Assembly: GCA_040904565.1 (NCBI GenBank)
Contig: JBBDTI010000075.1
Location: 1 to 64,000 of the forward strand
DNA length: 64,000 bases
Direction of reading: 5' to 3'
Source of the DNA: Rhodothermales bacterium
GTDB lineage: Bacteria; Bacteroidota; Rhodothermia; Rhodothermales; VXPQ01
Part shown: positions 1 through 64,000 of the stretch, in pieces
Numbering within the stretch: position 1 is the first letter of the stretch
Layout of the letters: each line of letters starts with the position of its first letter
Made by a program: the position numbers and the translations under genes
The notes under the pieces: generated by a model
Told to the model about the DNA's origin: nothing
Database searches by the model: none
The model's input: the letters and a program-made list of their open reading frames with translations, nothing else

Positions 1-694
1 CCAGCGTTCCGGCGTCGCCCCACCATCCTTCCAGGATGCCGTAGCTGAGACGTCCGGCACGCACGTAGGCGTTGCTCACGTCGCTGATTTCATATTCGCC
101 CCGTTCGCTGGGCTTGAGGTTTCGAATGACGTCGTACACCCCGGGATCGTAGAAGTAAATGCCGGTGACGCAATAATTGCTGGGTGGATCGGCAGGTTTC
201 TCGATGATTTCCACGATGCGGTCGTCCTCGAGGCGAGGCACGCCGTAGCGTTCGGGATCGTGGACTTTCTTAAGGAGGACGCGGGCCCCGGCGCCGTCAC
301 GTTGAAGCTGCCGGTCGAAGGCCTGTACGTCTGCCGTAAGGTCGTCGCTGATGATATTGTCCCCGAGGATCACGACGAAGGGGGCGTCGGCCGTAAAATG
401 CTCGCACAGTCCAAGCGCCTGCGCGATGCCCCCGGGTTCGTCCTGCACCCGAAAGGTGAGGTCCAGTCCGAAGTCCTGCCCGCTTCCGAGCAGGTTGACG
501 ACGTCGCCCATGTGCTCGGGGCTCGTCACGACGGCGACCTCTTCGATGCCGGCCTCTCGCATCCGCATGAGCGGATGAAAAATCATCGGATATCTCCCGA
601 CGGGAAGCAGGTGTTTGTTGGTAACCTTGGTGAGCGGATACAGGCGGCTGCCCGTGCCGCCCGCCAGGACGACGCCTTTCAACGATGAATTCAC
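1..694 (-). CDS. rfbA: Glucose-1-phosphate thymidylyltransferase / sugar-phosphate nucleotidyltransferase; 3' end runs off the window
   Basis: Manual translation (not in the ORF track) from GTG 694 or TTG 682: LKGVVLAGGTGSRLYPLTKVTNKHLLPVG...ILGDNI...IIEKP...VTGIYFY...WWGDAGT. Lies directly downstream of rfbB. Confidence 0.9.
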   Translation of the reverse strand, partial: MNSSLKGVVLAGGTGSRLYPLTKVTNKHLLPVGRYPMIFHPLMRMREAGIEEVAVVTSPEHMGDVVNLLGSGQDFGLDLTFRVQDEPGGIAQALGLCEHFTADAPFVVILGDNIISDDLTADVQAFDRQLQRDGAGARVLLKKVHDPERYGVPRLEDDRIVEIIEKPADPPSNYCVTGIYFYDPGVYDVIRNLKPSERGEYEISDVSNAYVRAGRLSYGILEGWWGDAGTL

Positions 695-738
695 GAGTAG
701 ATCGAGATGGTAAGAGGGTGGATGAAGGTGAGGCGCGC

Positions 739-1830
739 TCAGCCGCGGCCCGCGTACTGCTCGTCGTAATACCTGCGGTACGTATCGTCCAGCACGGCGT
801 CGAGCCACGCCGGATGTTCGAGATACCAATCGACGGTGGATGATAGTCCGGCGTCGAGGTCGTGTCTCGGCTGCCATCCCAGCTCGTGCTGCAGCTTGCC
901 GAAATCCATGGCGTACCGATAATCGTGGCCGGGACGGTCTGCCACGAATTCGATCAGCCTGCGCGACGATCCCGGTTCGCGCTCGAGTGCCCGGTCCACG
1001 ATGTCTAGCAATGTTTCCACGAGATCGATATTCGTACGTTCTGTTCCACCTCCAACGGCATACGTCTCGCCGGTCGTCCCGGCGCGGAGAATCATTTCGA
1101 TCGCCTCGCAGTGGTCTTCCACGAACAGCCAGTCGCGTACGTTCTCGCCCGTGCCGTAGATCGGGATCGACTTTCGGTCCTTGGCGCGCACGAGAACGAG
1201 AGGTATCAGCTTCTCGGGGAATTGAAAGGGGCCGTAGTTGTTCGAGCAGTTGGAGATCACGATCGGAAGGCCGTAGGTGTGATGGTATGCTCGAACGAAA
1301 TGGTCGCTTGAGGCCTTCGACGCCGAATACGGCGATCGCGGGTCATACGGCGTGCGTTCGGAGAACGCGCCGTCGTCGCCCAGGCTTCCGTATACCTCGT
1401 CGGTCGAAATGTGGTAAAAGCGAAATCGATCGGATCCGAGCGCATTCGACGGCCAGGCCTCCCGTGCCGCTTCGAGAAGGGTAACGGTTCCAACCGTATT
1501 GGTGCGGACGAAAGCGAGGGGCGCCTTGATGGACCGGTCTACGTGGCTCTCCGCGGCAAAATGGACGACGGTAGAAAACGTATGTTCTTCAAAGAGCGAC
1601 GCCAGGAGTCCGGCATCCGCTACGTCGCCGTGGACGAACGAATAATTGGCTGCATCCTCGATCGCCGCGAGATTCATCAGGTTACCGGCATAGCTGAGTA
1701 GGTCCAGATTCACGAATTGCACGTCGGGGTACCGGGGCACCACGCGGAGCAGAAAATTGGATCCGATAAAACCGGCTCCCCCGGTCACGAGAACCGACCG
1801 CGGTTCGTGTTGCAGGGGCGCTTCCTTCAT
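739..1830 (-). CDS. rfbB: dTDP-glucose 4,6-dehydratase
   Basis: Motifs VTGGAGFIGSNF, HFAAESHVDRSI, ISTDEVYGSL, YSASKA, NNYGPFQFPEKLIP. Confidence 0.97.
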   Translation of the reverse strand: MKEAPLQHEPRSVLVTGGAGFIGSNFLLRVVPRYPDVQFVNLDLLSYAGNLMNLAAIEDAANYSFVHGDVADAGLLASLFEEHTFSTVVHFAAESHVDRSIKAPLAFVRTNTVGTVTLLEAAREAWPSNALGSDRFRFYHISTDEVYGSLGDDGAFSERTPYDPRSPYSASKASSDHFVRAYHHTYGLPIVISNCSNNYGPFQFPEKLIPLVLVRAKDRKSIPIYGTGENVRDWLFVEDHCEAIEMILRAGTTGETYAVGGGTERTNIDLVETLLDIVDRALEREPGSSRRLIEFVADRPGHDYRYAMDFGKLQHELGWQPRHDLDAGLSSTVDWYLEHPAWLDAVLDDTYRRYYDEQYAGRG

Positions 1831-1942
1831 GGGATCTTCGATGGCGGGGACCTTATCGTGATGGTATAGAACGAAAACCTGTCGGGCGCTTTATAAAGTA
1901 CGCACTCAGACCGGTTCCACAGATGACGAACAGATCGACGTA

Positions 1943-4738
1943 ATGGTACCAGCAAACGAGACGGACGCCGCATTTGATCGCGGCAAGCTTTACCTGCTGG
2001 ATGCGATGGCACTCGCGTATCGCTCCCACTTCGTATTCATCAGCCGTCCCCTCATCAACTCGAAGGGCCAGAACACGTCGGCCGCCTACGGCTTTACGAA
2101 TTCGCTGATGAAATTGATCGAGGACCACGGCATGGCGCACATGGCCGTCGTCTTCGATGTGGTCGGGGAAGACGAAGAGACGTTTCGCGACGAGATGTAC
2201 GAGGAGTACAAGGCGAACCGGAGTCCGATCCCTGAAGACCTCGTAGAGAATCTGCCGTACATCAAGCGCATCGTTCGGGCGCTCGACGTACCGGTGCTCG
2301 AAGTGTCGGGAGTAGAGGCGGACGACGTCATTGGTACGCTGGCGCGTCGGGCGGCCGGTGAAGGGGCGGACGTGGTCATCGTGTCGCCGGACAAAGACTT
2401 TCAGCAGCTGCTCGACCCGCACATCTCCATCTTCAAGCCCGCTCGGCGCGGCGAGCAGTTCGATCCGATCACGGCCGATTCGTTTCGAGAAAAATACGGC
2501 CTCGATCCAGACCAGTTTATCGATATGCTCGCACTTATGGGGGACTCGAGCGACAACGTGCCGGGCGTCCGCGGCATCGGCGAAAAGACGGCGATGAAGC
2601 TGCTCAAGAAATACGGGTCCGTAGAGGAGCTTTTGGAGCACGCCGAGGACATTAAAGGAAAGCGCGCACGTGAAGGCCTGCTCGAGTATCGTGATGAAGC
2701 GCTCCTGAGCAAAAGGCTCGTTACCATTAAGACCGACGTGGACGTCGACGTCGATTGGCATCGGTTTAAGCGGGCGAATCCGGATCGGTCGGAGCTGTTG
2801 ACACTCTTCAAGGAACTTGAATTCAATACCCTTTTCGACAAGGTGCGCACCGGCGAGCTCGTCGGTGCTAACGGTGCGGCCGTTCACGCCGGCGACGACG
2901 GGATCGAAGGCACGGTGGAGACGATGCCTGATGTCGCTTCGTATGACGAGGGAAACGTGGTGTATCATCAGGTTCGCTCGCGTGGCGATCTCGAGGACCT
3001 GGCCGACGTGCTGGGCCGTCAGGATCGGTTCGCGTTCGATACGGAGACGACGTCGACCGACCCCATGTGGGCGTCGCTCGTGGGCATATCGTTTTCATGG
3101 GAGGCCAACGAGGCCTGGTACGTCCCGACGCCCATGCCGGACGGCACGCCGACGGAGGAGGTGATGGAGATCCTGGCACCGGTGTTGGGGAGCGATCGGC
3201 TCAAGATCGGCCAGAATCTGAAATACGACATCGTCACGCTCGAGCGACATGGACTGCGCGTGGAAGGTCCGCTCTTCGATACGATGGTGGCGCATTACCT
3301 CATTGCGCCGGAAGAGCCGCACGGACTCGACGCCCTTTCGCTTCGGCTGCTAAATTACAAGATGGTCCCGATATCCGACCTCATCGGAACGGGGAAGAAC
3401 CAGCGGTCGATGCGCGACGTGTCGGTCGAGGAAGTGTGTCCATATGCCTGCGAGGATGCCGACATCGCCCTGCGGCTCGCGGACGTGTTGAAGGCCGAGC
3501 TCGAGGAGGAAGGCCTTCTCGAGATAGCCGAGGCCATCGAGTTCCCCCTGATTCGGGTACTGGCGGATATGGAGGTGGTCGGGATCAAGGTCGACCCGGC
3601 GATCCTGGACGACATTTCCCAGGAGCTCGAGGCGCAGATCGCGGAACTCGAAGTGGAGATTCACGAGCGGGCCGGTGAGGAATTCAATATTGCGTCGACC
3701 CAGCAGCTCGGTGCCATTCTGTTCGAAAAGCTCGGCCTGCGCGTCGTATCGAAGACGGGTACGGGTGCCCCGTCGACCAAGGAGAGCGTCCTGGAGGAGC
3801 TTTCCACCGAGCACGCGCTTCCCGGTCTCGTGCTCGACTGGCGCAAGCTAACGAAGCTGAAGAGCACCTATGTCGACAGTCTGGGAGATCTCATTCATCC
3901 GGAGACGGGACGCGTCCACACCAGCTACAATCAGACCGTAGCCGCGACCGGCCGGCTTTCGTCCTCGGGGCCGAATCTGCAGAACATCCCCATACGTACC
4001 GATCGCGGCCGGGAGATTCGTAAGGCGTTCGTCGCGGAGGACGGCTGGAAGCTCCTGTCGGCCGATTACGTGCAGATCGAACTCCGCATTCTCGCGTCTA
4101 TGAGCGGCGACGAAGGGCTCAGTGAGGCGTTTCGACGCGGAGAGGACATCCACCGGGCGGCGGCGGCGCGCATCTTCGACATTCCTCCGGAGAACGTCAC
4201 GCGCGACCAGCGCCGCAAGGCGAAGGAAGTAAATTACGGGATACCGTACGGGATCTCGGCATGGGGACTCGCACAACGCCTTCGCTGCACGATGAGCGAG
4301 GCGCAGGAGCTGATTGATACGTATATGCGCTCCTATTCGAGCGTCACCGCGCACATCAACCGTGTCGTCGACGAGGCTCGAAAGAAGGGCTATGTGGAGA
4401 CCATCCTGGGACGCCGGCGTTTCGTGCCGAATATCGATTCACGAAACCGTACGCAGCGATCTTTCGCGGAGCGCGTCGCCGTAAACATGCCCATCCAGGG
4501 GTCGCAGGCGGACATGATCAAGATCGCCATGGTGCGCATCGACGAGCGGCTCCGGGCAGAGGGCCTTCGGACCAGGATGCTGCTTCAGGTGCACGATGAG
4601 CTCGTTTTCGAGGTGCCGGATAAGGAGATCGAGACCGTGCGTGAGCTGGTCCGCGCCGAAATGGTGGAGGCGCTTCCTCTCGACGTTCCCGTGGAAGTCG
4701 ACATGGACTTCGGCGAGAACTGGCTGGACGCGCACTGA
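1943..4738 (+). CDS. polA: DNA polymerase I (5'-3' exonuclease, 3'-5' exonuclease and polymerase domains)
   Basis: 931 aa. Motifs EADDVIGTLA, GDSSDNVPGV, FDTETT (ExoI), TGRLSS, ADYVQIELR, AKEVNYGIPYG, QVHDEL. Confidence 0.98.
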   Translation: MVPANETDAAFDRGKLYLLDAMALAYRSHFVFISRPLINSKGQNTSAAYGFTNSLMKLIEDHGMAHMAVVFDVVGEDEETFRDEMYEEYKANRSPIPEDLVENLPYIKRIVRALDVPVLEVSGVEADDVIGTLARRAAGEGADVVIVSPDKDFQQLLDPHISIFKPARRGEQFDPITADSFREKYGLDPDQFIDMLALMGDSSDNVPGVRGIGEKTAMKLLKKYGSVEELLEHAEDIKGKRAREGLLEYRDEALLSKRLVTIKTDVDVDVDWHRFKRANPDRSELLTLFKELEFNTLFDKVRTGELVGANGAAVHAGDDGIEGTVETMPDVASYDEGNVVYHQVRSRGDLEDLADVLGRQDRFAFDTETTSTDPMWASLVGISFSWEANEAWYVPTPMPDGTPTEEVMEILAPVLGSDRLKIGQNLKYDIVTLERHGLRVEGPLFDTMVAHYLIAPEEPHGLDALSLRLLNYKMVPISDLIGTGKNQRSMRDVSVEEVCPYACEDADIALRLADVLKAELEEEGLLEIAEAIEFPLIRVLADMEVVGIKVDPAILDDISQELEAQIAELEVEIHERAGEEFNIASTQQLGAILFEKLGLRVVSKTGTGAPSTKESVLEELSTEHALPGLVLDWRKLTKLKSTYVDSLGDLIHPETGRVHTSYNQTVAATGRLSSSGPNLQNIPIRTDRGREIRKAFVAEDGWKLLSADYVQIELRILASMSGDEGLSEAFRRGEDIHRAAAARIFDIPPENVTRDQRRKAKEVNYGIPYGISAWGLAQRLRCTMSEAQELIDTYMRSYSSVTAHINRVVDEARKKGYVETILGRRRFVPNIDSRNRTQRSFAERVAVNMPIQGSQADMIKIAMVRIDERLRAEGLRTRMLLQVHDELVFEVPDKEIETVRELVRAEMVEALPLDVPVEVDMDFGENWLDAH

Positions 4739-4844
4739 CGCCACCTCGACCGGACGCCGGTCCCGTCAGGGTCGGCGCGACATATCGTCACGACGGGAAA
4801 AGTTCACTGGGAGCGTTTACAGGGAGAGTTAGCGGGAGAGACGT

Positions 4845-6146
4845 ATGGATGTACCTGGCGGTTACACGTTTGAGGAAGAATCCGGCGGCATCGAGGCATA
4901 CCGGCTCGACGCCAACGACATGCAGGTGCTGCTCCTGCAGGAAGCGGCCGCCCCGGTGGCTACCTTCATGGTAACCTACCGCGTCGGCAGTCGAAATGAA
5001 TCGTTGGGTCTCACCGGGGCCACGCATTTTCTCGAGCACCTGATGTTTAAGGGTACGAAGCGGTTCAACAAGCGTACCGGTACGTCCGTCTTCAACGTGC
5101 TGCAGCGCGTAGGAGCGCAGGTCAATGCTACCACGTGGCTCGATCGAACCAATTACTTCGAGCTGCTGCCGAAGGAGCATCTCCCGCTTGCTATCGAGGT
5201 GGAAGCGGACCGCATGCGGGGAGCGCTGCTCGATGAACGCGACGTGGAGAGCGAGCGAACCGTCATACTTAACGAGCTGGATCGCGGCGAGAACGACCCG
5301 TCACGCAAGCTCTATCACGCGCTGTGGAGCGCCGCGTTCGTGGCCCATCCTTACCATCATCCCACGATCGGGTGGCGCAGCGACGTGGAACACGTAACGC
5401 CTGACGGACTCCGGCATTTCTACGATACGTTTTACTGGCCGGATAATGCCACGGTGAGCGTGATTGGCGATTTCGACAAGGACGACGTGCTTGCGCTGCT
5501 GAAAAAACATTTCGGGACGATCCGTCGCTCCGGTGACCGCGTAAGGCCCGCCGTACATACGGTGGAGCCCGCCCAGCAAGGCGAGCGGCGCGTGACGGTC
5601 CGCCAGCCGGGTGAGCTGGGTGCCGTCATGATCGGTTTCAAGTCGCCGGCGGGGTTGGAGGTTGATACGGATGCCCTCGACGTGCTGTCCGTCGTACTGG
5701 CATCGGGAAAGAGCAGCCGCCTGTATCGGGCATTGACGGATCACGGTCTTACGACGCATCTTTTCGGTGGAACGTCGCGCTTTCGGGACCCGGGATTGAC
5801 GTATTTCTTCGCCATGCTGGCCCCGAACCGAACGCACGAAGAAGTGGAAGACGCCATGTATGCCGTCATCGACGACATACAGCGGAACGGAATCACGGAC
5901 GAGGAGCTCCAGCGAGCAAAGAATCAGCGGCGCGCGCAGGAAGCGTTCGGCCGCGACGGTCCGTTCGCGATTGCGTCTCAGCTGAATGAGGCTATCGCGG
6001 CAGGGGACTGGACGCTCTACACGAAAATCCGGGAACGGATCGATCGCGTCACGTGTGAAGACGTGCAACGAGTGGCGTGCGAATACCTCGTCGAAGATGC
6101 CCGCACCGTCGGCTACTACGTACCCATAACCGCATCCGCCGAATGA
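4845..6146 (+). CDS. M16 (pitrilysin) family zinc peptidase, catalytic subunit
   Basis: YRVGSRNE, inverted zinc motif HFLEH followed by LMFKGT, NATTWLDRTNY, HPYHHPTIGW. Confidence 0.93.
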   Translation: MDVPGGYTFEEESGGIEAYRLDANDMQVLLLQEAAAPVATFMVTYRVGSRNESLGLTGATHFLEHLMFKGTKRFNKRTGTSVFNVLQRVGAQVNATTWLDRTNYFELLPKEHLPLAIEVEADRMRGALLDERDVESERTVILNELDRGENDPSRKLYHALWSAAFVAHPYHHPTIGWRSDVEHVTPDGLRHFYDTFYWPDNATVSVIGDFDKDDVLALLKKHFGTIRRSGDRVRPAVHTVEPAQQGERRVTVRQPGELGAVMIGFKSPAGLEVDTDALDVLSVVLASGKSSRLYRALTDHGLTTHLFGGTSRFRDPGLTYFFAMLAPNRTHEEVEDAMYAVIDDIQRNGITDEELQRAKNQRRAQEAFGRDGPFAIASQLNEAIAAGDWTLYTKIRERIDRVTCEDVQRVACEYLVEDARTVGYYVPITASAE

Positions 6147-7447
6147 GTCGTACCAGCGTGACAGAACATTCCAACCTGGATACCTTCGAAGAGCGCGTGC
6201 TGGAGCGCCGTGTCGGTCCGTGCAGGCTGATCATGCTGCCCACGCCCGTGCAGTCGGTCGTAACCTGGCGCGGCTCGTTCATGAGCTATCCTGATCTTGA
6301 CGCCGATGAGGACCTCTTGCAGAACGTGGTCGTGTCGCTGCTGGATAAAGGGACGCGTCGCCGCGATCGGTTCGCGATAGCCGAGCTACTCGAAAACAAG
6401 GGTGCTCAGGTTCAGTTCTCGTCGGACGGCCTTTACGTCGATGTATCCGGACGAGCCCTCCGGGAGGACGTGCCGGACGTGCTCGGCCTCGTTGCCGAGC
6501 AACTTCGCGAACCGCTGTTCGGTGAAACGGAAGTAGAGAAAGCGAAGGCACGAATCGGTGCGTCCTTACGGCGTTCGATGGAAAAAACGGGCTCTCAGGC
6601 GTCCGGTGCGCTGACGCGTCAGATCTATTCCATCTCGCATCCGAACTACACCCCGGATCCGGCGGAGCGGCTGGCCCGCCTCGAATCTATCGGCCCGGAA
6701 GATGTCGTGCAGTACCACCAGCGCCATTTCGGGGGGAATGCGTTTACGCTCGCCGTCGTCGGCGATCTGGATCCTGACGAGATCGTCGAGTCCGTTCGAA
6801 AGCATTTCAGCGGTTGGAAGGAGCACGACGCGCCGCCGGCCTTTTCGGCATCGGCGGGTCCGTGTCGCGACGGGCGCACCGTCGTATCCATGCCCGGCAA
6901 GCAAAACGTCGACGTGCGTATGGGGCATCCCGTGTCGTTTCGGCGTGACGATCCCGAGTACATTCCCGTCTATCTCGCGAATTACGTTCTCGGCGGTAAT
7001 TTTTCGGCTCGACTGATGCAGACGATCCGCGATGAGATGGGCCTCACCTACGGCATCAGGTCCGGCCTGTACGGGATTACGGCGCAGTACGAAGGTCACT
7101 GGCAGGTTGCCGTCACGCTGTCCCTGGAGAACGTGGAGCGGGGTATTGAGGAGACGTTACGCGAGGTACGTACGTTCGTCGACGAGGGCCCCTCGGCAGA
7201 GGAGCTGGCCGACAAGAAGACGACCGTGATCGGATCGTTCAAGGTCGGGCTTGCTACGACGTCGGGCCTGGCCTCCTCGCTTCTTAAGAACGCGGAGCGT
7301 GGATTCGACGTGGGCTACCTGGATCGTTTTCCAGATGAGGTGAACGGCGTGACGCTTGCCGAAGCGAAAGCCGTTATTGCAAAGCACTTCAACCCCGAGG
7401 CATTTCACGTAGCCGTGGCGGGCGGGATATCGGACGCTACGCGCTGA
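6143..7447 (+). CDS. M16 family peptidase, non-catalytic partner subunit
   Basis: ATGA overlap with the upstream stop. Lacks HxxEH but has LGGNFSARLMQTIRDEMGLTYGI (R/Y motif of M16B partner subunits). Confidence 0.88.
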   Translation: MSRTSVTEHSNLDTFEERVLERRVGPCRLIMLPTPVQSVVTWRGSFMSYPDLDADEDLLQNVVVSLLDKGTRRRDRFAIAELLENKGAQVQFSSDGLYVDVSGRALREDVPDVLGLVAEQLREPLFGETEVEKAKARIGASLRRSMEKTGSQASGALTRQIYSISHPNYTPDPAERLARLESIGPEDVVQYHQRHFGGNAFTLAVVGDLDPDEIVESVRKHFSGWKEHDAPPAFSASAGPCRDGRTVVSMPGKQNVDVRMGHPVSFRRDDPEYIPVYLANYVLGGNFSARLMQTIRDEMGLTYGIRSGLYGITAQYEGHWQVAVTLSLENVERGIEETLREVRTFVDEGPSAEELADKKTTVIGSFKVGLATTSGLASSLLKNAERGFDVGYLDRFPDEVNGVTLAEAKAVIAKHFNPEAFHVAVAGGISDATR

Positions 7448-7862
7448 GTGACTGGATGTTGAGCCAGCGAGTGAGCATGTCGACGAGCAGTTCTTTGCGC
7501 AGCGGCTTGATAAGGCAATCGTCCATTCCTCGACGAATGGAGTAGCTGCGATCGCTGGGGAGGGCAAATGCCGTGACGCCGATGATAGGGACGCGCCGCC
7601 GGCTGCCCTGGGCGTGCTCGATATTTCGGATCATCTCCGTTGCCTCGAATCCGTCGATTCCGGGCATCTTGAAGTCCATCAGCACGAGGTCGAACTCATT
7701 CGCTCCGAATGCCTCGACGGCTTGAAATCCCGTAGAGACACAGGTCACTCTGCAGCCAATCATCTCGAGCAGCAATTTGCTCAGACGCTGGTTGATGGAA
7801 CTGTCTTCAGCAACGAGAACTCTGACCCCATCGTACCGCCTGGGGCGTATGTCCTGAATCAT
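7437..7862 (-). CDS. Single-domain response regulator (receiver only)
   Basis: VLVAEDS...FDLVLMDFKMPGIDGFE...IIGVTA...IKP. Start placed at ATG 7862 rather than the longer ORF-track start. Confidence 0.85.
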   Translation of the reverse strand: MIQDIRPRRYDGVRVLVAEDSSINQRLSKLLLEMIGCRVTCVSTGFQAVEAFGANEFDLVLMDFKMPGIDGFEATEMIRNIEHAQGSRRRVPIIGVTAFALPSDRSYSIRRGMDDCLIKPLRKELLVDMLTRWLNIQSLSA

Positions 7863-8080
7863 GTTCGCGGGGATGCTCCTGGATCGCAATAGACTGTCCG
7901 AGCGCGGCGTGTGCCCATCCGGTTTGACGTACCGGCTCACGTGCGGAAAGTCATTGTACAACGACCGTGCCGATCGGAATGCAGCCAGGAAAACGGCGGA
8001 CGATGGATTGAAACCGGTCAAATTGAACCTTCGGGCGGACAATACTACCGTCGGCCATTTCGGGAGTCGACCGGGGACGC

Positions 8081-8275
8081 TTACGCTTCCGGCAAGACGA
8101 GCCAGAGAACGAGGTAGACGAGAAGACCGGGAAATGCCGCCGAGAGCACGCTGAGGAGGACGAAGACGACGCGAACCAACGTCGAATCCACGTCGAAAAA
8201 CTCGGCGAGTCCACCACAGACGCCGGCGATCATTCGGTCGCTGACCGAACGTGTAAGTCGATTCGATGTGGACAT
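8081..8275 (-). CDS. pspC: Small PspC-domain membrane protein
   Basis: RLTRSVSDRMIAGVCGGLAEFFDVDSTLVR followed by a hydrophobic helix ending LWLVLPE. Confidence 0.9.
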   Translation of the reverse strand: MSTSNRLTRSVSDRMIAGVCGGLAEFFDVDSTLVRVVFVLLSVLSAAFPGLLVYLVLWLVLPEA

Positions 8276-8285
8276 GGCTTCCATG

Positions 8286-8954
8286 CTAATCTTTGATAAT
8301 CGTCACTCTTGCTTCCTGTGTACGTTCCTCGGGATCGGGCATCACGATCGCGAGGATGATGTATGCCAGGATAAGCGGTGGACCACCTGAGGCGACCAAT
8401 CCGACAACGAATGCGATTCGCACCAGTGTTGGATCGATGGAGAAGTATTCGGCGATTCCTGCAGCGACGCCCGATATCTTCTTATTCCGTGAGCGAGTCA
8501 ATCGCTTCTTCTTATCGTTCTCGCCCGACTGCTCCTCGACGAGGATCGTCTCTTCACCGCTCGGCGACTCGACCGCTTTCTTGATCTTCCGTTTCTTCTT
8601 TTTAGGTCGCCAGGAGAGAACGCCAAATCCAAGAAGGATGATGAGGATGCCGGCGAGCCAGGGGAGCATTTCGGCGAGCATGCTAACGTCGAAGCCGTTC
8701 CACATCCCCAATTCCTGGAAGATGTAGGCAACGCCGACGACGATGAGGGACAGCCCGGCTATCGTGGGCAAGTTCCAGAAGCCTTTCTCGCCATCGGAAC
8801 TCTCCTCAAAGAGAAGACGCTCGAGTTCTTCGTCCGACATAGACTCCAGGTCGAGCGACGCGAACTCATTCCGGAGAAGGGTTGACGACTCCTGTTCGGT
8901 CTCTGCCTGGTCCTTTGCCTGGTTTCCTGCCTGGCGCTGTGAGCGGCTCTTCAT
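8286..8954 (-). CDS. PspC-domain protein with an N-terminal two-helix membrane domain
   Basis: C-terminal RLTRSRNKKISGVAAGIAEYFSIDPTLVR...YIILAIVMP. Two N-terminal transmembrane segments (AGLSLIVVGVAYIF; WLAGILIILLGFGVL). Confidence 0.85.
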   Translation of the reverse strand: MKSRSQRQAGNQAKDQAETEQESSTLLRNEFASLDLESMSDEELERLLFEESSDGEKGFWNLPTIAGLSLIVVGVAYIFQELGMWNGFDVSMLAEMLPWLAGILIILLGFGVLSWRPKKKKRKIKKAVESPSGEETILVEEQSGENDKKKRLTRSRNKKISGVAAGIAEYFSIDPTLVRIAFVVGLVASGGPPLILAYIILAIVMPDPEERTQEARVTIIKD

Positions 8955-8992
8955 GCGGACGTAGATAGCTGGACGAAAATCTAATTTTATAC

Positions 8993-9018
8993 TACGTCGC
9001 GGATTAGTACAGGTTACA
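8993..9018 (-). promoter_or_regulatory. Putative ECF sigma (SigW/SigX/SigM-like) promoter for the pspC genes
   Basis: Minus strand reads TGTAAC-N16-CGTA, about 40 bp upstream of the 8954 start. Confidence 0.6.
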
Positions 9019-9640
9019 TATCTCGCAACTTCAGCGTCTCTTTTTCGGTAATGATGATGTCGACCGGGATGTCGTGCGATTCATACGGAACGGCATCGAC
9101 GAGGCACGAGTGATAGACGAGACAGATCTTCGGGACGTCGATCCCTGCAAGAAAGTGGTCGTAATAGCCGCGGCCGTGGCCGATTCGGTGGCCGTTACGA
9201 CCGGCGCCCAGCGCGGGCACGATCACCGCATCGAGGTCGCGGACGTCGATACGTTCTCCTCGAGCGGGCTCCGAGATGCCCCATCGGTTCGTTCGCAACG
9301 CATCCGCACCATGGTATCGGACGTGAATCATGTCGGGCGGCGATCCGGACTCGAAGCGTTCGACGACGGGGAGGACGATGCGCTTGTCGTCCGATTCAAG
9401 GGTCGACACGAGCGGTCGCGTATCCACTTCACGCTGCTTCGTCAGCGGCCAATACACGTGGACGGTCGACGCGGTTTGCAGCTCGTCGAGTGCCGCCGTG
9501 CGATCGATTATTGCGCGGCTCAGCTCGCGATAGTCCGAATCATCGAGCGAACGCCGATACCGCCTGAAACGTTTGCGGAACGAGGCTTTCCGCCGCGACG
9601 GATCCTCCGCGCTGCCGTACGTGGTGCCGCCTTCTCTCAT
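9014..9640 (-). CDS. ygfA: 5-formyltetrahydrofolate cyclo-ligase
   Basis: EVDTRPL, NRWGISEP, VIVPALG, RIGHGRGYYD, HDIPVDIIITE. Start placed at ATG 9640. Confidence 0.92.
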   Translation of the reverse strand: MREGGTTYGSAEDPSRRKASFRKRFRRYRRSLDDSDYRELSRAIIDRTAALDELQTASTVHVYWPLTKQREVDTRPLVSTLESDDKRIVLPVVERFESGSPPDMIHVRYHGADALRTNRWGISEPARGERIDVRDLDAVIVPALGAGRNGHRIGHGRGYYDHFLAGIDVPKICLVYHSCLVDAVPYESHDIPVDIIITEKETLKLRDM

Positions 9641-9863
9641 GATCGATCGAGGTGGTGATCCGCCGCGAGGCCGCGTCCGAGGACATCCTTCCGGTACGTT
9701 ATGTGGTCTCCACGTGAAAAAACGGGTAGGAAGCGAAAATCGGGGGCAATAGGGAAGCTCTGGTGGATCATGGCTTGAAACTGGAGCGTACTCGAGACGC
9801 ACGTTTTACAGGTGTTGATAGAAGTTGTACGGACGGGACGGGTCATGTGTGCCGGGCTCGGGC

Positions 9864-9892
9864 TTGATCTCGACTGCGCTCAAGCTTATCAT
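9864..9892 (+). promoter_or_regulatory. Putative sigma70 promoter upstream of the ffh leader
   Basis: TTGATC-N17-TATCAT, overlapped by the inverted repeat GCTTGA-N12-TCAAGC. Confidence 0.55.
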
Positions 9893-9963
9893 TACTGTTC
9901 TGCACCGTGCTGCCATGGTGCGCTTAAACCGTACCGTGCCATCGTGCCGCTATCGTACCGTGC

Positions 9964-10005
9964 AGAAGGCTTCGCCGTCCAGCTATACGGCGGAAGCCTT
10001 CTTTT
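9964..10005 (+). terminator. Intrinsic terminator-like hairpin 35 bp before the ffh start
   Basis: AGAAGGCTTC-GCCGT / ACGGC-(G)-GAAGCCTTCT followed by TTT. Confidence 0.65.
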
Positions 10006-10040
10006 ATATCCGCAAACGTCATTGAGAGTTATAAGCGTAC

Positions 10041-11393
10041 ATGTTTGAGAGCCTTTCAGAGAAGCTTGAAGGCGCGCTGCAGTCCGTAAGCGGGCAGGGG
10101 CGGATCAATGAGTTGAATATCGCGAACACGATGCGCGAGATTCGGCGTGCGTTGCTGGATGCGGATGTAAACTATCAGGTGGCCCGCGGCTTTACGGACC
10201 GCGTAAAGGAGGCGGCGCTTGGTGAGGACGTCCTGACGTCCGTTTCCCCGGGCCAGCAGCTCGTGAAGCTGGTTTACGAGGAGCTGGTCCAGCTTCTCGG
10301 AGAGGAGCAGGTGGATATTCATCGCGCCCAGAACCCGCCGACGGTGATTCTCGTGGCGGGGCTGCAGGGATCCGGGAAGACCACGTTCTGTGCGAAGCTG
10401 GCTGCGTATTATAAGAATGAAGGCAGCGCACCGCTGCTTGCTGCCGCCGACGTGTATCGTCCGGCTGCGGTCGACCAGCTGAAGACGCTGGCGGATTCTA
10501 TCAACGTGCCGGTCTATTCCGTTCTTGAGGATGGACGACCCGTAGAGGACGCCGTTCGCGTCGCGTCGGAGGCCGTGGCGGAAGCGCGCAGGAAGGCTCG
10601 GGACATCGTGATTATCGATACGGCGGGTCGGTTGCACATCGACGAGAAGATGATGGCGGAGGTCACGGCGATCCGAGAGGCCGTCGAACCTCACGAAACG
10701 CTCTTCGTCGTCGACAGCATGACCGGCCAGGATGCCGTAAATACGGCACTCGAATTCAACAAGCAGCTCGATTACGACGGTGTCGTGCTGACCAAGCTGG
10801 ACGGAGACACGCGCGGCGGTGCCGCGTTGTCGATTCGCTCGGTCGTCGACAAGCCGATCAAGTTTGCCTCGATGGGTGAGAAGCTGGATGCGTTGACGCC
10901 GTTCTATCCGGATCGTATCGCCCAGCGTATCCTGGGTATGGGAGACGTGGTGTCGTTCGTCGAAAAGGCACAGGAGCAGTTCGACGACCGGCAGGCCGAG
11001 CAGCTGCGGAAGAAGATTCGGTCGCAGGATTTCGATCTGGCTGACTTTTACGAACAGCTTCAAAAAATTAAGAACATGGGCTCGCTGCGTGAGCTCATCG
11101 GGATGATACCCGGCGTGGGACGTCAGATCCGTGATCTGGACGTAGATGACGATGCGTTTAAGGGCATCGAGGCGATCATTCTTTCGATGACGCCTGAAGA
11201 GCGTCGCAACCCTTCCATCCTGAATGGGAGCCGGCGTCGCCGCATTGCCCGCGGAAGCGGTAGCGAGGTGCGAGACGTGAACCAGCTGCTGAAGCAGTTC
11301 AAGGAAATGAAGAAGATGATGAAGACGATGTCCCGCATGATGGGCAAGGGTCGATCCGTCGATCTCGAGCAAATGATGGGTCGGCTTCAGTAA
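10041..11393 (+). CDS. ffh: Signal recognition particle protein Ffh
   Basis: ALLDADV, GLQGSGKTT, DTAGR, TKLDGDTRGGAALS, RILGMGD and a Met-rich M domain. Confidence 0.98.
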   Translation: MFESLSEKLEGALQSVSGQGRINELNIANTMREIRRALLDADVNYQVARGFTDRVKEAALGEDVLTSVSPGQQLVKLVYEELVQLLGEEQVDIHRAQNPPTVILVAGLQGSGKTTFCAKLAAYYKNEGSAPLLAAADVYRPAAVDQLKTLADSINVPVYSVLEDGRPVEDAVRVASEAVAEARRKARDIVIIDTAGRLHIDEKMMAEVTAIREAVEPHETLFVVDSMTGQDAVNTALEFNKQLDYDGVVLTKLDGDTRGGAALSIRSVVDKPIKFASMGEKLDALTPFYPDRIAQRILGMGDVVSFVEKAQEQFDDRQAEQLRKKIRSQDFDLADFYEQLQKIKNMGSLRELIGMIPGVGRQIRDLDVDDDAFKGIEAIILSMTPEERRNPSILNGSRRRRIARGSGSEVRDVNQLLKQFKEMKKMMKTMSRMMGKGRSVDLEQMMGRLQ

Positions 11394-11505
11394 GTAGCAG
11401 CGCCGATGGGCCTTCTTGGGCGTTAGATATGCCCTCTGGAGGCGCACGAAATGAGTGGCGTACAAATAGAGTAATTAGCAATCGTAACAGAGAGGAATAG
11501 ACACC

Positions 11506-12444
11506 GTGGCAGTTAAACTTCGTTTGCGCCGCATGGGCCGGAAAAAGCTCCCCGTATGGGCAGTTGTCGCCGCAGATTCGCGTCGGGCACGTGACGGACG
11601 CTTCATCGAAGACCTAGGGCGATACAATCCCCTGTCTGAGCCTTCGACGGTCGATCTGAAGATCGAGCGTATCCATTACTGGCTCTCTGAGGGAGCGCAG
11701 CCGTCCCACACGGTTCGCGATCTGCTGAGCCGGGAAGGGATTCTTCTCGAGCATCACCTTCGCCTGAAGGGGACGTCGGAAGAAGAGATCGAGGAGGCCG
11801 TTTCGTCACACCGCGAGAAGCGCTTTGAGAAGCTGGGTGCATCCGTCAAGGATACGCCGCGCTCCCGACGCCGGCAGGCGCTTGAGGAAGAGAAGCAGCG
11901 GGTCGCGGAGCAGGAGGCCGAGCAGGCGAAATTGAGGGCGGTAGCGGAGGCTAAAGCCAAGAAGGAGGCCGAAGTCGCTAAGAAGAAGGCCGCTGAAGAG
12001 CGAGCTGCCGCTGCAGAGGAGGCGCGCAAGGAGCAGGAAGCTGCCAACAAGGCGCAGCAGGCCGATGACGCTGCCGAAGAACAAGATAAAAAGAAGGCGG
12101 CGAAAGCCGATGCCGCCGCGAAACCTGAGTCGGACGCCAGTGCAGACGCCGAAGACGCTGAAACCAAGGCCGCTGCAGGCGATGAGTCTGAGGACGCCGC
12201 CAAGGCCGAGGAAGATGACGAAGCGGCTGAGGAGCAGAAGGCGAAGGCCTCTGAGGATTCGGAGGACGACGTTAAGGCTAAGGAGGCCGCCTCCGAGGAT
12301 GGAGACGAGGCGGAAGAGGAGTCGGCTGCGAAGGTCGATGACGCCGCCGATGCGGATGATGACGAGGCCGCTGGTGATGCCGCGTCGAAGGACGAAAAGA
12401 CGTCGAAGAAGAAGAGCAAGAAGAAGAGCAAGAAGAAGTCATAG
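11506..12444 (+). CDS. rpsP: 30S ribosomal protein S16 with a very long low-complexity C-terminal extension
   Basis: MAVKLRLRRMGRKK...RDGRFIEDLGRYNP...GAQPS. Sits in the ffh-rpsP-rimM-trmD-rplS cluster. Confidence 0.95.
   Translation: MAVKLRLRRMGRKKLPVWAVVAADSRRARDGRFIEDLGRYNPLSEPSTVDLKIERIHYWLSEGAQPSHTVRDLLSREGILLEHHLRLKGTSEEEIEEAVSSHREKRFEKLGASVKDTPRSRRRQALEEEKQRVAEQEAEQAKLRAVAEAKAKKEAEVAKKKAAEERAAAAEEARKEQEAANKAQQADDAAEEQDKKKAAKADAAAKPESDASADAEDAETKAAAGDESEDAAKAEEDDEAAEEQKAKASEDSEDDVKAKEAASEDGDEAEEESAAKVDDAADADDDEAAGDAASKDEKTSKKKSKKKSKKKS
12406..12441 (+). repeat. Three 12-bp coding tandem repeats encoding (KKKS)3
   Basis: aagaagaagagc aagaagaagagc aagaagaagtca immediately before the rpsP stop. 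Confidence 0.9.
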
Positions 12445-12493
12445 GAAGGACTGCGACCGGGCCGGGTTCGAATTGCTATAGGCTCAACCGCCG

Positions 12494-13036
12494 ATGAGCG
12501 ACGTTCAAGCCGATACACTCTTGTTGATGGGCCGCATCTGGCGACCTCATGGACTGGACGGTGAGGTGAAGATCATTCCGGAAACGGATGATCCGAAGCG
12601 GTTCGAGGATCTCGAGGTCGTACACACGGGTAGGACCGCGAGCACGACGGAGACCAGGGCCGTCGAGAAGGTACGCTTTCAGACGACCAAGAAGGGCACG
12701 CTGGTCATCGTAAAGCTGGAAGGCGTCGATTCGCGAGAAAAGGCGGCGGAATTAAATAAGTCGTCGGTGTTTGTTCGCAGAGAAGACGTGCCACCGCTCG
12801 CGGACGATGAGTATTTCGTTCACGATCTGATCGGGCTGACGGCGGTCCTCGATGAAGGCGGTGAGATCGGGCTCGTCGATAACGTCCTGGATTTGCCGGG
12901 GCAGAACGTACTGGTGATTGCCCGGGAGGGACGCGAGCCGGCCATGGTGCCGGCGGTGCCGGAATTTGTGCGCAGCATCGATTTAACCTCGGGCCGGGTA
13001 GTAATCCGGCCGATTGAAGGATTACTGGAAGAATAG
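12494..13036 (+). CDS. rimM: Ribosome maturation factor RimM
   Basis: GRIWRPHGLDGEVK, DDEYFVHDLIG, MVPAVPEFV; synteny. Confidence 0.95.
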   Translation: MSDVQADTLLLMGRIWRPHGLDGEVKIIPETDDPKRFEDLEVVHTGRTASTTETRAVEKVRFQTTKKGTLVIVKLEGVDSREKAAELNKSSVFVRREDVPPLADDEYFVHDLIGLTAVLDEGGEIGLVDNVLDLPGQNVLVIAREGREPAMVPAVPEFVRSIDLTSGRVVIRPIEGLLEE

Positions 13037-13045
13037 GACGGTTGT

Positions 13046-13735
13046 TTGCCCCTGCGCATCGACATAGTGACGGCATTACCGGGGATCGTCTCGGGACCCC
13101 TGCAGCACAGCATCTTGAAACGTGCGGCTGCAAAGGGACTCGTCGATATTCGCGTACACGACCTGCGCGAGTACGCTACCGACAAGCATCGGCAGCTGGA
13201 CGACTACCCGTACGGTGGCGGGGCGGGCATGGTACTGAAGCCGGAACCGATCTTTCGATGCATTGAGGCGATCAAGGAAGACGCATCGTCGCCGGTCGAC
13301 GAGGTGGTATTCCTGACACCGGACGGCGAAATACTCGACCAGCGCATCGCGACCGATCTGTCCCTCCAGCGCCATGTGGTGCTTCTGGCGGGTCATTATA
13401 AGGGGATCGATCAGCGGATCAGGGACGTGCTCGTCACGCGCGAGCTTTCCATTGGCGATTACGTCCTCAGCGGCGGCGAACTTCCGGCCCTGGTGGTGGT
13501 CGATGCCGTCGTTCGCCTCCTTCCGGGTGTCCTGGGTAATGCGGAGTCGGCGCTGACCGATTCCTTTCAAAACGATCTTCTGGACGCGCCGTTGTACACG
13601 CGACCGGCGGAGTACCGGGGAATGGAAGTCCCGGATGTCCTGCTGTCAGGCGACCACGAACGGATCGCGGCGTGGCGTGAGAAGCAGCGACGTAGGCTAA
13701 CGAAGTCCCGACGCCCCGATCTGCTCGAAGAGTAG
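13046..13735 (+). CDS. trmD: tRNA (guanine-N1)-methyltransferase
   Basis: [37 protein letters not shown]. Non-ATG (TTG) start. Confidence 0.96.
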
Positions 13736-13802
13736 ATACGGATGAGGCGCCGCGATAAACTTGACGCAATTTATAACCGATACATCTAACAGGAGCAGCA
13801 CG

Positions 13803-14171
13803 ATGGCTACGGATCTCTTAAGTCTCATAGAGGCTACCCAGTATCGGGATGACCTCCCCGAATTCAAACCCGGCGATACGGTCAACGTGCATGTGCGCGT
13901 GATCGAAGGCGATAAGGAACGCATCCAGCAGTATCAGGGTGTCGTCATCGCGGATCAGGGAAGTGGTGCCGGTCGCACGTTCACCGTTCGCAAGGTGTCG
14001 AGCGGCGTAGGCGTTGAACGCATATTTCCTCTCTTCTCACCGAAGATTGCCAAGATCGAACGGATCCGTCAGGGACAGGTGCGACGGGCGAAGCTGTACT
14101 TCCTTCGCGAGCGGCGTGGGAAGGCAGCGCGTATCAAGGAGAAGATGTACGATCCCTCTCGTAAAGCGTAG
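13803..14171 (+). CDS. rplS: 50S ribosomal protein L19
   Basis: [50 protein letters not shown] upstream of ATG 13803. Confidence 0.97.
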
Positions 14172-14222
14172 TTGCTCGTTGCTGCCTCCCGCAGCGTTCG
14201 CCGCCAGGCATAAAGCCTCGGT

Positions 14223-14261
14223 AAAAAGCCGCCGGTACGAATTTCGTCTGGCGGCTTTTTT
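14223..14261 (+). terminator. Intrinsic (possibly bidirectional) terminator after rplS
   Basis: AAAAA-GCCGCCGG...CTGGCGGC-TTTTTT. Confidence 0.85.
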
Positions 14262-14315
14262 ATGAAGGTGAATGGGCGCTACGCGTTGGACCTCGACTCT
14301 ACTGGAGCTTCACTC

Positions 14316-15140
14316 ATGAAACTTGCCGTCTGGAATCTCCCGCCGGTCGATCTGCTCACGGTCGGCTTCTCATCCGGCGACCAGGAGGAGCCATTCGATA
14401 TACAGCGGCTTCGCCTGCCGGATTGCGAACGCGTGCTTCTGGAAGGGCATGTCGATGTGGCACTGCTTCCCACGAAGACCGTGCTCGAGCATCACGGTGA
14501 CCTGGACGTTATACCGGCCGTTGCCCTGTCGACCTGGAAGTATCCTTTTGCCCGCGTGGTGCTCGAGAAGGGTCTGGGGACGAAGGCCCGCTCGCTGGCG
14601 TTCAATCCGGACTACGGCCAGGAACGCTTCCTCGCCGAACTTTTGCTGCGAGAGCACTACAAGATCGAGCCGGAATTCGTGCCGTACCCCGGAGCAGATC
14701 CCATCGAGCTGATGGATGAGGGGCACGACGCCGCCCTTCTGGTAGGAGGGGACGTTCCGATGATGTCTGTCGATGGACGGGCCCTCGACCTGGGGCAGGA
14801 GTGGATCGAACTCGCGAACTATCCGATGACGTGGGGACTCTTCGCCGCCAGAAAAGGAGAGATCGGTCCGTCGGCCGTTCGTGCCGTTCGCGACGCCGTG
14901 CTCGAATCAGAGCGCCGAAAGAAGGTGTGGCTGCGTGCGACGGAGACCTCGGAGCCCCTTCATGCGTTCTATGCGGACGATCTGAGATTTCGGCTGGACG
15001 ATCTCTGCATCGCCGGAATGACGGAACTGCGGCAGTTTCTGTTCTATTATGACCTCGTCGACGACGTGCGGAACATTCCCTTTCTGTTCCTGCCGGACGA
15101 CGACGCGGAATCTGACGAAGGAAAGAGACCCCTCTTGTAG
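14316..15140 (+). CDS. MqnA/MqnD-like solute-binding-fold protein (futalosine menaquinone pathway family)
   Basis: LLEGHVDVALLP, DAALLVGGD and LDLGQEW...YPMTWGLFAAR resemble the MqnA C-terminal signature (DLGxxW...LPFVFAVW). GGAG RBS before ATG 14316. Confidence 0.65.
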   Translation: MKLAVWNLPPVDLLTVGFSSGDQEEPFDIQRLRLPDCERVLLEGHVDVALLPTKTVLEHHGDLDVIPAVALSTWKYPFARVVLEKGLGTKARSLAFNPDYGQERFLAELLLREHYKIEPEFVPYPGADPIELMDEGHDAALLVGGDVPMMSVDGRALDLGQEWIELANYPMTWGLFAARKGEIGPSAVRAVRDAVLESERRKKVWLRATETSEPLHAFYADDLRFRLDDLCIAGMTELRQFLFYYDLVDDVRNIPFLFLPDDDAESDEGKRPLL

Positions 15141-15145
15141 GCTGT

Positions 15146-15607
15146 ATGGCTGACGGCATCAAAATAGTAGCCAAGAACCGCAAGGCCAGGTACGAATATG
15201 CCATCGACGACACCCTGGAGGCAGGCATCGTTCTCCAGGGAAGTGAGGTGAAATCGATTCGCGAAGGTCGAATCAGCCTCCAGGAAGCATTCTGCCGGGT
15301 CGAGAACGGAGAGATGAAGCTCTTCAACTGCCACATCGCCCCGTATTCCCACGGCGATGCGGCTACGGCACCCGATGCGACCCGCACCCGGAAGCTGCTC
15401 CTGCATCAGTCCGAGATCCGGAAATGGGAAAAGGCGAGCCAGCAGCAGGGGTACACGATCATTCCCCTTATGGTTTATTTTCGCAACGGCTATGCAAAGA
15501 TCGAGATCGGCCTCGCCAAAGGAAAGAAACTGCACGACAAGCGTGCCGACGTCGCCGAAAAAGAGGCGAAGCGCCGGATGGAGCAGCTCTCCAGACAGAA
15601 TTACTAG
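15146..15607 (+). CDS. smpB: SsrA-binding protein
   Basis: NRKARYEY, EAGIVLQGSEVKSIR, RTRKLLLH, AKGKKLHDKR. Confidence 0.97.
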   Translation: MADGIKIVAKNRKARYEYAIDDTLEAGIVLQGSEVKSIREGRISLQEAFCRVENGEMKLFNCHIAPYSHGDAATAPDATRTRKLLLHQSEIRKWEKASQQQGYTIIPLMVYFRNGYAKIEIGLAKGKKLHDKRADVAEKEAKRRMEQLSRQNY

Positions 15608-15723
15608 ATCGCGCCGGGCCCCAGTCGAACGAGGCGGTCAGTGCCCAGCCACCGACCTCGCGTTTCACCTGATCAGGCCGCCCCAATCCACTTACCAGCA
15701 ACGCTTTACGTAGAAGAAGATAC

Positions 15724-16950
15724 ATGACTTTCCCTCCAGTAGAGGAGCAGCTCGCGCAGATTGAGCGGGGTGCATCTGAGATTATACCTAAGGATCAGCT
15801 CGTGGAAAAGCTGAAGCGGGCCGAGAAAACCGGCAAGCCGCTCGTCGTGAAACTCGGTTGCGATCCGAGCCGTCCCGATCTGCATCTCGGCCACGCCGTC
15901 GTGCTCCGAAAGCTCAGGCAATTTCAGGATCTCGGTCATCGCGCCGTGCTGATCGTCGGTGACTTTACGGGGATGATCGGCGATCCGAGTGGGCGTTCCA
16001 AGACCCGGCCCGCACTGACGGTCGAAGAGACGCGACGCAACGGCGAGAGCTACTTCGAACAGGCATCCAAGATTCTCGACCCGGATCGTACGCGGATCGT
16101 TTACAACTCGGAGTGGCTGGAGGAAATGAGCTTCAGCGACGTCATCGAGCTTGCCGGTAAATATACGGTAGCCCGGATGCTCGAGCGTGATGACTTCGAG
16201 AAACGCTACGAGGCGGGCGAACCCATCGGAATCCACGAGTTCCTTTACCCACTCGCGCAGGCGCAGGATTCGGTGGCTATCGAATCGGACGTAGAGCTGG
16301 GAGGAACGGATCAGAAGTTCAATCTGCTCGTCGGCCGTGACATCCAGCAGTCGGCGGGCCAGGAGTCCCAGGTCTGCGTCATGCTGCCCATTCTACCGGG
16401 GACGGACGGCGTCGAGAAAATGTCGAAGTCGCTGGATAATTATATCGGTATCAGCGAGGCACCTGAGGAGATGTACGGGAAGACGCTCTCGATACCCGAT
16501 GAACTCATGTACACGTATTTCGAGCTGGCGACGGACGTGCCCACGGAGGATCTTCCGAAGATCAGGGAATTCATTCAGGAGGATCCGCGCAACGCGAAGC
16601 ACCGCCTTGCCGCCACCATCGTGCGGATGTACCACGGCGACGATGCGGCGTCGGCAGCCCGCGCTCACTTCGAGAAGACAATCGTACAGGGCGAAGTGCC
16701 GGACGACGTCGAGTCATTTCAGCCGGAACCGGACGAAGGTGCGAAGATCGGCATTCTGAATCTGATGTCCCAGGCCGGACTCACCAGCTCGAACGGGCAG
16801 GCCCGCCGCCTCATCAAGCAAAATGCCGTTTCGATCGACGGCGAAAAAATCGGCGACGTGTATCTACAGATCGACCTCGCCAATGAGACGCCGTTCGTGC
16901 TGAAGGTCGGCAAACGTCGCTATGCCAGAATCGTCTGGGACGGCCATTGA
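15724..16950 (+). CDS. tyrS: Tyrosine--tRNA ligase
   Basis: GCDPSRPDLHLGH (HIGH), GGTDQKFN, KMSKS, C-terminal S4-like domain with VGKRR. Confidence 0.97.
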   Translation: MTFPPVEEQLAQIERGASEIIPKDQLVEKLKRAEKTGKPLVVKLGCDPSRPDLHLGHAVVLRKLRQFQDLGHRAVLIVGDFTGMIGDPSGRSKTRPALTVEETRRNGESYFEQASKILDPDRTRIVYNSEWLEEMSFSDVIELAGKYTVARMLERDDFEKRYEAGEPIGIHEFLYPLAQAQDSVAIESDVELGGTDQKFNLLVGRDIQQSAGQESQVCVMLPILPGTDGVEKMSKSLDNYIGISEAPEEMYGKTLSIPDELMYTYFELATDVPTEDLPKIREFIQEDPRNAKHRLAATIVRMYHGDDAASAARAHFEKTIVQGEVPDDVESFQPEPDEGAKIGILNLMSQAGLTSSNGQARRLIKQNAVSIDGEKIGDVYLQIDLANETPFVLKVGKRRYARIVWDGH

Positions 16951-17055
16951 GGCCTTCCCGGAACTGGTCAGTGGAGCCGACATATATTCGGTAGATGGCG
17001 GGATCGGTGCCAATCGTTCCGTCAGATGCGTGCGCACCACTTCGTCCGATCGATT

Positions 17056-19494
17056 ATGCGTATACGTGCTCTTCTCGTCGTTCTATGCGCTCTCCTCGTA
17101 GTCCCGCGGGCGGCGCACGCGCAGTCGCCGGACGAGCTGATGGAGGAAGGCATACTTGCCTTTCGCGACGGACGATACGATGACGCCGTCGGTGTGCTCG
17201 AACGAGTCGCGCGCGAGGATCCCGACCGGGGTGAAGCCCATTTCCTGCTGGCCCGCATTTATACGGAGACGCCCCTTGCCGACGAAGACCGGGCCGAGGC
17301 GGCGCTCGACAGGGCCCTGAAGCTCGAGCCCGAAAATGTCACCTATCTCGTCGGGCGACTGCGTCAACTGCGAAAGGAATCGTGGAATTTCTTCCAGGAA
17401 CGCATTCGCGAGCAGAAGCGAATCGCACTGGCCAGGGATATTCTGGAGCTCGATTCGACGAACGCGTTTGCCCACGAAGAACTGGGTGCCTCTTTCATCC
17501 GGGATTTCTGGCGCTATCGAAATGCGATCATGTTGCCTACGATGAGTTTTAGCGGCTCGTCGTTCAGAGCGGGTGGTCCCATGGCGCTGGGGGAGGCTCC
17601 GCGTGGACAATCGTCCCTTCCGGGTGAGGACGACGACGTGACGAACGTGACGGACCCTCTGAGCGAGCTTGGGCCCAGGCAGGATACGCAGATGGAGTTC
17701 TTCGATCCGGAGACGGTATTCCCCGCGGATCGCTTCGATATCGGGAAGCTCGAGCGGATGGGCATTCCCGTGAATCAACTTGCGGCACGGGCCCAACGCG
17801 CCTACGACCGGGCGATCGGCCACCTTACGACGGCGTTGGAAACGGATCCGCGACGCCGGACCGTCTACGAGTACCTGATGGAGATCTACGCGCTGAAGGG
17901 AGAGTACGGCGAGGCACAGTCGATGCTGGAAGACATGTATACATTCTATGCGGAGGATCCGCTAACGTGGCTGTATATGGGATTGACGCAGTACCGGTCG
18001 GGCCATCTTCAGGGCGCTGCCAATGCCTTCGAGACGGCATTCCGGTACATGGACGAAGCGGACAGGGCCGCCTTCGAGGAGCTGGACTACCTGCTGCCGC
18101 GTGAAGAACGGTCGCAGTATCGGGAAGACCCCGTCAGTTATGCGTCGAGGTTCTGGACGAGCAAAGATCCGAGATACCTGACGCCGTTCAACGAGCGGAA
18201 GCTCGAGCACTATGCGCGGCTCGTCTATGCCGATCTCCTTTATGGAAGTGACGATCTGGGGTTGAGAGGATGGAGCACGGAACGCGGACGCATCCTGGTA
18301 CGCTACGGCCCACCTGATCGAGACGTGGTTATCGTACCCGGCAGCACCTCGCGGATCGACGATCTCGGGCTCGCGCCGCGGTCAGGGTCGGGCGCGGCCT
18401 CCGCCGATCGTACGCCGGCGGATATGAACTTCTCTCCGCGATCGGGTCACGCGGGCGCCGGCTTCGATATGGGTGCAGAGGCCAATACATTCAACATATG
18501 GGACTACGGAGACTTTCGGTTCGTCTTCGAAGATCCGTTTCGGAACGGGGAGTATCGACTGTACACTCCGAGTGCTTCCGACGTGTCGGGCGGCGTGCCT
18601 CCGTGGATGAACGACTATTCGATACGGGCGCGCGAGACGTTCGCGCGCATACCGGAACGGTACGACTATGAGGCGCCGGGGCGTCAGGTGGAGATACCGT
18701 TCCTCGTAAGCTCGTTCAAGGGAGAGGGCGGTGCCGATCTGTACGTTCACTACGGCATCCCTATCTCAGAGGAGGGAGCCCGGGAGGAGACCATCAATAT
18801 ATCCGCGCAGGTCGGAGCCTTCCTGGTGAGCGGCCGGCGCGATCTTCTGGTAGAACGCCGGCGCACGATATACGGGCTGCGAGGAGAGCGCGTACGCTCG
18901 TTCGAGGAGGCACACCTGTGGGTGGATAGTGAGGAGATGGCGGCCCCCGCCGGTCGCCACGAGGTATCCATGGAGTTCGAGACGGCGGGTGGAGGAACGG
19001 TGGCCGTGCAGCGCCGAGAGGTCGACGTTCCGGATTACGAAGCCGAACGACTTCAACTCAGCGACGTGATGCTTGCGTATGCCGTTGAGGAGGTCTATGG
19101 GGGAGAATCGGGATCCGGAAGCGTGCAACGAGACGGCCTTTCGATCGCGCCCGCGCCGTGGAGCGTATTCTCCCACGGACAGCCGATCTACCTCTTTTTC
19201 GAGGTATACCATCTGGCCCGTAACGCGGAGAACCTGACGCACTATGAGATAGATGCCCAGCTCCTGCCCAGGGACGAATCCGGGCCTATCGGACGGTTCG
19301 TAAAGAATCTATTCGGTGGAGCGGAGGGGGTTTCCGTCAGCCTGCCGGGTTCGGGAACGCAGTCCGATGAAGGGCACTATCTCATTATGGATGCCTCCAA
19401 TCAGGAGCCGGGGCTCTACACGCTGACGCTTCGCGTGCGCGACACGGTGGCGGGCAGTTCGGTGGAGCGAGCCGTCGATCTCTTCCTCGAGTGA
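17056..19494 (+). CDS. Secreted TPR + GWxTD-domain protein
   Basis: Signal peptide (AAHA-Q), TPR-like helices, FWTSKDP...NERKLEHYARLVYAD...GWSTERGRILVRYGPPD. Confidence 0.82.
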   Translation: MRIRALLVVLCALLVVPRAAHAQSPDELMEEGILAFRDGRYDDAVGVLERVAREDPDRGEAHFLLARIYTETPLADEDRAEAALDRALKLEPENVTYLVGRLRQLRKESWNFFQERIREQKRIALARDILELDSTNAFAHEELGASFIRDFWRYRNAIMLPTMSFSGSSFRAGGPMALGEAPRGQSSLPGEDDDVTNVTDPLSELGPRQDTQMEFFDPETVFPADRFDIGKLERMGIPVNQLAARAQRAYDRAIGHLTTALETDPRRRTVYEYLMEIYALKGEYGEAQSMLEDMYTFYAEDPLTWLYMGLTQYRSGHLQGAANAFETAFRYMDEADRAAFEELDYLLPREERSQYREDPVSYASRFWTSKDPRYLTPFNERKLEHYARLVYADLLYGSDDLGLRGWSTERGRILVRYGPPDRDVVIVPGSTSRIDDLGLAPRSGSGAASADRTPADMNFSPRSGHAGAGFDMGAEANTFNIWDYGDFRFVFEDPFRNGEYRLYTPSASDVSGGVPPWMNDYSIRARETFARIPERYDYEAPGRQVEIPFLVSSFKGEGGADLYVHYGIPISEEGAREETINISAQVGAFLVSGRRDLLVERRRTIYGLRGERVRSFEEAHLWVDSEEMAAPAGRHEVSMEFETAGGGTVAVQRREVDVPDYEAERLQLSDVMLAYAVEEVYGGESGSGSVQRDGLSIAPAPWSVFSHGQPIYLFFEVYHLARNAENLTHYEIDAQLLPRDESGPIGRFVKNLFGGAEGVSVSLPGSGTQSDEGHYLIMDASNQEPGLYTLTLRVRDTVAGSSVERAVDLFLE

Positions 19495-19504
19495 CGCTGC
19501 GGTG

Positions 19505-19999
19505 CTAGCCGCCCAGCTTATTCTGGACGGAAGCGTCCATTTCTTCGACTTTCGCAATCAGATCGCGCTTATAGGCGACGATTCGGTCCTGCACGTCCCG
19601 GTCGGAGGCACCGATTATCTGTGCCGCAAGAAGTCCGGCATTGCGGGCCTTACCGATCGCGACGGTTGCTACCGGCACCCCGTTAGGCATCTGAACGATG
19701 GATAGCAGGGAGTCGAGTCCCTGGAGGTTCCTGGTGGGAACGGGCACGCCGATGACGGGCAACGGGGAGTAGGCGGCGATCATGCCGGGCAGATGGGCGG
19801 CTCCGCCCGCCCCGGCGATGATGACCTTTACGCCGCGTTCGTGTGCCGTCCGCGCGTAGTCTGCCATATAGTGCGGTGTACGGTGCGCGGAAAGGACGCG
19901 GCTTTCGAACGAGATGTCCAGTTCGCGGAGTACGGTTGCCGCATCTTCCATGACGGGAAGATCGGATTCCGATCCCATCGTAATGCCTACCAGTGCCAT
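19505..19999 (-). CDS. purE: N5-carboxyaminoimidazole ribonucleotide mutase
   Basis: [37 protein letters not shown]. Confidence 0.97.
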
Positions 20000-20023
20000 A
20001 GCAGTCCGTATCGATTAGTAATT

Positions 20024-21172
20024 CTACAACTGAATGAGAGAGGAGGCCTTCTCGGCTCTACGGCGAACCTCCTTGCGGTCGTGTCCGGTGACCGTCACGT
20101 GGCCCATCTTTCGCTTCGAACGAACGTCAGGCTTCCCGTAGATGTGGACGCACGCACCGGGCACGGCGAGCGCCTCCTGAAGACCCGTAGCTCGGGCAGT
20201 GCCCTCGCGCTGCCCGAGTATGTTGACCATGACGGATACGGGGTCGCGTAGCTCCGGCATACCGAGCGGCATATCGAGCACGGCGCGGACGTGATTCTCG
20301 AACTGGGAAGTGTGACATCCTTCGATGGAATAATGGCCCGTGTTGTGGGGGCGCGGTGCGAGCTCGTTGATGAGGATGTCGCCCTCCTTCGTGAGAAAGA
20401 GTTCTACGGCCGTCAGGCCGACGCCCCCGACGCAGTCCGTCGCAGCGAGCGCCACGCGGCGCGCCTCGGCCGCCACGGAAGGATCGATGGATGCAGGTAC
20501 CTCGACGGCGTGACAGCGATGGTCTCGCTGCTCCGAATAGGCGACCGGATAGACCACGTGCTCGCCGCGGGGACGTCGGGCAACGAGAACGGAGAGCTCC
20601 ATCTCGAACGGAATGAATCGTTCTACCATGAGTCCGTCATCGGCAGCCAGGTCCTTCCATGCCGTGCGCAGATCGTCTTCGGAGCGGGCCGTCGCATTTC
20701 CGTATCCATCGTACGAACGCTGGTACTGCTTCACGACGACCGGATATCCGAAATCGGACGCCGCGGAAACCGCCTGATCCAGGTTGCTACAGCACACGAA
20801 ATCCGGCATCGGGAGGTCGTGATCGAGGAGGTGCGTCTTCTGGCGGCCTTTGTGTCGAATGATCCGCAGCGTCGCCGGGCTCGGCCATACGGGAACGCGC
20901 TCACCGAGAGCAGCCGCGGCGGCATCGGCCGGAGCCCACTCGCTTTCGACCGTAACGGCCGTGCAGGGTGCACCAAAAGCTTCGAGGACGCCGGCATCCG
21001 TCCAGTCGTCCACGAACGTCTCGCCGAGTCCCTGCATCGGTCCGGCGGGAGCCGGGGCAAGAAACCGTACGCCTATCCCCATCCGGATGGCTTCGAACGC
21101 CATCATGCGCCCGAGCTGTCCGCCACCTAGAATACCGAGAATGGGAAAAGGTGACTTTGTTGACGTTGACAT
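20024..21172 (-). CDS. purK: N5-carboxyaminoimidazole ribonucleotide synthase
   Basis: GGGQLGRM, YDGYG, NELAPRPHNTGH, SQFENH, RKMGHVT. Confidence 0.96.
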   Translation of the reverse strand: MSTSTKSPFPILGILGGGQLGRMMAFEAIRMGIGVRFLAPAPAGPMQGLGETFVDDWTDAGVLEAFGAPCTAVTVESEWAPADAAAAALGERVPVWPSPATLRIIRHKGRQKTHLLDHDLPMPDFVCCSNLDQAVSAASDFGYPVVVKQYQRSYDGYGNATARSEDDLRTAWKDLAADDGLMVERFIPFEMELSVLVARRPRGEHVVYPVAYSEQRDHRCHAVEVPASIDPSVAAEARRVALAATDCVGGVGLTAVELFLTKEGDILINELAPRPHNTGHYSIEGCHTSQFENHVRAVLDMPLGMPELRDPVSVMVNILGQREGTARATGLQEALAVPGACVHIYGKPDVRSKRKMGHVTVTGHDRKEVRRRAEKASSLIQL

Positions 21173-21177
21173 CTGAG

Positions 21178-23763
21178 CTAGTCTTGATTCGATTCTTTAC
21201 TTGCAGCGAGGAGATTCTCGAGCTCTTCGATGGAATCGACGAGCACGTCGCGGGCTTTCGAGCCCACGAAGGGACCCACGATGCCCGCCTCTTCGAGCTG
21301 ATCGACGATGCGAGCTGCCCGCGTATAGCCGACGGACATCTTCCTCTGGAGGAGCGAGACCGATCCCTGTTGTGCTCGGACGATGATGCGGGCGGCCTCC
21401 TCGAACAACTCATCCGTATCTTCTACACCGAGTATGTCGTCGGGTCCCTCGTGTTCGTCGGACGGAGGAAGAAGATACGGCCCCGGCCCTTTCTGGTCCG
21501 CGATGTATTCGACGATGCGATCGACTTCCTCGACACTGACGAAAGGCCCCTGCAGACGGACAATTCGGCTTCCGAGCATATAGAGCAAGTCGCCATTGCC
21601 AACCAGGCCTTCCGCTCCGTTCTGATCGAGAATAGTTCGAGAGTCCACCTTTGACGCCACCTGGAAGGCGATCCGGGCCGGAAAATTAGCCTTGATGAGT
21701 CCCGTGATCACGTCCACGGAGGGACGCTGCGTTGCCAGCACGAGGTGAATGCCGACGGCACGCGCCATCTGCGCCAGGCGTGCGATCGGTCCCTCTATGT
21801 CTTTCCCCGCCGTCATCATGAGGTCGGCAAGCTCATCTACGATCACGACGATATACGGTAGATGTTCGAAGCCTTTGTCAGCGTCGAGCCGACCGTCGGC
21901 GAGCTTTCGGTTGTACTCTTCTATCGAGCGGACGCTGGCTTCGGAGAGCAGGTCGTAGCGTTCCTCCATCTCCCGTTCGCAGCTCTTGAAGACGTCCAGG
22001 GCCTCCTCGAAATCGGTAATAATGGGATCCTTTCCATTTTCAGGCATCGCGACGTAATGGTCCGCGATCTGATTATACTGCTGCAGCTCGATCTTCTTGG
22101 GATCGATCATAACGAACTTGAGGTTTGCCGGATGGCATGCATACAGCAGTCCGGTGATCAGCGTGTTGAGTCCGACCGACTTCCCCGACCCAGTGGCACC
22201 GGCAATTAGCAGATGGGGCAGCTTCGCCAGATCGGCCATGAAAACCTCTCCTTCGATCGTCTTTCCGATCGGGATGGGAAGCTCCATCGTAGAATCCCTG
22301 AACCTGGCCGTCCCGATGACGTCCCGAATCTGCACGAGTTCGCGATGACGGTTCGGTATCTCGACACCGACGGCCGACTTTCCGGGAATGGGCGCGATGA
22401 TGCGGATGCCCTTGGCGGCCATCGCCATGGCGAGATCATCCTCCAGTGAGGTGATCCGGCTGATCTTGACGCCAGGTGCCGGCGTCAACTCGTAGAGAGT
22501 GACCGTAGGCCCGACGATCGCGTTGATGCCCGTAATCTCGACGTTGTACGTGTCGAGCTTATCCAGCAGGATCCGTTTGTTTTCCTCCAGCTCCTCATAG
22601 TCGACCGGCACGGTACTGATGTCCCGTTCGTCCAGCAGGTCGACGGACGGAAAGCGGTAGCGAGCGGCAAGTTTCTCATCGGGTATATCGGTATCTCGTT
22701 CGACGGAGTCGGCCCGTTCCTCTTCGATGCGTTCCTGAACGTGCAGCTCCGGCTCGTTCGACGTGGGAGGGCGGGAGGGACTTTCGTCATCCTGAGATGG
22801 AGATACCCGATTGCCTGGGGATGATAGATCCGTACGCGCCGACGCCGGCCGTTCATCGGCACGATACAGGTCGTTGACCGTGCGGGAAGGCGTGGAGTCG
22901 GGGGAGGGACGCGGCGAACTGGACGAGGATATCCCTCCATCGCGTGCCAATTGACTTGCGCGCCCACGGGGATCCCCGGCGTCGCCGGCGGAGGATGTGG
23001 CATCCCCGCCTGTGGCGGATGGCTTCTCATCGGGCTCGGATGCTCGTTCGGTTCGGCGTTCCTCGGCGCGACGAACCCGCTCGCGACGGCCTTCCCGATA
23101 CTGTTCCACACGCACAGAAATCCATTGCGCGACGTAGGATTTTACGGCCGCGGTCCACTGCCCGAAACGGTCGATCGATCGCTGGATGTCGTGATCGACG
23201 AGCAGGAGGATCGTCACGGAGAGGGCAAGCAGGAGCAGGATGACCGATCCCGCCGTGCCGAAGATCTGGCGGAGCCAGCCCGCGGCGCCGAGACCGATTT
23301 CGCCGCTCCATAGCGATAGTTCGGCACCGGAAACGAGATGGAGCCAGCCGAACAGACAGGCGATGCTGAACGTGCCCGTGACGGTCAGGACGCTTACGAG
23401 GGGAAGGTAAAGGGCCTCGCGTCGTCTGAAAAAGAGATAGCCCCAGGCGAAGACGAGCCCAGTGAGGATGATTACAGAGTACCCGAGAAAATCGCGGACG
23501 AGGACGATCGCGATGACGGCACCGACGAGTCCGAGTGCATTCGCTGCTCGGTTTTCACCTGGATCGAATGCGTCGGAGAGGCTGAACGTCCGCGCGATGG
23601 CGTCATCTTGGGCACTGTACGTGAAGAGTGCCAGGCCGACGAGCACGGCCAGGACCATGAGTATGAGTCCGAGGACTTCGCGTTTTCTACCCTGGGGTAC
23701 GAAAGATCCTCCGCCCTTTGCCTGTGAGCGCCGCTTGCGCTTCTTAACTGTGGATGAAGCCAT
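21178..23763 (-). CDS. ftsK: DNA translocase FtsK
   Basis: N-terminal TM domain, PHLLIAGATGSGKSV, DELADLM, ATQRPSVDV, gamma domain GYTRAARIVDQLE. Confidence 0.97.
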   Translation of the reverse strand: MASSTVKKRKRRSQAKGGGSFVPQGRKREVLGLILMVLAVLVGLALFTYSAQDDAIARTFSLSDAFDPGENRAANALGLVGAVIAIVLVRDFLGYSVIILTGLVFAWGYLFFRRREALYLPLVSVLTVTGTFSIACLFGWLHLVSGAELSLWSGEIGLGAAGWLRQIFGTAGSVILLLLALSVTILLLVDHDIQRSIDRFGQWTAAVKSYVAQWISVRVEQYREGRRERVRRAEERRTERASEPDEKPSATGGDATSSAGDAGDPRGRASQLARDGGISSSSSPRPSPDSTPSRTVNDLYRADERPASARTDLSSPGNRVSPSQDDESPSRPPTSNEPELHVQERIEEERADSVERDTDIPDEKLAARYRFPSVDLLDERDISTVPVDYEELEENKRILLDKLDTYNVEITGINAIVGPTVTLYELTPAPGVKISRITSLEDDLAMAMAAKGIRIIAPIPGKSAVGVEIPNRHRELVQIRDVIGTARFRDSTMELPIPIGKTIEGEVFMADLAKLPHLLIAGATGSGKSVGLNTLITGLLYACHPANLKFVMIDPKKIELQQYNQIADHYVAMPENGKDPIITDFEEALDVFKSCEREMEERYDLLSEASVRSIEEYNRKLADGRLDADKGFEHLPYIVVIVDELADLMMTAGKDIEGPIARLAQMARAVGIHLVLATQRPSVDVITGLIKANFPARIAFQVASKVDSRTILDQNGAEGLVGNGDLLYMLGSRIVRLQGPFVSVEEVDRIVEYIADQKGPGPYLLPPSDEHEGPDDILGVEDTDELFEEAARIIVRAQQGSVSLLQRKMSVGYTRAARIVDQLEEAGIVGPFVGSKARDVLVDSIEELENLLAASKESNQD

Positions 23764-23988
23764 AGTGTATGCGCGATTCCGTCGTTGGCTGAAACCCGGA
23801 CATCCCGATCACTCGACGGCTGAGGGGTGGGTACCGTCGTCGATCGAATGACTCGTATCGGCAGCCTGAGAGAGGCAGCGGCCGCGCTATGTGGAATGTA
23901 CCTGTGGAGAATGCCGGTCGAATAGCGCCGGGATGATACCGACTAGCAGGTAGAATCACTTCAACGCCTCGTCCGCTGGCGAGGTGCG

Positions 23989-24735
23989 TCAAGAATCCGT
24001 CTCTACGCGTTCGTCGTCGTACAATATAAGCCGGCTATCCTGATAATAAGGAAGTACGGGCAAAGCATCGAACTGGAGGCAGTAATCTACGTCACGCTCG
24101 TGACCCTGCGAGGCGAGCCATTGGGCGTGATTGCACTGGCGGAGTGCGTGTCGAACGTTGTCGCGATCGTGATCGTACTGCGTAAAGGCGATGTGAGCCG
24201 TATCGGAGACCGAGTCGGGCTCTCGCCCTCCCCAGAGCCGATACAGCATGAGTCCGGCACACAGCGTGTCTTCCAGCGAAACCCGATTGCGCCATCCCGC
24301 ACAGATGATGGTCAGGTCGTTGCCGGCCTTCCGGATGAAATCCACGACGCGATCGGCGTTCAGGAAGGATCCGATAAGCAGGTGATCGGCCGAACGAGCC
24401 TGGTCTATGGCAACGGTCCCGTTCGTGGTATTGAAGATGACGGTGCGGCCGTCGACTTTCTTCGCCGTGTACTCCAGCGGCGAATTGCCGAGGTGATAGC
24501 CTTCGATCTTGACGCCGTCGCGCTCGCCGCCCAGCAGATAGCTCTGCTGGTCCAGGTTCGAGGCGATCTTGCCGGCCTGGGCCATATCGGCCACCGGGAC
24601 GATGGACCGTGCTCCGTTATTCAGGGCGGTCGCAATCGTCGAACATGCCCGAAGCACGTCAATGACGACGACCGTTCGATCTTTAACGTCTTCTTCTGAG
24701 ACAATCGAACTTGTAAGAAATACCTCTATCTTCAT
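23989..24735 (-). CDS. comB: 2-phosphosulfolactate phosphatase family protein
   Basis: VVIDVLRACSTI, GGERDG...GNSP, TTNGT, SLEDTLCAG. Confidence 0.9.
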   Translation of the reverse strand: MKIEVFLTSSIVSEEDVKDRTVVVIDVLRACSTIATALNNGARSIVPVADMAQAGKIASNLDQQSYLLGGERDGVKIEGYHLGNSPLEYTAKKVDGRTVIFNTTNGTVAIDQARSADHLLIGSFLNADRVVDFIRKAGNDLTIICAGWRNRVSLEDTLCAGLMLYRLWGGREPDSVSDTAHIAFTQYDHDRDNVRHALRQCNHAQWLASQGHERDVDYCLQFDALPVLPYYQDSRLILYDDERVETDS

Positions 24736-24836
24736 GCGCTCGGTGGTGGACTGAAAGCGGTCGGCGAGCTAAATGCGTGGACGGGCAATCTGTTTCAATG
24801 GAGATCGTGAATCTCCGTTGGATGGACGTACGCTTG

Positions 24837-25937
24837 TCAGGAATCGTGCAGCGGTGGTTTGCGTACTTCCGCGCGGACGTCGCGCCCGCGAGCGGATACC
24901 AGCAGCTCAGATCCCGGGCGGGTGAAGTCCGGTGAATTGTGGACGTATCCGAGTCCGACGCCCTGCTGGAGAACGGGCGACTGCGTTCCGCTCGTCACCG
25001 ATCCGATCTCGGTCCCCTCTGGTGACAGGATGGCGTAACCGGTGCGCGGGATACCGCGTTCCTGGAGAACGAACGCGACCAGCTTGCGGTCGAGTCCTTC
25101 TTCTCGAGCGCGTTGTAGAGCGGACCGGCCTATAAAATCGTCCTTCTCTAATTTCGTCAGCCAGCTCAGTCCCGCTTCGAGGGGATTCGTCTCTTCGCTG
25201 ATATCGTTGCCGTAGAGGCAGTATCCGGCCTCTATGCGCAGCGTGTCGCGAGCTCCGAGTCCGGCCGGCTGCAGTCCCTCGCCGGCACCCGCCTCCATGA
25301 GCGCATTCCAGACGTCGATCGCCACGTCCGAATCGCAATAGATCTCGACGCCGATCTCTCCAGTGTAGCCCGTCCGCGAAACGAGAGCGAACGTTGAGCG
25401 ATGAAGCGGTCCCGAATGCACGGTCCGGAAATGATAGTACTTCAGGTCGTCCAGTTTCGTGTCGAGTGCGTGCTCGGCGATGGCGATGGATCGGGGGCCC
25501 TGAACGGCGATGAGCGCGATATCGTCGGAGATGTCGTTAATCTGAGCCTTTTCGGCGTTATGCTGCGTCATCCACTCAAGATCCTTCGATGTATTGGCGG
25601 CATTGACGACGAACATATATCTGTCCTTTTCCAGCCGATAGACGAGCAGGTCATCGACGATCCCACCGTCGTGACGGCACATGACGGTATACATGGCCCG
25701 TCCGTCGTCGAGATCTTCGACATCCCCGGTGACGAGGTGTTGAGCGAACGCAGCCGCGTGGGGACCGCTAACCAGGATCTCACCCATGTGGCTCACGTCG
25801 AAGAGGCCGGCCCGGCGGCGAACGGCCAGATGCTCCTCCATAATTCCGGCGTACTGTACGGGCATCTCGAATCCCGCGAAAGGACTCATCCGAGCGCCCA
25901 GGTCGATGTGGACCCGATGGAGCGGCGTTCTCTTCAT
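24837..25937 (-). CDS. gcvT: Glycine cleavage system aminomethyltransferase T
   Basis: KRTPL, FAGFEMPVQY, FDVSHMGE, RTGYTGE, GLGARDTLRIEAG. Confidence 0.97.
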   Translation of the reverse strand: MKRTPLHRVHIDLGARMSPFAGFEMPVQYAGIMEEHLAVRRRAGLFDVSHMGEILVSGPHAAAFAQHLVTGDVEDLDDGRAMYTVMCRHDGGIVDDLLVYRLEKDRYMFVVNAANTSKDLEWMTQHNAEKAQINDISDDIALIAVQGPRSIAIAEHALDTKLDDLKYYHFRTVHSGPLHRSTFALVSRTGYTGEIGVEIYCDSDVAIDVWNALMEAGAGEGLQPAGLGARDTLRIEAGYCLYGNDISEETNPLEAGLSWLTKLEKDDFIGRSALQRAREEGLDRKLVAFVLQERGIPRTGYAILSPEGTEIGSVTSGTQSPVLQQGVGLGYVHNSPDFTRPGSELLVSARGRDVRAEVRKPPLHDS

Positions 25938-25985
25938 ATCGGTTTTCGTTACGGTCGCGTGGGGGGGGCCGTGAGGCGCAGACGC

Positions 25986-27089
25986 CTAGAGGCGATAGGC
26001 CGTATAGCCTTCTTCGGTGAGCGATGTCGCCGCGGCGTCAGCGGTGTATTCGTCCGAAAAACCTATCCGGAAGGCGCCGCCCGTGCCTTCCCGGATCTTC
26101 AAGAGCTCGATATCCTTAATGTTCAGGTTCGCTTCATGAAGAATGCGGGTGATGGATAGCAGTTCGCCAGGGCGATCTTCCGCATACACGTAGACGTCCG
26201 ACAGCGGGTGGAGAAAGCCTTTCGTATCTCTCGGTATGGACTCACGAGCCGATCGAGCGATTTCGAACATGGATGCGATCGATTCGATCTCGTTTGCTGC
26301 CATGCGGTGACGGACGGACTGGAGGCGCGTCGCGAAGGCCGAGAGCACGTCGAGTATGGGACCGTTGTTGGCCAGAAGAATGTCTCGCCAGACGTCGAAC
26401 GGCGAGGACGCGATGCGCGTCAGATCTCTGAATCCTCCCGCGGCGAGTTTCAGGCAGGCCTCGTCGGTCTCGTTCTCCTGGCGTGCCTGATTCATCAGCA
26501 TTACCGCAAGGAGCTGCGGCAGGTGGCTGACTACGGCGGCGATTCGGTCGTGGCGTTTCGGGTCCAGGAGAATGATACGCGCTCCGGTTACGCGAACGAG
26601 ATCTAGAAATGCATTGTGGCTGGATTCGAAGGCTTCGGCGGTAGCCTCGTCGGGCGGACATAGCACGTACGTTGCGTTTTCGAACAGCAGGGTGTCTGCA
26701 TAGTCGATCCCCCGCCGTTCCGAGCCCGCCATGGGGTGGCCGCCCACAAATGTCGAATGGGAGGGCAGCACGGCGTGGGCACGCTCCGTTATGGGCTGCT
26801 TGACGGAGCCGACGTCCGACACGACGGCTCCGTGCTTCAGGTGGGGCGCGATATCTTCCAGCAGACCGACGATCGTGCGGATCGGCGTGGCGAGCACGAC
26901 GACATCCGCGTCCACGACGGCGTGTTTCAGCGAGGCAGCGCCGCGATCGATTGCGCCTCGCTCTATGGCCCGATCCAGAACGGAAGGATCGTCGAAACCG
27001 ATGACTTCGACGTCATCCAGTCGATTTCTCCAGACGAGACCGAGCGATCCTCCAATGAGACCGACGCCGATGATTCCAATCCTGCGCAT
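25986..27089 (-). CDS. tyrA: Prephenate/arogenate dehydrogenase with C-terminal ACT domain
   Basis: GVGLIGGS, DVGSVK, GGHPMAGSE, SHLPQL, GFRDLTRIA, ACT motif EDRPGEL. Confidence 0.93.
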   Translation of the reverse strand: MRRIGIIGVGLIGGSLGLVWRNRLDDVEVIGFDDPSVLDRAIERGAIDRGAASLKHAVVDADVVVLATPIRTIVGLLEDIAPHLKHGAVVSDVGSVKQPITERAHAVLPSHSTFVGGHPMAGSERRGIDYADTLLFENATYVLCPPDEATAEAFESSHNAFLDLVRVTGARIILLDPKRHDRIAAVVSHLPQLLAVMLMNQARQENETDEACLKLAAGGFRDLTRIASSPFDVWRDILLANNGPILDVLSAFATRLQSVRHRMAANEIESIASMFEIARSARESIPRDTKGFLHPLSDVYVYAEDRPGELLSITRILHEANLNIKDIELLKIREGTGGAFRIGFSDEYTADAAATSLTEEGYTAYRL

Positions 27090-27231
27090 GTATCAGCTGA
27101 GCATCTTGTTGTCCAGTTCGACGGCCGCAAACTAACAGCGGCGTCCGACTAGAACCATCGAAGTTGGAATGGAGACGGCGCCAGGCGTTACGGTGCGGCA
27201 ACTAGTTTCACGTTCGGATGATTCCAGGTAC

Positions 27232-27268
27232 AAAAGAGCCCCGCAGGCAGTAAGGCCATGCGGGGCTC
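27232..27268 (-). terminator. Intrinsic terminator after clpC
   Basis: Minus strand GAGCCCCGCA...TGCGGGGCTC-TTTT. Confidence 0.85.
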
Positions 27269-27299
27269 GAGTCGTGAGGTCCGGACGTAGGTGGTACGC

Positions 27300-29930
27300 C
27301 TATTCCTTTGCCGCCTCCTTTTCCTCTTCCGATTCTTCGTCGGTTTCATCCGTTGCGGGCGGATCTTTCGCTTCGGGGGCGGTTGCGTCTTCCGTGTCCT
27401 CTTCCGAATCCTTCTTTTCCTGCTTCGGCTTCGCTTTTGGCTTCTTGGCCTTCTTCACCTTAAACGTAAGTTCGTTCTCGGTCTCCGATTCCTCCCGAGA
27501 GATAACGATGGTGTCGCCGTCTCCAAGGTCTTCGGAAAGAATCTGCTCGGCCATAGGATCCTCCACGTACTTCTGGATCGAGCGGCGCAGGGGTCGCGCA
27601 CCGAACTTGGCGTCGAAGCCCTTGTCGACGAGGAAGCCCTTCGCCTCTTTCGTCAGCTCGACGTCGATACCGAGATCCTTGGCTCTCTTCAACAGCTCGT
27701 CGGCCATAATGTCGATGATCTGGAAGATGTGCTTCTTCTCGAGCGCATGGAAGACGATAACGTCGTCTATTCGATTGAGGAATTCCGGATTGAAGACCCG
27801 CTTGAGCGCGTCTTCGACGGTGCTCTTCATCGTCGAATAGTTGAATATCTCGTCGGACTGAGAGAAGCCCAAGCCCTTTCCGAGATTCTTGATATCCCGG
27901 GCGCCGATATTCGACGTCATGATGATGATCGTATTCCGGAAGTCCACCCGCCGGCCCAGGCCGTCGGTGAGGATGCCGTCGTCGAGCACCTGCAGGAGAA
28001 TATTGAACACGTCCTGATGTGCCTTCTCGATTTCGTCGAGGAGCACGACGGAGTAGGGCTTGCGCCGCACCTTTTCGGTGAGCTGCCCGCCCTCTTCATA
28101 TCCGACGTAGCCCGGAGGTGCACCCACCAGGCGGCTTACGGAGAATTTCTCCATGTACTCGGACATGTCGATGCGAATCAGCGCATCCTGTGAGTCGAAG
28201 AGGTATTCCGTAAGCATCTTCGCCAATTCCGTCTTTCCGACGCCTGTCGGTCCGAGGAAGATAAACGAACCGATCGGCCGTTTCGGGTCCTTCAGTCCGG
28301 CACGCGTACGACGAATGGCTCGAGAGAGCTTCTGAATGGCCTCGTCCTGACCGATAACGCGCTTCTTAAGTGCCTTCTCCATCTCGAGCAGCTTTTTCTG
28401 CTCGGGTTGAGAGATCTTGTCGACGGGAATACCCGTCATCATCGCGACGACCTGGGAGATGTTCTCCTGGGTTACGTCGTGCACTTCCGTCTCGGCCTTA
28501 CGCTCCCATTCCTCCTTGGCCTCTTCCAGTTCTTCCTGAACCTTCTTTTCCTTGTCGCGCAACCTGGCAGCTTCTTCGAAGCGCTGGCTTTTTACGACTT
28601 GATTTTTCTCCTCGCGAATCTCCTCAATCTTCTCTTCAAGATCCACGATGTTCTGAGGAACCCGAATATTGGCGAGGTGCACGCGGGCGCCGGCCTCATC
28701 CATCACGTCGATGGCCTTGTCGGGGAGAAACCGATCCGTAATGTATCGGTCACTCAGAGCGACGGCGAGCTTGATGGACTCGTCGGAGAAGCGAACGTTG
28801 TGATGGGCCTCGTAGTGTTCCTTGATATTGAGGAGTATTTCGATCGTCTCTTCCGGCGTGGAGGGGTCCACGATGATCTTCTGGAAACGACGATCCAGGG
28901 CACCATCCTTCTCGATGTACTGGCGATATTCATCGAGCGTCGTCGCCCCGATGCACTGAATCTCGCCCCGTGCGAGAGCGGGTTTGAACATATTCGATGC
29001 ATCCAGACTGCCCGACGCACCGCCCGCTCCGACGATCGTGTGAAGCTCGTCGATGAAGAGGATGACGTCCGGGCTCTTCTCGAGCTCGTTCATCACGGCC
29101 TTCATGCGCTCCTCGAACTGGCCGCGATACTTCGTACCGGCCACGAGGGCGGCGAGATCTAGGGTGACGATCCTCTTGTCGTACAGCACGCGGCTCACCT
29201 TGCGCTGGACGATCCGCATCGCCAGCCCTTCGGCGATGGCCGTCTTTCCAACGCCGGGCTCGCCGATGAGCACGGGATTGTTCTTCTTGCGACGACTGAG
29301 AATCTGAGCGACGCGCTCGATTTCTCGTTCGCGACCCACAATGGGATCCAGTTTGTTTTCTTCGGCGAGCTTGGTCAAGTCCCGCCCGAAATTGTCGAGT
29401 ACCGGAGTCTTGCTCTTTTCCATCTTACTTCGCTCTTTTCCGTATCCCGAAGACGAGCGTCCACCCGAGCCGCCACTCTTTGATGACGCTTTACCGCTTA
29501 TAATGGAGTCAAGCTCTGCGCGAACAGCGTCGTAGGTAACTGAGAACCCCTGTTGCAAAATCTGGGCCGCGATATTTTCATCATCACGGAGCAGGCTTAG
29601 CAGCAAGTGTTCGGTTCCAATGACGTCGCTCTTGTAGAGCTTGGCTTCCAGGTATGTAATCTTGAGGACCTTCTCCGCCTGCTTGGTCAGTGGGATATTT
29701 CCTACCGTAAGTGTCCCACCTGTGCTACGGACCGTGTCCTCAATAGCCTTCTTCAGTTTAAAGAGGTCACATCCAAGATTGCGTAGAATCTTGACGGCGA
29801 TGCCCTCACCTTCACGAATGATTCCGAGTAGTAGATGCTCGGTCCCGATGTAATCGTGGCCCAGCCGGATAGCTTCCTCACGGCTGTAGCTGATAACGTC
29901 CCGGACGCGATTGGAAAAATTGCCTTCCAT
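27300..29930 (-). CDS. clpC: ATP-dependent Clp protease ATP-binding subunit ClpC
   Basis: Start MEGNFSNRV. Two Clp_N repeats (IGTEHLLL), [11 protein letters not shown] coiled coil (FEEAARLRD), GPTGVGKT, ClpP-binding LGF loop. Confidence 0.96.
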
Positions 29931-30251
29931 ATGATCTAGGTTACTACGTCTATGCCGTCCGGGCCGGCTCTTCCGCACCGGCTGGTGTCTGGCGTGTCAG
30001 TTGCGATGACGACCTGTCACGAAACAGCCGCCCGACCACAAAGACTTGTGGGCTAAATGCTCGTCCTGCAAATTGTAGGCCAAGGTTCATGTTGAAGAAG
30101 CGTTCGGGGCAAGCGCGACCCATCTGAAACAAAACAGGCGCGAGTTCTCGTGAGTGACGCGCGCCTGGTATCTCGATTGCGTTGAGGGGAATGCCCCGTT
30201 TACTCAGTACCACTACATTTCATTTAACGAAGCGGCCATTGTGCGGTTCGG

Positions 30252-30608
30252 TTAAGCGGCAAAGCTCGAGCCGCACCCGCACGTTTTCGTAGCGTTTGGA
30301 TTTTCAAATGTGAATCCGCGCGCGTTGAGTCCATCATGGTAGTCGACGGTCGTACCCATGAGGTAGAGACCGTGACGCTTATCCATATAGACGGTGATGC
30401 CGTCTATCTCGAAGCTGGTGTCCTGCTCTCGCCTCTTATCGAAGCCAAGAATGTAGCTCATGCCTGAACAACCGCCGCCACGCACTCCGACCCGTAGGCT
30501 GAATCCTTCGGGAATGTCCTTGGTGGACATGATCTTCTTGATTTCCTTCGCGGCGCGCTCACTCAAACCGATGGGCGCACTCCTGGTCTTGGTCGCCGTA
30601 TCAGACAT
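30252..30608 (-). CDS. iscA: A-type iron-sulfur cluster assembly accessory protein (HesB/IscA family)
   Basis: GGGCSGMSY and C-terminal CGCGSSF. Confidence 0.93.
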   Translation of the reverse strand: MSDTATKTRSAPIGLSERAAKEIKKIMSTKDIPEGFSLRVGVRGGGCSGMSYILGFDKRREQDTSFEIDGITVYMDKRHGLYLMGTTVDYHDGLNARGFTFENPNATKTCGCGSSFAA

Positions 30609-30683
30609 ATTTCGGTATATCTAGTTGTCGCGATCGAAACCGTGCACGACCGCGGGATTCTAGTTTGTTCGTCCACATGTTGC

Positions 30684-30708
30684 AACGATAGGTCCTATAG
30701 CCGGTTCC
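30684..30708 (-). promoter_or_regulatory. Possible ECF sigma promoter upstream of iscA
   Basis: Minus strand GGAAC-N16-CGTT. Confidence 0.35.
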
Positions 30709-30809
30709 GTTCGTGTAAGGAGGGGATCGGCAGGTGCCATGCCTGCAAATCTGGCAAAAACTGCCGGAAAAATCGATGGGTTTTCGGGGTGGATGTGGCG
30801 GTGGCGTGC

Positions 30810-33107
30810 CTACGGGCGCGCCAGCACGACGGGCCGCAACGTTTTCTCAGTACTTCCGTTCGACGCATCGATGGCCTCGACGACCGCGATATAGATCCCC
30901 GATCGCAGATGCCGGCCGTCATCGTCGCGCCCATCCCAAATGTAGGACGCCGAGCCGCTGACCAGTTGGGCCGGGGCGAGATGTCGGACGACGAGGCCGG
31001 TCAGGTCGAAGAGGCGTACGCGCACCCGGACCGAGTGTCTCCCCGGGCTGACGTAGGTGAACTGGACGGCGTCTTCGTGACCGTCCCGATCCGGAGAGAA
31101 GGGATTTGGTTCGGCGGCAAGCCGTGCCGTTCCGGTCGGGGCGCGTGCTGAGACGTTGACGGAGTTTGGTGCTCCCGGCGTGCCTCCGTGTGGGTCTACG
31201 GAACTCGACCAGTTCGAGGGATCGTTGCTTGAGACGTTCGACGCGATCCGTTCCAGTGACACGCCGCGACGTTCCAGAAGGTCGGGGTGGTGCCACGACG
31301 GTTCGTACCGGACTTCATCGAGCACGTCGCCCAGGTCGTTGTGCAGGCGAATGACGTCTCCGTCGTTCCGCAGGGACAAGGATCCGATGGGAAGGGCTTC
31401 GAGTCCGACGGGAAGGGGCGGGTTCGCGAGGACCCGAATCTTGCCCGGATCGAGCGCGACGTGTGTGGCCGGCATCCAGGTAGTGTCCGCATCCCCGCGT
31501 TCGTTCGGTTCGCGCGTGCGAAAGAGTCCGTCGAGAAAGACGCGGCGCGTAGATCGGTTCAGCACCTCGATATACTCCGTCTGATCCGGTACGCCGTCCC
31601 GTTCGTCGGCGCTCGGCTCGTACATGATCTCATTGATGACGACGTCCAGTTGCAGCGGACGATACGAGACGGGTGCCGACGTTGATGTGGATGTATTCCC
31701 CCGTAGATCGGTCGCACCGGCGACCGTCACGCTTCGACCGGAATAATCGTGGTCGATCTCGACGCGAAGGTGGTTGGCGGACGTGGATGCCGTCGAGAGC
31801 CCCCTTGCAGTGCCTACCTTTACGGCCTCCGGACTGAGGGCATCTCTGCGAATCGGCTCGTCGAAGAAGAGATCGAGTGCACGCCGGTTCACCTGCATCG
31901 CGTATCGTAGTTCGGGGCCGCGGCGATCGGGCGCGTACCGGGTGTTCCGTCGTCCGGGCGTTGCCCCGAACGGGTCGTCGGACGGAGCGAAATTGAAGGT
32001 GTCTGACGGTGCGTCGGGGTCGATCCGTTCGAGCGAGCGGCCCGCACGTCCCGCTTCTGCCGTGTACGACATGGAGTCGATAACGACGCCGGCCGCTTCG
32101 AGAACGACGCGGTCGCCCGCGTTATTGAGGCTGGGCCATGGTGAAACGGCCAGAAACGGCACGGTACGAAACTGATCGCTGAACGCGTCGGCATCCTGCA
32201 CGAGAACCGCATACGCGCCCGGTGGAAGGTCGATCTGCGCGTCGGCCAGCTGAGAGGGGGAGGCCGTCGCGTCGCGCAGCGTCAGTACGTCCAGAGCCAC
32301 GGACCTACCGCTCCGATTGTAGAGCTCGATGAACTCGGATCCGGTCGGAGGAGGTGCGAACTGGATCTCGTTCAGTACGACGTCACCGTGCTGCGGGGGT
32401 GAACGTGGCGGCGGGGGCTCGGGAGCAACGACGGGACTCGAAACGAAGCGGTCGAAGACGAAGGAAGAGCGTCCGGCGGGCGTATGTTTAATCCACACGG
32501 CCATAAACGCGCATTCCGTATGAACTCCGTCTTCCGCCGTGAATGCGGTCGTACCGTTCACGTCGACGTCCCATCGGCCGTCGAGGTAACGTCGAACCGT
32601 CAGGTTGACGCGGGACGAGTCGCCGGCAACACGTGCGTCCTCCGAACGCCCGAGCCGGATCCGTTTCGACCAGGTTCCGTCTACGCGCCAGAGTGAGACC
32701 GCATCCGTGTTGTTGGTTCCAAATTGAACGTAATACCCGGTCGGAGTCCGTCGTACGTCCGGTTCTCGCGCGCAAATGAAGACGCGGGCGCCGTTGAACG
32801 TGCTGAGATTGACGTCCCGGTGTGCGAAGAAGAACCCCCAGGTTCCATAGGCCGCCGCATGGGGGACGGCCAGCGCAAGGGTATCCGAAGCCGCCGTTCC
32901 GTTCGATGACAGCGCAGGATCGTCGCCCAGGTAAGTGATGGAAAATCTGGCCGTATCCCCGATCCACGCGGGATCACGATCGAAGTCACCGTCGCCGAAA
33001 TCGTCGACGATCCTGAGCTGGGAGGCTGCGGGCAAACCCAGGAGGGCCTGCAGGAAAAGCAGGGCCAGAACGAACACCACGCTGGTGGGTCTCTGGACGA
33101 GCCGCAC
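30810..33107 (-). CDS. Secreted protein with two lamin-tail domains and a C-terminal FlgD-Ig/T9SS-like domain
   Basis: Signal peptide. VVLNEIQF..EFIELYN and VVINEIMY..EYIEVLN; SLERI..GTPG; PNPFSPDRDG..WDGRDDDG..SGIYI. Confidence 0.8.
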   Translation of the reverse strand: MRLVQRPTSVVFVLALLFLQALLGLPAASQLRIVDDFGDGDFDRDPAWIGDTARFSITYLGDDPALSSNGTAASDTLALAVPHAAAYGTWGFFFAHRDVNLSTFNGARVFICAREPDVRRTPTGYYVQFGTNNTDAVSLWRVDGTWSKRIRLGRSEDARVAGDSSRVNLTVRRYLDGRWDVDVNGTTAFTAEDGVHTECAFMAVWIKHTPAGRSSFVFDRFVSSPVVAPEPPPPRSPPQHGDVVLNEIQFAPPPTGSEFIELYNRSGRSVALDVLTLRDATASPSQLADAQIDLPPGAYAVLVQDADAFSDQFRTVPFLAVSPWPSLNNAGDRVVLEAAGVVIDSMSYTAEAGRAGRSLERIDPDAPSDTFNFAPSDDPFGATPGRRNTRYAPDRRGPELRYAMQVNRRALDLFFDEPIRRDALSPEAVKVGTARGLSTASTSANHLRVEIDHDYSGRSVTVAGATDLRGNTSTSTSAPVSYRPLQLDVVINEIMYEPSADERDGVPDQTEYIEVLNRSTRRVFLDGLFRTREPNERGDADTTWMPATHVALDPGKIRVLANPPLPVGLEALPIGSLSLRNDGDVIRLHNDLGDVLDEVRYEPSWHHPDLLERRGVSLERIASNVSSNDPSNWSSSVDPHGGTPGAPNSVNVSARAPTGTARLAAEPNPFSPDRDGHEDAVQFTYVSPGRHSVRVRVRLFDLTGLVVRHLAPAQLVSGSASYIWDGRDDDGRHLRSGIYIAVVEAIDASNGSTEKTLRPVVLARP

Positions 33108-33234
33108 GTCATTGCGCCGCGAGGCGGGTTGTGGAAGGATAACTGTTACCCCTTAGACCCGCGTGCTACGCAAACGTGACCCTACGCATCTCCCCGACAC
33201 GTGACCGTACGCACCACAGGGAAGAAGCGTGGCC

Positions 33235-34485
33235 TTATGTGGTCAGTATGCCGGCGTCGAGGTGTTCCAGCAGGGTCCGGGAAAGGAGCGCCGCCGTTGC
33301 CGCGAGGGCTCGTTCGTCGATATCGAAGTGTGCGTCGTGCAGCGGATAGGCGCTCTCGGGAGAGGAATACGTTCCGACGCGAAGCAGCAGGCCGGGAACG
33401 TGCTCGAGATAATGCGCGAAATCCTCAGAGCCCATGCTCGGCCGAGGTATGTGAAAGACGGCCCGATCACCGGCGTAGGAGCGGACGGTACGTTCGACGT
33501 GCTTCACGAGGCGGGGGTCGTTGTTGACGGGAGGGGCGCCGCCATGTATGTCGATCTCCGCAACGGCCCCGTGGATCGTTGCCAGGTCGTTCGTCAGCCG
33601 GCGAATGTGATGTATGATGGCCTTTCGGTCTTCCAGATTGGTCGTCCGGAGCGTACCTCCGAATTCCACTTCGTCCGGAATGACGTTGAATGCGTGGCCG
33701 GCGTGGAACCGGCAGATCGTGAGCACGGACGGATTGCGGGCGTCCGTTACCCTGCCGATCAACTGGTAGAGCGTGTTGGCGATTTCCGTCGCTACCCAGA
33801 TGGTATCGACGGACTCGTGAGGACGCGCGGAATGGCCCGTGCTTGGAGCCTTAATTCGCACGTTGAACTGGTCTGTAGCCGCCGTGATGGGCCCCGCGAG
33901 CAGTCCGTATTTGCCCACTTCAAGCGTAGGATCGACGTGGATGGCGTAGACGCTCTGGACGTCCTCCAGCACACCTGCATCGATCATCGAGCTGGCGCCC
34001 CCGGGCATCCCTTCCTCGTTAGGCTGAAAGAATACGCGGACCGCCCCCTTCAGGCGCTCTTTGTTCTGGTGGAGGATGAGCGCAATCGCGACGGCGATGG
34101 CCGAATGCGCGTCGTGTCCGCAAAGGTGGGCAACGCCCGTATTCTTCGAGGCGTAATCCGTCGACTTGGCGTCCTGTGTAGGCAGAGCGTCTATATCCGC
34201 GCGATAGGCCACGAGCGGGCCGTCCTGACGGCCGACGATGTCGACCCAGAGTCCGGTCTCCGCGACGGGGCCGTGGACGTCGAGTCCGTGACGGGTGAGA
34301 AGGTTTCGAAGAAAGGCGCTCGTGGCATGTTCCTCAAATCCGAGCTCCGGATGGCGGTGCATATGCCTGCGTACCTCCCGGACGAACGATAACAGTGCAG
34401 CCGGGAGCGCGGACGGATCTGACAGCGCATCTACCACGAGGTCGAGGTTGGCAATGTCGGGGATGTCCGCCTGGAGGGGAGTCAT
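33235..34485 (-). CDS. M20D family amidohydrolase
   Basis: RRHMHRHPELGFEE, RADIDALP, HLCGHDAH, FQPNEE, GSEDF, LH...FDIDE. Confidence 0.92.
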   Translation of the reverse strand: MTPLQADIPDIANLDLVVDALSDPSALPAALLSFVREVRRHMHRHPELGFEEHATSAFLRNLLTRHGLDVHGPVAETGLWVDIVGRQDGPLVAYRADIDALPTQDAKSTDYASKNTGVAHLCGHDAHSAIAVAIALILHQNKERLKGAVRVFFQPNEEGMPGGASSMIDAGVLEDVQSVYAIHVDPTLEVGKYGLLAGPITAATDQFNVRIKAPSTGHSARPHESVDTIWVATEIANTLYQLIGRVTDARNPSVLTICRFHAGHAFNVIPDEVEFGGTLRTTNLEDRKAIIHHIRRLTNDLATIHGAVAEIDIHGGAPPVNNDPRLVKHVERTVRSYAGDRAVFHIPRPSMGSEDFAHYLEHVPGLLLRVGTYSSPESAYPLHDAHFDIDERALAATAALLSRTLLEHLDAGILTT

Positions 34486-34652
34486 AAGCGGGGATGGGCC
34501 TTCAGAGGCCGCATCGTATGGTTCGAAGTGCAGGTAATGGTGACGGCGTAAGCGTGGGGATGCTACGAGTATGATTCATCCGAAAGATTCTACCCATCTC
34601 CGGGGCACCTGTTTTTCAAGACACTGTGAAGGGATCCTGCGGCGCGGTCAGG

Positions 34653-35438
34653 CTACGTGTCCGGTTGACCGGTCGGAAAGAGCTGGTGAAAGCGCGCGAC
34701 CATGCGATGGGCTTCCTTCCGGATCGACGCTTGCTCTCGCTCGGAATCGGCGAAGGTCTCGAGGATGCGTTGCAGCTGATGGTCGAAGTCCGCCTCGTCC
34801 GACGTGGCGAGATCCCAGTAGGCCTGAGCTCGCTCGATGCGATCTTCGACGAGATTCGGTTGATCTGCAATGGTGGGGTCGTCCAGCAGGGGACGTGCGA
34901 ACGTCGCCAGTGCCTCCGGAAGTTCGAGGTCATCCGGGCCGTACGTCACGCGGTGCCTGCTCGGAAGGGGTTGCCGCCCCTGATATTCGTCCAGCAACAT
35001 ATCGAAGGTGGGGAGGGCGTACCCGGGTGTTTCCAGCGCTGCCCGGCGTTCGTCGGGGCTAAAGGACGTCCAGTGTTCTTCGAGCAGACTGAGCAGCACG
35101 AGCAGGTTGCTTCGCTCCTCGTCACCGGCACCGGGCCCCAGCAGGGCGTCTTCCAGTTTGGGAAGCAGGCTGAGGTGTTCCTCATCGCCCAGCTCCATGA
35201 ATGCCCAGAGCAGGCGCGCGGTGTCGAGCACGGCCACCATGGTGGCAAGCTCGTCCCGGTCTCTGGACAATGCGTCCGTTCGATCGTCCGCACGCCAATC
35301 CACGTCATACAGGTCGAACAAGGGGCCGGCAAAGCGCATGAGTGCGTCAAAACGTATTCCGGACCGTCCGCTCAGATATACGTCGAGGGCCTCCCGAAGC
35401 ACGTTGATGCGTTGTTCTCGGTTTCGGTTACTGCTCAT
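34653..35438 (-). CDS. Hypothetical helical protein with an internal duplication
   Basis: 261-aa ORF, co-oriented with and tightly spaced between its neighbours. Two copies of AL..FA.PL.D...A...W. Confidence 0.75.
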   Translation of the reverse strand: MSSNRNREQRINVLREALDVYLSGRSGIRFDALMRFAGPLFDLYDVDWRADDRTDALSRDRDELATMVAVLDTARLLWAFMELGDEEHLSLLPKLEDALLGPGAGDEERSNLLVLLSLLEEHWTSFSPDERRAALETPGYALPTFDMLLDEYQGRQPLPSRHRVTYGPDDLELPEALATFARPLLDDPTIADQPNLVEDRIERAQAYWDLATSDEADFDHQLQRILETFADSEREQASIRKEAHRMVARFHQLFPTGQPDT

Positions 35439-35453
35439 GTCGTCCGTCGTGCG

Positions 35454-37616
35454 TCAAACCATGCCGCTACGCTTGCGAATAAACCACTCAGCGGTCAATA
35501 GAAGCACGATAAGCGCCAGAAAGATGTGATGCCGTCTCAAATCCATCTCAGCTTCGCGCTCGACGATAAGCGAGGCCAGGTTCGCCGTGGAGGAAAGCAC
35601 TGAGGACATGGCGTCCGGATTGGAAAGATCGAGGACGTCACCACCCGAGCGACGGGCAATCTGTTGCATGATAGGGGCGTTTGCCCTCGTTTCCTTAAAC
35701 TCGAGGGTAAGCGACCCGACCGCAAAACCGCCCGCGTCAGCCCCGAGCGTGTCTCCCTCCCGGATCGCTTCCGCTTCGAACCGGTAGGTCCCTTCGGGGA
35801 ATGTCCCGGCGTCGAGCGTATATCGCCCGTTGCCGATCGGATTCAGCACGTACGGGTTGACGGTACCATCCGGTGCCGTAACGTTGACTTCGACGGATGC
35901 ATCGTCGACCGGATTCAGGCTTTCGTCGTACACCTGGCCGGATATCTGCACCGGTTCGTCGCCCGCAAACACGTCACGTGAGGGCACCACGCGGACGGGC
36001 CGGTCGTCTGCCCGCGCCGTGAGCCATTGTGCTGTGTTGGAGAAGAGGCTGGGCCAGAGGTGGTCGAGCTGTGAGAGATCTTCCGGCACATTACGCCACC
36101 GCCACGTGCCCGCACCCAGGAGGGCCGCACTCCGGTGCTGACTTCGGCGCCGTACGACGAGCATGGGATCATCCAGATCGATACCGCGAACGGAGGTCGT
36201 CGCGAGGATGTCAGCATCCGGCGAAGCAACCCATCGGGTCTGGCTGAACGCCAGCGGTGGAAAGCGCCGCCAGTTTTCCGGCGAGGCGTCCTCGATGTTC
36301 AAAATCGGGTGCGCCAACCCCGCGGAGGTGGGAACGAAGGCCGCTTCCATGAATCCGCCTCTCACCTGATCGGCACGAGCCGGGAGGACGTCCGCCAGAT
36401 AATCGTTAAGGAGCGCGATATCCGATCCGGTCGTGAGTAAATAGAATACAGGAATTCCCTCCTCTATCATGTCCGCCACCTGCGTCACGACGCCCGCATC
36501 GGCTTCACGGCCGGGATATCCAAGCAAAATAAGCAGGTCTACGTCGTCGACGCCGCCTGGAAAAGATCCTTCATAAAAGGAGGTGGCGTCTTTCTGGACG
36601 AAGGACGATACCTCGAACGTCGGATCGTCGAGAAGAAGTTGTCGGGTTGAAGCCACGTCGGGTCCAGGGCGACCGGCAACGAGGAGGGCGCGGCGCCTGC
36701 TTTCAAGCACGCGAACCGTCACGGTCTCCTGATTGTTGCGGTGCGTGACTTCTCCTGGCAGCTCGGTGACGGCAACCGTGTACCGTTGCAATCCTTCCGT
36801 TTCCGGTTCGACGGCGAGGTCGACGGTGACCTCGGATTCACCTTCAGGCAGCGTGATGCGTTCGGATGACTCGACGATGTCGTTTCGGAGCAGAGACACC
36901 GTTACGTCCTGTCCATCCAGACCTTCGCTGCGCACGCCGACCTGGACGGGCAGCACGGTACCCACATAGGCGATCTCGTTCGTCGTAACGCGCCGAATCT
37001 GGACGTCGACGTGGCGCGTCGTATCACCCAGCACGGCCGTGAAGATGGGGACGGGATATCGTTCCGCCGTATAAATCGGATTGCGTCCCGTGTTGTACTG
37101 TCCGTCCGAAACGAGAACGGCCGCACGATAATTTTCCTCGCGGAGGCGTTCCCGGACGTCTTCCAGCGCCTGCGAGATGTTCGTGCGATCTGCACTGAAA
37201 CGCAGGGAGTCGGGGAGCGTCCGCACGTCCGACTCAGCCTCCAGATTGGCTCCGAACCGGAAGAAACGGATGTCGGATTCGCTCAGTGTTTCCGGAAGAC
37301 GGCCCAGTACGTCTTCGATGACCGCGTGCAGGGAGGAGGACGATGAATCGACGGCCGCAGTGATACGGAGGCTCTCACTGTCGTCGAGAAGAACGGCCAC
37401 GACCGGACGCCGTTCTTCCCGGTCGATCGTGCGAAGCACGGGCTCGAGCAGCAGAAAGAGAATCAGGAAGAGCGCGGCGAAGCGAAGGAGGCCCAGGAGG
37501 ATCCGCCGCGACCGCGCGATCTCGGGCGTCGTCGTACGGTACAGCCAAAATGCCAGTCCGGCTGCTATGAAGGCGGACAGGACGAGCAGCCAGGGATTTA
37601 AGCCGAAGGATAGCAT
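35454..37616 (-). CDS. Membrane-anchored VWA-domain protein
   Basis: Two N-terminal TM helices, MIDAS-like VLLDDSES, LVSDGQ, Ig-like segments, C-terminal TM ending EWFIRKRSG. Confidence 0.82.
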   Translation of the reverse strand: MLSFGLNPWLLVLSAFIAAGLAFWLYRTTTPEIARSRRILLGLLRFAALFLILFLLLEPVLRTIDREERRPVVAVLLDDSESLRITAAVDSSSSSLHAVIEDVLGRLPETLSESDIRFFRFGANLEAESDVRTLPDSLRFSADRTNISQALEDVRERLREENYRAAVLVSDGQYNTGRNPIYTAERYPVPIFTAVLGDTTRHVDVQIRRVTTNEIAYVGTVLPVQVGVRSEGLDGQDVTVSLLRNDIVESSERITLPEGESEVTVDLAVEPETEGLQRYTVAVTELPGEVTHRNNQETVTVRVLESRRRALLVAGRPGPDVASTRQLLLDDPTFEVSSFVQKDATSFYEGSFPGGVDDVDLLILLGYPGREADAGVVTQVADMIEEGIPVFYLLTTGSDIALLNDYLADVLPARADQVRGGFMEAAFVPTSAGLAHPILNIEDASPENWRRFPPLAFSQTRWVASPDADILATTSVRGIDLDDPMLVVRRRSQHRSAALLGAGTWRWRNVPEDLSQLDHLWPSLFSNTAQWLTARADDRPVRVVPSRDVFAGDEPVQISGQVYDESLNPVDDASVEVNVTAPDGTVNPYVLNPIGNGRYTLDAGTFPEGTYRFEAEAIREGDTLGADAGGFAVGSLTLEFKETRANAPIMQQIARRSGGDVLDLSNPDAMSSVLSSTANLASLIVEREAEMDLRRHHIFLALIVLLLTAEWFIRKRSGMV

Positions 37617-37657
37617 GAAGGCAACGAAATGATAGGCTAGGTTTCCCGCTGCATCTC

Positions 37658-37747
37658 GCAGCTAACGTCGTTCAGCTGACAGCGTGCAGCTAACATGGTG
37701 CAGCGAACAACGCGCGGCCAACGTCGTGCAGCTAACGATGTGCAGCG
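37658..37747. repeat. Intergenic array of six 14-bp units plus a partial seventh; consensus GCAGCTAACnnnGT
   Basis: gcagctaacgtcgt tcagctgacagcgt gcagctaacatggt gcagcgaacaacgc gcggccaacgtcgt gcagctaacgatgt gcagcg. Confidence 0.9.
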
Positions 37748-37753
37748 TGCGGG

Positions 37754-39484
37754 TCAGCGCACGACGACGAATCGCGCCGCCGTCCTCCGCCGCTCGGTCG
37801 TATACACGGCGAGGTATATGCCCGAAGCAAGGTGCCGGGACGGAACGCGGAGCGTCGTCGAGCCCGCCGCCGTACCCCGTACGTCGACGCGGATGCGTCG
37901 TCCGAGTGCGTCGAAGATCTCGAGCCTTCCGGCGGTCATTGCGTCGGTCTTTATATGGATGAATACCTGATCGGTTGCCGGATTGGGATACGTCTCTATG
38001 GACAGCCCATCGTGCTCTTCCACTACGCCGGACGCGGCGTCGACAGCCGCAGATGCATTCACGATGCCCCAGCCGAGCGCATTGTCCGGCTGCGTACCGC
38101 GACTTGCCGTCACACGAAGGATGTCACGGACCTGTAGGGGACTGAGCGTCGGGTTAACCTGTAGCATCTGGCAGACGACGGCACTTACGAGCGGGGCAGC
38201 GAAGGACGTACCGTTTGAGAAGCCGTAGCCCCCAGGTTCCGCTATGTAGACCCCTGTTCCCAGCGCGGCGACGTCGGGTTTGGTACGGCCGTCCGCCGTC
38301 GGGCCGAACGAGCTGAAGGAGGATCGCGAGGAGTCGGCGTTTACGGCACCCACAGCGATCACAAAATCTCCGTCTGCCGGCGTACTTACATAGTACCAGC
38401 ACCGGCTCGGCGAGGAACATCCGGAATTCCCAGCGCTGGTGACGACCACTACGCCGAGTTCGACCGCGCGATCGGCAGCCAGCGTAGTTACGGCCGTCTC
38501 TCCATCGAGGTCTTCCCGGGAATAGTTGCGCTCGCCGGGATCGAACGTCGTATAACCGAGCGACACATTGACCACGTCGACGCCCATCGACTCGAGCCAT
38601 TCGAGTCCGGCCACGAAATAGTCCTCTTCGCGATTGGTTTCGGTCGGACCATATTCGGTGATGGCGCCGAGAACCTCGGCGCCGTGGGCGGGGCCGATGA
38701 GCCGCCCGGGATCGTATCCGACGGCCACCGATGCCACGCTCAGTCCGTGAGTAAAGGCAGGCTGCGGCGATCCAACGAAGTCACGCACGTCCACCAGGCG
38801 TCCTTCCGTGGTGAGGCGCTCGAAGGCTGGATGGTCGAATCCACCAAACGGTGTATCCAGGAATCCCAGGCGCACACCCGTACCATCGATTCCCCGTTCC
38901 AGGGGAGCGATGGCCCGAATGAGGTCGAGCTGTAGGCGTGAGGGACCGTAGTCAAGGTCTCCCACCTTGAATGCGGGCCCAGCGTCTGACGGCGGCGGAT
39001 GGACTGGAGGAAGCAGCGCTACCGGCCGGACCGAACGCACGAAGCCTATCTTCTCGACGCGATCGACCTGGTCCCGAGTCAACCGTGCGCTCACGGCATT
39101 GAGCCACCGGCTCTGGACGATCGGCTCGATGCCCATCTGCCGTAGCCGCTCCGTGTAGGAGGGGGCGACCTCGAGGTTGAGACCGGCGGTATCAGACTGA
39201 CCGCGGACCCGGCGGCGCCGCAGCGCGCGGTCGGACGCCCCGGATGCGTGCGCGTCCGGCTTCCCATCCAAAAAAATCCAGTGTTTCTCGGCGTTGTGAT
39301 CGGCGTCGTGCGGTACATCCCGTATCGGGGGCCGAACGGCTTTCTGCGTGGCCGCTCGAATGGTCACCTGTGGAAATGCCGTGCGAGCCTGCGCTTCACC
39401 AGTGAGCGGCGATAAGGAGGTTATCGCCGAAAGCCCTCCAGCGAGCAGGCAGATAGCGATGCACGTGCGTGCGATTGGATTCAT
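37754..39484 (-). CDS. S8 subtilisin-like serine peptidase with T9SS C-terminal domain
   Basis: Triad motifs FLDT, THGLSV, GTSFAAP; SAGN oxyanion motif; C-terminal YPNPAT..IFDALGR..LASGIY. Start placed at MNPIART. Confidence 0.9.
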   Translation of the reverse strand: MNPIARTCIAICLLAGGLSAITSLSPLTGEAQARTAFPQVTIRAATQKAVRPPIRDVPHDADHNAEKHWIFLDGKPDAHASGASDRALRRRRVRGQSDTAGLNLEVAPSYTERLRQMGIEPIVQSRWLNAVSARLTRDQVDRVEKIGFVRSVRPVALLPPVHPPPSDAGPAFKVGDLDYGPSRLQLDLIRAIAPLERGIDGTGVRLGFLDTPFGGFDHPAFERLTTEGRLVDVRDFVGSPQPAFTHGLSVASVAVGYDPGRLIGPAHGAEVLGAITEYGPTETNREEDYFVAGLEWLESMGVDVVNVSLGYTTFDPGERNYSREDLDGETAVTTLAADRAVELGVVVVTSAGNSGCSSPSRCWYYVSTPADGDFVIAVGAVNADSSRSSFSSFGPTADGRTKPDVAALGTGVYIAEPGGYGFSNGTSFAAPLVSAVVCQMLQVNPTLSPLQVRDILRVTASRGTQPDNALGWGIVNASAAVDAASGVVEEHDGLSIETYPNPATDQVFIHIKTDAMTAGRLEIFDALGRRIRVDVRGTAAGSTTLRVPSRHLASGIYLAVYTTERRRTAARFVVVR

Positions 39485-39602
39485 GCTGTAGGCGGCTTTT
39501 GGCCGGGAGCGAGTGACGTCAGCGAACCGTTGTACCGCCTGTGCTCGGCTTCGACGTGAGGGCGGGCTCGATCGCGAGCCGGTATGGGGTTGATGTCTTC
39601 GA

Positions 39603-40562
39603 CTACAGGTATGGCAAGGCAAGATACAGCATGTAGGCACTGAATCCGGCCATCAGCACGCCCCCCTCGACGCGCGTAATGGTGAACTTCGTCCACGCCA
39701 TCGGGAACAGAACGAGACCCACTCCCAGCATCACCGGGAAATGAATCTTGAGCGACGTGGCGTCTACGTGCAGCGGCTGGTACAGGCTGACGAATCCCAC
39801 GACGAACAACACGTTGAGCATGTTGCTGCCGAGAACGTTGCCTACGGAGATGTCTGCCTCCTGCTTCAGTGCAGAGACGACCGACGCTGCGAGCTCCGGC
39901 AGGCTCGTTCCGATGGCAACGACCGTCAGGCCGATGACGACCGGGTCGATTCCCAGGAACTGGGCCACGTTCACGGCCGCGTAGACCATCAGACGGGCAC
40001 CGCCGGCGAGCACGACGATCCCGAAAACGACCAGGGCCGCCTTTTTCCAGAAGGGAGACTCGACATCCTCCGGACGAACGGCCGAGGTTTCGACAGGCAT
40101 CGGGGGGGGCTTGTGACGTTTTGCGTCGATAATGAGGTAAAGGAGAAAGGCCGCCAGGCCGGCGACGAGCAGGAGTCCGTCGGCCCGTCCGATCACCCCA
40201 TCGAGTGCCAGCGCGTAGAAGAGAAAGAGCACCGCCATCATGATGGGATACTCCTTCTTGAGCGTGGCGGGGGAGACGGCCAGCGGCAAAATGAGGGCCG
40301 TCGTTCCCAGGATGAGGGCAATATTGCAGATATTGGATCCCACGATATTGCCGAGCGCGAGACTTTCCTCTCCGGTCAGCGCTGCGAAGAAATTGACGAC
40401 GAATTCCGGCATCGACGTGCCCAGCGCGACGACGGTTAGACCAACGATCAGCGGCCGGATGCCGTACTGAAGGGCGATGCTAGCCGCACCCTTGATGAGC
40501 CATTCCGCGCCGAAATAAAGCAGCAGGAGTCCGACGACAAAGAGAAAAGCCTGCAGGAGCAT
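39603..40562 (-). CDS. Calcium/sodium antiporter (CaCA, YrbG-like)
   Basis: Two alpha repeats: GTSMPE..GNIVGSNICNI and GTSLPE..GNVLGSNMLN. Confidence 0.94.
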   Translation of the reverse strand: MLLQAFLFVVGLLLLYFGAEWLIKGAASIALQYGIRPLIVGLTVVALGTSMPEFVVNFFAALTGEESLALGNIVGSNICNIALILGTTALILPLAVSPATLKKEYPIMMAVLFLFYALALDGVIGRADGLLLVAGLAAFLLYLIIDAKRHKPPPMPVETSAVRPEDVESPFWKKAALVVFGIVVLAGGARLMVYAAVNVAQFLGIDPVVIGLTVVAIGTSLPELAASVVSALKQEADISVGNVLGSNMLNVLFVVGFVSLYQPLHVDATSLKIHFPVMLGVGLVLFPMAWTKFTITRVEGGVLMAGFSAYMLYLALPYL

Positions 40563-40626
40563 ATTGGGGTTATACGGTGGAGGTCACGTACATACGTAAT
40601 GTAGCTAAGGTAGTGCATGAAGCGTG

Positions 40627-41448
40627 CTATCCGGTAAAGAAATCGGGTAGCAGGGCAATTGGACTGGATTGTACGGGCGGTTCGTCGCCTGCGTCCATCC
40701 AAAGCGTCGTGCCGGGAGCGAGTTCCGCCAGAAGCTGCCGGCATGCCCCGCACGGCGTACAGCCCGACCGTTTGCGGCACGAGAGGTAGACGATGGAAGG
40801 GTGGCGAAACCCGTAGCTTACGGCCGTCCCAATGGCACTGCGTTCCGCACAGAGCACGTGCATCCAGTCCGCGTGCTCCACGTTGACCCCGGGGATATAG
40901 CCTTCTCCCGGGACTTCGAGTAGGCATCCAACCTTAAAATCGGAAAAAGGAGCGAACGCGTGGCGTGCGATCCGGCGGGCGGCCAACACCCCCTCCCGAT
41001 GGGAGAGGGAACCTGAAGGAATGCGAGCGTCGGAAGCAGAGCTTTTGCGGTCCGGTTCGTGACTATCGAATTCGGTCTCGTGCCGGGAAAGAAAGGGAGA
41101 GAGGGGAGATTCGGGCGCCGGAGCACCGGGCAGCGATCCGAGCAGGCGGGGACCTGTACGCTCGAGGTCGCGGAGCAGGGGCGTGCCTCGCGCGTACTGG
41201 ATTTCTTGAGGGTGGAACGGTCGTGACGAGACGACGGCCCGAATCGAATCGACCTGCCGGGCGACAGCCGTCGTGACGGCGTTCAGCAGCGCCGGGATCG
41301 TCAGGGAATAGGAGGCGCTTTCGACGCGGACTCCGGGAATCCATCGGCCGTCTTCCAGGACGAGGGTCACGGCGTCGTGCTGCCCGGAAAACGGGACGTG
41401 CGCTGAGCGGGCCGACGTCGTCAGGCGTGCTTCGTACGAATCGGTCAC
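40627..41448 (-). CDS. cdd: Cytidine deaminase with two tandem CDA domains; only the C-terminal one has the zinc motifs
   Basis: C-terminal AFAPFSDFKVG..GVNVE..CAERSAI..PCGACRQ. N-terminal degenerate copy AHVPFS..GVRVESASYSLT. Confidence 0.85.
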   Translation of the reverse strand: MTDSYEARLTTSARSAHVPFSGQHDAVTLVLEDGRWIPGVRVESASYSLTIPALLNAVTTAVARQVDSIRAVVSSRPFHPQEIQYARGTPLLRDLERTGPRLLGSLPGAPAPESPLSPFLSRHETEFDSHEPDRKSSASDARIPSGSLSHREGVLAARRIARHAFAPFSDFKVGCLLEVPGEGYIPGVNVEHADWMHVLCAERSAIGTAVSYGFRHPSIVYLSCRKRSGCTPCGACRQLLAELAPGTTLWMDAGDEPPVQSSPIALLPDFFTG

Positions 41449-41503
41449 GGACGTGGGATACCTTTCGTTTGCCGTAGGATTACGGTGAATTTACGGGAAC
41501 GGT

Positions 41504-41533
41504 TTGCACCCGGCCGATATTCTGGGCTAGCTT
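41504..41533 (+). promoter_or_regulatory. Possible sigma70 promoter for tRNA-Leu
   Basis: TTGCAC-N18-TAGCTT, about 22 bp upstream of the tRNA. Confidence 0.35.
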
Positions 41534-41555
41534 GACGGCGGATGCACGAGTACTG

Positions 41556-41644
41556 GCCGGGATGGCGGAATTGGTAGACGCAACGGACTTAAAATCCGTT
41601 GGGCGTATGCGCCCGTGCGGGTTCGAGTCCCGCTCCCGGTACCA
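41556..41644 (+). tRNA. tRNA-Leu (anticodon TAA), CCA encoded
   Basis: Acceptor stem GCCGGGA/TCCCGGT, D-loop GGAATTGGTAGAC, anticodon arm ACGGA-CTTAAAA-TCCGT, long variable arm, T-loop GGTTCGAGTCC, 3' ACCA. Confidence 0.97.
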
Positions 41645-41856
41645 TCGCCTTTACTCCCGGCACGATCGGGTTCGATCGGACCGATGAAGGCTTCCGTCAT
41701 CGGAGTGGCGCGCATCAGAACCGCGGTATGCCGGCCCTGTGCTGAAAAGTTGCGCCGAGGACATACTAACGCTCTTTCCAGGGCCGCCAGGACCACCCCA
41801 TTAGATTCTCTAGTATTAAAAAACCACCCAGCGTAAAGAGCACGGCGAACCCGTAG

Positions 41857-42072
41857 ATGAAGCTCGATAGGAGGACCGAAGCGGTTTTTCGTGCGTTTTT
41901 CGGTCCGGACGTCTGGGAAGCGGATGTCTCGGATCTGGATCTGTCGGACATGGACTCGTGCCTGGTTTCTTCCTGGGCCGGCGACGTGCGGTACGACGTC
42001 GAAAGTCCGCCCCACCGGCTTCAATATCTCACAATACGTTTGGAAGTACAATGGAGCGCGGATTGGGGCTAA
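41857..42072 (+). CDS. Hypothetical small acidic protein (71 aa)
   Basis: ATG-started ORF in an otherwise empty 540-bp gap, preceded by an AT-rich promoter-like tract. No recognisable motif. Confidence 0.45.
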   Translation: MKLDRRTEAVFRAFFGPDVWEADVSDLDLSDMDSCLVSSWAGDVRYDVESPPHRLQYLTIRLEVQWSADWG

Positions 42073-42188
42073 TCGATGGGATCGTGTTAAGGCCGGGAGA
42101 TTAGAAGCGCTTTCAACGGGCCGTAGTTTGCTGGATGAGCGGTCATACACGATCTTAGCGCGCATATTTTTTGGAGATCAACGGAATC

Positions 42189-43289
42189 ATGGCGCAACGA
42201 ATCGTCGTCAAGATTGGAACGAGTGTACTGACCGGGGGCACCAAGCGTCTCGATCGAGGTCAGATGGTCGAGATCGTTCGTCAGTGTGCCGCGCTGCACG
42301 AAGAGGGGATCGATCTGGTTATTTGCAGTTCGGGTGCGATAGCGGCCGGACGGGAGCGTCTCGGTCTGGCCGAAATGCCGACATCGCTGTCCGAAAAGCA
42401 GATGCTTGCAGCGGTCGGACAGAGTCGTCTCATGGAGACGTGGGAGCAGCTCTTCGGACTCTACGACATCCACGTCGGACAGATGCTGATCACGCGGGCC
42501 GACGTGGAGAATCGTCACCGGTTCCTCAATGCACGGGATACGCTCCAGGCACTGCTAGAGCACCGCATCATTCCCGTGATCAACGAGAACGATGCCGTTG
42601 CCACGTCGGAAATCCGCGTCGGAGATAACGACAACCTCTCCGCACTGTGCGTTCTGCTGGCGGAAGCGGATCTGCTTGTCATGTTGACGGATCAGCCGGG
42701 GCTCTTTACGAAGGATCCCCGCACGAATCCGGACGCGGAGTTGATTTCCGAAGTACGCCACATCGACGACGCGCTGCACGAGGCCGCGGGAGGCAGCCGA
42801 TCGGGGCTGGGCGTCGGGGGAATGCGTACGAAACTGGAGGCGGCGGATGTTGCGCGACGGGCCGGGGCGGACGTGGTTATTGCGGCAGGAAGTGCACCAA
42901 ACATATTGCGAAGGATCGTGGCAAGGGAGCGGGTGGGTACCCGGTTTCCCGCCATCGATACGCCGCTCGAAAATCGCAAGCGATGGATCTTCGGCGGAAA
43001 CGTTGCGTCGGGAGTCATTACAGTTGATGCCGGCGCCGCGGAAGCGCTGGCGGTCAAGGGTGGGAGTCTGCTCCCGGCGGGCATCACCGGCGTCCGTGGA
43101 TCGTTCGAGCGGGGAGATGTCGTCCGAATCGTGGGAGCGGGTGGAAAGGATCTCGGTCGAGGGATTGCTCGGTACGATAGCTCGGATGCCGATCGCATCA
43201 GGGGGGTGCAGTCGGAGGCGATCCATGACATACTGGGGTACGCATACGGGCCCGTGGTCGTCCATCGAGACGATCTCATTCTCATTTAG
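42189..43289 (+). CDS. proB: Glutamate 5-kinase with PUA domain
   Basis: [38 protein letters not shown]-terminal PUA domain (SLLPAGI..HRDDL). Confidence 0.97.
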
Positions 43290-43315
43290 TCACGAAATCT
43301 CGATTGTCGGATGAC

Positions 43316-44653
43316 ATGCCAGTAGACGAAACGACAACACAGGATACCACGCTGGAAGGGGATACGTCTCAGGGGGTAACCCCTGTGGAAACGGTATCGC
43401 TGGTGGAGATGGGGCGCCGCGCGCTCGCGGCGAGCCGGACGCTCGCTCGCCTGAGTACGGTGGAGAAGAACGAGGCGCTGGCCGTGATAGCGGACGAGCT
43501 TGAAGCATCTGCCTCCGATATTCTACGCGAGAATTCGCTGGACGTGGACGAGGGCAGGGAAAACGGTCTCAGCGAAGCGCTGCTCGATCGCTTGCTGCTT
43601 ACGGAGGAGCGAATTCAGAGCCTTGCCGCCGACGTTCGGTCGGTCATCGACCTCTCCGATCCGGTCGGGTCCGAGTTCGGAGGGCGGAAGCTGCCGAACG
43701 GCATGCAGCTGGTCAAGCGCCGGATACCTCTCGGAGTCATCGGCGTGATCTATGAGGCGCGGCCCAACGTCACCATCGACATTGCCTCGCTCTGTCTCAA
43801 GACGGGCAACGCCGTCATCCTGCGCGGCGGAAGCGAAACGTTTCGTAGCAATATCGAGCTAATCGGGGTCATTCGACGCGCGCTTCGAAGGTGCGGCATA
43901 CCGGAGGACGCCGTTCAGTATATCGAGAATCCGGATCGTGCCCTTGTCGAAGAACTGCTGCGTCTCGACGAATACGTCGACATGATCGTCCCGCGGGGAG
44001 GTGCGGGTCTGCATCGACTGTGCCGGGAGCGAAGCACCATACCGGTCATTACGGGCGGGATCGGCATCTGTCACGTGTTCGTGGATGCGTCCGCCGATCA
44101 ATCCAGAGCCGTCGACATTGTCGAAAACGCCAAGGTTCAGCGCCCGAGCGTGTGCAACGCGCTGGATACGCTGCTGGTGCACGCGGACGTAGCCGCACGC
44201 TTCTTGCCTGACGTGGCTCGTCGACTGCTTGAGAGCGGCGTGGAGTTCAGAGCGGATGACCGCGCGATGGCGATCCTGAAAGGCGTCGGCGGCCTTTCGC
44301 TTGAGCCGGCGGGTGACGACGACTTCGATCGGGAATGGCTCGGGCTTACGCTGGGTGTCCGCGTCGTCGACGACGTCGATGCGGCGATCGAGCATATTCA
44401 ATCCCACTCTACGGACCATTCCGACAGCATACTGACGAACGACTGGGACCATGCCAACGAGTTCGTCGACCGGGTGAATTCGGCGGCGGTGTACGTTAAT
44501 GCGAGTACGAGATTTACGGATGGCGGTCAGTTCGGTCTTGGTGCAGAGGTCGCCGTCAGTACGCAGAAGCTTCATGCCCGCGGGCCCATGGGACTGGAAG
44601 AGCTGACGACGTATAAATGGATCGGATATGGGAACGGACACGTGCGCGAGTGA
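43316..44653 (+). CDS. proA: Gamma-glutamyl phosphate reductase
   Basis: [54 protein letters not shown]. Confidence 0.97.
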
Positions 44654-45570
44654 ACGATGATGATCTTCCTCCCTCTAACGATGTAATGGGCGTGCCGGAC
44701 CTGTCTTTCGACCTAACTCTCAATCCACCTGCGCGGAGCGTACGCCTCGTCGAAGAGATGTGGCGAGAGGAGTCGCACCCTGAAATCCATGAGATTGTAT
44801 CCCTGCTCGAGCACGATCCTGTGACGACGTTACACCTGCTGCGGCAGGTCAACTCGCCGATCTATGCACTGAAGCAGAGCGTAGCCTCCATCGATCGAGC
44901 TGCAACCATGCTTGGATTCGACGCCGTGGCGAATACGATCTTCGTCGAGTCGCGCATTCCTAAGCCGGACGATCTGGCCACGGCGCGCGCGCAGCTTGCG
45001 TATGCGTATCTGATCGGTTCGAGTGTTACGGCATCGTATATCGCGAGGGATCTCGCTCATGAGTTGGACATGGAACGGCCGGGAGTCATTCGAACCGCGG
45101 CACTGATTCACCAGGTGGGTCGCATGGCCTTGCTGTCGTCGGACCCGCAGACGTATCTACCGCTCTGGACCGAGTCGACGACGCCGTCGGGAAGGGCGAT
45201 AGCCGTTCCGCCCGGGATTGGCCGGGAAATCGTTCATTTTCGGACCGATTATACGCGTTATGGTGAGGACTTGGCGAAGAACTGGCACCTTCCCCCGGAT
45301 CTTTCCGAGTCCATTCGCTACCATGCGGATCCGGAACGAACGGAGGACGCCGACCGCCACGTGGTCCTGGTCGTAGCGGTGTCGCAATATGCGGCACGCA
45401 CGATGTTCGAGCCGGAGGAGCACCTCGATCGGGATCAATCGCGCGAACGTCTCCGAAAGGTAGCCAACGAGCTCGCGGAGGCCTATGAAGTGAGCAACAA
45501 GGCTATAGAAAACGTTCTGGAACAGTCCAAGAAGGAAGCCTATCAGGAAGCGATCGCCATGAAACTCTGA
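44650..45570 (+). CDS. HDOD-domain protein
   Basis: GTGA overlap with the proA stop. [50 protein letters not shown]. Confidence 0.85.
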
Positions 45571-45680
45571 TCCATCCTACGAAGCACGAGAGAGCCTGGT
45601 TCGGGAACCGGGTTCGTTGTACTTTGCAGGAGAGTGAGCCGGCCGATCTTCGTTTATGCAATAGCGCAATTCAGCTAACC

Positions 45681-46520
45681 ATGCGTGTAGATAAGATGGT
45701 AGATATGGTAGAAAATAACACGAGCGTCCATTTCCCTCGGTTGATCGTTGCCGCGGTTTTGACGGTTGCTCTGTCCGTCGCTACCATCGGTTGCGAGTCC
45801 GACACCTCGGCGACGCAGGACGCGCCCAATGAGTCGAACGTGCTGAGCCAGGAAGAGCGTGATGCAGGGTGGGAGCTCCTCTTCGACGGTGAATCGTTTT
45901 CCGGGTGGCGAGGACTGGGGCGCGACGAGATCCCCGAGGGCCACTGGCAGATCGAGAACGGAACGATCCGGAAGGTTGCCGGCGGAGATGTGCCGACGGC
46001 GGCCGACGGTCAACCCCTCGAAGGAGGTGACATATTGACCGAGGCGACGTTTGAAGACTTCGAGCTCGCCCTGGAGTGGCGCGTGAGTGAGGTGGCTAAC
46101 AGTGGCGTCAAATATAACGTCTCCGAGGCCATGTCGACGTCATCCGAGCCGCAGCATGCGGCACTCGGCTTTGAATATCAGATTCTGGACGACGATCGGC
46201 ATCCGGATGCGCTGAACGGTCCAACCCGGACGGCCGGGGCGCTTTACGACATGATCCCGCCAAACGAAAATAAGGCACTGCAGCCCGTAGGCGAGTGGAA
46301 CGAGGCGCGAATCGTGTTCGACGGATCCCGCGGCGAGCACTGGCTCAACGGAGAGCTCGTGCTCGAATACGATCTCGACTCGGAGCGATTCGCCAGCCTC
46401 CTTCAGGCAAGCAAGTACGCCGATATCGAAGGGTTTGCCGATCGGCGTACCGGTCACATCGTACTGCAGGATCACGGGGACGACGTCTGGTTTCGGGATA
46501 TCAAAATCCGGCGGTTGTGA
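45681..46520 (+). CDS. DUF1080 / 3-keto-disaccharide hydrolase family lipoprotein
   Basis: Lipobox TIGC; GWELLFDG, DFELALEW, NSGV, EYQILDD, GHIVLQDHG..VWFRDIKIR. Start may be 45681, 45696 or 45705. Confidence 0.88.
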   Translation: MRVDKMVDMVENNTSVHFPRLIVAAVLTVALSVATIGCESDTSATQDAPNESNVLSQEERDAGWELLFDGESFSGWRGLGRDEIPEGHWQIENGTIRKVAGGDVPTAADGQPLEGGDILTEATFEDFELALEWRVSEVANSGVKYNVSEAMSTSSEPQHAALGFEYQILDDDRHPDALNGPTRTAGALYDMIPPNENKALQPVGEWNEARIVFDGSRGEHWLNGELVLEYDLDSERFASLLQASKYADIEGFADRRTGHIVLQDHGDDVWFRDIKIRRL

Positions 46521-46530
46521 GCTGTACGCC

Positions 46531-46866
46531 ATGCCGGACTCAACCCATACAGGAGCTGCCGGGCATCTAACGAGCGAGCAGCTCCTATTCCTGAGCGCGT
46601 GGAGGCCTGTCGAGACGGATACGAGCCCTAGCGAAGGGGATCGGTGGACGTGCTTGAACTGCAGCGGCGACGTCGCCTATTTCCGTACGCTGGCACGGTT
46701 GGAAGGGGAGAAGGGGCAATACATGGTCCAGTGTCCTCTATGTGACCATCTTCAGGTCGTTCGACTGACGCCGGAGGAAGAACGTACCATATCCGTCGAA
46801 TATGGCGGTCCGCACATCGATCGCTTTCTGACATTTCTGGATCGAAGAAATGCGGGCCACGATTGA
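46531..46866 (+). CDS. Small hypothetical zinc-ribbon protein
   Basis: CLNC...CPLC pair; ATG 10 bp after the DUF1080 stop. Confidence 0.65.
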   Translation: MPDSTHTGAAGHLTSEQLLFLSAWRPVETDTSPSEGDRWTCLNCSGDVAYFRTLARLEGEKGQYMVQCPLCDHLQVVRLTPEEERTISVEYGGPHIDRFLTFLDRRNAGHD

Positions 46867-47014
46867 GTCGGTCGTGTGGAACGAGTCGGCTGGACCAATT
46901 GGGTCGTGCGGAACGTGCCGGGCGGCGGCTGGACGAAAGCGGCTGATTTAAGATGGCAGGGGGAGAAACCGATACTTTCGGCAAGACGCGCGTACCCCAA
47001 CCCCGGCTTCTTAG

Positions 47015-47404
47015 ATGATGAAGGTCCTGATCGCTGAAGACAACGTTATCATGGCCTCCGCACTGAAGCGAATGCTTCAGCATATGGGATTCCATTACGT
47101 GCGTGAAGCAAATGACGGGGCGGAGGCTCTCAGCCTCCTCGCGCAGGAAAGCTACGATCTCGTCGTGGTGGACTGGATGCTGCCTTCGCTAAGCGGCGTC
47201 GCCATCGTTAAATGGATGCGCTCCAAGCGGCCGTACGCCACCTGCCCGGTGATTATGGTCACCATCAAGGATCAGCCCGAGGACGTGCTCCTCGCCGTGG
47301 AGTCCGGCGTCGACGAATACATGATCAAGCCCCTCGATAAGCACATCCTTCACGGAAAGGTCCAGAAGGTCATGAAGCAGCGTGCCGGCTTCGGTGCGGT
47401 TTGA
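47015..47404 (+). CDS. Single-domain CheY-like response regulator
   Basis: VLIAEDN, VVVDWMLP, IMVT, IKP. Confidence 0.9.
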   Translation: MMKVLIAEDNVIMASALKRMLQHMGFHYVREANDGAEALSLLAQESYDLVVVDWMLPSLSGVAIVKWMRSKRPYATCPVIMVTIKDQPEDVLLAVESGVDEYMIKPLDKHILHGKVQKVMKQRAGFGAV

Positions 47405-47413
47405 CGTAACGTC

Positions 47414-47842
47414 TCAGCCGGCTTGCAGCGTGGCATCTACGCTGATTTCCGCGCTTTTCTTGAAGAGCTGCGATACGGGACACGCATTCTTTGCGGCCTC
47501 TGCCGTTTTCTGAAAGGTATCCTCGTCGATTCCCGGTACGTCGGCGACGGTGACCAGACGAATTTCATTGATGGATGGGCCGTCGTCCGTCATGTTCAGA
47601 TGGACGTGAGCCGTCGTATTCACGCTGTTGGGCGTATGTCCTGCTTTGGCCAATTCATTAGAAAACGCCATGGAGAAACATCCGGCATGTGCGGCCGCGA
47701 GCAACTCTTCAGGATTCGTCCCATCTCCTTCTTCGAATCGGGACACGAAGGAATAAGGCCCTTCCCAGCCGGCCATCTTCATGGTTCCCTTCCCACTTTT
47801 CAGGTCTCCTTTCCAACGTGCTTCCGCTTTACGAACAGGCAT
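47414..47842 (-). CDS. osmC: OsmC family peroxiredoxin
   Basis: MPVRKAEARWKGDLKSGKG, GTNPEELLAAAHAGCFSMA, CPVS. Confidence 0.93.
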   Translation of the reverse strand: MPVRKAEARWKGDLKSGKGTMKMAGWEGPYSFVSRFEEGDGTNPEELLAAAHAGCFSMAFSNELAKAGHTPNSVNTTAHVHLNMTDDGPSINEIRLVTVADVPGIDEDTFQKTAEAAKNACPVSQLFKKSAEISVDATLQAG

Positions 47843-48134
47843 AATGGTATCGATCTCTTCTGGTTGGTGGAACTGGCTTAGGCGTGCACGGTGAGGCGAC
47901 AATGGATTCGGTCTCACCTGCTCCGTCCATTTTAGGGCATCTGTGGAAAACAAATGTTGTCGTCACGTGATTTCTACACTCTTCCTGCCCGATGATTGCC
48001 GTCGAATGAGTCGGTGCGTCGTATTCGACGGAACTCCATCGGAGATTCATGCGAGGCATCGCCTAATGGAACGATTAGGTGGTCTCACGTCGTATAAGGA
48101 TAACTGATAATGCAACCAGAACGGACGCGAATAC

Positions 48135-48548
48135 GTGGCTACGAAGAGTTCACTTTCGATACCCGTCGAAGAAATGTCGCTCGATGCCCTTTCCGAGCGC
48201 GTTCAGATCTCTAAACAGACGCTCGTACGCTGGGTTGATCGACATCTGATCGACGCCAAGCTTGGATGGGCTCTTTCATCGGACAATAATGAGATTCGCG
48301 TGATCGAGCTGTCGGAAGACACGCTCGACTTTCTTGCGTCGTTTGCTGAGGACTATCGAGAAGATACGGTCACGCGGACGGAGGCGAGGCGTATTCTCAA
48401 GAAGATCGATCGCAAGAAGATTAAGAAGATGATTCGCGCGGACGACATCCTCGCCGTGGAGGTAGATGACGAGGTGAAGATCGTCGTCGGCAGTATTGAA
48501 GACTATCTCATCGATCAGGAAAGGGACGAGGAAGAGGAAGAAGAATAG
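48135..48548 (+). CDS. Hypothetical protein with two MerR/excisionase-like HTH modules
   Basis: MSLDALSERVQISKQTLVRWVDRHLI and VTRTEARRIL..IKKMIRADDILAVEV...IEDYL; acidic tail. Confidence 0.65.
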   Translation: MATKSSLSIPVEEMSLDALSERVQISKQTLVRWVDRHLIDAKLGWALSSDNNEIRVIELSEDTLDFLASFAEDYREDTVTRTEARRILKKIDRKKIKKMIRADDILAVEVDDEVKIVVGSIEDYLIDQERDEEEEEE

Positions 48549-48697
48549 GCGTTCTTCGGCAACCACATCAAAGCGGGGAAGCCGGGTCTGCGTTTATTTT
48601 ATATCGCCTCGTCGCCCGTTCCGGCCGCATCTCTCGGGCACGGCATCCGTTCATGCATCCCCTGGGCACCCTTCACATCATGTTACGTGAGTAAGCT

Positions 48698-50494
48698 ATG
48701 TCGAACGAGCACTCCGGTGCGCAAGCCGTCCGTTGGAATCTAACCGATCTGTATGCCTCGAATGAGGCGCTCGAGGCGGATCTCGCGACGGCGCACGAAG
48801 CGGCCGGTGAGTTCGCAGCGAGATATCGAGGAAATGTAGGTGCCCTTCCGCCCGACGAGCTGGCTGATGCGTTACGCCGTTTCGAGGAGATTCAGGATCG
48901 GCTCGGGCGGGCGTATACCTACGCATACCTCTACTGGTCGACGGATACGAACGACGAAGCGCGCGGGGCCCTTCTTCAGCATGTACGGGAGTCGTATACC
49001 AGGACGAGCCAGCAGCTCATCTTCTTTGAAGTCGAATGGGCAAAGCTCGACGACGATCGAGCATCGGATCTGCTCGCTGCCGACGCGCTGTCGCACTACC
49101 GCCACTACCTTGAGCTCGAGCGGGTGCGAAAGGACCATCTATTGTCGGAACCGGAAGAACGCGTGCTCTCCGAAAAGTCCGTTACGGGGCGCAGCGCCTG
49201 GAATAGATTCTTCGACGAGACGCTGGGAGCAGCCCGGTTTTATGTGGATGGGGAGGAGCTGACGGAGCAGGAGACGCTTTCAAGACTTCACGATCCGGGT
49301 CGCGAGACGAGGCGCAAAGCCGCGCTGGCGCTGACGGACGGGCTGCAGTCGCACAGCCGGCCCCTCACATATATTTTTAACACGATCCTGGCCGACAAAG
49401 CCTCCGACGATCGACTGCGCGGATATCCCTCGTGGTTGTCGTCGCGAAACATGTCAAATGAGGTAGTGGATGAGACGGTCGAAGCGCTCGTGGACGCCGT
49501 TACCTCCCGCTACGACATCGTGGCTCGCTACTACCGGCTGAAGCGGAACCTGCTTGGGTACGACGAGCTATTCGACTACGACCGTTACGCTCCACTGGGT
49601 GACGCGGACACGCGGTATACGTGGGATGAGGCACGTGAGATCGTCACGGACGCTTATGCATCGTTCCATCCCCGGATGGCAGAGATCACGAGACTCTTTT
49701 TCGAGGAGCGCTGGATCGATGCGCCGGTACAGCCGGGAAAGCGGGGAGGGGCGTTCAGTCACGGTGCCGTGCCGAGTGCCCATCCGTACATCCTGCTCAA
49801 TTATACGGGCAAACCGCGCGACGTCCAGACGCTGGCGCACGAGCTCGGCCATGGCGTCCACCAATATCTGTCGCGAAAGCAGGGTGTGCTGCAAGCCGAC
49901 ACGCCGCTCACAACGGCCGAGATGGCGTCCGTGTTCGGCGAGATGATCGTCTTCCAGCGATTGATTCGTCGTGAAGAGAGTGCGACCAATCGGCTCGCCA
50001 TGCTGATCGGCAAAATCGACGATACGATCGCGACCGTATTCCGGCAGATCGCCATGAATCGGTTCGAGGATCGGATACATACGACGCGGCGCCAAGCGGG
50101 CGAGCTGACGGCGAAACAGTATGCCGAGCACTGGATGCACACGCAGCGTGACATGTTCGGAGGGAGTGTCACGCTCGGGGAGCATTACAGGCATTGGTGG
50201 AGCTACATCCCGCACTTCCTCCACAGTCCGGGTTACGTATACGCCTACGCTTTTGGGGAACTGCTCGTGCTGGCGATGTACACGCGATATAAGGATAATC
50301 CGTCTTCGTTTCCCGCGGCCTATCTCGATCTGCTGGAGGCGGGAGGATCGGACTGGCCTCACGTGCTCGTCGGTAAGGTCGGCGTGGATATGCAGGACCC
50401 GGACTTCTGGGCCAGGGGACTCGTGGCGATAGAAGACCTCGTCGACGAGGCGGAAACACTGGCGGAGCAGGTCCAGGATGCCCGTCGCGAATAG
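48698..50494 (+). CDS. pepF: M3B oligoendopeptidase F family
   Basis: WNLTDLY, GKRGGAF, TLAHELGHGVH (HExxH), AEMASVFGE, WSYIPHF..YVYAYA. Confidence 0.92.
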   Translation: MSNEHSGAQAVRWNLTDLYASNEALEADLATAHEAAGEFAARYRGNVGALPPDELADALRRFEEIQDRLGRAYTYAYLYWSTDTNDEARGALLQHVRESYTRTSQQLIFFEVEWAKLDDDRASDLLAADALSHYRHYLELERVRKDHLLSEPEERVLSEKSVTGRSAWNRFFDETLGAARFYVDGEELTEQETLSRLHDPGRETRRKAALALTDGLQSHSRPLTYIFNTILADKASDDRLRGYPSWLSSRNMSNEVVDETVEALVDAVTSRYDIVARYYRLKRNLLGYDELFDYDRYAPLGDADTRYTWDEAREIVTDAYASFHPRMAEITRLFFEERWIDAPVQPGKRGGAFSHGAVPSAHPYILLNYTGKPRDVQTLAHELGHGVHQYLSRKQGVLQADTPLTTAEMASVFGEMIVFQRLIRREESATNRLAMLIGKIDDTIATVFRQIAMNRFEDRIHTTRRQAGELTAKQYAEHWMHTQRDMFGGSVTLGEHYRHWWSYIPHFLHSPGYVYAYAFGELLVLAMYTRYKDNPSSFPAAYLDLLEAGGSDWPHVLVGKVGVDMQDPDFWARGLVAIEDLVDEAETLAEQVQDARRE

Positions 50495-50528
50495 CGGATA
50501 GGCGTTTCCGACTGGCTTGCCGGCACCT

Positions 50529-51227
50529 CTATTCGTCGACGTCACTCGGATCGATATCCATTACGCCGTGGCGCCAGGCCCATGTGACGAGAGCGGGGCG
50601 CCATTTTTCTTCGGTAAGGGCTCGAAGCTTGTCCACGTGGTTCCGCACCGTATGTTCGGATCGATCGAGCTCTTTGGCGATTTCCTTGTTGTTCAGGCCT
50701 CTGGCCACGTAATGGAGGACCTCGAGAAGCGTGCTGTTGATTCCCAGGTCGATGAGTTCACGGCGCATACGCTCCTCGCGCGACGCTTCTTCTCGCTGCT
50801 GTCTTTTCTCATCGACGATGTCTACAGCGACGCGCGGGCTTACGTAGACACCACCCTCTGCGACGGTCCGTATGGCGGTGACGATATCTTCCAGCGATTC
50901 GTCCTTCGTCATGTATCCCGCGGCACCGGATTCGAGCAGGGCGAAGACATATTCCGGATCACGGAAACCGCTCAGCGGAAGAATCAGCACGTCGATCTTC
51001 TCGTTTTCTAGTTGGTGGGCTACCTCGACGCCCGTCATGTCGGGCATTTCCATGTCCAACAGCAACACGCAGGGGCGCTTCTCGCGTGCGAGCTTGATCG
51101 CCTCGGATCCGCTTCCGGCCTCACCAACCACCTCAATATCCGGTTCTCGATCCAGCTCCGTGCGAACGCCGGCTCGAAAGCCCGGGTGGTCATCGGCCAG
51201 AACGATTCGAATCGTAGAATTTTCCAT
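50529..51227 (-). CDS. NarL/LuxR-family response regulator
   Basis: IVLADDH, LLLDMEMP, YMTK; C-terminal HTH VARGLNNKEIAKELDRSEHTVRNH. Confidence 0.93.
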   Translation of the reverse strand: MENSTIRIVLADDHPGFRAGVRTELDREPDIEVVGEAGSGSEAIKLAREKRPCVLLLDMEMPDMTGVEVAHQLENEKIDVLILPLSGFRDPEYVFALLESGAAGYMTKDESLEDIVTAIRTVAEGGVYVSPRVAVDIVDEKRQQREEASREERMRRELIDLGINSTLLEVLHYVARGLNNKEIAKELDRSEHTVRNHVDKLRALTEEKWRPALVTWAWRHGVMDIDPSDVDE

Positions 51228-51286
51228 ACGGTCCCGTTAGCTGCCGTCTTGTTACGTGCCGCGCTGTCGCATTGGGTGCTGTTGGA

Positions 51287-54200
51287 TCACGCGTCCTGGT
51301 GTACCGGGCGTGGGGCCAGCACACGCACCGTAGTGCCGTCGCCCGGAGTGGATTCGAGGGTGAGGTTGGCTTCAATCGCCTCCGCCCATTCGGAGATGCC
51401 CAGCAGTCCGAAATGCTGACTTCGTGCCAGCGTCAACAGGCTCTTAGGAACGTTGAATCCGCGCCCGTCATCGGTGATTTCAAGGAGCACGCCGGAATCA
51501 TCCAGCTCGAAGCGCACGAGCACGTTAGATGCGTCGGCGTGCCGGATGACATTCGTGATTGCACTTTGATATATACGAAACAGGGAATGACGGAGATGCT
51601 CGTTCAGCTCCTGTCTGTCAGGCGCGAGATCAAGCGTAGCGTTCATGTTCGGCTGCGACCTCATGATCGTCCGCATATGAGCACGGATGGCTTTCTCCAG
51701 GCCGAATGGACCGAGAGAAGGCGGGCGAAGTTCGCCGCAGAGGATGCGCAGGTCTTCGGCCGTCTGCTGGACGACGCCATGGAGGTCTTCGAGCATCTTC
51801 TCGCGTTCAGAGTCGGCCGGGTCGCGAGCCAGGACCTCGATCTTGTGCCGAATCGAATAGAGATTCTGGAGCGGGCTGTCGTGCAGCTCGCGAGCGAGAT
51901 AATGCCGTTCTCGTTCTCGACCTTCCGTGAGAAGTCGTAGTGTTTCTGACTTTACGCGCTGCTCGCGATTATATCGGTACATGGCAACGGATCCTCCGAC
52001 GAGTCCGATCGCCAGAATGGCCGAAACCCGGAACCAGAGCGTCTGCCACCACGGCGGGATGATGCGCAGCCGGAGCCATACCGTGTTCCACGCGCCCTGG
52101 CTGTTTGCCGCGCGCACGCGGAAGATATACTCATCCTGCCGCGGTCTGAAGTTCGCGTAAGAAGCCCTTCCCAGGGATCCCGACATGTGCTGCCAGCCCG
52201 CGTCGTAGCCCTCCAGCCTGTACTGATACTGATGCATCGACGGATTCGTGAAGTCGAGGACGGCAAATTCGAGCGTGAAGAACCGGTCTGAGTACGAGAG
52301 GGATACGGTCTGCTCGGACGGGATTTCCCAATCGACGACCTCATCCATTTTCTTAAGCGTCGTGAATACGACGGGCGGCTGCCGGTCCTGATCGTATTCC
52401 GGCAGTGGAGGGCGGAAGTGACTGAAGCCGTTGCGGCCGCCGATGACGATCGAGCCGGTATGCGTAAGGAGGAGGGCGCCGGAACTGTACTGATTCGGAC
52501 TCAGTCCGTTGCGATCGTTGAAATGGCGCACCGTTGCCGTTTCCGGATCGAAATAAGTGAGTCGATTAGCAGCTGTGATCCAGAGGGCGCCATTTCCGTC
52601 GCCCGTAATGGAGAAATACGGTTCCGGTGTGAAGCCCTCGTCGATTGTGTAGCGGGTCACCTGTTCACTGGCCGGATCGAATCGATTCAGGCCACCGTAG
52701 GTGCCGAGCCAGAGGATGCCGTCCGCGTCCTCGTAGATCGAAGCGATCCGGTCGTGGCTCAGGGAGGCGTCGTTCCGGGGAGCGTGTCGGTACGTCGTAA
52801 ACGTTTCCGTTGCCCTGTCGAACCGGTTGAGTCCACCACCGACCGTGCCGATCCACAGCGTCCCTTTGCGGTCCTCATAAATGACCTGGACGCTGTTGTC
52901 GCTCAGCGTCGTCGGATCGTACGGGTCGTTCCGATATCTCGTGAACGTTCCTTTGACGGGATCGAGCCTGCTGAGCCCGCCCCCATCCGTTGCAGCCCAG
53001 ACGTAACCAGACGCTGCGACGTGAACGTCCAGTATCGCATTGGAGCCGATCGAGGACGGATCATCAGGTGCATAGCCGTAGTGGGTCGTTCGGCCCGTCG
53101 CGTGATCGTAGGAGAAGAGACCGTCACCGTTCGTACCTATCCAGAGGTTGCCGCCGAGGTCTTCGTCGATCCCCGTGACGACGCTGTTGTGGAACCACGC
53201 GGCCGAATTCGGTGCTTCGATACGGCGAAACGTTTCCGTCCGGAGGTCAAAGCAATCGATGCCACCTCCATCCGTACCGATCCAGAGCACATTCGGCTGG
53301 TTCGCACCGCGGTGCAGCGCGAGCACGTCGTCGTTAGAGAGAGAGTTGGGATCACCTTCCACGTGGGTATAATGTTGATGGCGTTCCTGCGCGAGGTTGT
53401 AGATGGAAAGGCCGCGGCTGCTGCCTACCCATAGATTGCCGGCTCTATCCTCGTACAGTTCGGTGACGATATTGCTTGCGATGCTGGAAGGATCGCTCTC
53501 GTCATACATGAATCGTCGGAATTGCCGGGTGGCTCGGTCGTAGCGTGCGAGTCCACCATCGTAGGTTCCGACCCACAGAACGCCTCGAGAATCCTGTAGA
53601 ATGCTCCAGACCTTGTTGTCGCCGATCGTGCCGGGATCATCCGGGGCGTGGGTGAAGGCTTCGAAGGACGTCATGGATGCATCGAGGCGGTTGAGTCCAC
53701 CTCCGGAGATACCGATCCATACGTCGCCGAACTGATCGGATTCGATGGCGCGAATCCGGTTACCCGTCAGATGCGGCGTGTCGACCTGGTCTGCCGTGAA
53801 CCGTGTGACGGTACGCGATACGGGATCGAGTCGATTTAGTCCGCCGTCCCAGGTGCCCACCAGCAGGTTTCCCTCAGCATCCTCCCCGAGGCACCAGATC
53901 TTATCGTGGCTGAGGCTTCGCGGATTGCCGGGTTCGTGGCGGAAATGTTCGAAGCGGCCGCTCTCCCTATCGAGGCGTGCGAGCCCCTCTAAGGTTCCGA
54001 TCCAGATCCTGCCGGATGCATCTTCGTGGAGCGACGTTACGACGGCGCTGTTCAGCCCGTCAGGCCGATTGCACGGCTCGACGCCGCAGTCGTAGACCGG
54101 ATAGCGGATGAACGCGTTCCGTTCTCGATCGAAGCGATTGAGTCCACCCCAGCGCGTGGCAATCCAGATGTTGCCCTCCTCGTCTTCAAGCAGGTCCTCG

Positions 54201-54520
54201 ACACGACTATCTGCCAGGGAGAGCGTGTCGTCCGACTCATGTTCGTAGACCGTAAAGCTGTTTCCGTCGTACTTGTTCAGCCCGCTCTCCGTGCCGATCC
54301 ACATGAATCCGTAGCGATCCTGGAGGATCGCATACACCACGTTATTAGAAAGTCCATCCTGAGCAGAGAGCCGCGTAAACCGGTAGCGCGTCTCATCGAT
54401 CGGCTCGGAGAACGCCGACCCTGCGAGCACAATCGTGCCACTCAACAAGATCAACAAATGTACGAGCCTGTCCGTGCACCACGTCGTCACGCTACGATGT
54501 GAAGGATAAACGGGAGGCAT
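51287..54520 (-). CDS. Sensor histidine kinase: 14 beta-propeller (Reg_prop) repeats, Y_Y_Y domain, TM, HisKA_3, HATPase
   Basis: 14 W[IV]GT.GGL..[FY]D-type repeats counted by eye; YQYRLEGYD; PPWWQT; ERHYLARELHD; EITDDGRGF. Exact start uncertain. Confidence 0.93.
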   Translation of the reverse strand: MPPVYPSHRSVTTWCTDRLVHLLILLSGTIVLAGSAFSEPIDETRYRFTRLSAQDGLSNNVVYAILQDRYGFMWIGTESGLNKYDGNSFTVYEHESDDTLSLADSRVEDLLEDEEGNIWIATRWGGLNRFDRERNAFIRYPVYDCGVEPCNRPDGLNSAVVTSLHEDASGRIWIGTLEGLARLDRESGRFEHFRHEPGNPRSLSHDKIWCLGEDAEGNLLVGTWDGGLNRLDPVSRTVTRFTADQVDTPHLTGNRIRAIESDQFGDVWIGISGGGLNRLDASMTSFEAFTHAPDDPGTIGDNKVWSILQDSRGVLWVGTYDGGLARYDRATRQFRRFMYDESDPSSIASNIVTELYEDRAGNLWVGSSRGLSIYNLAQERHQHYTHVEGDPNSLSNDDVLALHRGANQPNVLWIGTDGGGIDCFDLRTETFRRIEAPNSAAWFHNSVVTGIDEDLGGNLWIGTNGDGLFSYDHATGRTTHYGYAPDDPSSIGSNAILDVHVAASGYVWAATDGGGLSRLDPVKGTFTRYRNDPYDPTTLSDNSVQVIYEDRKGTLWIGTVGGGLNRFDRATETFTTYRHAPRNDASLSHDRIASIYEDADGILWLGTYGGLNRFDPASEQVTRYTIDEGFTPEPYFSITGDGNGALWITAANRLTYFDPETATVRHFNDRNGLSPNQYSSGALLLTHTGSIVIGGRNGFSHFRPPLPEYDQDRQPPVVFTTLKKMDEVVDWEIPSEQTVSLSYSDRFFTLEFAVLDFTNPSMHQYQYRLEGYDAGWQHMSGSLGRASYANFRPRQDEYIFRVRAANSQGAWNTVWLRLRIIPPWWQTLWFRVSAILAIGLVGGSVAMYRYNREQRVKSETLRLLTEGRERERHYLARELHDSPLQNLYSIRHKIEVLARDPADSEREKMLEDLHGVVQQTAEDLRILCGELRPPSLGPFGLEKAIRAHMRTIMRSQPNMNATLDLAPDRQELNEHLRHSLFRIYQSAITNVIRHADASNVLVRFELDDSGVLLEITDDGRGFNVPKSLLTLARSQHFGLLGISEWAEAIEANLTLESTPGDGTTVRVLAPRPVHQDA

Positions 54521-54683
54521 CTGCGGTGATGGTCCGGGAGGTTTTGACGAGGTCTCGGAGGCAGCACCCCTCCGCATGCTACCGTGCCACGCCGGCTCTG
54601 TCCATCACGGCGAGCGGAAGCGGGCCGTGTTGTGCAGTGACGTGCGGTACGGCCTCATGCTGGGTTGCACGATGCCGTGTGGT

Positions 54684-54725
54684 GCTGCGTTGTTTCTGGC
54701 GTGTCGCGCTGCGTTGTTTCGGGCG
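54684..54725. repeat. Direct repeat with 24-bp period in the kinase upstream region
   Basis: gctgcgttgtttctggcg at 54684 and gctgcgttgtttcgggcg at 54708 (17/18 identical). Confidence 0.85.
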
Positions 54726-54752
54726 CCGTGCGCCATGCTGCTTCGATGGCGT

Positions 54753-54780
54753 AAGATACTATGTTTCAGACTGTTGTAAA
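54753..54780 (-). promoter_or_regulatory. Possible sigma70 promoter for the kinase-regulator operon
   Basis: Minus strand TTTACA-N16-TATCTT. Confidence 0.4.
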
Positions 54781-54839
54781 GGGGGCATATCCCCGCGCCG
54801 ACGGAATTGGTGCGGCTCATTGCTGGCGCACGCCTGATT

Positions 54840-54891
54840 CGTAGTGTCGCAGTGTCACGACCGTAGTGTGAGAGTGCCTGCTGCGTAGTGT
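54840..54891 (+). promoter_or_regulatory. Three CGTAGTGT direct repeats with exact 22-bp period; candidate regulator binding sites
   Basis: CGTAGTGT at 54840, 54862 and 54884. The first two copies extend as CGTAGTGTnnnAGTG. Confidence 0.6.
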
Positions 54892-55161
54892 CTGACCGCC
54901 ACTCATTCAGGTAGAGATTGCCACCGGAATGGCAGTCTCAACTCATGACAATATCAACGGATACCGCGTACTTGTCTCCAGATCGTGCAGGGGCCGGTTC
55001 AATGCAGGGACTGGACTCATACAGCGCCCCGTCCCATGGACGGTCCCATATTCGGTCACATACAGCGTTCGGTGCAAGAATGCCGGTGCAAAAATGATCG
55101 AACGACGGCGGACTCCGTCGGACCACCCTCACTGTCCTACTGACTGAATTCGTAAGATGCC

Positions 55162-55335
55162 ATGAAACAATTTGTTTCCATCTTTCTCTCCGCCGTTTTC
55201 GCCTCCGCCATCTTGATCGGATGTGGATTTGTCGATAGCAATACGAGCCGTGTCGAATCCGAGGAGCCGACGACCATCGAGAGAACCAATATCGGAGCCT
55301 TTGCTACGGCCGATACCACGGGATTCGAGGGATAG
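55162..55335 (+). CDS. Small (57 aa) putative lipoprotein or secreted peptide, below the ORF-track cutoff
   Basis: MKQFVSIFLSAVFASAILIG-CGFVDSNTSRVESEEPTTIERTNIGAFATADTTGFEG*: basic N-terminus, hydrophobic core, lipobox LIGC. A plus-strand terminator follows. Confidence 0.75.
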   Translation: MKQFVSIFLSAVFASAILIGCGFVDSNTSRVESEEPTTIERTNIGAFATADTTGFEG

Positions 55336-55359
55336 TGTGAAGGGCTGTCTCTTGTGAAC

Positions 55360-55557
55360 ACAACGTCGGAAGACGTACGACAATCCGTGCCTCGTTGCAC
55401 ATCTAATGCTGCAGGGAGTAAGGGGATGACTCCCTTGCGGCCGCGAGACGGCGTCACGCAACGTGATGCCTGCACGGAACGGCGAAGTCTGACAACGGAC
55501 TTCGTATAAGGATCCGCGCCACCCGCAGCTCTCTCCGGGTGGCGCGGATTTTTTTTT
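55360..55557 (+). ncRNA. Candidate structured RNA or 3' UTR: consecutive hairpins ending in a terminator
   Basis: Hairpins at 55363-55376, 55408-55441, 55450-55470, 55483-55504 and 55512-55549. G-U pairs favour the + strand. Confidence 0.45.
55512..55557 (+). terminator. Strong intrinsic terminator
   Basis: Perfect 14-bp stem ATCCGCGCCACCCG/CGGGTGGCGCGGAT followed by a run of T. Confidence 0.92.
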
Positions 55558-55601
55558 GCTTCCTCGGTGCCGGTGCCGGTGCCTCAGGAGTAACCGGTGC
55601 C

Positions 55602-56744
55602 TCAGACGTAATCGGGGGCGCTCTGCACGTCCACCAGTTTTCTTGAGATGGTGCTGATCGACTCGGCGCCGTTGTTCGTGACGACGACATCGTCTTCGAT
55701 GCGGGCACCTCCAAGCTGTGGGATGTAGATGCCCGGCTCGATCGTAAACGTCATACCTTCCTCCAGAACCACGTCGTTGTTTGCTCGGATGTAAGGCGGC
55801 TCGTGGACGTCGAGGCCGAGGCCGTGTCCCGTTCGATGGATAAACCGGGACCCGAATCCGGCGTTCTCTACGACGGCGCGTGCGGCACGATCGACCTGGC
55901 CTGCCGTTCTTCCCGGGGCGGCCGCGTCGCGCGCTGCGCTATTGGCCTCCCTCACGATGTGGACGATGCGATGCAGATCGTCCGGTACCGGGCCGTAGCT
56001 AAACATTCGTGTCAGGTCGGAGAAATAGCCTTCGGCATTCGCCCCCCAGTCTACCAGCAAAAGATCGCCTTCAGCGAGTGGCCGGTCTCCCGGGACTGCG
56101 TGCGGGTTGGCGGTCGAGGAGCCAAAGGCCACGATTGGAGAGAAGGGCAGCCGGGGCGCGCTGCCGCCTTCAAGGAGGTAGGCAGTCAGACGGGATGCCA
56201 GCTCTCTCTCCGTGATGCCGGGCGTGACGTGCGACAGTACGCGCTCGAGCGCCTTCTCGGCGATGTGTACGGCCCGGCGAATACGTGCCACTTCGTCGGC
56301 ATCCTTACGGGCGCGCAGGACCGACAGCGCCTCGGCACCATCCACAAACGCGGCTCGTGGTGCCGCGTGCTCGAAATAGCGAAGCTCCAGTACGCGGAAT
56401 CGTTCCGGTTCGAGTCCGATCGTGGCAAAGTCGAGCCGTGCCTCGTCCGACGCCCGCTGAAACGCCCGCTGCCATGTCGTTGTGTCCTCGCCATATGCAT
56501 GGATCTGTGCATCAAAGCCGATGTTCGAAGTTTTCTCTGTCTCGAGCTCGGGCAGGACCAACAGCGGAACCCCGTCCTTGCGGAAAATACCGACGACAGG
56601 ACGTTCGCTGAGGTGGAACGAGAGCCCCGTCAAATACGTCATTGATGAACCCGCATTCAGAAGCAGCGCGTCCAGCCCCAGTCTATCGAATTGTTCGCCC
56701 AGTCGTCGCTGTCGATCTTCGAGCTGATTGTTCGGTTTGGTCAT
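55602..56744 (-). CDS. Xaa-Pro aminopeptidase/dipeptidase (M24B)
   Basis: Creatinase-like N domain; ANPH, VDWG..YFSDLTR, HRTGHGLGLDVHEPP, TIEPGIY, RIEDD. Confidence 0.93.
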   Translation of the reverse strand: MTKPNNQLEDRQRRLGEQFDRLGLDALLLNAGSSMTYLTGLSFHLSERPVVGIFRKDGVPLLVLPELETEKTSNIGFDAQIHAYGEDTTTWQRAFQRASDEARLDFATIGLEPERFRVLELRYFEHAAPRAAFVDGAEALSVLRARKDADEVARIRRAVHIAEKALERVLSHVTPGITERELASRLTAYLLEGGSAPRLPFSPIVAFGSSTANPHAVPGDRPLAEGDLLLVDWGANAEGYFSDLTRMFSYGPVPDDLHRIVHIVREANSAARDAAAPGRTAGQVDRAARAVVENAGFGSRFIHRTGHGLGLDVHEPPYIRANNDVVLEEGMTFTIEPGIYIPQLGGARIEDDVVVTNNGAESISTISRKLVDVQSAPDYV

Positions 56745-56927
56745 GCGCCATATGCGAGATATTCTGAAGTAGTGGTCGACTTTTGCGTAAGTTGCTCGGC
56801 GTGGATAGATTTGGAAGCGGATTCATGGGGATCGTTTCCGTTCATTTATTCTTCACTACGACAGGAAAACACCCGTACTCCGCGCGCAGTAAGCTCCGCG
56901 TAGACCTATTCGCGACGTTCATCCGTA

Positions 56928-58370
56928 ATGACCTTTTTTGCATTCGGTGTAAATCACCTCAGAGCTCCGGTCGACGTACGTGAAGCTTTTGCGCTCGACG
57001 AAGAGGGCAAACGTGGCTTGTATCGTCAGCTCGAACTCGGGCCATCCTCCGAACTTCTGCTGCTTTCTACGTGCAATCGTACCGAAGCGTATCTATATGG
57101 TACGGAGCCGGACGTCGAGGTGGTAAGGGGGGCCCTGAGTGATGCGGCCGGGACGACGTGGCCTGAAGAGAGTGCCTTCTTCTTTCAGGACGAGGCAGCG
57201 ATCCAGCACGTTCTCGAGGTAGCGGCCGGACTCAAATCGCTCGTACTCGGGGATGCGCAGATTTTTTCACAACTGAAGGAGGGATACCGGATCGCCGTCG
57301 AGGAGCAGCGGATGGATACGACGATGCACCGCCTCCTTCATACTGCTTTTCGCACGGCGAAGCGCGTCATCAACGAGACGGATCTGTCGACCGGTGCCGC
57401 GTCGATACCGCATCAGGCCGTCGAGGCCGCAAAGGCGCATGTTCGATCTCACCGCGGACAGGCGCTCGATGCGCTGAGCGCGCTCGTCGTGGGGTCGGGG
57501 AGCATGGGACTCATTGCGGCGGAGGCGCTCTGTCTGGAACGCATTCGCAGTCTGTCCTTTACGAACCGGTCGGAGGAGCGTGGACGTGCGGCCTCATCGA
57601 AGTATCACGCGACATTCGTTCCATGGAGCGACCGATATCAGGCGGCGGCGGCGGCGGATGTAGTCATCGTAGCGACGTCGGCGGAAGAGCCTGTGCTGTT
57701 CTTCGAGCCGTTTCGCGACGCGGGCGTGTCCGACGGCCTGCTTATCATCGACATCTCCGTGCCGCGGAACGTGGAGCGAGGTATCGAAGAGCTGCCGGGC
57801 ATCCACGTAATCAACGTGGACCAGCTCATAGAGGTCGCGGAAGGGACGCAGGAGGTACGGGCATCGGCCGTACCCGATGCCCGCCGCATCGTTGACGAGA
57901 TGCTCGGGGAATTCGTGTCCTGGGTATTTCACCATCAAGCCTTGCAGCCGGCGATTCGAGCCATCGGGGAGACGTTCGAGGCGATTCGCGTACAGGAGGT
58001 CAACCGGCACCATCAGCGCTTCTCAGAGGCGGACCGAGCCGAGCTCGACCGGATTACGCGATCGATCATCCAGAAGCTGCTCGCCGTACCGATCGTCCGT
58101 CTCAAGAGCGTCGACCCGGAGAGCATTAATTTTGCGCACGGTATTCGCCTGCTGCATGCGCTGTTCGAGCGACAGGAGTGTGAAGACGATCGAGTCGGCA
58201 CGTCGAGCGATGCGCCGCCATTGGATTCGCGATCCGAAGCGCTTAGAGAAGACTGTCCGATCGAGCCGCAGCTGCCCGGCGCTCCCTTTGCCGACGAAGA
58301 GCTGGAGATGGATCTCAGAGATATTCTCCGCTCCTTTCCCGGCCGGGATGAAGGAACGACGGCGTCATGA
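56928..58370 (+). CDS. hemA: Glutamyl-tRNA reductase
   Basis: GVNH..APVDVRE, LLSTCNRTE, AFRTAKRV, GSGSMG, DISVPRNV; first gene of hemA-hemC-hemD. Confidence 0.93.
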   Translation: MTFFAFGVNHLRAPVDVREAFALDEEGKRGLYRQLELGPSSELLLLSTCNRTEAYLYGTEPDVEVVRGALSDAAGTTWPEESAFFFQDEAAIQHVLEVAAGLKSLVLGDAQIFSQLKEGYRIAVEEQRMDTTMHRLLHTAFRTAKRVINETDLSTGAASIPHQAVEAAKAHVRSHRGQALDALSALVVGSGSMGLIAAEALCLERIRSLSFTNRSEERGRAASSKYHATFVPWSDRYQAAAAADVVIVATSAEEPVLFFEPFRDAGVSDGLLIIDISVPRNVERGIEELPGIHVINVDQLIEVAEGTQEVRASAVPDARRIVDEMLGEFVSWVFHHQALQPAIRAIGETFEAIRVQEVNRHHQRFSEADRAELDRITRSIIQKLLAVPIVRLKSVDPESINFAHGIRLLHALFERQECEDDRVGTSSDAPPLDSRSEALREDCPIEPQLPGAPFADEELEMDLRDILRSFPGRDEGTTAS

Positions 58371-59305
58371 GCGCCGATTCGCTCGTTCTGGGAACGAGAG
58401 GGAGTGCGCTCGCGCTTCGACAGGCCCGACTCGTGCAACAACAGCTCGACGACCTGGGATACGAGGTCGAGCTCCGCATCATCAAGACCACGGGCGATCG
58501 GATTCTCGACGTACCGTTATCCGACATCGGCGATAAGGGCCTGTTTACGAAGGAACTCGATCTCGCGCTCCTGGAGGGTTCGATTCAGCTCGCCGTACAT
58601 TCATTGAAGGATCTGCCGACGCGGCTTCCGGACGGGCTGGTTATCGCCGCCGTGACGGAGCGTGAGGATCCTCGAGACGCCTTTGTGGCCCATCCCGCTT
58701 TTAGTGGGGCGCTCGTGGACGTTCCTGAGGGAGCGATGATCGCGACGGCGTCCCTGCGCCGGCGCGCTCAGCTGAAGGCCTGGCGCAGCGATCTACGCAT
58801 CGAGCCCGTCCGTGGCAACGTCGACACGCGTCTGCAAAAGCTCGACGGAGGAGACTGGACGGGCATCGTGCTTGCCGCTGCCGGACTCCTGCGCCTCGGC
58901 ATGGAGGAGCGCATCACGGAGGCCATCGATCCTGCGTTCATGCTGCCCGCCGTCGGACAGGGTGCGCTGGCTATCGTGTGTGCGGAATCCGACATGCCCA
59001 CGCAAGATCTACTTCGATCCGTCCTCCACCATTCCGATACAGCTAATGCCGTTATTGCAGAAAGGGCACTCCTCCATCGACTCCAGGGTGGGTGCTCCAT
59101 ACCCGTGGGCTGTTACGCTACGGTACACCAGGATCGTCTGGTGATGGAGGGATGCGTGGCGGATCTGGAAGGCCGGCGTGTCGTTCGCGGCAGCATAGAA
59201 GGCGTCGTTTCGGATGCGGAAGTGATGGGGCGCGAACTGGGAGACGAACTCATAGCGCGGGGGGCCGGCGCCATCCTGGATGAGATTCGTAACGCGTCGT
59301 CATGA
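58367..59305 (+). CDS. hemC: Hydroxymethylbilane synthase (porphobilinogen deaminase)
   Basis: GTRGSALAL, KGLFTKEL, AVHSLKD, RGNVDTRL, PAVGQGAL, GGCSIP. Confidence 0.97.
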   Translation: MSADSLVLGTRGSALALRQARLVQQQLDDLGYEVELRIIKTTGDRILDVPLSDIGDKGLFTKELDLALLEGSIQLAVHSLKDLPTRLPDGLVIAAVTEREDPRDAFVAHPAFSGALVDVPEGAMIATASLRRRAQLKAWRSDLRIEPVRGNVDTRLQKLDGGDWTGIVLAAAGLLRLGMEERITEAIDPAFMLPAVGQGALAIVCAESDMPTQDLLRSVLHHSDTANAVIAERALLHRLQGGCSIPVGCYATVHQDRLVMEGCVADLEGRRVVRGSIEGVVSDAEVMGRELGDELIARGAGAILDEIRNASS

Positions 59306-60039
59306 TGAGCCCGCTGGCCGTACTGCTTCGATCTGGTGATGAGGACGATCCGTACGAAGCGGCGTTCTCGGAGCAGGGATTTGATGTTCGTTCGATTCCG
59401 GTGCTCGCGTTTAAACTCGTCAATCTGGACAAGCTTCGTGACCTCATCAGTCGCCCCGACGAGTACTCGGGATTGATGCTAACGAGTCCACGTGCCGTCG
59501 ACGCGCTCGGTGAGGTGCTCCTGCGGGGATCGGTTTTCCTTGAGCGATGGCGCGGCAAACCAGTCTTCGTCGTCGGGTCGCGGACGGCGGACGGCGTCCG
59601 AGCGCTCGGCCTTGATCCGGTGGGGGAGGGGTCCGGTTCTGCTCAAGTCCTGGCTCGGCTCATTCTGAGCGAGCCCATTCACAACCAGCTGCTATTCCTT
59701 TCCGGAGATCGGCGGCTGGACGAGCTTCCGTCGACCTTGCGAGACGCGGGGACGCCGTTCGCTGAGCTCTGCGTCTACGAGACCCGTCTGCGTCCGGAGA
59801 TAGACTGGCCCGTGGATCGACCCGTCGACTGGATCGTCTTTTTCAGCCCGTCAGGCATCGAGGCCGTCGAAGGTACGGATCCTGGACTACTGGAAGCGGT
59901 CCACGTCGCTGCGATCGGGGAGACGACGGCTACGGCGTTGCGTGATCGCGGCGTCGAGGTGGATGCTGTAGCGACCGAGCCGAATGCGCAAGCTTTAAGT
60001 GAGGCCGTCCGTGCGGCCTACGACCGTATCCGCTCCTGA
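59302..60039 (+). CDS. hemD: Uroporphyrinogen-III synthase
   Basis: LTSPRAV, VVGSRTA, VYET, FFSPSG, AIGETTA; ATGA overlap with hemC. Confidence 0.92.
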   Translation: MMSPLAVLLRSGDEDDPYEAAFSEQGFDVRSIPVLAFKLVNLDKLRDLISRPDEYSGLMLTSPRAVDALGEVLLRGSVFLERWRGKPVFVVGSRTADGVRALGLDPVGEGSGSAQVLARLILSEPIHNQLLFLSGDRRLDELPSTLRDAGTPFAELCVYETRLRPEIDWPVDRPVDWIVFFSPSGIEAVEGTDPGLLEAVHVAAIGETTATALRDRGVEVDAVATEPNAQALSEAVRAAYDRIRS

Positions 60040-60666
60040 CGCTGCGTCGAGGGCTGCACGAATGTCCGCCGCGGCTCGAACGGGATTTGCGGCGAGCGTG
60101 ATGGCGGTCATCACGGCGATCCCATGTGCACCGGCATTCATGACCGATTCGACGCGTTCCGCCGTGACGCCGGCAATCGCGATGACGGGAACGCCGACGG
60201 CTTCGCACACCCTGGTCAGCGTCGCAAGGCCCTTCACCGAGGCCGGATTTCGTTTGCTGGCCGTCTTGAAGACGGGTCCAAACCCGACATAATCGGCCCC
60301 GTCGTCTTCGATCCGAAGAGCCTGTTCGAGTGTCGTCGCCGTTCCACCGATCAATGCCTCTGGACCGAGCACGCGCCGGGCGGCCGGAATCGGAAAATCG
60401 GACTGCCCGAGGTGGACGCCATCAGCCGATACGGCCTGCGCAACATCGATCCGATCATCGACCACGAACACCGCCGATTGCCGGCGACAGACTTCGGCGG
60501 TTTCAGCGGCTTCCTTCAGTACATGCCGGATGCCGCTGTGTTTTTCTCGGAACTGAATCGTATCCGCACCGCCCTCGATGGCGAGGCGTGCTATTTCCGC
60601 GTGGGAATAGCGCTGTTGGAAGTGATAGTCCGTGAGGACGTGAAATCGTCCGATTGTACGCTGCAT
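59995..60666 (-). CDS. thiE: Thiamine phosphate synthase
   Basis: IQFREK, VDDRIDVA, DGVHLGQSD, DYVGFGPVFKTASK, IAIAGV. Start placed at MQRTIG. Confidence 0.92.
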   Translation of the reverse strand: MQRTIGRFHVLTDYHFQQRYSHAEIARLAIEGGADTIQFREKHSGIRHVLKEAAETAEVCRRQSAVFVVDDRIDVAQAVSADGVHLGQSDFPIPAARRVLGPEALIGGTATTLEQALRIEDDGADYVGFGPVFKTASKRNPASVKGLATLTRVCEAVGVPVIAIAGVTAERVESVMNAGAHGIAVMTAITLAANPVRAAADIRAALDAASGADTVVGRTDGLT

Positions 60667-60716
60667 GTTGGCGACTGGAAGAGGAAACCTGAGGAATGTG
60701 TTAGTATGAGATCGGT

Positions 60717-61163
60717 CTACTCGTGCCTCGATGCACCCAGTGACGTGACAAGGTCGTCGTAGCGCGGCCAAGCGTCCCGATCCAGCTCGTAGGACGTAAG
60801 ACCAATGGTCACGTCCGCCCAGGACCCGTAGTCACGAACGTCCAGCACGCGATGGGCAGAATCCATCCGGTTCGCGGCCACGTCGGCGACCGACCGGATA
60901 CGCACCCACGGCCCCCGAACGTGTATCTCCGCGATACGTCGCCGGAGATTGAAGCTCGTCCATGCGGAAGCCAGAAGGATGGCCCCGGCAGCAGCCCAGA
61001 ATGCATATGGAACGATGGACAGCTCTTCAAGAACGGCGACCAGCGTAGCGATCATCACGGGAAGCAAGAACGCAGCCAGGGACGGGACGAGGGCCCGTGA
61101 GTAGACCGCGGTTCGGTGTAGATCACCCGGGTGATTCCTGCTCTTAAACTGCCGATCCGTCAA
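60717..61163 (-). CDS. Hypothetical membrane protein (two TM helices)
   Basis: Start overlaps the upstream stop; two hydrophobic segments followed by a soluble domain. Confidence 0.7.
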   Translation of the reverse strand: MTDRQFKSRNHPGDLHRTAVYSRALVPSLAAFLLPVMIATLVAVLEELSIVPYAFWAAAGAILLASAWTSFNLRRRIAEIHVRGPWVRIRSVADVAANRMDSAHRVLDVRDYGSWADVTIGLTSYELDRDAWPRYDDLVTSLGASRHE

Positions 61164-62230
61164 CCGAAATGCCCCCTTTCGGCCGCTGAACGTTGCTGGT
61201 CGACGAGTGCGGAAGCGACGGCTCTCGGCACGGGAAGATCCATCATCGTTCTGAGTCCGGCAGCCGCCTGTACGATGGCCGGGATCGTGTTAACGACCAT
61301 CGCAACCGTGGCTGTATCGCCGAAGATGCCGTTTTGAACCACCAGATTGATCGGGGGCGTACCGTCGATGCGAATGACGTCTCGTGAATCGGTTGCACCC
61401 ACGTACATCAGAAGATCCAGCGAAAGCACCTCCGCCGTTCCGTGGAACCCCTTCATGGTGTGATGGATGCCGGCCACCTCACCGCGACCGACGCGCAGAT
61501 GGTCTGTCTGGACGTCCTGCTCGGCGATGACCGGTTCGAGATGTTCGTCGATCCGCTCGATCACCCATCCGAGTCCGGCGGCCAGAAGACTCAGGGATTC
61601 GCGCAGACCGATATGTCCGAATCTTCCGGTCGACTTTCGCTCCGCGAACGCGTCGACGTTCAATCCGGCTCCGATCTTCTGCTGCAGCGGCATCCGTCGG
61701 CTGCCGGCGTTAACAATGCGCTGTACGTGAACGGATCGCACGTCCGTACAGACGGCGGTAGCCATAAGCGGCAGCAGATCCATGGCATATCCTGGATTTA
61801 CGCCGGTCCCGACGACAGCCACGCCGTGCTCGCGTGCGAGGTCGTCCAATGCCTGACTGCGGTTTTTATGGCGCTCGAACGGAAAAGCAAGTTCTTCGGT
61901 TGACGAGATGACGTGGGCGCCGTGTCGGATGCAGCCCTCAATCTGCGGGTAGACGTCTTCCAGAAAGGATGTTGTCGTGTGCAGCACGACGTCCGGTCGC
62001 GTCCGATGCAAGGCCTCCTCTGCATCCCGTTCGATGGTTATGCCGGTATCCTCGTCAAGCCCGAGCAACTCGCCGACGTCGCGTCTCGCTTTCTTCGGGT
62101 CTACGTCCACGGCAGCCACGAGCTCAAAGGTGTGCGAGCACTGCTGTGTACGGAGTACGGTTCGCACACATTCGAGGCCTATGGGACCTACGCCATACTG
62201 CATCACTCGCACGGGTTGCTCTTCTCGCAT
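61160..62230 (-). CDS. 2,4-diaminopentanoate dehydrogenase / NAD(P)-dependent amine dehydrogenase family (DapB-like N-terminus)
   Basis: YGVGPIG, VISSTEELAFP, GTGVNPG, GHIGLRES, GIFGDTAT. Confidence 0.8.
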   Translation of the reverse strand: MREEQPVRVMQYGVGPIGLECVRTVLRTQQCSHTFELVAAVDVDPKKARRDVGELLGLDEDTGITIERDAEEALHRTRPDVVLHTTTSFLEDVYPQIEGCIRHGAHVISSTEELAFPFERHKNRSQALDDLAREHGVAVVGTGVNPGYAMDLLPLMATAVCTDVRSVHVQRIVNAGSRRMPLQQKIGAGLNVDAFAERKSTGRFGHIGLRESLSLLAAGLGWVIERIDEHLEPVIAEQDVQTDHLRVGRGEVAGIHHTMKGFHGTAEVLSLDLLMYVGATDSRDVIRIDGTPPINLVVQNGIFGDTATVAMVVNTIPAIVQAAAGLRTMMDLPVPRAVASALVDQQRSAAERGHFG

Positions 62231-62246
62231 ACGTGATTTTCGATCC

Positions 62247-63881
62247 TTAACGGTCAGGCTGTAGAAACGGATAGGCGTAATGGCGCGCCGGATTAAACGT
62301 CTCCTTTATCGCCCGTGCCGACACCCATCGCATGAGATTAAGCGGGGAACCGGCTTTATCGTTCGTCCCCGAGCCGCGGGCACCGCCGAACGGCTGCTGT
62401 CCGACCACGGCACCGGTTGGCTTATCGTTGATGTAAAAATTACCGGCGTTGTCGACGAGCCTTTCCATCGTGCTGCGCACGACCGCGCGGTCCCTTGCGA
62501 AAACAGCACCCGTAAGGGCGTAGGGCGAGGTATCGTCCAGCAGATCGAGCATCTTCTCATACCGCTCGTCTTCATATACGAACACGGATACGATCGGACC
62601 GAAAATCTCCTCACGCATCGTCTGATGCCTGGGATCGTCGACCTTCAGGACGGTCGGACGGATAAAGTAGCCGCGGCTATCGTCGTACGTACCGCCGTGG
62701 ACTATCTCCACCTGGCTGTCCGAGCGTGCCGCTTCAATATGTTCTACGATCCGTCGGTAGGATGAACGGTCGATCACGGCGTTGATGAAGTTGGTGAAGT
62801 CATCTACGGAGCCCATCGCGATCTCGTCCAACTGCCCGGTTATCTCACGGCGAATCTCGGGCCAGCGTGACGCCGGAAGGTACACCCTGGAAGCAGCCGA
62901 ACATTTCTGCCCCTGATATTCGAATCCGCCTCGAACGATGGCCGTAGCAACCGCCGCGTCCTCCGCCGACGCGTGCGCTACGATGAAATCCTTCCCGCCC
63001 GTTTCGCCGACGACGCGTGGATACGACCGATACGTATCGATCTGCGATCCGATCGTACGCCACATATGTTTGAAGGTCTGGGTCGATCCCGTAAAGTGGA
63101 GTCCGGCCAGGTGCCTGGATGCAAACACCGGATCGCCCACGTCCGGTCCATGCCCGGGAAGCATGTTGATCACGCCGTCCGGCAATCCGGCTTCTTGCAG
63201 GAGCTTGTATGTGTAATAAGCAGAGAAGAGGGACGTGGTCGACGGTTTCCACAAAACCGTATTGCCCATCAGGGCCGGCGCCGTCGGAAGATTGCCCTGA
63301 ATGGAGGTAAAATTAAATGGCGTCACGGCGAATACAAACCCTTCCAGGGCCCGATATTGCATCTGATTCCACGTTCCTGTCGGGGAGTAGGGCTGCCGTT
63401 CATAGAGTTCCTCCGCGTACTTCGCGTTGAACCGCCAGAAGTCGATCAGCTCACAGGCCGCATCTATCTCTGCCTGGAAGACATTCTTACTCTGGCCGAG
63501 CATGGTCGACGCGTTCAGCGTATCGCGCCAGGACGTAGAGAGCAGTTCCGCCGCCTTCAAGAAGACGGCGGTGCGATCCGTCCAGTGCATGCGGGCCCAT
63601 TCGTTGCGTGCTTCGAGAGCGGCGTCTATGGCTTCGGCAACCTCGGTTTCGCCGCAGAGATGCACGTCAGCCAGCACCTGTCCGTGATCGTGGGGGGCCG
63701 TGACGGTCACCATATTTCCGGTACGAACCTCACGTCCACCGATGAATGCGGGGATCTCGAGCCGCTCGTTCTTGAGAACGTCTAGCTGACGCTGCACGCT
63801 ACGACGCTCCGGTGATCCCGGTTTGTAGGACAGCGTCGGTTCGTTGACTGGTTCCGGAGCCGTGCGTATCGCGTTGCTCAT
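62247..63881 (-). CDS. pruA: L-glutamate gamma-semialdehyde (P5C) dehydrogenase
   Basis: EIDAACELIDFWRFN, PFNFTSI, FTGS, GETGGK, EYQGQKCSA, EEIFGP, NDKPTGAVVGQQPFGG. Start placed at MSNAIR. Confidence 0.96.
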   Translation of the reverse strand: MSNAIRTAPEPVNEPTLSYKPGSPERRSVQRQLDVLKNERLEIPAFIGGREVRTGNMVTVTAPHDHGQVLADVHLCGETEVAEAIDAALEARNEWARMHWTDRTAVFLKAAELLSTSWRDTLNASTMLGQSKNVFQAEIDAACELIDFWRFNAKYAEELYERQPYSPTGTWNQMQYRALEGFVFAVTPFNFTSIQGNLPTAPALMGNTVLWKPSTTSLFSAYYTYKLLQEAGLPDGVINMLPGHGPDVGDPVFASRHLAGLHFTGSTQTFKHMWRTIGSQIDTYRSYPRVVGETGGKDFIVAHASAEDAAVATAIVRGGFEYQGQKCSAASRVYLPASRWPEIRREITGQLDEIAMGSVDDFTNFINAVIDRSSYRRIVEHIEAARSDSQVEIVHGGTYDDSRGYFIRPTVLKVDDPRHQTMREEIFGPIVSVFVYEDERYEKMLDLLDDTSPYALTGAVFARDRAVVRSTMERLVDNAGNFYINDKPTGAVVGQQPFGGARGSGTNDKAGSPLNLMRWVSARAIKETFNPARHYAYPFLQPDR

Positions 63882-64000
63882 AATCGATTCGAAATCTGGA
63901 TACCTTGCATGGCGATGGACTGCCGGGCGTTGCCTGACGTCAGTCGGCCCGTACCGGGCGCGCTCTCGCGAGCACATCCTCAGGACGGATTGTGACCATG

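Follow-up and report, generated by a model that had tools for sequence, protein, structure and literature searches.

The locus considered here raises the question of how a sensor kinase and a response regulator encoded on one DNA strand are connected with a small gene and a structured RNA encoded on the other. We address this question in the window, that is, the whole stretch of 64,000 nucleotides analysed, from a Rhodothermales bacterium (contig JBBDTI010000075.1), where the gap between the kinase start and the next gene spans 1024 nt (54578-55601). The small gene, the repeat array in front of it, the RNA and the terminator are real and conserved, and the array recurs at the promoters of two paralogous genes elsewhere in the genome. 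The relevant features are the following.

50529-51227, minus strand: NarL/FixJ-type response regulator, 232 aa, with a receiver domain (Pfam Response_reg, E 1.9e-22) and a GerE helix-turn-helix (E 1.2e-8)
51287-54577, minus strand: sensor histidine kinase, 1096 aa, with TM, Reg_prop double propeller, Y_Y_Y, TM, HisKA_3 and HATPase_c (Pfam)
54753-54780, minus strand: predicted promoter-like site of the kinase-regulator operon (TTTACA, 16 nt, TATCTT), from a consensus scan, in a block conserved in the five-locus alignment
54841-54928, plus strand: four putative direct 22-bp operator units, starting at 54841, 54863, 54885 and 54907, with the register kept in related loci
54914-54939, no strand: palindrome of two 10-nt arms around 6 nt, 9 of 10 positions complementary
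54941-54973, plus strand: candidate core promoter of the small lipoprotein gene, in two models with hexamers kept in register
55162-55335, plus strand: small pre-lipoprotein gene, 57 aa, mature form 37 aa and acidic, lipobox L-I-G-C, from translation and conservation
55384-55505, plus strand: conserved structured RNA core with helices P1, P2, P3 and P4, from alignments and a consensus fold
55508-55557, plus strand: intrinsic terminator with a G+C-rich stem of at least 14 bp, a 10-nt loop with the invariant sequence GCUCUCUCCG, and nine T

The two-component system and its genomic block

An earlier note on this DNA had described a minus-strand propeller/HisKA_3 kinase with a NarL-type regulator, and the Pfam domains of both genes bear this out. 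In the kinase, Reg_prop (E 1.5e-53), HisKA_3 (E 5.9e-11) and HATPase_c are recognized, and Y_Y_Y reaches 25.9 bits, slightly below its cut-off of 26.6; by sequence comparison, the periplasmic part matches PDB 4a2l with an E-value of 3.5e-103. The 14 propeller repeats of the note are in part a matter of counting. Twelve clear W-x-G-T..GGL blade signatures occur between residues 93 and 623 at a spacing of about 48 residues, and two further degenerate blades would fit before the Y_Y_Y part, so that a total of 14, not counted directly, is plausible. Hydrophobic segments lie at about residues 39-57 and at 848-866; the start codon is uncertain, with another in-frame Met 19 codons inward. HATPase_c extends to residue 1090 of 1096, so the kinase ends without a fused receiver, and the regulator is encoded separately. 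In NCBIfam, the regulator scores highest against NarL (133.5 bits, short of the equivalog cut-off of 250), and its translation shows the acidic pocket DD12-13 together with D58. Many paralogues of the kinase exist in the same genome, which contains 37 matches to it, and NarL-type regulators are probably numerous there as well.

The kinase has orthologues with 57-63% identity in genomes G004-G006 and with 74-82% identity in G003, where the gene is split across two contigs. In a sister genus (G007), pepF and the gene for an M24 peptidase are adjacent; here, positions 50529-55557 lie exactly between these two genes and comprise the regulator, the kinase, the array, the lipoprotein gene and the RNA. 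The whole module thus moved as a unit, in one insertion or deletion. Its neighbours are pepF, the M24 peptidase gene and hemA, hemC and hemD. Conserved adjacency alone tells little, because the unrelated neighbours (M24, hemA, hemC, hemD) are equally syntenic. The array, the lipoprotein gene, the RNA and the kinase orthologue share one common phyletic distribution; the five genera involved are close kin, and the co-occurrence may go back to a single evolutionary event instead of selection acting repeatedly. The known loci total seven, all from uncultured sediment bacteria, and the five sequencing runs listed for this DNA are DNA metagenomes.

The divergent unit: array, lipoprotein gene and RNA

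For the gap upstream of the kinase, the earlier note had reported three repeats with an exact 22-bp period, a 57-aa lipobox ORF, many hairpins and a strong terminator. The repeats are found as CGTAGTGT on the plus strand at 54840, 54862 and 54884, spaced by exactly 22 nt; the window holds five copies of this sequence against 1.0 expected, a number attained in none of 100 shuffles. The ORF and the terminator are likewise in place, and the note's proposal to look for both small ORF and repeats in orthologous loci has a clear outcome: they are kept in all 4 orthologous genome loci and in both true metagenome loci, the latter having been located through the RNA pattern. The hairpins divide into two groups. 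Those of the 3' RNA are conserved, and those of the 5' leader (about 54990-55130) fall in a stretch of about 100 nt that is absent from the orthologous loci. A 72-aa ORF at 54929-55147 and other leader ORFs were dismissed as genes, not being conserved, and the orthologous leaders are much shorter.

The operator unit approximates TAG(T/G)GT, 3-4 nt, A(C/T)TGCC, and 2-4 direct copies per locus are found in register in the five genome loci and the two metagenome loci. The array ends in the palindrome, where an inverted half-unit joins the last of the direct units; the inverted-unit score lies at shift -4 in all five genome loci. Two models of the core promoter can be drawn. Model A combines TTGCCA (54918-54923) with ACTCAT (54941-54946), and model B combines ATGACA (54945-54950) with GTACTT (54968-54973) over a 17-nt spacer; the hexamers of both are in register across the promoters of the lipoprotein gene and of the 70-aa protein genes described below.

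The ORF clearly evolves as a coding gene under protein-level selection. Differences at codon positions 1, 2 and 3 amount to 0.41, 0.305 and 0.571, respectively, and synonymous codon differences number 125 in frame versus 37 and 43 in the other frames. The product starts with MKQ and a hydrophobic stretch that leads to L-I-G-C21, and Cys21 would begin the 37-aa mature form. The lipobox motif is [LVI][ASTVI][GAS]C, and I19, G20 and C21 are invariant among the 9 family members, which identifies the family as lipoproteins; the other conserved motifs are C-(G/D)-F-(V/I)-D-x-N and the C-terminal D-T-x-G-x-(E/D). The family forms eight clusters among 1.84 billion representatives, and its strong matches within the order are confined to 5 of 285 genomes, the same five that encode a kinase orthologue with at least 57% identity. 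Weak profile matches in 19 genomes (E 1.2e-4 to 0.009), which involve chiefly the N-terminal part of the profile and lie in open frames of 103-649 aa, were taken as signal peptides and not inspected individually. The 57-aa product matches no Pfam family (E up to 0.01) and no NCBIfam family, and hence contains no CpxP/Spy-type LTXXQ domain.

Some 175 nt of conserved multi-helix RNA follow the ORF (55384-55557 including the terminator), with a fold z-score of -8.54. P1 pairs 55384-55390 with 55472-55478 and is accompanied by the hairpins P2 (55414-55434), P3 (55450-55470) and P4 (about 55482-55505). The seven loci, folded separately, yield the same layout; the sequences of P3 and P4 differ, and the loops AAGGGGAUG, carried by P2, and CUCUCUCC are invariant, more so than the ORF. 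The terminator stem shows compensatory changes across five loci; a simple scan overlooks it because its loop is 10 nt long, and the fold reveals the stem. This C/U-rich loop is complementary to purine-rich ribosome-binding sequences and to the P2 loop. Matches to the RNA model of 88-98 bits occur in exactly five of the 19 genomes of the family, the holders of the module. In Rfam, a cmscan of 54400-55700 with E up to 1 retrieved only the terminator against isrG, at 14.4 bits compared with a gathering score of 100.

Several candidate extensions of the RNA family were discarded. Among them are weak model matches of 21-26 bits, in 6 of 12 genomes of genus g8 and as a second match in G005; five of these fall in one conserved ORF of 262-284 aa and two in other coding-looking sequence. 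Pattern matches in L095 (genome collection) and L101 (metagenome) were put down to chance, both falling in one and the same ORF for a membrane protein from an unrelated lineage. The ATG within the P2 loop was rejected as a gene start, given that the frames following it, 10-29 codons long, are unrelated past the first three codons. Neither Hfq nor CsrA was found in the genome, which is 94.9% complete, such that absence is no proof; the readings of the RNA as a CsrA sponge or as Hfq-dependent were set aside on this ground.

Further arrays at genes for 70-aa proteins

A weight-matrix scan of the 4.02-Mb genome gives tandem scores of 26-39 at three places only, with reversed and column-shuffled controls peaking at 19.2 and other periods at 19.8. 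Simple patterns lack this resolution: TAGKGT N3-5 AYTGCC has 2 matches in the genome against 8 for the reversed control, and AYTGCC N16 AYTGCC has 15 against 17 in five genomes, no excess in either case, and the only matches of the latter pattern that sit at known promoters are those in TAG(T/G)GT context. The two further places are each upstream of a gene for a protein of about 70 aa, and the two proteins are paralogous (BLASTP E 2e-8). The shared array suggests that these two predicted cytoplasmic proteins belong with the lipoprotein in a three-promoter regulon, and their promoters contain TGCC..GGCA pairs equivalent to the palindrome.

The 70-aa family is represented in 18 of the 285 genomes of the order and is thus wider than the lipoprotein. 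Of its loci, 6 of the 11 in module-bearing genomes have an array upstream of the gene (one of these marginal, at 18.8; G004 has none at its two loci), as against 0 of the 16 in genomes without the module. The family matches no Pfam or NCBIfam family and no PDB sequence below E 0.009, and an Atlas search returned unnamed small proteins only. The structural model (pLDDT 85.8) consists of a helix, three strands and a helix; it has no Foldseek match at E up to 0.001 and a top VIA-align Z of 4.6.

A putative feedback circuit and its alternatives

The divergent unit may plausibly be under the control of the neighbouring regulator: the repeats form a conserved operator array, and the components have a common phyletic distribution. 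Our preferred reading, to which we give a probability of about 0.35, is that the module is a lineage-specific three-part signalling unit with accessory lipoprotein feedback, similar to cpxP/CpxQ. The periplasmic double-propeller kinase would phosphorylate its NarL-type partner, which would then bind the 22-bp array and the palindrome in the shared intergenic region and switch on a divergent monocistronic transcript. This transcript would encode the 57-aa pre-lipoprotein, matured to an acidic lipid-anchored envelope peptide of 37 aa, and would end in the multi-helix RNA of about 175 nt and the terminator. The lipoprotein may serve as a sensor accessory that feeds back on the periplasmic propeller, and the RNA tail may either stabilise the 3' end or give rise to a 3'-derived small RNA. 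The steps differ in strength: the adjacent regulator is probably the protein that binds the array and, if it binds, rather likely activates than represses, and the modulation of the kinase by the lipoprotein is, overall, a tentative proposition.

Several observations weigh against this reading. The array might be the target of any of the paralogous regulators, or of a different factor. Proteins of the NarL family typically recognize short inverted repeats, and long direct arrays are less usual among their sites; in promoter model A, the palindrome extends into the spacer between the -35 and -10 hexamers, an arrangement more typical of repression. Contact between the mature peptide and the propeller is hypothetical. 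A co-fold, run without controls, of the mature peptide (residues 21-57, with an alignment of 5 rows) and the periplasmic domain of the kinase (57-843, with 12 rows) scored 0.00, with a mark of 0.32, and weighs on neither side.

The lipoprotein might instead be plain output of the regulon, an envelope effector such as a stress or surface protein that has no action on the kinase, with the RNA tail stabilising or terminating the message. This possible, if somewhat doubtful, explanation requires just the conserved gene, array and RNA, and accommodates a regulon that includes cytoplasmic 70-aa proteins with no obvious sensor link. However, the lipoprotein gene shares one block with the kinase and regulator and is found only alongside the kinase orthologue; the broader spread of the 70-aa family also fits a dedicated lipoprotein partner better than a general effector, an argument that is only suggestive. 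It is unlikely that a different transcription factor binds the array and that the small gene and RNA are an independent unit placed beside the two-component system by historical accident. The wealth of paralogous systems in the genome and the equal synteny of unrelated neighbours are compatible with such an arrangement, but the array follows the distribution of the module, as seen in its absence from all paralogue loci of module-less genomes, and the pepF-M24 block joins regulator, kinase and small unit. Moreover, no regulator gene was detected among the scanned immediate neighbours of the two other arrays.

The RNA could also be the main product and, whether as a small regulatory RNA or as an element that binds a ligand or protein, act on other messages through its invariant loops, the ORF being secondary. 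The loop invariance, the strong fold and the complementarity of the terminator loop speak for this idea, which nevertheless appears quite improbable given an ORF under protein-level selection, not a mere leader, and the failure to find Hfq and CsrA; it is compatible with the preferred reading and does not exclude it. The earlier note had likened the layout to ComP-ComA-ComX and proposed the peptide, or a C-terminal fragment processed from it, as a ligand or modulator of the propeller; that either of them is a diffusible autoinducer sensed in the manner of ComX we consider very improbable. In the Bacillus ComQ-ComX-ComP-ComA system, ComQ is an isoprenyl transferase, the peptide contains a modified Trp, the sensor is a multi-pass protein and the peptide gene lies upstream of the kinase gene in the same direction. 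The present module shares the general layout of a HisKA_3-class kinase, a NarL-type regulator and an adjacent gene for a small exported product, and the conserved C-terminal motif could lend specificity to a processed fragment. In contrast to ComQXPA, the small gene is on the plus strand and the kinase and regulator genes on the minus strand, outside a common operon; a double propeller in the periplasm takes the place of the multi-pass membrane domain as sensor; and the 9-member lipoprotein alignment has no conserved Trp. The canonical lipobox would leave the product anchored in the membrane. In the module, bordered by the pepF and M24 genes, no modification enzyme, dedicated protease or exporter was found, and Pfam reveals no ComQ-like prenyl transferase or polyprenyl synthase in it or among the scanned ORFs of at least 180 aa at 38-64 kb.

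Relationships to known signalling systems

Propeller sensors of the Reg_prop/Y_Y_Y type are best known for glycan sensing in gut Bacteroides, and many non-hybrid versions exist in Bacteroidota and Rhodothermota. The kinase shares a homologous periplasmic Reg_prop double propeller and Y_Y_Y with the Bacteroides hybrid two-component systems, exemplified by PDB 4a2l/4a2m, which we take to be the periplasmic domain of the heparin-sensing BT4663. Unlike these hybrids, it has no fused receiver and AraC-type DNA-binding domains, and no SusC/SusD or glycoside hydrolase cluster lies beside the module among the ORFs of at least 180 aa scanned at 38-64 kb, a range over which the note's statement that glycan-utilisation genes are not adjacent holds. 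Our literature search turned up no work on kinases that combine Reg_prop with HisKA_3 and have a NarL partner.

HbpS-SenS-SenR of Streptomyces and LpqB-MtrAB of mycobacteria are three-component systems in which the accessory part is an extracellular protein or a lipoprotein. The module resembles them in having an accessory envelope protein gene beside a kinase-regulator pair, with the protein proposed to act on the external kinase domain; there is no sequence relationship, the mature product here is only 37 aa, and its interaction is putative. In E. coli, cpxP is divergent from cpxRA, and CpxP acts on CpxA. The module is similarly built: the gene for a small envelope protein and a two-component operon diverge from an intergenic region with putative regulator sites, and the small ORF is followed by a conserved structured 3' end that could yield a small RNA. 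One report (PMC4817254) describes the small RNA CpxQ as derived from the 3' UTR of the Cpx-induced cpxP transcript. The differences from Cpx are equally plain: our product is a lipoprotein that lacks a CpxP/Spy-type domain, the kinase combines a double propeller with HisKA_3, the regulator is NarL-type rather than OmpR-type, and Hfq was not found.

In its boldest form, the proposal would be a self-contained three-component circuit of a new type. The lipid-anchored peptide of 37 aa would serve directly as ligand or co-sensor of the double propeller, which resembles those of glycan sensors, and would be induced by the regulator via the 22-bp phased operator. The same transcript would also give off a structured small RNA of a new class, with invariant loops that act in trans and need neither Hfq nor CsrA. 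That all these parts hold jointly is decidedly unlikely. The module is a compact testable case, with a defined operator motif, a three-promoter regulon, a 37-aa candidate lipoprotein partner and an unclassified structured RNA. Release of the RNA tail would provide a 3'-derived riboregulator in a lineage where Hfq and CsrA were not found, and action of the lipoprotein on the propeller, if true, would provide a protein ligand or modulator for this class of sensors.

Components and inheritance of the module

The stretch at 50529-55557 contains the regulator, the kinase, a 22-bp array, a lipoprotein gene, an RNA and a terminator, and sits exactly between pepF (which ends at 50494) and the M24 peptidase gene (which ends at 55602). 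The main features are the following:

48698-50494, pepF, on the other flank of the module
50529-51227, minus strand, regulator of 232 aa with Response_reg and GerE domains
51287-54577, minus strand, kinase of 1096 aa with Reg_prop, Y_Y_Y, HisKA_3 and HATPase_c domains
54780-54753, minus strand, conserved promoter-like site of the kinase operon (TTTACA, 16 nt, TATCTT)
TTGCCA with ACTCAT, plus strand, candidate small-gene promoter (model A)
54945-54950 (ATGACA), 17 nt, 54968-54973 (GTACTT), plus strand, candidate small-gene promoter (model B)
55162-55335, plus strand, small ORF of 57 aa with the lipobox L-I-G-C21
ending at 55557, plus strand, terminator, a long G+C-rich hairpin followed by nine T
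55602-56744, minus strand, M24 peptidase, the next gene after the terminator, followed by hemA, hemC and hemD

The kinase matches Reg_prop with an E-value of 1.5e-53 and Y_Y_Y with 25.9 bits, slightly below the cut-off. Residues of about 39-57 and 848-866 form hydrophobic segments, and the external part of the protein is similar to PDB 4a2l (E 3.5e-103). The earlier note had counted 14 propeller repeats; 12 blade signatures are clear, spaced about 48 residues apart, and there is space for two more, but not all 14 are clear. The propeller also gives a sub-threshold match to PorZ of NCBIfam (127 bits vs a cut-off of 260). The absence of adjacent glycan-utilisation genes was borne out, with no SusC/SusD-type genes among the ORFs scanned between 38 and 64 kb. 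Among the papers listed by a literature search on Reg_prop kinases carrying HisKA_3 or Y_Y_Y, none dealt with a non-hybrid kinase of this kind paired with a NarL regulator. A subtilase encoded at 37754-39640 (minus strand) has a Por_Secre_tail sorting domain, so that type IX secretion is probably present in this organism.

When the kinase was used as a query against 41 related genomes, full-length orthologues were found in G004 (63%), G005 (57%) and G006 (57%), and an orthologue divided between two contigs (74% and 82%) in G003; the match ranking next reached 44%, in the C-terminal half only. All four orthologous loci keep the gene order regulator, kinase, gap, M24, hemA, hemC, and in each the gap contains a small ORF with a lipobox, divergent from the kinase strand. 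Among the outcomes that the earlier note named as refuting its reading were orthologous loci without the small ORF and repeats; both are present in all the orthologous loci. Searched for an exact pattern of the RNA core, the genome collection gave five loci, four of them in the orthologue genomes (uncultured Rhodothermales), and the metagenome collection three, two of which have the full module. The fifth genome locus belongs to another lineage, where the pattern falls by chance within an ORF for a membrane protein, and the third metagenome locus, the same chance match, was likewise rejected. The two metagenome loci, added to the genome loci with the module, bring the known loci to seven. The five genera with the module are close kin, and the housekeeping genes that flank it are equally syntenic.

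The inheritance of the module can be followed in G007, a member of a sister genus without the module. There, by tblastn, M24 (6284 to 7378) and pepF (9192 to 7417) are immediate neighbours, with hemA, hemC and hemD beyond, and the 14 kb examined contain no regulator or kinase match. Given this adjacency and the position of the stretch exactly between the same two genes in the window, the module was gained or lost as a unit, with borders at the very coordinates of the original finding. Comparative gene order shows the two-component genes and the small unit to be inherited as one block. Two further related genomes, G001 and G002, retain M24-hemACD with other neighbours.

Beyond the regulator, G003 (L025, 1093-1905) and G004 (L021, 2684-3493) have a same-strand gene of about 270 aa, G005 and G006 have an opposite-strand gene of roughly 895 aa, and pepF occupies this place in the window. 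On this side, therefore, the surroundings of the module are not conserved.

The small lipoprotein gene and the structured RNA

The 57-aa lipobox ORF, proposed from the sequence although missing from the ORF track, is a real and conserved gene that encodes a tiny lipoprotein. Pairwise differences at codon positions 1, 2 and 3 are 0.41, 0.305 and 0.571, and the reading frame shows 125 synonymous codon differences, vs 37 and 43 when the frame is shifted. In the five-genome alignment, M1, K2, G20, C21, V24, D25, N27, D51, T52 and G54 are invariant, and more than one codon is used for eight of these ten residues. Among 1.84 billion cluster representatives, a profile search yielded eight clusters at E <=3.4e-10, as well as three weak matches in long proteins. 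The nine-member alignment conserves the lipobox, the motif C-(G/D)-F-(V/I)-D-x-N immediately following it and D-T-x-G-x-(E/D) close to the C-terminus. Strong matches (E <=2e-29) occur in five of the 285 genomes of the order, namely, the five with the kinase orthologue. Pfam and NCBIfam hold no family for this lipoprotein.

The 175 nt downstream of the stop codon are better conserved than the ORF itself and form a structured RNA with a terminator; the strong terminator of the earlier note was confirmed. The folding energy of the window RNA is -96.1 kcal/mol vs -60.8 ± 4.1 for shuffles (z -8.54), and separate minimum-energy folds of seven loci give the same layout. P1 is invariant (UCCGUGC pairing with GCACGGA) and, because it never varies, is uninformative on covariation. 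The P2 hairpin has the invariant loop (A/G)AGGGGAUG; the P3 hairpin has 6-9 pairs and a sequence that varies between genera, as does that of P4 (evaluated in all but one of the seven loci); and the terminator loop GCUCUCUCCG is invariant. A consensus fold of five loci contains 35 pairs, 11 with compensatory changes, mainly in the terminator. Among 19 family genomes searched, the core covariance model scores 88-98 bits in the five genomes only; matches at 21-26 bits lie inside coding sequence and were rejected. Rfam gave no match to the RNA, and searches of the window's own genome turned up no Hfq and no CsrA. The P2 loop GGGGA (55420-55428) and the terminator loop UCUCC (55533-55540), both invariant, are complementary over 5 nt; these two loops could contact each other, or ribosome-binding sites could be the pairing partners of the C/U-rich one.

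The putative operator array and the promoters

The three repeats at a 22-bp period were found as described, with CGTAGTGT at 54840, 54862 and 54884 (five copies in the window vs 1.0 expected). Aligned on a conserved anchor and read in steps of 22 nt, the intergenic regions show these octamers to be the first halves of units 1-3 of an array in which the direct units read TAG(T/G)GT, 3-4 nt, A(C/T)TGCC in all loci. The window and G003 have four units each, G004 three, and G005, G006 and both metagenome loci two. An inverted half-unit combines with the last unit to give a palindrome (54914-54939) whose arms are complementary at 9 of 10 positions.

A position weight matrix built from 15 units and scanned for two units 22 nt apart scores 26-39 at only three places in the 4.02-Mb genome: the window site and two sites on other contigs, C72 near 43587 and C58 near 69479-69523. 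Control matrices (reversed and five column-shuffled) peak at 16.4-19.2, and the true matrix at other spacings peaks at 19.8, leaving aside 44 nt, twice 22. The comparison shows the repeats to be a conserved, phased putative operator array that recurs at two paralogue promoters.

The TTTACA/TATCTT site probably serves the kinase operon. Of the two core promoters proposed for the small gene, model B resembles this kinase promoter and recurs in the same register at the paralogue promoters; the palindrome would then fall near -55, which fits an activator position. Under model A, the palindrome would overlie the spacer.

In the kinase leader, between the promoter-like site and the start codon, two tandem 24-nt copies, 88% alike, occupy 54673-54720; the alignment with the four orthologous loci does not show this stretch as conserved. 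From the small-gene 5' leader (about 54990-55130), about 100 nt are missing in the orthologous loci; direct repeats lie inside it at 55013/55054 and 55070/55084, and the extra stretch looks like a lineage-specific insertion. The "many hairpins" first seen in the gap are accounted for by this stretch.

We infer that the adjacent regulator binds the 22-bp array and activates from it, and the lipoprotein would act back on the propeller sensor. The analogy with ComP-ComA-ComX that the earlier note had invoked is not supported, as the module fails four of its five defining features. cpxP, which adjoins cpxRA, provides, with its 3'-derived CpxQ, the closest working analogy; the module itself does not belong to that family. 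CpxQ is reported to be a small RNA that derives from the cpxP 3' UTR (PMC4817254).

The 70-aa family

The C72 and C58 arrays each precede a small ORF by about 140-180 nt. The two ORFs, of 70 and 73 aa, encode paralogues (30% identity, E 2e-8) for which Pfam has no family:

C72:43727-43939, 70-aa-family gene (locus L054)
C58:69660-69881, 70-aa-family gene (locus L053)

The follow-on blocks of the lipoprotein promoter also occur at both paralogue promoters. The family comprises 27 loci in 18 of the 285 genomes of the order. Upstream arrays score at least 30 at five loci and marginally (18.8) at one, and all six belong to module-carrying genomes (6 of the 11 loci there); neither G004 locus has an array, nor does any of the 16 loci of genomes without the module. 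The family model consists of a helix, three strands and a helix (pLDDT 85.8), and a structural search with it gave no convincing match. The products of two loci, L078 and L079, reach about 225 aa and apparently carry the 70-aa-family domain twice.
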